DNA from: Saccostrea cucullata
Lineage: Eukaryota
Assembly: GCF_032062105.1 (NCBI RefSeq)
Contig: NW_026941041.1
Span: 62,001-126,000 of the forward strand
Reading direction: 5' to 3'
Length of the DNA stretch: 64,000 bases
Shown here: in pieces, positions 1 to 64,000 of the stretch
How positions within the stretch are numbered: position 1 is the stretch's first letter
How the letters are laid out: each line of letters starts with the position of its first letter
Made by a program: the position numbers and the translations under genes
Notes under the pieces: model-generated
What the model was told of the DNA's origin: nothing
The model's database searches: none
The model's input: the letters and a program-made list of their open reading frames with translations, nothing else

Positions 1-2864
1 TGTAGCCATCATCAGCTTTCAGCTAATTTGAGTTAAAAATGATCTAGATTCAATGTTCTTAAAGAGTCCTAAATACAGGGAGCCTTGTTCTTTCATGAAT
101 TCTGTCAAAAATAATGAAAGACGATGAACTAGATATGAAAAAGTAAATCTAAGCCTTTTACCAAAATAGATTAAATGTTTTAGAAACGAATAGAATATTG
201 TATTAGAATTAGAACAGGCAATATGTAAACCACTATCACATTAACTGATTGATTAAGTGATCAAAAAATTCAAAGGACTTTATACTTAAAATGTAAAATT
301 TCCATCCAATAACATTGGCTTGTAACAGTGTTACGTTTGGTTGCAATGTACATTTTAAATATTAGATTTTTGAACTCCCGGAAAAAAATCCAACTACTCG
401 CACTTCACTTTCTAAGGATCCCAAAATACCATTTAACATGTTTAAGTTTTTTTTTTTTAAATTTTTTCATCATTTGCAATGAAATCAGGTCAAAAAATAT
501 ACATCAAACAAGGCATTCATTTTTGGTTTGTATCATCTGACCTTTAATAATCAACATCATTTATTTGTTTGTAAGATTCATAATGTTTATTGTATATGTA
601 TTTTCAAGGAACTTAAATTTATTTCTGCAAGTAGCATTGATTTAAAACTTCTACCCTTTCTAAGGAGGAAAATTCTTAAACTCATGTCAGTTTAATTTAT
701 TTACATTCCCATCAGTCAAATTCAACTTAAATTAATATGCCTAATATATTATACTATGTGACTGTTTTCTATACTCCATAAAAATTATAATAAGAATAAA
801 TGTAGCAGGTTCCACTGATTGTGGAAGTAAGCTTCTTTCTTATCTTCTCACTAAAATACATTAAACCAGAAATAGCTATAAATACCACATATATAGTTCT
901 TTGTACATATTAAAATGTTTATTTGTTCAATAATAAATATAGAGCATTTTAAATTTTGTTTTGATATGCACAAGGTTATATAGAAATAAAATTACATCAA
1001 GAAAATAATATTTAAAAGGCCTTTTTAAAAAGTTTTATATTCCTAGTGAGTAAATACATGTAAATACTACATGTAGTAAATTAAGTGTACAAAAAATATG
1101 ATAGGAGTCTCAAAATTGTTATCATTAATTACCACGATCCTTTATTTTTCAGCTGGTACATTAAACTCTACATTATTTTTCTCCAAAAATTATTTCATTT
1201 CAGAGGTCAACATAAAACAGAAGACAAACACCTCATCTCCTAATATATCTCTTTTTTTTCAAATATATTTTCCAGATCTTACCTAGAAGAATCTCAGCAT
1301 TTAATTATGTTACACTGAAATTAAACTTCATTTTAGATATTACATAAAATTTAAACTAACAATATGAACTTCAAGGTAATAATTACAAGGAAATCAACTA
1401 ACAAAATATATCATTTTACCCATAAACTTTTATAAAAGATGTATGACAGTCACTTTGTAAAAAAAAAATTACAATATTATAATTAGATAAAAATATATTT
1501 CTCTGTCAAGAAAAAAAAGAGAATTCAAACATTCATTACAAAATAGTACATGCCATCATAAAATCTTATCAACAGAAAGAATTAAAAACAAACAAGCAAA
1601 GTAATTTCATGTACACAAATATTTTCCAACAACTGTACTTTGCTGCATTTACATTACAATGTTTTCATACTGGTACGATTATACTGTCATGATTATGTTT
1701 AACCTCCTTGTACATATTCCAAATATAGATATAGATCTTCTAAATATTAATAAATATGCTTTCGAAAAAAATCTTTATTATTGTGTCCACTAAGTTTTTT
1801 TTTTAATTCTCAAGTCAATAGTCTGATGTTTCTATTATTCTAGCTTTACCCTGCTCATTTATACATCTACACTAAATCTATTACAACAAACATTACACTA
1901 CTACAAGTTTTTAAAAACCCTGTTATCTTCAAAGGAAAATCAACATAAAAAAATACTGGTACATGAACCCTTCGTCAGAGACATAAATAACACAAACTGT
2001 TAAAGTTTGAAATCTCAAGATTTTGTTTACTTTCTTTAAATCTTGCATTATTCAAATCAAATAAGATTAAAATTAATTATGAAGACATTTTTACTGATTT
2101 CAAAAAATTATTCAGAATGTTTTGAATTTACTTAAATGTCTTTCTCCTTTTTCTCTTTATTGCTATAAACAAAGAGAAATCTAAAGTAAACTACTGTTGA
2201 CATACGATCTGCCTTTCGATTACTTTCCTCTTTAATTTGCCCAATTTGCAAACTTTTAATTAACTTTTGCTTCAGAATTTCAACAAATATATATACTTAT
2301 ACATGATTTGTATTATAAAGGGCCATCTTTAGAATATTGTTTTCTTGCCCTTTTCTGACTCAGGGTAAAATGATTAAGCTGTCAGGTAAGTTAGACAGTT
2401 TTTTTCGTGAATATTTCAGCATATTCGGGATGAAGGAAATAAAAAGAAAAAAATGTGTAATGAAATTAAAAAAAAGTTTTGAGTCAAGCCATTGTTAGTT
2501 AGTTAGTCCAAAGAAGGCAATCAAAAATATTTTAAAGATGGTCTAATAAATCAAGAATAATTAGGACTGTCATATATGTAGCAACTGAATCTGTTAATGA
2601 CAAAGTTACAAGTCTCACTTATTTATGTTTCTATTACATGTATCTATGAATTGTACCTCCACTAAATTAAATCGATTTTAAAAATAATTCTCTTGGAATG
2701 TAACACATAAGGCCATAAAATTTAAAGCAGATAGTAAACTGACATCTCTCACTATGGATACTGTCACACAACCATACATTAATTAATCTCAGTTACACCA
2801 TTACAATGTAGATTAATCTCAGTTACACCATTACAATAAATAGAAGTCCTATTTAGCACCACTG

Positions 2865-5800
2865 TTACGTTTTTCTCTTTCTGTCTCTTTTCTTTATGGA
2901 TTTCCTGATAAATTGTATGACTTTGTATGGATCTGTGTTGGCATTCTGAGCCTGAAGAAAAACAAATATCCCAACTCTGGATACAATATATCAAAAATAT
3001 CACTTTTACTACATGTATTACATTTTATTAACTTGTATTTTTGATGATGTCAATAAGCATGCACGGAAACAATGTTGTAAGATGCAGGCAAACCAACTAA
3101 TCATTTAAGATTATGTATTATGCCTCACTGTAAAGTAAATTTATGTTAATAATCTGTTCCATAAAATACTACTTGAATTCATTGATTAACTGAAAATACT
3201 TATTTCCGGCTTTTTAATATTCAACTCACAGTAAAGAGTTCTAAAGAGCTCATATCAGCCCGTATGTCTTCTACTGGGCCTCTAGTAATCAGACGTGCAA
3301 ATGCAGGAATTCTCCCCAGCTTATCCTCCCTGTCCTAGGAAAGACAAACTGGTGTCAGAATTAATCATATTCCATACAACGTTTTCTTAATCAAATATTT
3401 CTAAGGAATAGATCACTCACCCCCATCCCCCACCCCAACCCTTTTTTGTACTGACGTTGTTAAGTAATATTTCTTACTTTTTCAACATCTTGTGTTTTGC
3501 ATAAGCTAATTGGTTATAATATTTAAGATTCTTACTAGAATTGCACATGTCATAATATATATAAAAGGAATACTTTATAAATTGCATTTATATTGTTAAA
3601 TTAAACTTACAAAACTTGGTAGACCCACTCCTGAACTATAGCACAACTTCTCCATATCATCAATGAACGCTGAAAAATATAAAATGCAGATATCTATAAT
3701 CATATTTGAAAAAAAACATATATAATTTAAACATTCCAAATGTAATAATTACTTTCTCTTTAAGATAACAAATTTAATATTCATTATAAACATACCTCTG
3801 TATGTGAAGTACAGGAGATCATAGAAGTCCTGGTCTGCCTCTTCACTGATGATAATGACTTCATTGTCCTTCTTTGGTAACTATTACAATAGATAAAAGA
3901 CAATACAGTTATTTCTAAACCAAATATACACAACTCTGTAAACTGTAGATTAAGGTAAAAAAAAATTGTTTTGATTTTGGCCACAGTAACAGTGATGCTA
4001 ATTAGATAAATTATCACAGGTACCAGACATAGGCTGAAAAATACTGGCTACTTGTGTGTAACAGAATTCCTGAATACATTTCAGATTAGTAAAAGAAAAT
4101 TTTAAAATAAGTGATATTACTAAGAATGAAAAGTGAAAGACAAGACTTGCCTTAAGGACGTTCGATCCTGATATTTTGAGCGTATTTCGCGCAGGTCACT
4201 TATTCATAAAATTAAGCATCATTTTTAGGTTCTAACAATAAAACTGAATTCTACAATGCAAATTAAACTATATTCAATGAAAAAACCGCGATTAAATTCC
4301 ATTCAAGTAGAATTAAGCTAGGGATTATATTTTGTGGCGGAAGGTTTTTTAGACGAAAATGGTCAGTTTTTTCCATTTGAACTATAACAGTACTGTTAAT
4401 TGTGGATGCCTATTTATCCATGCTGGTTGCAAACAAAGCTGTTTGTCGCAGTTAAATATGCAATGCTAGTTCTGAAATATCTATTAAATTATTTTTTATG
4501 AATTCTATCAACAAAGTGTGAAAAATATAGTAAACATATTCTGAAAATCGGGGAAAAAATTGAGCCAATTTTAACGTAAAATTCACACTTTTTTAGTAAT
4601 ATCTGAAAATGTACATCATATACCCCCACTTTTGATGTTCTTTTCTAAATATTCAGGATAACTTTGACCTATTTGCTTAAAATCAGAAAAAGTTTAAGAC
4701 TTTAAAATAATTTTCTTGCTTATTATATTTTCAATGACAGAAAAATAACATTTTATTAGTGCAGAAAGGTCAAATAATTGATTATGCGAAGCAATTTGAA
4801 ACTGTTTCTTAGTCACAATTTTTAAGTGTCTTTTTTTAAACAGACTTAGAGTTAATTTGTTTCGTGCTTTAATTGGATAAAAATATTGCAGGGAAAACGT
4901 CAAAGATGTAATTTTTAATTAAGACACAAAACTCAGTGCAGAAAGGTCATATTAAATGTACTGTAGCGCTAAAAGAAGCATATTGACCCCCATTTTTTGA
5001 TTTGAATTTTAATTAAGCTATGTATGTAGAAACTAAAAATATACTTGGCAAAAAAAGTTTAAGACTTTAGATATCAGGATCGAACGTCGATAATTGGACA
5101 TATATATTACTGTCAGGAAAACTACAATCTTCTTTTAATTTTTAAAACTGGATGATAAATATCAATCAACTTTTACTTTCTAAATTCTCAGCTGATCAAT
5201 GACCTTTTGACCTTAGTACATGTACTCACCAATGAGGCGAGAGCTGCGGCCTTGCCATACTTCACCCCCAGCCCCAGTGACATGTGGATCATAATGAGAT
5301 CTGAGAAGTAATTGTGTTTAGGGAAATCCCTGGTGTAAAGGTTAGCTGCCATTCTCCAGTTTTCAACAGCACCTAGAGGAAACAGTCATATGTTAGTACA
5401 GTTTATATAGGTGCAACAGAAAAGAAAGTCAGATAGTCTTTCTTGGATAAGAGAAAAAGAAAAGCCATGTTTCTGTAATTGATAATTGACTGTAAGAATT
5501 TAGGCTACATAAATATAATTCTTAGGATCTCAGGTAAATTTTCTCCAAAACAAATGTGGGAGGTAGGCTCCTTTTTATCAACATTTTATTGCCGATGAAG
5601 TTGATGAGGGAATTATTTTTTAGCATTACCTTCAAATGTATTTTAAACAAGATAACCAAGTCTCTTTGAAAATGGCTACCCTAAGTGATATTTGAGTTCT
5701 AAACTATGAGAAAATGAGGGCTGAATTTTTTTCCAGATTGATCTCTTACCAACTTATTACACTATCAAAAAACAAAAAATAAAATTTGAAAAGCAGCTAA

Positions 5801-8800
5801 CTGAAAACAAATGTGCATGGGCCCGAGAACCTTAAATTCAATTTTATTAGCCTTACACAAGAGAACAATTTTTATAACTTGGTTGTTTTATTTCTCATGT
5901 AAAAGTATTACCTTGGTACCTGGTTTGATCCAGGAAGTTGTGTAAGTGGGGGTGGACCTGACTGGCCCCACCGTGAGGTAACATGTCCCAGATAAACATG
6001 GGGTATTTATAGCTCTTGTCCACTGCATGCGCTTTCTGTAACCTTCAAAGATCAATATTATTTGAACCAGTATTTCATTCAAAGTACACAGAACAAAAAT
6101 AAATTTGCTACAGTTAGTTTATACCTGATAAGGATTTGCCATCCCCACAGGAAAGATATAACTCTTCAAGAAGATAAATATTTCTCTACACAAAAGATAG
6201 TCTAATAGATATTTAACTGGAACTTTTTTCCCCAAAAAATATAAACATTTCTTTACCTGCTTTTTTTTATTTTATGATCCCAATAACACTGCAGATTTAC
6301 CCCTATTTCAACCAACATCTAGGGCTGAATCTGAAACATGGCTTTGAAATTTTGCATTGATTAATTACCAATTTCGTGACGTCTGCATGAGGTCTGTAAA
6401 CTGTGTATAGGTCCAGTTGAGGGGATGATGCTTCTTAAATAAGGCCAGTGTATGCCAGGTGTCCAACTTAAAAGTGTTGGCTGCCGTAAAGGAATAATCG
6501 GACTCTACGCGACCAAACACGTCCTCCGAAGTGTGTCTGCTCAAAAAAGATTGGAATAACTTTCTGTCGCATAACTGATTTACACAGATTTTGAATTTTA
6601 CCATTGTTCAATGACCACTGCTTGCCATTAGGTACATGTATATTTAGTGTCTAGAACTGTCTACCTTCGTGATATTTAATATGATAAAGATATTTAATAC
6701 AATGTACGACTTAAAGGTACATGTATATATTAAACTGACTCACGTTTTGTATCGGCAAAAATCACAAGTCTCAGCAGTTTTCTTTGAGATTTCCTCCACA
6801 CTGGAAAAGAATAATTCACATTTTGAACTACATAACCATCTACATGTATGTAAAACTAAGAACAGAATCAAGAAGATTTTTTTTTAATTTGTAAATAAAA
6901 ATTTACATGATATACATTATTATGCAAGTACATGTGCATGTATACACTCACTATTCTCGTTCAGGTCTTGGAGGTTTAGACATGGGTCTTTTTTCTCTTA
7001 GAGGATTGTATACATTTTCCTCCCTTGTATATTCATTGTATATGAATAGGATTCTCTGCAACAAAAAAATTTAATAAATAAAATTTTCAGTAGTAATTTT
7101 TTATTGAATTAACAAAAACTGCTAGGAGACCTAAACACAAATTAATCCTAATATTCAACATATCTTAATAATATAAACCTTGCATATTCTGAGCATTTAA
7201 AATCTTAAAACAAATAACTATGTTATGTTCAATGAGAAGATGGTTGGAAAAAATGGAGTTCTATATACAATGATATGCCAGTAGTTGAACAGAAAAGGAC
7301 TATAATACTTCCTATTATAATCAGTAAAATAATGAATAGCATTTTGTCAAAAGCTTATAAAGTCCTAAAGAATTTGAAATTTAAAACAGTATATTAATAC
7401 AAACGTACAAACCTGGTCTTTGACATTGTTGAAAAGCTCCTCATTTCCTCCCAGCCAACCTTTGACCTTTGCAGCAAAGGTTTCTGGGATTACTACCTTG
7501 GCAGGGTGCTCAGTAATTGTGAAAATTGAAGAAAATCTTTTATACATATCTCTGCAAGTGTAATGAAGTTATATGTCAATTTATATGACAATAGATTTCA
7601 AGTTTATGAGAATATAAAATAAGTCAATAAAAAATTGATGCAAGTTTTATGCCATGCAAGTCCATAAAATCTAGCAGTGAGGTCAAATAAAAGAAAAGTC
7701 TCATATGGTGCAGTGTACATGTACCTCAAGTGGTACAGAGTACAAGTATATCAAGGAGTAGAGTTCATGTGTATATCAAGGTATACTGTGTATGTGTACA
7801 TGTGTAATGGATGGGGCCGTGGATATCGGCCTGGATAGATCAGTTGGTAGAGCACCTGACTGGAGATACAGGGGTCCCGGGTTCGATTCCCATCCCTCCT
7901 TACATTTTCTCCTTTCCTGTTACATACGTATATAAAAGGTTACAGTGTACCGGTACATGTATATCAAGGAAATGTGAATTACATGTAACAATTTGATATG
8001 TTGATGTTTGCAGGGTTTTTTTTAGTTCTGACTTCTACACATGTACAAACTTTCATAATATAATAAAGAGTTCATCATCCAGCCATCTAAATTGACATGG
8101 ATTATAAACCCATCTCTGGTTCTCTGGTTTTTAAGAAGACTTACTGACATTCAAATGCTGTAGATTTTTTCCATTTATCCAGAATCTTCGGATAGTCTTC
8201 CAAGGAGAGTGCGTCCTCCGACTTCATGCAGTATTTCTTGAACCATGCCTTAAAAACAGAAATAAACTAAATTAAAAATATAAAATGATTTTGATTCAGC
8301 TGATTTAAAAACTTTCCTCTTGTGGTTTTGTAGTTTGAATAAAAAAATATATTGATATGCTAAGATCTTGAAAAACATTATAGCTGTACAGTCTGGAATG
8401 TAAGAAGGGCCTATTATTATACATTTTTCATTCTTCTATACTAGACATTTCCAATATCATGCATCAGTAAGATTTTTTTTCATCAATTTTTATTTTAGGA
8501 GAGGGGGTTGGTATCGACTTTTATGAAAGCTTTGACATTCTCAGCTCTTAACCCCCTGCTGTCTGTAGTACTTTGATATACTCATATATGAGTCCCCTGC
8601 TATCTGTTGTACTTACAGTTGATATACTCATATATGAGTCCCCTGCTATCTGTTGTACTTACAGTTGATATACTCATATATGAGTCCCCTGCTATCTGTA
8701 CAGTAGTACTTTGACATACTCACTTCTGCATCCCCTGCTATGTGTGGTATTTCAACATACTGTATTGAGGGAAATTTTTTGCCTCCGTTTTATTTTCGCA

Positions 8801-9196
8801 CATTTTGTCCTCTTCAAAGTTGGTGAATTTAAAATGGAGCAAATTTAGAGAACATAACATAATTTCTTATACAGAACCAGACTGGGTGAATTTAAAACGG
8901 GGCAAAATTGTTAGCAAGTGTATAAGGGCGAAAATAACATTGTATACAGTACATCTCTGAACCCCCTGCTATCTGTAGTACATTGACGTACTCACCTCCG
9001 AGTCCCCTGCTACTTGTAGTGCTGGCCACTCTATGTACTTGTTATCTCGATGCTTGGTTACTGTGTATTGAGTTTTGTTTGAAGGTCGTAGAAAGGAGGT
9101 CATCAAATACAACAGAATCACTATGGACACCAGTAGAATCAACAACTGCCATTTCTTAAAGCTAATTACTTTTGACATTTCACCGTTTTGTTTCAT
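2865..9196 (-). CDS. Type II membrane protein with HIT/GalT-superfamily domain (460 aa, 12 coding exons), uncharacterised
   Basis: Phase-consistent GT-AG exons: 9196-8996, 8248-8145, 7551-7413, 7055-6952, 6800-6744, 6536-6369, 6042-5912, 5372-5230, 3880-3796, 3669-3611, 3334-3230, 2951-2865 (1383 nt). N-terminal TM (WQLLILLVSIVILLYLM), CDFC motif and GGASQVHPHLH histidine-triad-like motif. Probable 5'UTR exon with donor near 9870. Confidence 0.85.
4156..5089. mobile_element. Non-autonomous DNA transposon (Kolobok-like MITE) in an intron
   Basis: TIR GGACGTTCGATCCTGATAT (4156) / ATATCAGGATCGAACGTCg (to 5089), flanked by TTAA and ATAA; no coding content. Confidence 0.7.
7803..7924 (+). mobile_element. 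tRNA-derived element bounded by TGTAA...TTACA (SINE-like, or a tRNA-containing solo LTR)
   Basis: Pol III A-box TAGATCAGTTGG and B-box GGTTCGATTCC. No intact acceptor stem or 7-nt anticodon loop. 5-bp inverted termini TGTAA/TTACA. Confidence 0.65.
8551..9020. repeat. 39-46 bp minisatellite derived from the exon/donor junction, interrupted by a MITE
   Basis: About 7 copies of (ga)gtcccctgctatctg..gtact...tactca; period 46 at 8575/8621/8667. The last copy overlaps the coding exon end at 8996. Confidence 0.75.
8760..8949. mobile_element. Tc1/mariner-type MITE
   Basis: TA|CTGTA...TACAG|TA with internal ttttcgc/gggcgaaa inverted motifs; related copy at about 20085-20293. Confidence 0.6.
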
Positions 9197-10165
9197 TACA
9201 TGGCTTTTAACCTGAAAGTAAAATATTCAGGATTTAGTGATCATGTTTATTAAAATCATACAGAGATAATATATATTATATATTCATAGACTGGTTGAAC
9301 TTTTGTCATAAAGAAAAATCTGCATTGATTTTAAAATCAGAGTAAATATAAACTTTGTGTGAAAAAAAACTATAAAAAAAACTGAAGCTCTGTAGAAAAA
9401 CATATCATTTTACCTGTGATATATAAAAACATGAATCAATAACAAATAACAAAGATATGTCTAAATACATTATTAAGTGGCAACAACGTCCCAGTATTGC
9501 CCAACAGGCCCAGCAACGTAATGAACGCATACAACCAGAGGCAGAACAAAGGTAAACGGTCAAGGATGACTTTTTCGAGTCTAACGTTACATCGTCCTAT
9601 TGTGGTTTTTCATTTACCATCAATACATAACAACATATGGGATGTTAAAACCTTTTCTTTTAGGGGTGTATGATAAGAAACTCTTTTGTTGTGTAGCTTG
9701 AATGATCAATCGTTACATTGTTCTCTAACGTTACTCATCAGTTTGTGTACAATCCATAAAGACGATCGAAATCTGCGTCAACATTAAAGATCGGCAAGAA
9801 AGATGAAGAAAATGGAGAGAGAAAAACGATCAAAACAATATAAAATCCATAAAAAATACGTATAGTTACCTCTGTTTGCCTGTCATTAATTGAAATTTCG
9901 AAATATTCCTCAATTTGTTGACTCAAAGCAAACTGCTGTCTTCTCTCATGGTCGCAGACATGTTAATCTGTTTTAAATGAACGCCGAACCCGAACGGAAT
10001 AAAAATCAAAGTACTAATAAAAATACTGACAATTGCAGGAATGACAACTGCTTTTTGTCTATACATGTATACATATCTAAGTAACTCTCTTTCCTTCACA
10101 AATCCGAGAATTTATAACACTTTTATAAATTAAGGCTCGTGTACATACATTTTCCACGCCTACAT

Positions 10166-10283
10166 CACAGACACCTGACGTTACTTATTTTTCTTTTTAT
10201 AAAAAAATATACACATACCTAATTATTAGGTATGTGTATAATATTTTTATCAAAAGAAAAATAAGTAACGTCAGGTGCCTGTG
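10166..10283. mobile_element. 118-bp fully palindromic MITE with 8-bp TSD (P/hAT-like)
   Basis: CACAGACACCTGACGTTAC...GTAACGTCAGGTGCCTGTG; TSD GCCTACAT at 10158-10165 and 10284-10291. Confidence 0.85.
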
Positions 10284-10713
10284 GCCTACATGTAGCAATC
10301 ACTATTAGAAGACTCAAGTATTTAATTCAAGCTGACTATATCTCACGGAGAAATAATATACAGTTTATTCATGAGCTTACTCCAACATGCAGTCATGTCT
10401 TTTTTTAAAAAAAACCCTTTTTTCTCATAAGATTCTGACTCCAATATGATCGACATACAAAATTGAATATTAGAATAAACACCATGCGTTGATATCGTTT
10501 ACTATAAAGAAAGAGAATGCACGTGTTGATATCGTTTAGAAAAACGTTATTCATAATGTACAATGTAAAGGTATGTGGTGGTCCCCAATTCCTTTAACCA
10601 AATGACAAATGAAAGTTAATAAACAGAAATTTTCAGCTGTATTGATGTTAATGACAATATTCAAAACCAGGTTAAACCTAAAACTAGATACACATGTACA
10701 TGTACATCATAAA

Positions 10714-11564
10714 TCAAAAAATCATTGTGACTTGGGGAGAAGTTGGATTTGGAGCCTGCGTAGTGGAGACTTCCGCTGAGGGTATACATTTGGGATTGTG
10801 ATGCACGTGCTGACCGCCGTGGACCTCCACCGTCTCCCCGCGGCATGTCAGCCCCTCCTCACACGGACAATAGTTCATAAACATATTCGGATTACCAAAA
10901 TCGTGGACAAGAAACACGTGGCAAGTCTGCCCTTGGTATCGGCGTGCATGGCAAGTGCCTTTGGATGCCCCGAAAATGAATCGGCGCATGCGCCTGTCTT
11001 CTGCAACACAGCATTCTGTGTCTCCACAGTCCGCGGAGGATGTGCACGACTCTCCCAGGGAATGTACTGTCTGTGAAGAAACATTTCTGTGATACAATGT
11101 TTGTGCAAGGGAAAAACTAGGTATAAATATCATGTATAAAAATGATTAATTAATTAATTTAAAATGTAGTTACGACAAGTTCTAGTCAAGGAAGTATAAA
11201 AACTTTATATAACATTGTATTACGATTACTGATAAATAAAATTACATAAAAGATTAGGAATAAGCACAATTATTGTTCAAAGTACACACGATGGAAGATG
11301 CAAAATGAAAAGACTCAACTGAGAAATGAAAGTTGTACTTTCTTTGTAAACACATCTGATTAACCGACTACAAATATACTGTTACACCTATACGTACATT
11401 ATATTACTGCATTAGATTTATTTCGATCTATTTATTTTGGAAATTACTTGAGTACTTTTAGGCTGATGGGCGTTCATTCATTATTTTGTTGAATACGTTT
11501 GATTTTTTCTGACACTTACCACTAAAATATCCACTATCACCAAAAAGACCAGAGAGAACTTCAT
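10714..11564 (-). CDS. Secreted prokineticin/astakine-like (colipase-fold) 10-Cys protein, paralog A (133 aa)
   Basis: Exons 11564-11520 (MKFSLVFLVIVDILV) and 11070-10714. Cys pattern C-5-C-4-CC...C...C...CPC..GLTC...C; internal RRMRR site. Confidence 0.85.
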
Positions 11565-11651
11565 GTTTTCTTATTTCAGTACACTGGGAAACACCAGGTG
11601 GACGTATACTACATCTGTAAATGTAAACTGACGAAATTTATCAAAGGGGAA

Positions 11652-11662
11652 GGGAAATTTCC
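11652..11662. promoter_or_regulatory. Candidate Rel/NF-kB site GGGAAATTTCC
   Basis: Palindromic kB-type motif about 90 bp upstream of the paralog A ATG; motif match only. Confidence 0.35.
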
Positions 11663-11864
11663 GAAAATTGTCTGCACTGTAGTTTAAAGTTTTAAGATAA
11701 TTAAATATTTTTTTAAAATAATGTGATTATTGCACGTTAATGGTAAACAATATGCACTTATCAGTCTAGTAATTAAAATTTCTTGTTGACTTATTGATAA
11801 ATATATTATCTGGATATTCTAGATTTTAATTTCTTTAATGGAGAACAATTTAAATGATAAGGAT

Positions 11865-12090
11865 TTGTTTGTTTTTGTTTTTTTTTTGAAACAGCAGCAT
11901 TATTTCAATACAATTACAGAGGTAATGGACCATTCGGTGGACCTTTCATACCACAAGAACAATTTGGATTACTTATGATATTACATCTATACAGATCATT
12001 ATTTAAAATGCAATTGTGTCTTAATTTTGTATGTATAATGTTTAGATACCTTCTGCCATATGAAAAATACTTAGGAGGCTTATCATAATG
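11865..12090 (-). mobile_element. CR1-clade LINE 3' fragment
   Basis: Minus-strand translation PPKYFSYGRRYLNIIHTKLRHNCILNNDLYRCNIISNPNCSCG resembles the CR1 ORF2 C-terminus, followed by an A-rich tail. Confidence 0.65.
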
Positions 12091-13374
12091 TAGTATTTAC
12101 TTACAATAATAATGAGATTGAAATTGTAAAAGAATTTAAATATTTAGGAGAGTTTTTTTTTTTTTTTTTTCAAGAACTGGATCATTTTATAGTACTAGAA
12201 AATATACTGTGCAAAGAGCAACAAGAGTTATGTACGCCATAATAAAAAAAGCACGAGAATTTAATTTGTCCATTGATTGTCAAATTGATATGTTTGATGA
12301 AATGGTTATCCCTATCCTTCTTTATGGTTGCGAGATATGGGGATTTGAAAATGTAAACATTATTGAGAAACTTCAACTAAAATTTTGTAAACTTATACTT
12401 CAACTTAAGACATCTACCCCAAACTATACGGTTTATGGCGAGCTTGGTAGATATCCATTAAGTGTAAATATTAAAATGAGAATGATAAAATTTTGGGCAA
12501 AACTGTTGAAATGTAAAGAAACAAAATTATGTCACATTTTATGTAGTTTTCTATACAGTTCATCAATGTACAACAATGTTAATTGTAGTTCTAAATGGAT
12601 TGAAAGTATACAAAATATTTTACAAGAATATGGTTTGAACTATGTCTGGATGTCTCAAAATGTAGGAAATGAAAAATGGTTGTTAAATATAATGAAGCAA
12701 ACACTCATTGATCAATTCATACAAAATTGGAATTCAAATTGTGATGCATCGAGTAAAGGCAAAATTTATAAATTGTTCACTAATAGTAATTTTACATCTA
12801 GGCAGTATTTAAATATCAATGTGTCAACTAATACTACAATTACATTAACAAGATTTAGAACCAGTAATCATAAATTACCCATAGAAAAAGGCCAATGGAG
12901 TAATATACCCTCAAACCAAAGACTATGTACTCTATGTAATAATGATATTGGAGACGAATTCCATTATATTATGTCGTGTCCAGCTCTAAATGATAGTAGA
13001 AAATTGTGAATCCCATCAACATATACAACTCGACCAAGTGCTTTCAAGTTTTCAAATTTATTTTCATGTAAAAAAGTATCCGTTATCAATAACCTTTGTA
13101 AATTCATTACTATAGTTAATAAGAGAGTTACCCCTCCAGGTTAATGTATACCATACAAATACTAAAGTTTTGAGTCCGAACATTATTTAATCTAAAACAA
13201 TAAAATTCAACTAGTATACATTGTGCACATGCGTGAGACGAAAGCGGTCACGAAATTTTTGCTCTTACTGGAAAGGAACTTTTTTGAAGTTTTAAATGGT
13301 ATTTGTAAATATTGAGCCACGAAGATAAAGATATTTGTGTGATATGTCTATTGGAGTATTTAGAAGGATTTAAA

Positions 13375-38056: not shown

Positions 38057-40465
38057 GATTTTACCTACAAATTGCTTCTTCTCACCGGGCCTTGCTCAGT
38101 TTCTCAGGGAGGTAAATAAGGTCACATCAGGTCAACCGTGAAATGGCGCAATCAGCTATTTTTAGTTAGAGTTGTCTTCCTTCGGTCTGTTCACTGATTT
38201 GTTTTGAACGTAGTTTATTGATATCAATCAAAAGGATTGGAAACAAGTTCTAAATAACTTAGTGAATTCCTCTCCTTATGTTGACTGAATTACGAACTTT
38301 TCTATAAGCAGCCTTATCGGATTTTTTTAGATTTATTAGCTTTCCTATGAAGACGGTTTCTTTTCCTTATTGTTTTACGTAACATTGAATCCATCCATGG
38401 TTTGTCACGAGGGCGAATGGTTATAGTTTGTTCAGGTATGCATTCATGAACACAGGAAAGGAATTCACTGTTCACTGATTGAACGTTATCTGAAAATCTC
38501 TGTTTTGAGAAGGAGAACTAATAAAAGCAAACCCCGTTTTATTTTTGCGATGATCGATGGAATTATGATCAATTTTATTCGGTCATTCTGCAATTTTTTT
38601 TTTCGTGTTCACTACTTTTTGTAATCCATCTTGGCGTATTTGTTTTGATAAAGATCAAACCATGATTCTTGTAAAATGAGCAGCCAGCCAGAATGTTTTC
38701 TAATAACATAGCAAAGTTTACATATGTTACTTGAAACGTTCGTAGTGTCCATTTCTGTAACTCTCCGAAAAAAAAAAATATATTGATAGTCCGGTCTATC
38801 AAAAAAAAAAAAGATATATTTTTTTCGGAGAGCTACAGATCTGCAGCTACCATTTATATTGACACGTCGACTGGAGTAAACTTTGTAAAGAAGGGTTACA
38901 TGAAAAAAATACACTGTTTGAGATTCGTTTGTTAATTTTATCAGAAAAAAATATTTTCAGATTTTGATTAATATGGAGGGAGAAAACGAATTCAACGCTT
39001 TTTTCCCTCGAAAAATCCGATGATGAAATTGTCACATATTATATTATTAATTTCCTAATGCCCTAAAATCATCAATGCCGATGATCTATTTGTATTGATT
39101 TTTGTCCCATTCAATCAGATTTCTGAGCAAAAAAAATGTTTGACCTATTTTATATACATTAGGGCATTAAGCAAAAAACTCGGTGTGAGATCCTTTAGAT
39201 GCTGTAAGTGAAAAAAAAAATAACCGGATGTACTGCAGGTAAAGAAAAGTTTCTGTGCTCTATTTATGTATACCATTATACAGATTGAATTCTTAATAGG
39301 CTCTGTGAATATGTGAATAGAATGCACTGGTCTATTCATTTTCGCAAACCACGGGACCGAAGATAAAAGTGTAAATTATGTAAGTAAATTATGTAAGTAA
39401 AGAGCTTAATTGTTTAAATGCATAATTCCGATGCTTAAAGTGCCAATTAAAATACTGGCTATTTATAGGATACTTTTGAATTCTAAGTCAGGGAAATTCT
39501 TTTACATGATGTATATTAAGTATACAGTAAAGAAAATGTCTTCAATGAAGATACCCAAGAAGGAGTTATTGTCCGTATCATTTTTTTCTTACAGATTGAA
39601 AATAAAATACATAATAAAAGATATACAATAAAAATTTCTTTACTTAACAATATCTTTTTTTATAAACCATTGAAAACACTCTGCAAAAAATAATGTTCTA
39701 TTGTGAATGATATTAAATTTATTACAGTTTTTGCAATATCCTATGACATCACAGGAGGCCGATGGATAAACATGCACCTCAGTTAACATATCAATCACCA
39801 TAGGTACAGGTATTTCAACGGATACTCCACAGGTGATAATAGGACGCGTACTACATGTACAAGGTGAGGTTGGATACTTCTTGAGATAACTCACCCTTAA
39901 GCAAGTATTTCTGCTGACATTGGATTTTAATAAGTTTATGTATATACATGTATATAAATATGATAAGTATAATGAATTTTTGGTTGAAATTTTTTTTTAT
40001 TCCTCTTTTCAGTTCATTTTCCTTAATAGAAAGAGCAATTCAAATCGACATATATAATGAACATTGACACCCCCCCCCCACCACCATCACTACTACCACC
40101 ACCAACACCAAACAACCCATTAATTTTAACGATGTAAAGTTTACTGTAGAAAACATACTTGTAGCTACTTCATACATGCACGTGTCCCTTCGATAACTAC
40201 CGATGACCTTTTTTCGCTTATAGAGGTATTTTTGATTGGTAGTCCACCCCCCACCCCCCCCCCTTCGCGCCCTGAAAACATTTGAATGTTCTCCTCCGAA
40301 CTGACCTTGCTTTCTACGAGCCTGTTACCAGGGCCACTAAGTAATAGGGTAATCATTTCAAATTAGGACTAGATATGCGAAGTACTATGTATAATCTTTT
40401 AACAATAAAAGAAAATCAACTGAATATAAATTCCTTTGACATTTATTCCTTTTTCAGACAAACAA

Positions 40466-41849
40466 TTACAAACGTCCCCAGACAATAACCTCCGCCACGG
40501 AGAGGTAGTTGTTCCACCCCTCCACAATCTGTATCTCAACATAACGACCGAATGTGTTGTACGGACAAAACACTGCGATCCGCTCCCCACCTCTGGTAGA
40601 GGGTCCTGTAAAGTGGCCACATAGATGCATGGCGTGTAGATCATTGCCTACACGTATATCTACGTCATGAAGCCGTTCAGCTGAAGAAAAAATATTGATA
40701 TAGCAAATAAATGTTTGATGTTATCAAAGCTAAAGAGATAGAGGAAGATGAGATTTTATAATAAATAATTATTTGATTCTAATATTGATCAGAATTTGCA
40801 TTTGAAGGCTATTGCATGATATAGTATATCCGTGGATTTAATTTAATATATTTACAATAAGAACTGTAACATTTGACAATTGTATGATGTAAAATGTTCT
40901 ATTTAAGGAATCACTGTCTAGTTAGTATAGTATGCCAGGACATCGACGATAGTGGGAAACATTAGATTTGCGAAGCCCGTTATGAATAACATATCCCATG
41001 TTGAAGCCCGTTATACAAATTATCCCATGTTTCCCATGATGTCCTTGGCATACTTTACTATCTAGACAGTGATTATTTATATTTCCATTTCATTGTGAAA
41101 TAAAATTGTAAATTTAGACTTTAAAAATGTAGAGATAGATTTAATTTACACGAGGACTCCCATGCCTATTTTAATAGTCCTCGCCCACTGACGTCAAACA
41201 CATTGGCATCCGCACGAGATTTACAAGCATATTTGGCCTCCTTAGCGTCAGACACAGAGACAGATGCGCATGAGATTTGCATGCATATTAGGCCTCCTTA
41301 GCTCCTGATCTATCAACCTGCCTAGTTTACATTCTGGTAGAGTTATGAAGAAATCAACTCCGCTAGCTTTCAAAGAGTTATCACAGAGAAAAAAAATTAG
41401 AAATGGAAATATATACAATAACATGTCGTTGTAACAAACACTAATTACATAAAAGTTAAATAAAATATTTCAAATAATTATTGGACAAGCCCCAAAATGC
41501 TGTTTAATTTTAAAAAGTAAAAACATTGGCTATCGACAAGTGTAAATGAAAGCTTAGTAAACCTACGGCAACAATCTCTCCTGTTAAATACTTCTACTTC
41601 ATGAACTGTGTAGTTCCTTCCCAGATCGATTCTTATCCATGGATTTTTTTCTAGTTTCGTATGGGTGAAGTCCGTGAAGACACCATTGACGGCATAAGAC
41701 GCTGGTATATGGTGATAAGTTGAGCTCTGTCTTGCGAATTTACCATACGCCACATTCTTTAAATTACGCGGAAGACGGTGACCCATCGTGTTTTGGATAT
41801 CACAGATGAAAGCCAAAAACAAGACCGATAGCAAAGAGCAAATCACCAT
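40466..41849 (-). CDS. F-type lectin (fucolectin), paralog A (165 aa)
   Basis: Exons 41849-41567 and 40680-40466. Signal peptide; NVAYGK..QSS; exact H-x26-R-x-D-x4-R motif (RRDCCPER); GRYV; LSVAEVIVWG. Confidence 0.92.
40903..41081. mobile_element. Long hairpin element (Crypton-like) in the lectin intron
   Basis: TTAAGGAATCACTGTCTAG...CTAGACAGTGATTATTTATA inverted arms. Confidence 0.55.
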
Positions 41850-42456
41850 TATGATATTGTTAAAAAAATCTAGGGATGATCTTCCTTGCGTTTGTCTTTT
41901 TTTGTAACTAAGTGTCGTGATTTTTTTCACAACAATAGTTATTGTTGACAAATGCACGGGTGATCGTACATGTAACAGGTGTGAGCATTATTTTTATTGC
42001 ATTTATCAGTAAGGGGAGACTTGTAACCAGATATATGTACTAAAACTTAAAACCGAAACGTGCAGCATGCACTATGTAAAATAATAATAAAATCTCTATA
42101 ATACATCTTAATGTATTTAAATAATATCAAAATAACTTGCAAAATTAAGTTTTGTTCTGTAAACATGTATATAGGGAGTTCTGATAAAAGTTCCCCCAAG
42201 CCCTTTGATTTATAACTACATGTACTAAAAATTGGTCGCAGTTAAGGAAAAACACATGAGGAACTGTTGAATAAAATATTCTTCAAGTGGGATAAAACAT
42301 ATTTGATTACTTCAAACCCCCAAGGTTATTTTCAAAAATTTAAAATCACATAATTTTACCTTAATAAAAATCATAGAAAAGTGAAACTTTCCAACACTCT
42401 ATTTAAGCCTTCCCAATTAAAAATTAAAAGTCCTGGCTTCTTGTCACCACAGACAG

Positions 42457-42810
42457 CTTTTTTGTCCTCCGCTTTCGCGAGAGCGAGTGGACATTGAATC
42501 TCATTTGTCTGTCCGTAAGTCTGTGCGTCCGGCACAAAAACTTTAACCTTGTCCATAACTTTTGATTTAGTAGAGCTATAACTTTCATATTTCACATTCC
42601 TTGAAATATAGAAATAAATAGAGAAGAAATATGGCTTTCATATTTGACATGTGCATTATCTATGACAAGATATTTCCGAGCATGCTTTGATTTCTGACCC
42701 ATTGACCATTACCTTTACGATTGACCTTATTTTTAAAAAAAATCAACTTTGATGATATTTTCTGAAGAATGTCATATGATAGGGTTTCATATTTGAATAT
42801 TTACATTTGC
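42457..42810 (-). mobile_element. Degenerate HINE-type element
   Basis: T-run, hairpin cgctttcgcgagagcg, tgtctgtccg microsatellite, then diverged internal repeats (tttcatattt). Confidence 0.5.
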
Positions 42811-43035
42811 TGATGTCTTTCCTTATATAACAATGCTAAAAAATTAAATTCAATATTCAATGACATGCAGTTGGTCCCATGATCAGACTTTCTTGATTAT
42901 AAAAAACGAACCGCACGATCCATTTGAAAAATTCCGATTGTGACGTCACATGACGGCGAAGATCTTGCATTTCCAAAGCGAAGTCTAAATAATGCTATAT
43001 TTCTTTGTAACACGACAAAAAACGTCAAATACAAG

Positions 43036-43198
43036 TATAAGAAATAAAATATCAATTTTAGAGTTTCATTGGGTATGCCATAAGTCGGTACGTGATCAAA
43101 TCTACTATAACGCCCTTCGGGTGTAATAGAATTTGATCACGTGACCGACTTCATGTCATACCCCAATGAAACTCTAAAAATGATATTTTATTTCTTAA
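43036..43198. mobile_element. Long hairpin element (Crypton-like)
   Basis: TATAAGAAATAAAATATCA...TGATATTTTATTTCTTAA, about 75-bp arms around a cccttcggg loop. Confidence 0.6.
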
Positions 43199-43659
43199 CA
43201 CAATATGTCATAAAAATGACATCTGACCCACAAAGACACCGAAAGCGGGGGGGGGGGGTGGGGGGCACAATTCTTTGAATTTGCGTCTAAATAAAAATTT
43301 TCATTAATCAATTACAATAGTTTGTTATTTAAGAACATTCTGACTGTCCACAAAAGTTCTCCTCAGATAATACCGGTTATTAAAAAGATGATTGAGTTTC
43401 TGATTGCCTTTATCTATGTAAATTTTGGAGATCGTCTTCCAACAATATGATGGTCCAGAAATTTTCATAGGTACCAACTGCGCTCCATTATTATCAGACT
43501 TCACACTTGGAGCAGAATGCATTCAGAAACCTATAAATGAGAAGTAGAAAACATTGCAGTGGCTTTCTCTCGAAATTTAGATACATCAAAGCATTATTAA
43601 ATAATAATGTTCATTAAAATTCTTATTTTATTTCAATGTATCGATATCTCTCTGAACTC

Positions 43660-44030
43660 GGAATAAACATTTCAAAGAATCTGAGACATCTTTTCCCACA
43701 TTTGGATGTTTTATCAGAAAAAGAGTTCAGTGGTAACCGACACATCTTTAGGATAAAAAGTGATTACTTTTATATTTATATCGTCAATTTCCCTTACTTA
43801 AGGGTACGAGTATGAAGCAATATACCCTTATAAACTGCACGGGGTTTAAGACTCTCATAATTAATTGCCTGACGTCACGGCGTCAGGCTGTATAAGGATT
43901 GATATTTCTGAGGTGCGAGGAGAAGAGGTCACAGTTAGCCAGCAAAATTTTGTGCATGCTGATTATCACTGGAATTTGTTACCTCCGTTTCAACAAAACA
44001 TTTAGCAGAAAAAAATAACCATCTTACTGA
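43660..44030 (+). pseudogene. Degenerate Penelope-like RT fragment
   Basis: DKSDYFYIYIVNFPYL at about 43753-43800 resembles the YDKRDDFNFxIVNFPxL motif; heavily decayed. Confidence 0.45.
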
Positions 44031-44514
44031 TACAATATATTGATGTGTTTATTTCCTTTAGTTTTGTTGCATGCAGCTGTTTATTTCATGCGATTTCATA
44101 TATACGGACATGTCCGTTTGACCTTTTTTCTGCGTTTCTGTACTATTGGATGAGTCCATTTGTCTTCTAGGTAAGGGGTGTCACAATCATCGTGCATCAA
44201 ATGCCACGTGTATATCTTCGCGCCCTTTTCCTGGATGATTCTACTGCACTGAATGGAAATGAAAACCTCAAGTCTGTTCTTTTTATCGGGACCCCCCCCC
44301 CCCCCCCCCCCCCCCCCACCCCACCCCCCACCCCCCAGTTTTCAGAGATAAAATTCTTCCTCCTATAGAACACAGAAAATAGATTTCCTAAAGGAAAAGT
44401 GTCCCTCCTACTCCAGGACTGAGGAATATAAGGAACCGCCGTCAAGTTCGTTGAGTCAATTATGCGTAACGGGCTGTTTCCAACAATCGTTGATGATCTG
44501 GCATACCCAACAAT

Positions 44515-45030
44515 TAGCTGCAGATCTGTAGCTCTCCGAAAAAATATTGATAGACCGGAGAGCTACAGAGCCACCCATTGAAAAAACTGTACATTTTTTT
44601 GCGCATAAAAAATGCGCTCGGTTCTCGATTTATTTCTCCATGTTTTTAGAGACGTAATTTCAAAATATTACTAACCGTGTGTTCCTAACATATTCTTTGA
44701 CTCTTTCCACAACAAAACATTCCTCAAAATTGTTGTTAATAGTCCTCCTTATCTCTCGCTTATTTATACTGCCATTTTGGTTTCAAAGATAATTCGGTCC
44801 AATATGCTTCGTTCAGATGTCATCTACGAAAGAACTTGATAGAGGAGAGAGCAATTTTTTGAAATCTTCCATTTTTTGCAATTGAGGTAAGAATTTGGAA
44901 AAATTTATCAAGAATCGAGCGCACTTTTTTGTGCGCAATAAATATACAGTTTTTTCAATGGGTGGCACTGTAGCTCTCCGGTCTATCAATATAATAATAT
45001 TTTTTTCAGAGAGCTACAGATCTGCAGCTA
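44515..45030. mobile_element. MITE with TAG...CTA termini and 10-bp TSD (AcademH-like)
   Basis: TIR TAGCTGCAGATCTGTAGCTCTC; TSD ACCCAACAAT at 44505-44514 and 45031-45040. Further copies at about 38755-38849 and 50538-50628. Confidence 0.85.
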
Positions 45031-45249
45031 ACCCAACAATCTAGTACTTAAACATATTCTTCATGTTGATCATAACGATTCATTTATTTCTTGTAGCTAT
45101 CATATTCTCAGCTGTCTTCCTGGTAGTCTATGCAGTTGAATCTAATTCTAAATTTTAATTTTAAAATTAATACATAGACACGGCTTTCCAGCATACATTA
45201 ATTCATTAGTTCATTTCCCTTATCTACATCTTCTAAAACCATTTATAGT

Positions 45250-45435
45250 GTTGCGGAATGAGGAGTTGAGCTTTACGTCGCGGGTTCGAATCCACTGCAG
45301 GACGTGGAGATCGGTCATTAGGATGAGACCGTTTAAAAGTCGCAGTATGTGTAAGCAAGAAAAAAGATTACATGAAACTGCTCATTGGTCTTGAGTTCCA
45401 AGTACTCCACAGGCGTCCTTATACAACAAACGAAA
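45250..45435 (+). mobile_element. Degenerate tRNA-derived SINE
   Basis: B-box GGTTCGAATCC at about 45283, then a taggatgagaccg body and an A-rich tail. Confidence 0.5.
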
Positions 45436-46301
45436 AACAGTCCAAAACCAATTTTTAAAACATACAAAATATATACCTTTTAAATAAAATCTCACTGTTC
45501 CTTTTCCATCAGACACGTAGCAACAGAGGGGGGGGGGGGGGGGGCTGTCCCCCCACTATTTTCCCAACCTTACTTTTACTATATATTGGAAATGTTAATT
45601 CTCTAGCTGCTCCCCCAACTTTCAAAAACGAGGCTGTCCATTGCTTTCATGAGTAGCAAACAACTTTAAATTAATGAATGATGTTTTGTTCGACGTCATC
45701 ATAATTTACTCTTATGAAATAATTACCCCTCACCCCAATGTAAACGTTAATATAAATAACTTATCATGATAATAGGTTCAATAGATATTGATTGCATTAG
45801 TCAGGCAAGCTTTTTTGAAAAGCTATTACTTGTTAATTAATTATATATACGCAAGAGCATAGTCTACGTATGGACACATTTTAAGTTCAAGGCAATCTAC
45901 TGACAAACAAGTCTGGTTTAATGTAATAACTTTGCAAGATCTATGGTCAATTTAATAACCTTGCTAGCAAATGGAATCTGCATAAGCACCTGATCCCACC
46001 TTTGATTGTTTTAATAGACTTTGAAACATGATTTTCATTTTTTGTCATCACATTCCATTTGATTTTTCCCGTTAAGATTTTCCTGAGACATGAAATCTTA
46101 GATACTAGATATCAATTAATATGAATATTAATAATAAAGGTTCATAGTTTTTAAGTTTTCTAACAAACTATAAAAAACGACAATCTTTATTTCAATTCCT
46201 TCAAATTATTTAAGATTTTCTTGTTTTGTTTTTGTTTTGTTTTTTTTTTTTGCTCTTTTGACAACGTTCTTGATGAATCATAGCCAATAAAATGTAAAAG
46301 T

Positions 46302-46822
46302 AACTAGAAAGTCTGCTATTGCAAGCAATAGAGCGTGTGTCGCCCCGAACTAGACAAGACTTTAATTTTTTCATTACTTAAACAATATCCATTAGCTAAG
46401 CTTGGACAACCATCAACTCGTATCAGTCCTTTTGGTACTTTGATTTAAAAATCAAGGTTAAAGCATTTTCACTTTTCTCCAGTTTCCCTGGCAACAATTG
46501 ATATAAAATTTGCAATTTTTAAATGAAGCACGTACAATTACAGATACTAATCATTAAATCAATAAAGTTTCTTCATGTTCATGACGAATGTCCAATGGAC
46601 CAGAGAGAACACTCTCGGACAACATTTGTCGCTTTTTGCAGGTTTTCATGGCGACGGTAGCCATTTTGAAACTGAATGACCACACAACACAACTACAACT
46701 AGTGATACTCCTTTGAGGAAAGTTTCAGGAATATTGTCCCTGCCATCTCCGAGAAACAGCCCGAGGAACAAAAAACATGCGTATAATCGCAATATGTCGC
46801 CCGACTTCGTTGGGCGTTTAAT
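46302..46822 (+). mobile_element. HINE-type non-autonomous element
   Basis: aactagaa start; 3' hairpin cgcccgacttcgttgggcg preceded by an A-rich tract. Confidence 0.45.
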
Positions 46823-48166
46823 ATGTTGATTACCGTATAAGCAGAAATTTAGCAAGAGTTACATTTGACATTCTCTGCAAGGTTGTTGAGTTTGTTAAAA
46901 TTTAACATCGCTTATAATTCAATCCATCAAAATATTACCTTTCTATATGCATCATAAAAATTTCTAAAATAACTTCTCGCTTAATTTAATACACTTGGCT
47001 TGAAGAGTTTGGAGTGCATTTTATTCATTCCCAACAATGCTTCAACACTGGAATTAAATTCTAAACCTCATTATTAGGCGGAAGCCGCCTTTTACTTTTG
47101 CATGCTTTGTTGACCTTTCGACCTCTCAAGATGTTTGCCCCGCTTCATGGTACTCCAAACGGATGTATCTTAAACTAAGGGCAGACAACCCGCTTAATCA
47201 TATTTGACCCCTTCCCAATCTTTATCGTTATTATCAAATCAAAAAGCATGTGTTATGGCGAATTTATTTTAACAATTTATTTTGATTAATGTAAAAATGT
47301 CCAATAAAAATAATAGCCTAATAATAGAACGAATAGTTACTTTGTTACTGCTGATACGTTTCACGTTTGAGAGAAGAACGAACGACAACTCTGTATGTCT
47401 AAACATAAACAAATCGGGTTCAACATTTGATTAGCACGGGGTACTGAAGCGATCTTTAGAAATACTACGAGAGACAAAATAGTTCAAGTAGGTAATTATG
47501 TTTAAGAACTAATGACAGGTACATAGCTACTGAGGAACTTATCTTTTTAATAATTTTGTATGAAATAGAAGAAAAGAGGTATGTAACTCCTTTTATCAAT
47601 TGTGTACTTCATTCGCGTAATAATTAATCTAACATATAGACGATTCAGCGTGAAATTATTGTCAACAAACCCACTTGGAGCACAAATGATTTACAATGAT
47701 TGACTGGAAGTGACAGGCCTTCTCTTCAAAATACATAAGGTAACTCACGCTGTGTGATTAGCCTATCTTTTATTGTCGCCCTTATCTTTGATTGTTTTAA
47801 CCTGAAAATGTCGCCTCCCTATGCAGGCATGCTTTAGACATGTTAGATATCGCAATATGATAGCTGTTATGGTCGGGTCTTATCGAACGAACTGGTACTC
47901 TAATTACCATGATTACATGCATGGGAGAAATTATTTGAGGAATTATCATACCGAGTTTGTGTATACATTTATATATCCTTTCTCATTTAATATTAATACA
48001 TGTATGTTGAAGGATGGGCCAAAACTGTAAAATCTGGACAGAAATTCAAACGCAAGCATAAGAACTACGTTGTGTTTTGTATAGATGTGTCCCTGCTACG
48101 GAGGCAGCTAACAGAAAGGGGATATAATTAAGATTGCATTGTGGATTTGTCTTGTTCCACCTCTAA

Positions 48167-49546
48167 ATGGCAGAAGAAAACTCAACTCAGCACAACCAGA
48201 AACACTTTTCTGAAGGTGAGTACATCAATTTATTATATTTCTAGATAAGTGGAAAAAAATTTTCGTAACTTATGATACATATTTTTTTATAGCATAACAA
48301 ATCATCTTGTTTTGATGGCAAAACTGAACCGAATACTATTTTTGAAAGTATATTTTGACTTTTCTAATTTTTGTTGACTTATTTTCTTTTCATTTTTTTT
48401 TTAAATACATGCAAATACATGATTACTTATAATAGTAGGCTTTTGAAAGAGAAAACAAATACAAAAAAGTATTAGAGAAGTCAAATCAGTCAATATTTAT
48501 CATGTTTAATAATCGCTTACTCGATATCTGACTTTTTCATTACATGTACAGACAATTATGAATTCCATTGGAAATAATTTTTGGTACGAAAATTAGTTAT
48601 TAAATAAAACACAAATGCACAATACACCCAAAATTACAAAAGGTTGTTTTAATTGGATCTATTTGAAAAACTGCTGTGTACACATGTAGGTTATATAACT
48701 AGCGAAAGAGAGGGGACATATGTTGTTGGTCAGGATCGCTAGTCTTATATTGTTGGTTAGTCTTATATTATTTCATTTGTTGGTTGTTTCCAGTATATTT
48801 ACACTAAACTAAATACTACACAAGTTCACTTTCCGCAGTTTTGAATCTTTTCTTATTTCTATATACCCACTTCACTCTTGAAGTTGGTATAGTGGCATTA
48901 ATTTCTTTGCATGTCAGATTTCACTGAATGAATGAATGTAGATCAAGGCGATAACGGGTGTTTTACAGCTAGGTGTAGATGAAGACATGCTAATTACCAT
49001 TTGCATGTTTTAGTTATAATTGATAAGTTTCTGATAAAAATGTGTACCTTGTAAAAAGAAATAATACACATCCGAGTAAACGAGTAACTTTTTTTTAGTA
49101 TTCGATACTTGGACCTTAGATCGCGTACCCGGTAAAGTTGACTTCCCTAGAAAATATATTAAAATAACCGGTATATCATAAAAGGTTATTTGAAGTCCTT
49201 GATTTCATTTATTGAAAGTCAGATACATAATGTGAAATAATTTTTGTTAAATAAACATTGTGAGATATTCTTAATTTTTTTTTTTCAATTATACACTTTG
49301 TAGAAAATTCTGCCAAGAGACAGTTGTGAAGGGAATCGTGTAGATAATCTCCAGAAAAGAAATCACCACTGATATTGGGATGTATGTACCAATATTTTAA
49401 TACAATCATCAAAGACAAATTTTTCCACAGGAATAAAAATAAAACTGTCTGGCATTCAAGGGCCTGCCATGGTAGAAGCTCTCCTGAAAAAATATTCCAT
49501 TTATTGTGGACATCATGACACAGGGTTCACCTGTCATCAGCATTAA
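48167..49546 (+). CDS. Candidate two-exon 54-aa microprotein
   Basis: Exon 48167-48215 (AG|GTGAGT donor) joins in phase to 49431-49546 (tttttccacag acceptor): MAEENSTQHNQKHFSEGIKIKLSGIQGPAMVEALLKKYSIYCGHHDTGFTCHQH. Confidence 0.4.
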
Positions 49547-51149
49547 AGACTTGTGTGATTTGTTCTACCTGGGCCATACATGTATTGAATGAAAACTATT
49601 CATAGAACCACAAGAACATTGTAAATCTATGTAAGGTCTTCTGTGTATGTTGTATTCCTTATATAATTTACTGTTTTATAACAAGACTTTGTTTCATTGG
49701 ACAGACCAGGTACTAAAACTTAATACATGTACACATACAAAACCAAAAAACAGTTGTGATATTTATTGTTTTTTATTACTCATTAGTTCTCATTTTTGTG
49801 TGAAATTTTATAATTTTCCATTTCTTGTTCCCCAAAACCATATCTTACAAATGTTAGGGTATATTCGGGTAATTCCGGACAGCGGGTAATTCCGGACAGA
49901 AATAAAATGCCTCTGTTTTATGTTATCGTCAATGAAAATCGTCTTATTTTCTCTGAATTGTGTGTATCATTTTGGAAAATAAAACCTTTATTCTTTTCTA
50001 TCATATTCATTTTTAATCAAAGGGAATTCCCGATTATTTAGCATGACGTCAATAAAATGACCTTTGCACTTTCTGTTTTGTTGTTGTTGTCGATTTGCGG
50101 GAAAATTCAACTTGCTTACACCAGAGACCAGAGTGAAAAAACTACGAAACAAGTAAGTATTAAATGAAAATATTTTAATAACCGTAATATTTTAGTTCAA
50201 AGAAGTTAAACATCGAAAAAATTTATGTTATATTATATTTTTATGTCAAATTTTAACTTAAAATGAAAAAAATAAAATGTCCGGATTTACCCTACCAAAA
50301 AAATTAAGTGAGGGTAATTGCGGACATAGTTAAATTGTGTTCTTTTAGCATTTCTATGTGATTTATTTTCATCTGGGCCTACATTAAATCTATAAGATTA
50401 CGAAATTCTAAACTAGGCCTATTTGAATTAGTTGTTTACATAATATCATACATAATAAATTAATTTCAAGAATGTATTATGCTGTATCAGTGTATGCTAC
50501 AGAGACTCATGCAGAGTCACGCACTGGGGGAAAAGGGTCGCTGCAGAACTGTAGCTCTCCGAAAAAAAAGATCAGCCTATTGACAGACCGGAGTATGTAT
50601 TTTTTTTCGTATAGCTACAGTTCAGCTAGGGAAAACGTGTGAGGGGGCTCTTAAACTAAAATTCTCGGGCACAGATAAAGCATTTTAAAAGCTTTCATAA
50701 TCATCAACTCGTGTGTGCGCAGGTGTGGGTGGGTGATGTCCGTTACAGTTATCTACTACAAAATGTATCTACTAAAAAAAAATGAAATACTGATTATTTA
50801 AAAAAAAATAAAACAGGGGCCAAAATGCGAGTTGGGCGAAGAGAAAATCAAATCCATAGTAACATGACGGGACAGTCATAAAGTGGAAGAGCTCAAATAT
50901 ATTTAATACTCTGTTCTGCCCCCCCCCCCCCCCTTTTCCCCTATAAAGCAGCTCTTTTTTAAGAGTGAGTGATGATATAATATTTTTTTTTACAATTTAA
51001 ACGTACAAAATAAGGTGCCTATAATACGCTGGAAATATTTATTTAAAATTATACTTATGAATTACTCAAATCTACACACCGTGACACGCTTAAACATAAT
51101 AAATTCTTCCTACATCTTATCCATTTCAGTTCTATACATTTCCGCAGAG

Positions 51150-51530
51150 ATGCCAATTTTAGTCATCCACAACTTATGGGCCGTCGGAATGCACCACTGG
51201 GGACCTAAAGAATTGGCAGTGGGGGCAGGGTATAAGCTCCAACATGAAGAAAATAATCCATATGATTGTAATGCGACGGCAATATTAGACGGGCCAAATA
51301 AGAAGGCATATTTAAAACGGACAGATGCCAAAATAGTATCGTCTTTGTTTACTATTGTACCAGGGTCAAAATGGTTATTAAAACCTAAAGAGGTCCCAGT
51401 AGTACTGAATCAACGTGTTGGTCCACAACAGCGATGTTCGATAGGCTGCAGGATTTCGGACGATTCTGTACTTCAACGAGTTGTCCACGAACTTGATTCT
51501 TCAAATATCATTTATGAGATCAAATATTAA
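51150..51530 (+). CDS. Stand-alone HIRAN-domain protein (126 aa) inside the transposon
   Basis: AVGMHHW...YKLQHEENNPYDCNATAI...KAYLKRTDA matches the HIRAN pattern (G..., L..E..NPYD.NA, Y+.R). ATG is 2 nt after acceptor ttccgcag; AATAAA at 51562. Confidence 0.8.
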   Translation: MPILVIHNLWAVGMHHWGPKELAVGAGYKLQHEENNPYDCNATAILDGPNKKAYLKRTDAKIVSSLFTIVPGSKWLLKPKEVPVVLNQRVGPQQRCSIGCRISDDSVLQRVVHELDSSNIIYEIKY

Positions 51531-52252
51531 AAGTAAATGACTGTGTGATATTATTTAATTAAATAAAATTCCGAGAATTCTTTTTTTTCTTCATTCAATC
51601 GAAAACATATAGGGAATGAAGCTTATTCCTTATTATTAAGTGTAGACAATGAGATTTTTTTTTCTTCCGGAAAAGGCTTCAAATTTTACACATTTTCAAA
51701 GTTATGTCAAGCGGAGTTATATGTTTTTGACGTATTAAACTCATTGTAACGTACATGTAGGCAAGTTATGTTATACAAAATGGGGAGGGGGGATGCACAA
51801 ACGTGTCGGTATGCTGGATAACAACTTAAATTTTTCGCTTCCAGCATTCGAGCTCAGGCACCCCCCCCCTACTTTTTTACTAATTCTATAGAAATGTTAG
51901 TTGAAAGTATTGTTCCCCCCCCCTGTTAGTGATGTGCGCAAAAATGTAGTAAAAAAGTACAAAAATTGGTCCTGACAGTAGTTGACACCCCCCCCCCCCC
52001 CCGAAATAGGATTTTCGACTTAGGGCAATCCCCCCGCCCTTTTTTTTTTGCTTGACAACATTTTCAGGTAAGTTAAATTTTTTTCTTCTTTTCTCCCCCC
52101 CCCTCACCACTTTCACGATGTTACGTGCCTGGATCTGAAAATCAATCTGAATTTAACCACAATTTCTCGGCTATTTCAGATGAAAATAAATCACATAGTA
52201 CTCATTTTACATATCATTCAATAGAACATAAGGTTAAATATTTTTACAGAAC

Positions 52253-54073
52253 ATGCCAAAAGCATACAAGCAACGGAAAAGAGAACCTTACAGCTCTGAG
52301 AGTATGCAGAATGCAGTGTCCTCTGTAATGAAAGGCACTTACTCCATTAGAAAGGCTGCAGAAATGTTTAATGTAAATAAATCAACCTTCCATGACACGA
52401 TTAAAAAAAAGTATAAGAACCCTGGTCAACCTGGTAGAAAAACAGCGATCCCACCAGAAGTTGAACAAAAGATAGCAAATGCTTTGAAGGAAGCATCTAA
52501 ACAGGGCATGGGCATTTCAAGGCGGCAATTATTGCGCCGGGTAGGCAGTTTATGCAAAAAAATGAAAATCGAGGTTGATCAATTTAAGCAACAGACCCCC
52601 GGAAAGGACTGGTTTGTTGGTTTTATGAAGCGACATCCAACACTGTCAATTCGCAAACCAGAGAAGTTAGCGACAACAAGAGCAAGGATGACAAATCCGG
52701 CGATAGTCTCAAAATATTTCGATGATCTTGGGCAAATTCTGAAAAATCTTGGCTTGTTATCAAAACCTGCGTGCATATGGAATTGCGATGAAACTGGAAA
52801 AAGTTTTGAGCACACACCAGTAAAAGTCATTGCGGAAAAGGGATCTAAGGCTGTGGTAGGGAGGACATCATCATGCAGGACAAATATAACGGTCATGGCA
52901 TGTGTGAATGCTGCTGGGGGTAAGATGTCTCCATTGTTTATTGTCAAAGGCAAGACATCCAGATCCTTGCATGGATTTAACACCCTTGCTGCCCCACAAG
53001 GAACACGCTGGCACTACCAAGCTAATGGCTGGATGAATGACGACATTGGCGAAAAATGGTTTGAGGACGTTTTCCTTATGGAGTGTGGCACAGAAAGGCC
53101 CCAGCTCCTGATTCTGGATGGCCACTCCTCCCACGAGAGTCTTTCCATCATTGAGTTGGCCATCCAGAATGATATCCACATTCTGAGCCTCCCTCCTCAT
53201 ACTACACATGCCCTTCAGCCTCTTGATCGCTGTGTATTTGGTCCGCTTAACAGCGCCTACAACACTGAATGCTCAAACTTCCTTAACCAGAACCCACTCA
53301 ACAACATCAACAAATGGTCATTTCCAGGTATTTTGGCCGTTGCCTGGGAAACAGCTGTCTCCAAAACAAATATCCAAGCTGGTTTCCAATCATGTGGCAT
53401 ATTTCCGTTTAATCCATCAGCTGTTGCTCCTGAGCTGTTGAAGCCTTCCATTCCTTCAGATAAGCCCAAACCCCTTCTGTCTTCCGCAGATGAAATATCA
53501 TCAACCACCACTCTTTCTAAGCATTCTGAGGTATCCTCTGGTCCCCCCTCGGTTTCTGGTCCTTCTGTATCTTCTTCTAGTGGTCCAGTATCTTTCACTA
53601 TTGTCTCTTCAGGAGTTGGTTCATCCTTATTGCCTACAGTCACCCCATCTACACGACAGGATCTTTCCATTAATGAGGCCCCTTAAATCAATGACAGTCA
53701 AGATAGTACAATAAGTCTTGTTTCACATGTTGACAATATGACAACTCCTCCCTTGGCAGATGACCCAGAAATGCTACTTGCATTGATAAATGATGGCCAT
53801 GTAGAAGTATTTACCCCAGACAAAGAGGGCACAGTTGAAATTCATCAGTCTGGCATTTGGGATTCCGCCATATCAGACATTTTTCTCCCACTTCAGTCTG
53901 TTGAACCAAATAAACCAGCTGAGCCTAAACCGAGATCAAAGTCTTCATCTCACAGACTCTTGACCTCGGAAGAAATTCTTCTGGAAAAACAGATGATGTG
54001 GCAGAAGAAGGAGAATGCTAACCTGAAAAAACAAAAGAGAAAGGAAAAGCTTGATTTAAAGAAAAAAAAATGA
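52253..54073 (+). CDS. pogo/Tigger-like transposase (HTH_psq, CENP-B HTH, DDE_1), with a break in the C-terminal tail
   Basis: ORF 52253-53686: SIRKAAEMFNV, GKDWFVGFMKRHP, WNCDETG, ILDGHSSH, LQPLD (35 residues between the 2nd and 3rd D). The tail continues as 53738-54073 (RLLTSEEIL, Lys-rich end). Confidence 0.92.
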
Positions 54074-54399
54074 ACCCCTTCATACATTTAATCTGATGAC
54101 AAAAGTTTGATTGACAAATTGTTTATTTATTGTTTCTGTTAAGCATGATATTTATTTCATTGTTGATGACGAGTATTTTATACTTAACAAGGCACCACTA
54201 CAAGAATGAATACCTTAAGTTTCTGTATTTTTATATGTTGACAACTGAAAACGAGTCACCAGAAAATTACTGTAAACTGGTTAATTTAAATAATTCATAC
54301 TGTTAACTGGTTAAATAAATAAATACCCTTTCTGGCATGAAGTTCCCAGCTGTAAAATAATTTCAATTTCTCATGTCTCTTTTTAAAGGTGTTGATTAT

Positions 54400-54552
54400 T
54401 TAAGGAATGAATTTAATAGCTACCCATTTTATAAACTGGGTTGGGGCAGTTTACGCTTTATAAACAGCGAAGCGGAAAAGGCGTAGAAGTGCTCCAACCC
54501 ATGCAGTTTATACCGTATAAAATGGGTAGCTATAAAATTCATTGCTTATAAT
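54400..54552. mobile_element. Long hairpin element (Crypton-like) nested in the pogo element
   Basis: TTAAGGAATGAATTTAATAGCTACCCATTTTATA...TATAAAATGGGTAGCTATAAAATTCATTGCTTATAAT. Confidence 0.55.
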
Positions 54553-57500
54553 TTAATTTTCATTTATTTTATGTAAGGAAAAAAGATGATTGTTCTAACA
54601 AAATGACTTTTAATTTGTACAAAATTTGATTGTCGTCAGGCGGATTGATACGTTTTTGACGGAAGTCATTGTGACGTAGGCAACCCATTTTATACGATAT
54701 ATAAAAGTAATTTTTTTTATCTTATTAATTACAGCGTTACAACCAAAATTAATTTATTAGCAACTTGTTGTAACGTTATTTTTAAAAGGTGTATTCTACT
54801 TCTCCCAAGATCGTATGTGTGTGTGTGTATATCCTTACTCTGAGTTTCTGATCAAATTAAAGTATTTTAAAGTTCCTAAATTAACTTACCATTGATGCTT
54901 TTCAGTTACGATGATCTTAGCGTTCTTTTTTCCTTTTGTTAATATATGACTTCTTCTCCGCTGTTTACAGCTGTATAACTTGTCATCAATGCGACTGACG
55001 CTTTAATTTATATATCCAATGGCTATTCCATTATACCAAGGGGTTGTCAGGTCATTCCATTGATTGATGCAAAAAGGCATTGATTTTTTTTTACCTTTCA
55101 ACGCGTGCCTCAACAAACAGACTTTCAAGGGACTGTTGCGTTTTTTTTTTTTGTTTAAAGTCATATACGCTATATGAACGCCGAATTTAGGTTGAAACAA
55201 AATGATCAACGATTTAAAACACATGAAGTATAATAAAAAATAATACTTTCCACAAAATTGTACTATAGATGTCGTTGTAATAATAAAACAATTAAACAAT
55301 ATCTAGGAATCAAGTATTCAGTCTTTTCATGAATATTGATAAAGGAAGTGCGTAAACAGTAGGCCTATATATAGAAACACATGTCCACGGGAAATCACAG
55401 ACAACGAGGTATGTGGCATTTTGACAACAATTATTAATGTAAGGTTAATATGCATCATAACAGAGAAGATTGTTGATACTTAAATACATTAAAAGGTAAA
55501 GTACCATTAAGTATCCACGTCAAAAGTGAGTAGTATCTCAAACGGTCTACCTTGTTTTCTTTACGCCACGTGTGTTTATCAATCTAAAAGTACGGCGTCA
55601 CGTGATGGATTTATTTAAAAATAGCTGTTTTTCTTTCCTTGCAGGATAATAAATAATTATAATTTGATAACTTTGTAACGCGTTTAATTTTAATGGTGTA
55701 ATTTACAGTATTTTCGTAACTTTTCTTGATAAACAAATTGTATCAATTTCCAATCCTATTTTAACTGGCGCAAGTTATAGCGTGTATACTTTTAAACGGA
55801 ATGAAAATGTTTAAATGAAAGGCCGGTCTCTCTTTCCGGCATCAACTGAAGTTTTATTCAGTATCACTATGGTTAAATTATGATCGCAGTTTCCCGGTAG
55901 ATGTTTATTAATGTACCTCAGCGATTTTAATGTCAACCAAATATAAAAGCTCGCTTAAAAAAAAAAGAAATTCAGATTAATAGCGATGTCAACTTGTCGA
56001 AATGATATTTAAAATTCATAAATACCCCCCCCCCCCTCATCCATCGAAAAAAATCTTACTTTGTACATCTTCTGTCTCATTCTTGGCTTCTTCTTTGATG
56101 AATATTCATTCATTGTGTTTAGAATAAAAGAATTTGCAAAAATAGATATTCTGACGCAAAAAATCGAATTATTGGTCTTTTCTGTACTTTTAGCCTAAAT
56201 TAGTATTTACTATAAAGCCACAGTACACCACATAAATAAACAATGATAAAGTTATACACCAAAAAAATCGTAGAATTTTCATACACATCCATATGTGTGT
56301 GTTTGTAAAGGGAAGGGGGGGGGAGTAGTGACATATCAATCAGGATCGGATTATTTATGTTATTCTCATTTGATGGTATATAGTTTTATTCTTTTAAAGA
56401 ACAGATTATTTATTGTAAAATGCAAACTCCCCTCTCATCAAAAACAAATGGTCGTCCCCATAGATTCTGAAGTCCAAAAGTAACAAACGAGATGTAAGAT
56501 ACTAAGAAATTTAATTTTAAATATTTCTAAATAGAACTGTATTAACAACTGAGATGCTTTATATAATCGTGCTGCGGATCTTTGAAATCTTACAAATAAT
56601 CTATTTACTTACTGTATGCTATTATTTGGCATTGCACGTTTACGCCGCCATACAAGATTGGCCTGTCCGGATTTACCCGCATTGTGTCCGGATTTACCCC
56701 ACTCTGCCAATACGTTTTATTTTGCTAATATTTGAATAAGACCTGGGGGAAAACAATCTAAAACATCAATTTATCGAGGATTATGCATGGAATTCACACA
56801 TCGATTCAAAACTGGGTTACCCATCAATCAGTTTCGCGCTGCTACTCCCACCGAACAACGCTTATGTGAGTTTTGTCCGGAATTACCCGAATTTACCCTA
56901 TGTATTGCAACTTGCTTTTCAATTTTAACTTGTTATACTTGACAAAAAACAAGAGGTACTGTGAGCAATGAACTGACTAAATGATACCCCCGCCTCCCAT
57001 ATGATTATAATGGAAAAGTCCATGTTTTGCTGTGGCCGGGAAACCCAAAATATTTGTCAGGTCAAAAAGTAAAAGAGGAGGTGCACAATGACAATATGTA
57101 ATAAAGATTCTGTGAAGGTTTCATTAAATTTCACTCAGTGGTATAAGAGGAATTGCGGATAAGATATGAGGACATATTGTTTATTCTTGTTCCTTGGTTT
57201 CAATACTACAATCCATCAAAATATTTATCACCCCCCCCTTTAAAAAGATTATGCTTCAAATATATGTCATTAAAGTTTTGCACATGAGAACCTGCAAACA
57301 TGCTTCCGCCTATCAGTACTCTCAGTACTTTGATTTTTTTATTAATTTTTGTTTTTCTGAAATTTAAATTTACTGAAAATCTATTTTATCAAATACTTTT
57401 ACGTTTCAGCACTGTGAAAAAAGATGATTTAAAACTAATTGACAAAGTGCACTTTGTATGCCAAAACTTATTATTAGAAAGATGATAAGAATAAAAGTAT

Positions 57501-57708
57501 TTATTCAAAATTAAGAAAGAAAACAACCATATGAAAGTATTTTTAGTGAGAGATTATGAAGAAGTTAAAACTCGTAGATGACTGATGTATTGCTTTTAAC
57601 TATAAGATAAAAAGAATAAAAAAAAAAGCAAAAACTATCCAGCTTATCATATGAGAAAGAAGTTCATGCAAAGTCCTCCCGTTTTTCGAATTCTTCATCA
57701 GATTAAAA

Positions 57709-58383
57709 TTACAAACGTCCCCAAACAATGACTTCTGCAACAGAGAGGTAGTTGTTCCATCCCTCCACAATCTGTATCTGAACATAACGACCGAATGTGT
57801 TGAACGGACAAAACACTGCGATCCGCTCCCCGGATCTGCTGCAAGATCCGGTAAAATGGCCGCATAAATGCATGTCGTGCAAATCATTGCCAACTCGTAT
57901 ATCAACGTCATGAAGTCGTTGAACTAAAAGAAGAATTCAAAAAAAGCGAAAGAATATAGAGTAATACAGTATACTACATGTGTCTAAAGCTACATTTACA
58001 GATACAATTGTAAGTGAGAGAAGACCCAAGAAAAACCCTCATCTAATCTACAAAGGTGCTTACAATGCAAATGTCAATGATAAGATATAATGAAACTTAC
58101 AACAACAGTCTTTCCTACCAAATACTTCTACTTCATGGACTGTGTAGTTTCTGCCAAGATTAATTCTAATCCATGGATTTTTTTCCAGGTCGGTATGGGT
58201 GAAATCCGTAAAGACACCGTTTACAGCATTACCTGCCAGTGGGGTACTTCCCCAACTGGGGTCCGTGCTTTGAGAGGCAGACTTTCCATATGCCACATTC
58301 TGAAGAACGTTGTGACCAATCGAATATTTGATTTCAGAGTTGAAAGCCAGAAATATAATAAACAGCCGGTAACAATTTATCAT
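57709..58383 (-). CDS. F-type lectin (fucolectin), paralog B (165 aa)
   Basis: Exons 58383-58101 and 57923-57709 (same 283+215 nt as paralog A); H-x26-RKDCCFQR motif. Confidence 0.92.
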
Positions 58384-58447
58384 TATTGAATTGATCGCGA
58401 ATATCTCCCTTGTCGTTACACTCTCCCAAATCTAAAGCTTTCGTCAC

Positions 58448-58513
58448 CACCGTTTTGCTGACACTGTTTAACACAAGGAAGACCGTTTTGCTGACACTGT
58501 TTAACACAAGGAA
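58448..58513. repeat. 33-bp tandem duplication just upstream of lectin B
   Basis: accgttttgctgacactgtttaacacaaggaag twice. Confidence 0.85.
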
Positions 58514-59034
58514 GATTCTTATAAATGCGAAGTTCATTTACTTGAAGTCATTAATAATGAGACGAGAGCACTTGAAGCTAACTACATGAAGTTTCAGTTA
58601 AAATTGATATTCGTTATTTGGTACATCATGTTCTTTTAACCTTATATCTGTAAGCTGATTTTTTTCTGTTTTGAGCTACATGTATTTTTTGTTTGTACTC
58701 TTTTTTATAAATGAATTCACAGTTAGAAATGTCTATGCCTTACACATTGACATTTTTAAAATCTATACTTACCTATTCTACAACTTAAGAAGCTGTAAAT
58801 TATAAAATCATGGAAACATCTATCATAGGCTCATCATCGAAGATTTCTACTCTAGTAGCGAACAACCATGAGCATCCATACCAGCTCGTTTGACTTGACA
58901 ATGTGTGCCAACAATAACATGTATTTGCCTCATTGTAACATTGCCTGGTGCATGTGCATTGTGTTGTAGTTGGCTCTTTGAATCAGTAGTTATAATTTTT
59001 TAAAGCCTGATAGTGGACACAATGTATTAGATTC

Positions 59035-59196
59035 TTTGTTTGCTATTTAACTTCCTTCTCCAGATTTTTTCACTTATGGAGACGCCTCCACTTGCCGGTG
59101 AAGGACGGCAAATTTATACTCATGCCGGTACTCAGGGCTGTTGAGCAGTGAAGGATCTTTTTCGTGCCAACATCTACTACGACAGGTACCTCGGTT
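59035..59196 (-). mobile_element. SINE 3' fragment
   Basis: ttttcacttatggagacg...gccggtgaagg...gagcagtgaaggatcttt...gtgcca; same family as 19476-19534. Confidence 0.6.
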
Positions 59197-59439
59197 ATCT
59201 AATTTTTCCTTCCCTTAATTTTTCCCCATGAATACTCTATATATAAACTTATGATTGTCTCTACCATCAGGGAAAATTTCATTAGTATACATTACATATA
59301 TATCACATCATGTAAATTAGTGAAGTACATTTAGTAGTAGTAGTACATGTATGTTAGTAGTTATTTGGTATCATCATCAGGTCATCATACATAAAACAAA
59401 TACACAGAATTTTAAAAGACGAAAGTTGATAATAAAGAT

Positions 59440-59950
59440 TTTGTAAATAGATAATTTAAGTAAAAACATTTTTAGAAATAAAATTCAAGGTGACTAGATA
59501 GATACCAGGATATCCCATTAAAGCTCGAGATCTTATTTCCAATCGGGTCCTATCTTAAATAACTTTAAAGAATAAATAACAATACAATGTAATGAATGTT
59601 CCATCATTAAAGCACTATAATAATTCTGGCACAGTTTGTTTTTAGCATAAACATCTAAATTGAGATTAAGTATGATATCATTGACATTATCAATAAAATA
59701 ATAAAATATATTTTATAAACTAGTACATATCACTTTCCTCCTCTAAAATGCCTTTTTGTTAGACAAAACACTTGACCTGTTTCTTAAAAGTATTCTTTCC
59801 TTTTATACACTTGATAGAGGCTGGTGAAAAATTCCAGTCTTTTATGCCTTTATAGTAAAAAGTGTCTGCTTGACATGTTATCACATGAGGTATAAAAAAA
59901 TCTTCATTAGTGGATGCTCTGGTGTTGCGTGAAGACACAGCTGATCTTAG
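59440..59950 (-). mobile_element. LINE (CR1/L2 group) 3' end remnant
   Basis: Minus translation NTRASTNEDFFIPHV...TFYYKGIKDWNFSPASIKCI...FKKQVK, followed by a 3'UTR stem-loop at about 59505-59550. Confidence 0.6.
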
Positions 59951-61949
59951 AGTAATGTTAATGTTACTTAATGTTTCAAAACTCTGAAAAAGAGAAATAC
60001 TAGTACCTGCACATCGCCATTACAATGGAACAGTTTCAGTCTGCTTATTTCTGGAAACTATTTGCAATAATACATATATAATACGCTGGTATGAAAATAG
60101 CTAGAGAGTGCAAGCTGATATTCTAGAACAGTAAACTGCTGTAAAATTAGAGTCTTATTCTTCCTTTTTTCTTTATTAATTTTACCAACTTATCATCGTA
60201 CATCACTCCGATTTAGTTTGTACTGAGGGATTGGAGAAGTATTTCCTAATATAACAGGATGTAAACCATGTTTTTAGGGCACATGTATCAAAGTAAGTAG
60301 GAAGAATATTGTGATCATTTTCTGCAGCTCTTCTAACTGGTTGGTGACTACAGTTCTCATAGTTCCTATTTATATTAAAAAGAAATCAAAATAGCATTTC
60401 TAGTTTTTTCGGGAAAAAACTAAACTCGATTAAAATATATCATAAAAAGCATCAAATATTTTCATAATATTTGACTGTATTGTAAAGCTCTGAACCAACC
60501 TCTGTCCACCATAATTCAAAATGGATGAATTGCCGTCATTTTGAACGCGCGTTCCCACTTTAACATCTCTCAAAACATCATCATATATATCTGACAATTC
60601 CAAATTTTTATTGATCTATTATTAATGACTTCTAAACAAAACACTCATGTAAGAACTTATTATTAGCCCCAAAAATCCTTTCTTATCTGTTGGGTTCACT
60701 TATTCAGAATTCTCATTTGGGTCCAAATCTTTTAACACTTCTCAAGTTCCTCGCTTTGATTCTCTAAGACCTTGAAATAAACTTCTCTAACTTCAAAAAT
60801 ATACATGTATATACATAATTAAAAAAATCGAAAAGTAAACCACTCAGAATTAAGTTTTTGACGATTTTGGGAAATTCATGCGATTGCCATTTTGATTTCA
60901 TTAGGACCACTGTATTGCTAGACTCAATAATATTTTTTGACGTCGAAACTTCTTTCTTGCCACCTTTTTTTTTTTAATCAGGTCAAGATTATTATGTGAA
61001 ATTATAACGAATAACGTAAAATATTAGATATGCTTTTACATGTACTAATTGATGTCAGCTGGCGGCATTTAGAATAAAAATAAATATAAAATGATTTTTA
61101 TTTTCTGTGTTATCTGAATTTCATTGAAACGCATGAAAGAAGTAGTATTTGAGTGCTAATGTAAGCTTAATTAACATATGGAGATAACGAACAGTATTTA
61201 AGATCAAAAGCATTCTAGATATAATAAAATCACAATACTCTTTACTTCCGACGTTTACCGACGACATTATAATCCATTGTTATCATGACTTGTCGAGATA
61301 GTTATCTTGATTTGACATGATATGCTACTTTTCACAAAAAAGGTATGTGGATGGCATAACTATGCCACCATATTTTAGTTCTGCCAGACCGAGATACCTC
61401 TTTCATGACTTGAGTCGTACTTGGATGTCATATTAGGTCGTCTATTGATCAAGCTCCTTATAAAAGGGTATGAAACAAGAAAAGTATAAAACACTTGTAT
61501 CTTCCTGAGAGAAGTCTATTTTCATAGACGGCCAATTAAAATACTTCTACTCTTAATTATCAATGGAGCTGCTTTGAATGTTTGTGCATCTAGTAATCTA
61601 ACTAAGTCATTTTGTTTAGTTTCCTTATTTAGTAGAAACAAATGAATTATCGATGTCTCCTAAAAATACCTATAATCGGCATCATTATCAACTTGAAAAT
61701 GGGTTTCTTTTGATCTTTTTATCTTTTTTGTTGATATTCGTAATTGATATCAACTGACCTTCGGTCATTTTGTACAAATATGAGATTATGATAAATAATG
61801 CATAAACTTATAAAGCGTTTGATATAATTAAAATTAGCTGTAAAGCGCTGTAGAAAAAAACTATAAAGAAATAAATCAAATTTAAATATATATGTTATTA
61901 CAAATTAAAATTTTACAATAAATCTTAAATAAAATTCATACAATTACAT

Positions 61950-63700
61950 ACACTCTTCAAAAAACTGGGAGTGTAAGGGCATTTTTTGTTGCTAAAATGT
62001 ATGCGACAAGTCTAAAAAACTTTTTTAAAAATATCATTGTCTTCAAATTTCTTTAAAAAATGTCCAGGAACTGAATCTGTATTATGTTATAAGGAATGTC
62101 GTTTTAAAAAAAAGGCTGCTGCCCAACTGAGCTCCGATTGCAGTGATCTTGCGGACTTGTATTCAATTATGAAACCAACCCTCGAACAATGACATTTTTT
62201 AATCGAGAAGACAGTACATAATACTTACAAGATAAAATTTATCTTATAAGGGCAATGTTTGAAAAGAATATAATAAATTCTTATTACCAAATTACAGTTT
62301 ATCTAAAAATGGTTTATCAGAATTATTTTCTTACGAATAGAATCAATTGAGTGGGCAATGTGAAACGATATGCCAGTGAAAGGGTATATTGCTTTATAAG
62401 TGAGAGAAATTGGTGATAGAAAAGTTAAAATCACAAGTTCATCATAATATTTGGTTGTGAGGTTAACATTTTCGTCTTTTTCTAGTAAAATATCCAAATG
62501 TTAGACCGATGTTTCATATTATATGATTAAAAGTTTATTGAATGGAAAAACAAGGCTTATGAATGCAAAAAATTATGGCTTATTCATAATACATGTAGTG
62601 ATGTTGTCAGTATACTTAAAATTCGAGTTGAAAGCCAAAGACAAAATCTTTTTCTTCTCGTTTATAAGTGTTTTTTTTTTATATATTACATGTAAATTCT
62701 TCAAAGGAACGCAATAATACTGTAGATGTACTTTTTTCCACGGGGTCATAATTCCGCGAAATCTCAATTTCTGTTTAATCCGCGGGTAGAAAATTACGCG
62801 GATTTTCTAGATTGACACTATATGCCTTGCATTTATTTTAAGTACGCTTGGACAAATTTCCGCGGAAAATTTGTGACCGCGTACATAGTGTAAATTAGTA
62901 CCACGCGGAAAAAAGTACTTCTACAGTAAATAAATCTCCTGACAGCTACGTAATAATTATCAATCACAAATTCGTGCCTTTTTAAAATAACAAGTTTAGA
63001 CTCATTGATCAAAATATATCTTTTAGCCAAATAATTTTGGAAAAGACTGGCGACAAGGTAAATAAATTTACAATTTCCTTTTTTAAAGCATCTGTCTATA
63101 ATGTCTAAAACAGGATTTGATTTCTTCGTTGGAAACTGTGGTACATGTTTTTGAAAGTGGAGATGAACAGTTGAAATCTTTAAAATTAATAATTATGGTA
63201 CATTCTTACTAGCCACATTTTCTAAAAGTTCCTTGAAGTCTTAAGTATCGATCTTATTTACACCACCTTTCGAATACATTGTTATATTCGTGGGCCTTCT
63301 CTTTTATTGCATTCAGTTTAATGAGATGTAAAGAAAAAATGGTTTGGTGGAACATTAACTTGGACCGACAATGTATTTTGTATGTAAGGATTTTCTCAAT
63401 TTTTGGAGTCCAGTAGGGAATGGTAATTTAAAAAGTCATTTGGATAGTTGGAACATTCAGTTTATCTAAAGCTAACATAGTGGTCATTATTTCAATAGCG
63501 GTTAATCAAATGACCATAAAGAAAGAAAAAAGAACTTCATTTGAATACAATTCCCTGCATGAAGCATTTCCATAATAATGACATAAAATTTATCAAAAAC
63601 AAATAGTTTGAAAACGTTATATGCAAGGGAGAATATACAGAATTTAATTCTATTTAAGTAAGCATAACATGAAGCACATCAATATATTTACATCCGTATT
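61950..63700 (-). pseudogene. Highly decayed LINE RT-region remnant (possibly the same element as 59440-59950)
   Basis: Only faint RT-like translations (e.g. YKAIYPFTGISF...DSIRK); many stops. Confidence 0.3.
62720..62926. mobile_element. Tc1/mariner-type MITE
   Basis: TA|CTGTAGATGTACTTTTTTCC...GGAAAAAAGTACTTCTACAG|TA with internal ccgcg motifs. Confidence 0.8.
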
Positions 63701-64000
63701 ATAGCCCTAACAACTTATTCAAAAAAAATGAAAGTGCAGGTAAGTCTCATATCTTAACTAGCAATGTTTACATGTACTTCTTCCCTTCACATGATCCCGC
63801 CTCTGAGATTTTAGAGGCTTTAGTTTGCTCTTCATATGCCCCCAGTTTTGATTGTTACAATGGATCATTCTTTACTTTTTGTCATTTGTAATTGCATTTA
63901 AGATATAATGCTACGTAAAATAAGACCATGATATTATCTCAGATTGGCTTATGTGTGTGTTGACATGTTATTTTCACTTATTATGAATTTATTTATTCAT

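Follow-up and report, generated by a model that had tools for sequence, protein, structure and literature searches.

A pogo Transposon of Saccostrea cucullata With a HIRAN-Fold Accessory Gene and Probable Alternative Terminal Exons Behind a Single Leader

The window analysed here (64,000 nucleotides of the Saccostrea cucullata genome, contig NW_026941041.1, positions 62,001 to 126,000) contains a young pogo (DD35D) TIR transposon of 7 kb with inserts (49857-56898; Table 1). This is a pogo element with a HIRAN accessory gene, in which, as we consider fairly probable, a single left-end promoter serves alternative terminal exons and a predicted RNA stem favours the transposase. Judging from the splice signals, it is quite likely that a short leader splices either to a near acceptor, which would give a HIRAN mRNA ending at the AATAAA at 51562, or to a far acceptor, which would give the transposase mRNA. 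The preliminary description had proposed one leader with two acceptors. The comparative anatomy of the families supports this, although the two outcomes are better named alternative terminal exons, the HIRAN exon having its own AATAAA.

Table 1. Positions of the element's features in the window, with the evidence for each.
Feature	Position	Strand	Evidence
TA target-site duplication, left	49855..49856	+	TA in 18/19 other copies; single-TA empty site
Left TIR with tandem outer motif pair	49857..49899	+	Repeat search; 0 variants among copies
TGACGTCA, CRE-like word, family-specific	50044..50051	+	Invariant among close copies
Putative non-coding leader exon, start approximate	50065..50152	+	Comparative anatomy of families
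Leader splice donor GTAAGT	50153..50158	+	Same position in 8 related families
Inner (subterminal) motif pair, predicted transposase-binding sites	50278..50327	.	Repeat search; 0 variants in 50 columns
Inverted repeat, left arm, 22 nt	50354..50375	+	Repeat search, copy comparison, folding
Acceptor 1, AG ends 51147; alternative AG ends 51129	51130..51147	+	Sequence, copy comparison
Stand-alone HIRAN-fold ORF, 126 aa	51150..51530	+	Profile and predicted fold
AATAAA, predicted poly(A) signal of HIRAN exon	51562..51567	+	Word search after stop
Extra donor TTTTCAG/GTAAGT, G at 52068, between ORFs, family-specific	52061..52073	+	Donor scoring, copy comparison
Inverted repeat, right arm, 51 nt upstream of acceptor 2	52177..52198	+	0 variants in 52178-52198
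Acceptor 2	52235..52249	+	Sequence, copy comparison
Pogo transposase (HTH_psq, DDE_1, DD35D)	52253..54073	+	Pfam and translation
Right end: inner motif pair 56664-56702 and TIR to 56898	56664..56898	-	Repeat search; empty site
Right-hand TA	56899-56900		Adjoins right end at 56898

The element has the TIRs and the TA target duplication of the pogo superfamily; TA precedes the left end in 18 of the 19 other copies, and an unoccupied target with a single TA was seen in RNA run X1. Its transposase has the DDE_1 catalytic domain of the superfamily with a DDxD triad (PF03184, E 2.9e-30), in which 35 residues separate the second Asp from the third as counted on the translation, and the N-terminal HTH_psq DNA-binding domain of pogo (E 6.4e-8); HTH_Tnp_Tc5 (E 0.035) falls under the cut-off. 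According to the excerpted text of PMC7386202, HTH_psq fits Fot/Fot-like. The transposase of the window copy stops after residue 477, and those of four sister copies are 605-630 aa long; within the copies of F1, the family of the window element, transposase N/S is 0.08-0.16. As far as the excerpts of PMC7386202 and PMC7325037 describe these pogo DD35D groups (Fot/Fot-like, Passer), the window element shares with them the TA duplication, the short TIR, HTH_psq plus DDE_1 and the DD35D spacing, but it is distinguished by its length of 7 kb, a separate gene of the HIRAN fold that precedes the transposase on the same strand, and a predicted shared leader. Neither paper mentions “HIRAN” or “intron” in its main text. 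A whole-word literature search pairing HIRAN with pogo found nothing, although Repbase and oyster ITm surveys may hold such elements, and among the matches listed for HIRAN domain and transposon (titles, abstract starts) there was no eukaryotic TIR cargo. Scans of metagenome contigs gave 254 pattern matches for alignment A2 and 108 for P0090, with 0 confirmed relatives in each.

Structure modelling and profile matching both bear out the HIRAN fold of the 126-aa ORF. The window copy matches Pfam PF08797 with E 0.0033, at 17.7 bits below the gathering score of 24.7, and the HLTF HIRAN profile with E 3.6e-4; its structure model (pLDDT 91.9) matches 6kcs in Foldseek (E 9.4e-6, TM 0.71). PF08797 is annotated in 6 of 27 homologs. 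The ORF is present in at least 10 families of the one genome, and it has relatives in Mytilus and Tegillarca; the named homologs are automated gene models only, and isoform names under a single gene id were sought among them and not found. Between families synonymous sites are saturated (pN 0.22-0.38), and the sole unsaturated family pair gives a dN/dS of 0.30. Purifying selection, as read from these comparisons, acts on HIRAN across families. Within F1 copies the constraint is weak (N/S 0.46-0.78, p 0.07-0.25), as compared with the transposase.

Residue D39, almost invariant among homologs, aligns with the Asp of the HLTF YD motif and matches D94; Y38 matches Y93 in the window copy and varies elsewhere, and Y72 lies outside the HMMER alignment. 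D94 of HLTF HIRAN reads the 3'-OH, according to the excerpted PMC5773155. Likeness to the HLTF/Rad5 HIRAN domain (6kcs, 4s0n, 4xzf; excerpts of PMC5773155) extends to the fold and to the Asp of the NNPYD motif, whereas the protein described here is stand-alone, 15% identical, has a VGMHHWG motif and carries a Tyr before the Asp that is variable among families. We regard it as about as probable as not that the HIRAN protein would recognise DNA ends with a 3'-OH, be it where the element was excised, at the termini of the element or at forks.

The leader donor (CAA/GTAAGT, G at 50153) lies 296 nt inside the element start at 49857, close to the 300 bp mentioned in the preliminary description. That its GTAAGT is unbroken in 19 of 19 close copies says little alone because these copies are 86-98% alike. 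The donor is located 264-296 nt from the left end in all eight clade families in which a left TIR was found (F1, F2, F3, N1, N2, N3, N6, N8), HIRAN-bearing or HIRAN-less, and in all eight it has the best score ahead of the first ORF by an untrained scoring matrix. A left TIR was searched for and not found in N4, N5, and N7; F6a, F6b, F8, and F9, where it was not located, stand outside this count. In F4 and F5 the donor scores low (1.2 and 2.5) and ranks second. Left-end segments of different families align like shuffles (median score 22, null mean 20), the F6a/F6b pair excepted. A CGSGAA word is conserved approximately 55 nt upstream of the leader donor; a word similar to TGACGTCA was seen by eye in the printed family sequences elsewhere only in F2 and L075 and is not general. 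An ATG at 50057 would fall within the leader if transcription started upstream of it. A coding leader from this ATG, which is in the transposase frame and not in the HIRAN frame, is not general, since F2 is without such an ATG and L090, by eye, shifts the frame.

Both acceptors immediately precede a start codon: ttccgcag, ending at 51147, is followed by AG ATG CCA (ATG 51150), and tttttacag, ending at 52249, by AAC ATG CCA (ATG 52253). An alternative acceptor, catttcag, ends at 51129, 18 nt upstream of acceptor 1, and would yield the same HIRAN protein. The acceptors, the donor (50152/50153) and TGACGTCA (50044) were all found where the preliminary description had placed them, and the comparison of splice sites across copies that it had proposed gives, besides the donor count above, the acceptor 1 AG in 18 of the 18 copies holding that site and acceptor 2 in 7/7, counts that likewise say little alone. 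Across ten divergent families a YAG occurs at most 10 nt from 17 of 19 HIRAN or transposase ATGs (background 0.228 from 16,542 ATGs, binomial P 1e-9), a P value which, as all DNA comparisons are within one genome and the families are kin, overstates independence; within 30 nt upstream it is found for 19/19 (background 0.42). This plain distance-to-YAG statistic was used instead of an earlier post hoc pass/fail acceptor rule, which failed at 6 of 18 sites. AATAAA follows the HIRAN stop within 100 nt in seven of eight families, compared with 14% of 100-nt windows; the HIRAN ORF of F6a is without it.

Inverted repeats of 22-28 nt flank the HIRAN cassette in five of the ten HIRAN families (F1, F2, F3, F4, F7; p 0.003-0.017 vs 300 shuffles). 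The preliminary description had overlooked this family-specific repeat as well as the HIRAN AATAAA. The arm sequences differ from family to family, so that position and not sequence is conserved: in five reference copies the left arm lies 130-324 nt past the donor, and in four of these five the right arm lies 54-100 nt ahead of the ATG. Predicted arm duplexes have energies of -20 to -34 kcal/mol, and the helix is present in the whole-transcript fold of the three families tried (22/22, 25/28, and 23/27 nt paired); folded locally, the sequence around the left arm does not stand out (z -1.7). No inverted repeat was found in F5, F6a, F6b, F8, and F9 (the search used approximate element starts for F3b, F6b, F6c, F8, and F9), and the stem is consequently not needed everywhere; a straddling repeat was found in 0 of 5 HIRAN-less introns. 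Where p came out low in N3 and N6, this is an artefact of masked N letters being matched to one another, and the N1 match (p 0.04, score 24) is AT-rich and gapped.

As HIRAN-less families have the same intron, the leader-transposase intron can be read as the ordinary 5'UTR intron of the clade, within which the HIRAN cassette lies. By default the near acceptor, having a poly(A) site of its own, would be expected to win. It seems somewhat probable, from the modelled pairing, that the arms hide the near acceptor in a 1.8-kb loop and bring the donor to an effective distance of approximately 250 nt from the far acceptor. Since this stem needs transcription past the HIRAN poly(A) signal, cleavage vs stem formation would set the isoform ratio.

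That leader and acceptors are real while the inverted repeat acts on DNA, or is a capture relic, and does not affect splicing, seems unlikely. Half of the HIRAN families have no repeat, the conflicting placement of F3 in the HIRAN and transposase trees hints at cassette exchange, and no compensatory changes were found within families, where four F1-arm changes create mismatches. L111, labelled HIRAN-less in the tree comparison, in fact carries remnants of HIRAN. By eye, family-level mismatches are three G-U to one A-C, too few for RNA-strand pairing to be demonstrable from them. However, a relic would be expected to decay as the other non-coding DNA did, five distinct arm sequences occupy equivalent sites, and the repeat is missing where the far acceptor sits near the HIRAN stop. 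The F1 arm never occurs outside the element (27 of 27 genome matches fall inside F1 copies), and a search for shared termini or flanking duplications among the arms of different families found none; a nested TIR element carrying HIRAN was rejected on the same grounds. We hold it for improbable that the leader serves HIRAN only and that the transposase has a separate promoter and a downstream first exon, which in F1 would end at the donor at 52068. This donor (CAG/GTAAGT) does score 9.0 vs 5.5 for the leader donor, its word occurs exactly or with one mismatch in seven F1 copies, and the intron would measure 182 nt; most other families, however, are without such a donor (best 1.4-4.7), and HIRAN-less relatives join the same leader donor to the transposase acceptor. 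Moreover, the HIRAN stop and the transposase ATG are separated by just 154, 72, and 57 nt in F5, F6a, and F6b, into which a second promoter plus leader does not fit, and no donor in the F5 and F6a spacers scores above 2.3.

The preliminary description had further suggested that transposase bound at intronic motifs controls the splice choice. The TIR-motif copies at 50278 and 50311 were recovered by repeat search, and the pair lies approximately 120-250 nt downstream of the donor in the families inspected and is invariant. Yet it follows the donor in HIRAN-less families too, where there is nothing to choose, it is mirrored at the right end, and even copies that lack the transposase keep it as free of change as the TIR (0 variants, 50 columns), because of which we read these motifs as sequences that behave like cis sites for transposition. 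Control of splicing by bound transposase is hence hardly probable; the pair may still influence transcription or elongation. That the splice signals are unused, as chance words or dead relics, is very improbable given that acceptor and donor placement is kept across families that no longer align, even though the transposase of the window copy is truncated and the RNA data, one contig-only run (X1, share 0.09), gave unspliced contigs only. These cross the donor (49913-50212) and acceptor 2 (52132-52325), and there was no splice joint within the element in this run. X1 covers intergenic DNA throughout, and among the 15 of 40 joints displayed a single joint, at 57923-58101 in a host gene, carries the CT..AC ends of an intron on the minus strand; this makes X1 a poor test of splicing either way.

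The proposed alternative terminal exons resemble known systems in part. In the third intron of the P element splicing gates transposase output, as predicted for the window element, but there it is an intron retained within one ORF under host proteins and not a choice of terminal exon. As in tnpA/tnpD of En/Spm (CACTA), one transcription unit would, through alternative splicing, supply both a transposase and an accessory protein, and in the excerpts of PMC1636069 and PMC13547354 TnpA is shown to be essential; En/Spm belongs to another superfamily, whereas the window element would have a pair of terminal exons that do not overlap and, by prediction, a long-range stem. In Drosophila Nmnat intron 4, as described in the excerpts of Raker et al. 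(2009, PMC2724269), the proximal acceptor, which belongs to a polyadenylated terminal exon, lies between complementary boxes, and these promote use of the distal acceptor. The predicted arms, by position in the five families with repeats, likewise surround the near acceptor, that of the exon with the predicted poly(A) signal, and would favour the far one.

To our knowledge, pogo/Tc1-mariner elements have been described as transposase-only, and a conserved repair-fold accessory gene in pogo would point to an unrecognised step in the element's DNA-end handling. If the stem works as predicted, the dose of transposase is governed by an RNA structure that the transposon itself encodes, with no regulatory protein involved, and the five natural arm sequences offer a model for the origin and turnover of long-range splicing stems. 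Only tentatively do we suggest a widespread bivalve pogo clade with a mobile HIRAN cassette in its 5'UTR intron, whose own RNA stem evolved repeatedly as a HIRAN/transposase switch, tunable by host factors for elongation, cleavage or the handling of dsRNA, and whose HIRAN protein directs how the breaks made by the element itself are repaired.

By all features tested, the element is a pogo transposon, and inspection of the window sequence and its repeats located every motif named in the preliminary description at the coordinate given for it. One contig of X1, a single RNA run, spans the empty site, with 49854 joined to 56899 and a single TA, which fixes the ends of the element and indicates that the insertion is missing from some chromosomes. 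ORF2 encodes a pogo transposase that combines HTH_psq and DDE_1 domains with DD35D spacing; the window copy has a stop after residue 477, and sister-copy transposases are 605–630 aa long in four of the five translated. A left-end query of the genome gave 20 close matches (93–100% identity, the window's own counted) and two distant ones. Among the 19 other copies fetched, seven keep the transposase, two are cut by contig ends and nine (L057, L058, L061–L063, L066–L069) are non-autonomous copies in which the transposase is deleted but the leader remains, as does a HIRAN ORF that an insert of 0.77–1.2 kb interrupts at the same point (51345–51349) in all nine. In one short two-end derivative, L070, a deletion between direct repeats has joined the inner left motif (50278–50292) to its inner counterpart at the right end (56685). 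The insert at 55160–55790 is unique to the window copy, and hairpin repeats at 50543–50626 and 54401–54548 look like nested MITEs.

Table. Coordinates of the element, its signals and host exons in the window.
Feature	Coordinates	Strand	Remark
TIR element	49857–56898		TA on both flanks
CGSGAA leader word	50097–50110		Also in leaders of L072, L078, L081, L092, L093, L096, L097
Predicted leader donor	50153
TIR-like motif pair	50278–50327
Inverted repeat arms	50354–50375, 52177–52198		Perfect, 22 nt
Predicted acceptor 1, end	51147		HIRAN
ORF1	51150–51530		HIRAN fold
Predicted acceptor 2, end	52249		Transposase
ORF2	52253–54073		Transposase
F5/8 type C lectin-like exons	41478–41987, 58060–58383	minus	Domain match for second
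Putative multi-pass membrane protein exon	17339–18613	plus
Two Cys-rich paralogous exons	10714–11145, 27568–27918	minus
Pair of paralogous ORFs	22278–22820, 25273–25773	minus	No family assigned

The ORF1 protein (126 aa) scores under the Pfam HIRAN cut-off. Its family profile matches the HLTF HIRAN (E 3.6e-4), the best structural match of its predicted model (pLDDT 91.9) is to HLTF HIRAN-DNA structures (E 9.4e-6, TM 0.71), and D39 aligns with the Asp by which HLTF recognises the 3'-OH. At E 1e-10 or better the family comprises 208 clusters, most of them 120–135 aa long, with named homologs in Mytilus edulis, M. galloprovincialis and Tegillarca granosa, which point to a bivalve host; two Tegillarca models fuse an HTH_psq protein to the ORF1 homolog, which suggests the same HIRAN-pogo neighbourhood there. 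In comparisons between families, pN is 0.22–0.38 at saturated synonymous sites, and the dN/dS of one unsaturated pair is 0.30; among copies of F1, the window's family, constraint is weak. In two automated Mytilus edulis models (P0068, P0069) host exons are fused to the HIRAN ORF exactly at its start, and one of them carries the name FEN1, probably an annotation error produced by the acceptor of the element.

Genome searches recovered HIRAN copies down to ~34% identity, most with a same-strand pogo transposase downstream, as well as pogo families without HIRAN; the families are designated F1 (the window's) to F10 and N1–N8. Mapped on a 28-row transposase tree without outgroup, in which one row is mislabelled, the HIRAN-less label requires four changes. 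The transposase of family F3 clusters with those of F1 and F2 (99/97) and its HIRAN with that of F4 (97/95), the F4 transposase belonging to the other clade. These label changes and this conflict hint that the HIRAN cassette was lost and exchanged among families. Searches of openly accessible literature found no paper linking HIRAN and pogo, and the word HIRAN is absent from the main text of two pogo surveys (PMC7386202; PMC7325037).

The proposal that one leader is spliced to either of two acceptors draws its support from comparative anatomy, since donor position and YAG-ATG proximity recur in divergent families. In the eight families of the window's transposase clade with a left TIR found, the best donor ahead of the first ORF is 264–296 nt from the left end; the other clade has it at 176–220 nt, where it is weak and ranks second in F4 and F5. 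Among the HIRAN and transposase ATGs of divergent families, a YAG precedes 17 of 19 within 10 nt and all 19 within 30 nt (background 0.23 and 0.42). Of eight HIRAN-less families, six likewise have a YAG no more than 10 nt from the transposase ATG, one lacks a YAG and one has lost the ATG itself. Because the donor position is kept though left-end segments align no better than chance (the F6a/F6b pair excepted), and because HIRAN-less families share the layout, the leader-to-transposase intron looks like a clade-wide 5'UTR intron with the HIRAN cassette inside. The HIRAN stop is followed by AATAAA in 7/8 families. In three families the HIRAN stop and the transposase ATG are only 57–154 nt apart, a spacing that speaks against a second promoter. 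FR, FS, YS, SR or TR stands directly before Met in 9 of 24 read-through proteins from other samples (three rows being one family); this would be compatible with a YAG one base before ATG, and is suggestive only. We regard it as quite probable that a shared leader with two terminal exons would yield HIRAN or transposase from one unit, in which case the element would resemble En/Spm, whose single unit gives both a transposase and an accessory protein (PMC1636069; PMC13547354). The junctions themselves did not appear in X1, the sole RNA run found (contigs only), which has no joint inside the element and crosses the donor and acceptor 2 unspliced. Throughout a 19.5-kb stretch X1 has contigs over intergenic DNA and repeats as well, and so may contain DNA or pre-mRNA; its result is neither for nor against splicing, and the two-junction claim is a prediction.

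As to what might govern the choice, an inverted repeat flanks the HIRAN exon. F2, F3, F4 and F7 also carry one each, unrelated in sequence and at equivalent positions; none was found in F5, F6a and F6b, which have very short spacers, in the degraded F8 and F9, or in any of five HIRAN-less introns. All 27 genome occurrences of the F1 arm fall within F1 copies, and the arms share neither termini nor a flanking duplication, so a nested element with these arms as its TIRs is ruled out. The helix is present in the predicted whole pre-mRNA fold of all three families tried. The right arm has no variants among F1 copies and the left arm 0.19 states per column, vs 0.15–0.32 in the adjoining intron; compensatory changes were looked for in the arms and none found. 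We lean slightly towards a stem that acts on splicing. In the Drosophila Nmnat gene, a stem around the proximal terminal-exon acceptor was tested and promotes the distal acceptor (PMC2724269); the element's arms are laid out likewise, and the mechanism would be alike if our reading holds. The suggestion that transposase bound in the intron controls splice choice found no support and appears very improbable: the intronic motif pair, without variants in 50 columns, as in the TIR, is invariant also in transposase-less copies (about half), and an equivalent pair occurs inside the right end and also follows the donor in families that lack HIRAN. The pair is best read as predicted subterminal transposase-binding sites required in cis, and bound transposase could possibly affect transcription.

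An open, hydrophobic frame of 32 codons, not conserved in relatives, runs from an ATG at 50057 to the donor (50057–50152) and, once spliced, would continue in the transposase reading frame but not in that of HIRAN. At 52061–52073, in F1 copies only, an acceptor-like tract abuts a strong donor (TTTTCAG/GTAAGT) in the layout of a recursive splice site, inside the predicted loop and apparently in a nested repeat. The word CGSGAA, a motif picked post hoc, occurs in 8 of 13 leaders vs a background of 1.5%, at 41–57 nt upstream of the donor in seven families and 14 nt in F7. In four families this region has the form SSGSG-N4-TTYRA, which resembles the consensus of E2F/CDE-CHR cell-cycle elements.

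Follow-up and report, generated by a model that had tools for sequence, protein, structure and literature searches.

A pogo-superfamily transposon family of Saccostrea cucullata with a stand-alone HIRAN-fold gene beside its transposase

Background

Transposons of the pogo and Tc1/mariner groups are standard one-gene elements, from which tools like Sleeping Beauty and Passer have been derived. Cut-and-paste elements gain copies when the donor gap is repaired from a template or when they jump during replication, and this gain is usually credited to the host. A transposon-encoded, non-catalytic protein that recognises DNA 3' ends is known from bacteria, in the form of the clamp-binding TnsE of Tn7, which binds 3'-recessed ends.

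Within the pogo superfamily, the Fot/Fot-like family has been described by Gao et al. 2020 (PMC7386202) and an oyster Fot1-like subgroup by Dupeyron et al. 2020 (PMC7325037); published pogo elements measure 1.2-5.2 kb, and their one or two ORFs encode transposase. Eukaryotic DNA transposons with accessory genes of DNA metabolism are represented by KolobokD/E/P/H (PMC9587614) and by Tec and TBE (PMC7325037). [quoted passage not shown] 2006, as relayed in PMC3417536). In titles and abstracts no publication describing a pairing of HIRAN with pogo or a transposase was found, and the word HIRAN is absent from both PMC7325037 and PMC9587614.

Results

The window (i.e. the whole stretch of 64,000 nucleotides of Saccostrea cucullata DNA that was analysed) contains a multi-copy pogo transposon at 49857-56898, for which a preliminary description had claimed matched terminal inverted repeats (TIRs) and TA target-site duplications. 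This claim was borne out: the two 25-nt TIRs (49857-49881, forward strand, and 56874-56898, reverse strand) differ by 1 mismatch and have TA at both outer sides (49855-49856 and 56899-56900), and sister copies have identical termini in unrelated flanks, with TA present in all but one. The core motif of the left TIR is repeated directly at 49883-49899, a further internal pair at 50278-50327 (putative transposase-binding sites) has a layout common to family B, L061 and L062, and two more TIR-core motifs lie subterminally on the forward strand at 56664-56702. A nested 633-bp non-autonomous repeat (55159-55791, with a TTAA duplication at its flanks) is missing from the sister copies and foreign to the pogo family, which without this insert is ~6.4 kb long, more than the described pogo elements, and has a second, unrelated gene.

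Both the HIRAN ORF and the transposase gene lie between the TIRs on the forward strand. The transposase frame (52253-54073, 606 codons) matches the Pfam domains DDE_1 (PF03184, E 2.9e-30), HTH_psq (E 6.4e-8) and HTH_Tnp_Tc5 (E 0.035), and has the catalytic triad D179, D289 and D325 (DD35D, i.e. a spacing of 35). [quoted passage not shown] The short TIR and TA duplication are likewise shared with Fot/Fot-like elements. While the DD35D transposase proposed previously, in the same orientation as the HIRAN ORF, was thus recovered, the window copy is broken by a premature in-frame TAA at codon 478 (53684-53686), downstream of the catalytic core, after which the frame continues to 54073. The transposases of sister copies are open over 610-635 aa, and the window copy is probably defective. 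AATAAA does follow each gene, as had been noted (51562-51567 and 54314-54319, both forward strand), but as possible poly(A) signals these motifs are weak evidence, because the DNA is ~67% AT.

The HIRAN ORF (51150-51530, forward strand) is intact and encodes a stand-alone protein of 126 aa. Its match to Pfam HIRAN (PF08797) is weak (E 0.003, 17.7 bits versus a gathering cut-off of 24.7), although family members do exceed the gathering score, with a Pfam match in 13 of the 19 members tested. A search of the PDB with the single sequence gave nothing useful, and profiles were needed; the family profile matches HLTF with E 6e-10. The predicted model (pLDDT 97) has the HIRAN beta-barrel fold and aligns with HLTF HIRAN with Z 13.7 over 116 residues and an rmsd of 2.6 (TM 0.72, E 2.6e-6 by structure comparison), so that the HIRAN fold attributed to the ORF was confirmed at the level of model and profile despite the sub-cut-off Pfam score.

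H16, N36, Y38, D39, Y54 and R57 of the protein align with Y72, N91, Y93, D94, H110 and K113 of HLTF, and across 104 family sequences D39 (93%), N36 (90%), H16 (92%) and R/K57 (94%) are conserved. Compared to the HIRAN domains of HLTF/Rad5 (PDB 4XZF, 4S0N, 5BNH), the equivalents of D94, N91 and K113 are therefore kept in a common fold, whereas the transposon protein has neither helicase nor RING domain and shares only ~15% identity, with H110 replaced by Tyr and Y72 by His (the latter in 92% of the family). The position of Y93 varies: the window protein has Tyr there, and family-wide Y (40%), F (18%), K (12%) and H (12%) all occur, Y/F/H making up only ~70%. With Y93 variable and Y72 replaced, the ligand may differ from that of HLTF. 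The conserved surfaces K78-P79-K80 and G91-P92-x-Q94, with the motifs LKPK and GPxQ, are specific to the transposon family. By analogy with HLTF HIRAN, the protein quite probably holds single-stranded DNA by its final one or two nucleotides where the 3'-OH is free.

Bacterial and phage stand-alone HIRAN (lp_0118, PDB 3K2Y) resembles the transposon protein in being a single-domain, mobile-element-borne HIRAN protein, but is not known to be linked with any DDE transposase. It also gives a shorter match: the model is covered over residues 1-124 by HLTF and only over 1-103 by lp_0118, which leaves the C-terminal helix and strand uncovered, and the family profile scores HLTF higher than lp_0118. 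No real relative came up when contigs of viral, metagenome and prokaryotic origin and phage records were scanned (L074 and L075 being weak matches in those scans, L075 without a matching ORF), and no close relative was found in phage records and prokaryotic genomes. Classical HIRAN exons do occur in the Saccostrea cucullata genome.

The pairing of HIRAN and pogo is old, the genes having stayed partners in many divergent families and in the genomes of several animals. In the Saccostrea cucullata genome, where linkage was read from match coordinates plus 1.5-kb flanks, a pogo transposase follows directly downstream at 19 of the 26 divergent HIRAN loci. Among 12 homologues from other samples, 9-10 adjoin such a transposase, in either gene order. 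One TIR pair encloses both genes in L061 and L066 as well. Distances between HIRAN proteins correlate with those between transposases (Spearman 0.46, Mantel p 0.0017); for trees, frameshifts in transposon genes were bridged with X. Clustered at 50% identity, the HIRAN homologues fall into 179 groups, almost all stand-alone and of similar length; the long proteins P0049, P0092, P0136 and P0199, which look like HIRAN-transposase fusions, were interpreted at the protein level as probable gene-caller merges, or as deletion derivatives, of neighbouring HIRAN and transposase genes. The HIRAN family escapes notice in databases, as gene callers merge it with adjacent transposase pieces and Pfam frequently misses it. 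On the contigs of at least 13 related transposase loci (46-68% identity), some of which have long open frames, no HIRAN match was found, and the HIRAN gene therefore appears to be optional within the transposase clade.

The HIRAN ORF is present in sister copies, full length in five, where it is 97.6-99.5% identical without gaps, compared to 86-94% with many gaps for the flanking non-coding DNA. One successful non-autonomous subfamily carries it broken. Between families, HIRAN dN/dS values are 0.11, 0.23, 0.28, 0.08 and 0.14 (synonymous sites being near saturation), all below 1, and the protein is under purifying selection. That HIRAN might be a separately nested element was rejected, as it lacks termini of its own while occupying the same position in sister copies and other families. 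Altogether, the proposed two-gene system of pogo plus stand-alone HIRAN is supported and withstood the three refuting conditions set in the preliminary description, the ORF being a selected partner of many transposon families.

The left end of the element carries a CRE-like motif (50044-50051, forward strand, +188 from the terminus), a putative promoter element by inferred function, which has the same offset in family B, while CACGTG is found at +179 in L062 and +181 in L061. Further in, at +297 (50153-50158, forward strand), lies a putative 5' splice donor for a non-coding leader exon, with offsets of +297 in family B, +293 in L062 and +290 in L061. Putative CAG acceptors on the forward strand lie 2 nt 5' of the HIRAN ATG (51145-51147, conserved across families) and 3 nt 5' of the transposase ATG (52247-52249); YAG is located 0-3 nt 5' of the ATG in 12 of 18 ORFs, versus 8.6% background, and the putative layout of one donor and two acceptors is conserved in both gene orders. 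From these sequence signals it is likely that a single left-end promoter yields a short non-coding leader exon which can be joined to either ORF by splicing. Another donor-like site, at 52068, was set aside, since it is missing in sister L003 and other families. The exons were examined separately, and the single RNA run contained only unspliced, low-depth contigs and no leader-ORF junction, at low coverage.

Discussion

What the HIRAN protein does for the element is best explained, albeit tentatively and with a probability somewhat short of even, by binding to the 3' overhangs left by transposition and a bias in their repair. Its ligands would then be the ends cut by the element's own transposase: when Tc1/mariner-type elements excise, the donor break is left with short 3' overhangs, and strand transfer in turn leaves short gaps (PMC8151067). 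The cut position of mariner/Tc1 is assumed here for the pogo transposase too. The HIRAN protein may cap these ends in trans and thereby shift repair from simple end-joining to templated repair off the sister chromatid, which would restore the donor copy and raise the copy number. Such a repair bias would account for a gene that is helpful yet dispensable.

A target-selection factor like TnsE, with HIRAN binding nascent or recessed 3' ends at forks or repair gaps, recruiting the transpososome and favouring S-phase insertion, is possible though unlikely; the binding of 3' ends by HLTF HIRAN at stalled forks and by TnsE at recessed ends would fit, as would the two family-specific surfaces, which could bind a partner, but no feature beyond TA within AT-rich DNA is seen at the insertion sites. 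It is rather improbable that HIRAN limits or times transposition, either by capping the transposon 3' ends or because leader splicing to HIRAN diverts transcripts from the transposase. The conserved one-donor, two-acceptor layout and the inhibitory alternative transcripts known in Tol2 (PMC8151067) point in this direction, yet a pure splicing sink would need neither a conserved HIRAN pocket nor a dN/dS well below 1.

The protein could also be directed at the host, as a helicase-less decoy that competes with HLTF/Rad5-type enzymes for 3' ends and damps fork reversal or damage signalling, so that cells with breaks survive. This would agree with the match to the whole of HLTF HIRAN beyond that to lp_0118, with the higher profile score of HLTF, and with the classical HIRAN exons of the host; it is nonetheless improbable, as a small protein whose gene sits in an element of low copy number would have to be strongly expressed to displace the enzymes of the host. 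Finally, that HIRAN is neutral cargo, a captured host-gene fragment hitch-hiking in a few elements, might be suggested by the many related transposases without HIRAN and by the subfamily in which it is broken. This was rejected on purifying selection and on the conservation of the ORF relative to its flanks, and the 179 mostly stand-alone clusters of similar length, HIRAN's own conserved ATG and acceptor, and its retention in two gene orders also speak against it, which leaves this reading with hardly any probability and already largely refuted.

Returning to the preferred reading of end binding and repair bias, a role as element-encoded 3'-end binder can be tested directly with versus without the gene, because HIRAN-plus elements, apparent minus relatives and open copies occur in one genome. 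The presence of a HIRAN gene in pogo hints that these transposons steer the handling of their own DNA breaks, and the small protein could be used in transposon vectors to adjust targeting or the formation of footprints.

Conclusions

Like KolobokD/E/P/H, Tec and TBE, the pogo family presented here combines a DDD/E transposase with a second gene that is specific to the lineage and at times absent. The accessories of those elements are nucleases, helicases, a recombinase, a zinc-finger protein or KolX, however, none of them being HIRAN and none occurring in pogo. The chances seem about even that an ancient, widespread eukaryotic cut-and-paste lineage encodes a 3'-end binder, alternatively spliced from the transposase promoter, which would control break repair or the landing site and would thus be either a copy-gain factor or a functional counterpart of Tn7 TnsE. 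The latter is a possible functional analogue by analogy only, TnsE being bacterial, clamp-binding and of an unrelated fold.

The mobile unit and its copies

The element under study spans 7,042 bp (49857-56898) and ends in 25-nt inverted repeats (1 mismatch) with TA at each side. The TIR-core motif is found again immediately inside the left TIR, in an internal pair (50278-50327) and at two places close to the right end. The host genome is AT-rich, 1.17 Gb in size and, judged by the distribution of homologues, that of a mollusc, probably a bivalve. A search of it returned seven or more short derivatives as well as several copies of nearly full length (91-96% identity), with identical termini, differing flanks and TA in all but one; these common termini in unlike flanks uphold the boundaries drawn from the TIRs and TA in the preliminary description. 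A foreign repeat of 633 bp (55159-55791), nested with a TTAA duplication, is missing from the sister copies (i.e. other copies of this family in the same genome). It has imperfect short TIRs beginning with purines and many copies elsewhere at 95-98%; under the rule of TTAA and 5'-RR (PMC9587614) it would class as a non-autonomous element of Kolobok type. Inverted repeats 3' of the transposase (54401-54701) recur in several sister copies: the arms, of 33 nt, are 94% complementary, and a third arm is related to them. Further out, 12209-16256 contains fragments resembling LINE reverse transcriptase and ORF1 (common repeat debris), and two similar exons that resemble fucolectin/F5-8-type lectin domains flank the element (41478-41957, +; 58060-58383, -).

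The transposase (52253-54073, +) matches HTH_psq (E 6e-8), DDE_1 (E 3e-30) and, weakly, HTH_Tnp_Tc5. Its catalytic triad, D179-D289-D325, bears out the DD35D assignment made earlier, with the correction that the frame of the window copy is stopped by an in-frame TAA at codon 478, 3' of the catalytic core; in four sister copies it is open for 610-635 aa. The element is a pogo member, Fot-like in architecture. Unlike those of the window family, transposases of a transposase-first group (loci L065 5616-6383 and L066 2035-3834) carry a C-terminal PHD-like zinc finger, which in L065 matches Pfam PHD at E 6e-4.

The small ORF as a HIRAN protein

The 126-aa ORF (51150-51530, +) alone matches Pfam HIRAN at E 0.003, under the Pfam cut-off. 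Searched against the PDB, a profile of 104 relatives matches only HIRAN structures of HLTF, a repair enzyme whose HIRAN domain grips DNA 3' ends (E 6e-10), and the stand-alone bacterial HIRAN lp_0118 (E 1e-6). The AlphaFold model (pLDDT 97) resembles HLTF HIRAN according to both Foldseek (E 2.6e-6, TM 0.72) and VIA (Z 13.7 over 116 residues, rmsd 2.6; next unrelated chain 8.7). By family profile and predicted fold the ORF encodes a HIRAN protein, as had been proposed.

In HLTF, the 3'-OH is read by D94 and the last two bases are pinched by Y72 and Y93 (PMC5773155, PMC4666394). The HMMER alignment places D39, H16 and Y38 of the window protein at these three positions, and N36, Y54 and R57 at HLTF N91, H110 and K113. 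Among the 104 sequences D39 is conserved in 93%, N36 in 90%, H16 in 92%, Y54 in 82% and R/K57 in 94%, while residue 38 (the Y93 equivalent) is Y, F or H in about 70% only. By alignment, the transposon family thus retains the putative 3'-OH reader with altered stacking residues. Since the HLTF match takes in the C-terminal helix and strand and the lp_0118 match does not, the ORF may have been captured from a eukaryotic gene of HLTF type.

Selection and long-term linkage

A full-length, stop-free HIRAN ORF is present in five other copies (96-100% identity). Aligned between sister copies it shows 97.6-99.5% identity and no gaps, against 86-94% and 10-15 gap openings in the non-coding DNA to its left and right. 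Comparisons between families give dN/dS values of 0.11 and 0.23 (the window against a pair of Logan contigs), 0.28, 0.14 and 0.08, synonymous sites being saturated or nearly so; the pooled within-family value, from few changes, is about 0.5. The check suggested in the preliminary description therefore came out in favour of the gene, with the ORF kept in sister copies and dN/dS below 1 between families.

Among 26 HIRAN-family loci of the host genome that lie outside the window's family, a count from match coordinates gives 19 that are followed within 4 kb by a pogo transposase in the same orientation; the transposase identities range between 64% and about 30%. The context was looked up for 12 homologues from other samples: nine clearly and one probably adjoin pogo transposase sequence. 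One TIR pair with TA ends encloses both genes in L061 (HIRAN first) and in L066 (transposase first), so gene order is variable. Named homologues occur in Mytilus galloprovincialis and Tegillarca granosa; in the gene models of these species HIRAN is merged with DDE_1 or HTH_psq pieces. A full HMMER scan gave 179 clusters at 50% identity (E below 1e-10), and the best 150 of these are nearly all stand-alone proteins, mostly of 110-145 aa. In a set of 13 paired elements, HIRAN distances correlate with transposase distances (Spearman 0.46, Mantel p 0.0017), and the two trees agree in their main groups; because related rows share history, this signifies long association and not molecular co-evolution. 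The HIRAN gene is a long-term selected partner of the pogo transposase. One element, C122, may on weak support have swapped modules.

Two called proteins (P0049 and P0223) join HIRAN and a transposase without HTH_psq in one chain; deletion, a merge made in gene calling and true fusion are the alternatives. In the ESM Atlas, clusters of short HIRAN-like proteins (score 0.92), whose labels are mainly Cnidaria (145 aa) and diatoms (133 aa), may extend the transposon family beyond molluscs. On the P0112 contig (ENA ERZ25070167) a distant HIRAN homologue adjoins an Endonuclease VII gene and small ORFs instead of a pogo transposase, and the HIRAN family may occur in another mobile element too.

An apparently optional gene and its putative expression

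A heuristic, deep-profile genome search found no HIRAN on the contigs that hold 13 or more transposase loci of 46-68% identity, a few of them or more with open frames of 630-735 aa. The gene is likely truly absent there, and looks optional for related transposons. A non-autonomous subfamily has spread successfully to at least seven copies although it lacks a transposase and its HIRAN ORF is interrupted by an insert of ~770 bp that has short inverted ends (L013 2978-3746, also in L015, L017 and L019); a protein acting in trans would allow this. Three other HIRAN-family genes of the host genome are cut at one position (residue 33/34) by ~2.9 kb, with no pogo transposase match nearby (C4012:88718-91998, C13071:31374-34649, C13788:30582-33858); a shared insertion, an intron-containing version and a domesticated copy are the alternatives.

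Of 18 HIRAN and transposase ORFs from different families, 12 have a YAG 0-3 nt 5' of their ATG, versus 8.6% of window ATGs (binomial p 2e-9, overstated as some families are related). Counted from the left terminus, a donor-like site sits at +297 in the window family as in family B and, with weaker scores, at +293 in L062 and +290 in L061; L052 and L053 share it too, and a convincing donor was not found in L066. CRE- or E-box-like motifs lie ~110 nt upstream of it in the window family, family B, L062 and L061. Contigs from one RNA run of low depth are unspliced, with no junction. The simplest reading of the sequence would be that a single promoter serves both ORFs, with a non-coding leader exon joined by splicing to one or the other.

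Possible roles of the HIRAN protein

In transposition of the Tc1/mariner type, cleavage of the non-transferred strand falls a few bases within the element, so that short 3' overhangs remain, and NHEJ closes most donor breaks (PMC8151067). The predicted HIRAN pocket, which would hold the last two nucleotides with a 3'-OH, would fit such overhangs. Tentatively, we favour a protein that would cap the ends made by transposition and thereby tilt repair toward templated restoration of the donor, as this would bring a direct copy-number gain and account for an optional, trans-acting gene. TnsE-like targeting of forks or gaps seems less likely, self-regulation of transposition is rather improbable, and a decoy against host HLTF slightly more doubtful still; that the gene is neutral cargo we consider very improbable.

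Comparison with known systems

The HIRAN-pogo pairing is real. No HIRAN-transposon pairing turned up in a search of titles and abstracts that did not extend to Repbase and most subscription journals, and an earlier mention may exist. Without the 633-bp insert the window family is about 6.4 kb long, exceeding the 1.2-5.2 kb reported for pogo elements (PMC7386202). Phages and bacteria are known to have stand-alone HIRANs (Iyer et al. 2006 as cited in PMC3417536), and known carriers of accessory DNA-metabolism genes include Kolobok lineages (PMC9587614) as well as Tec and TBE (PMC7325037).
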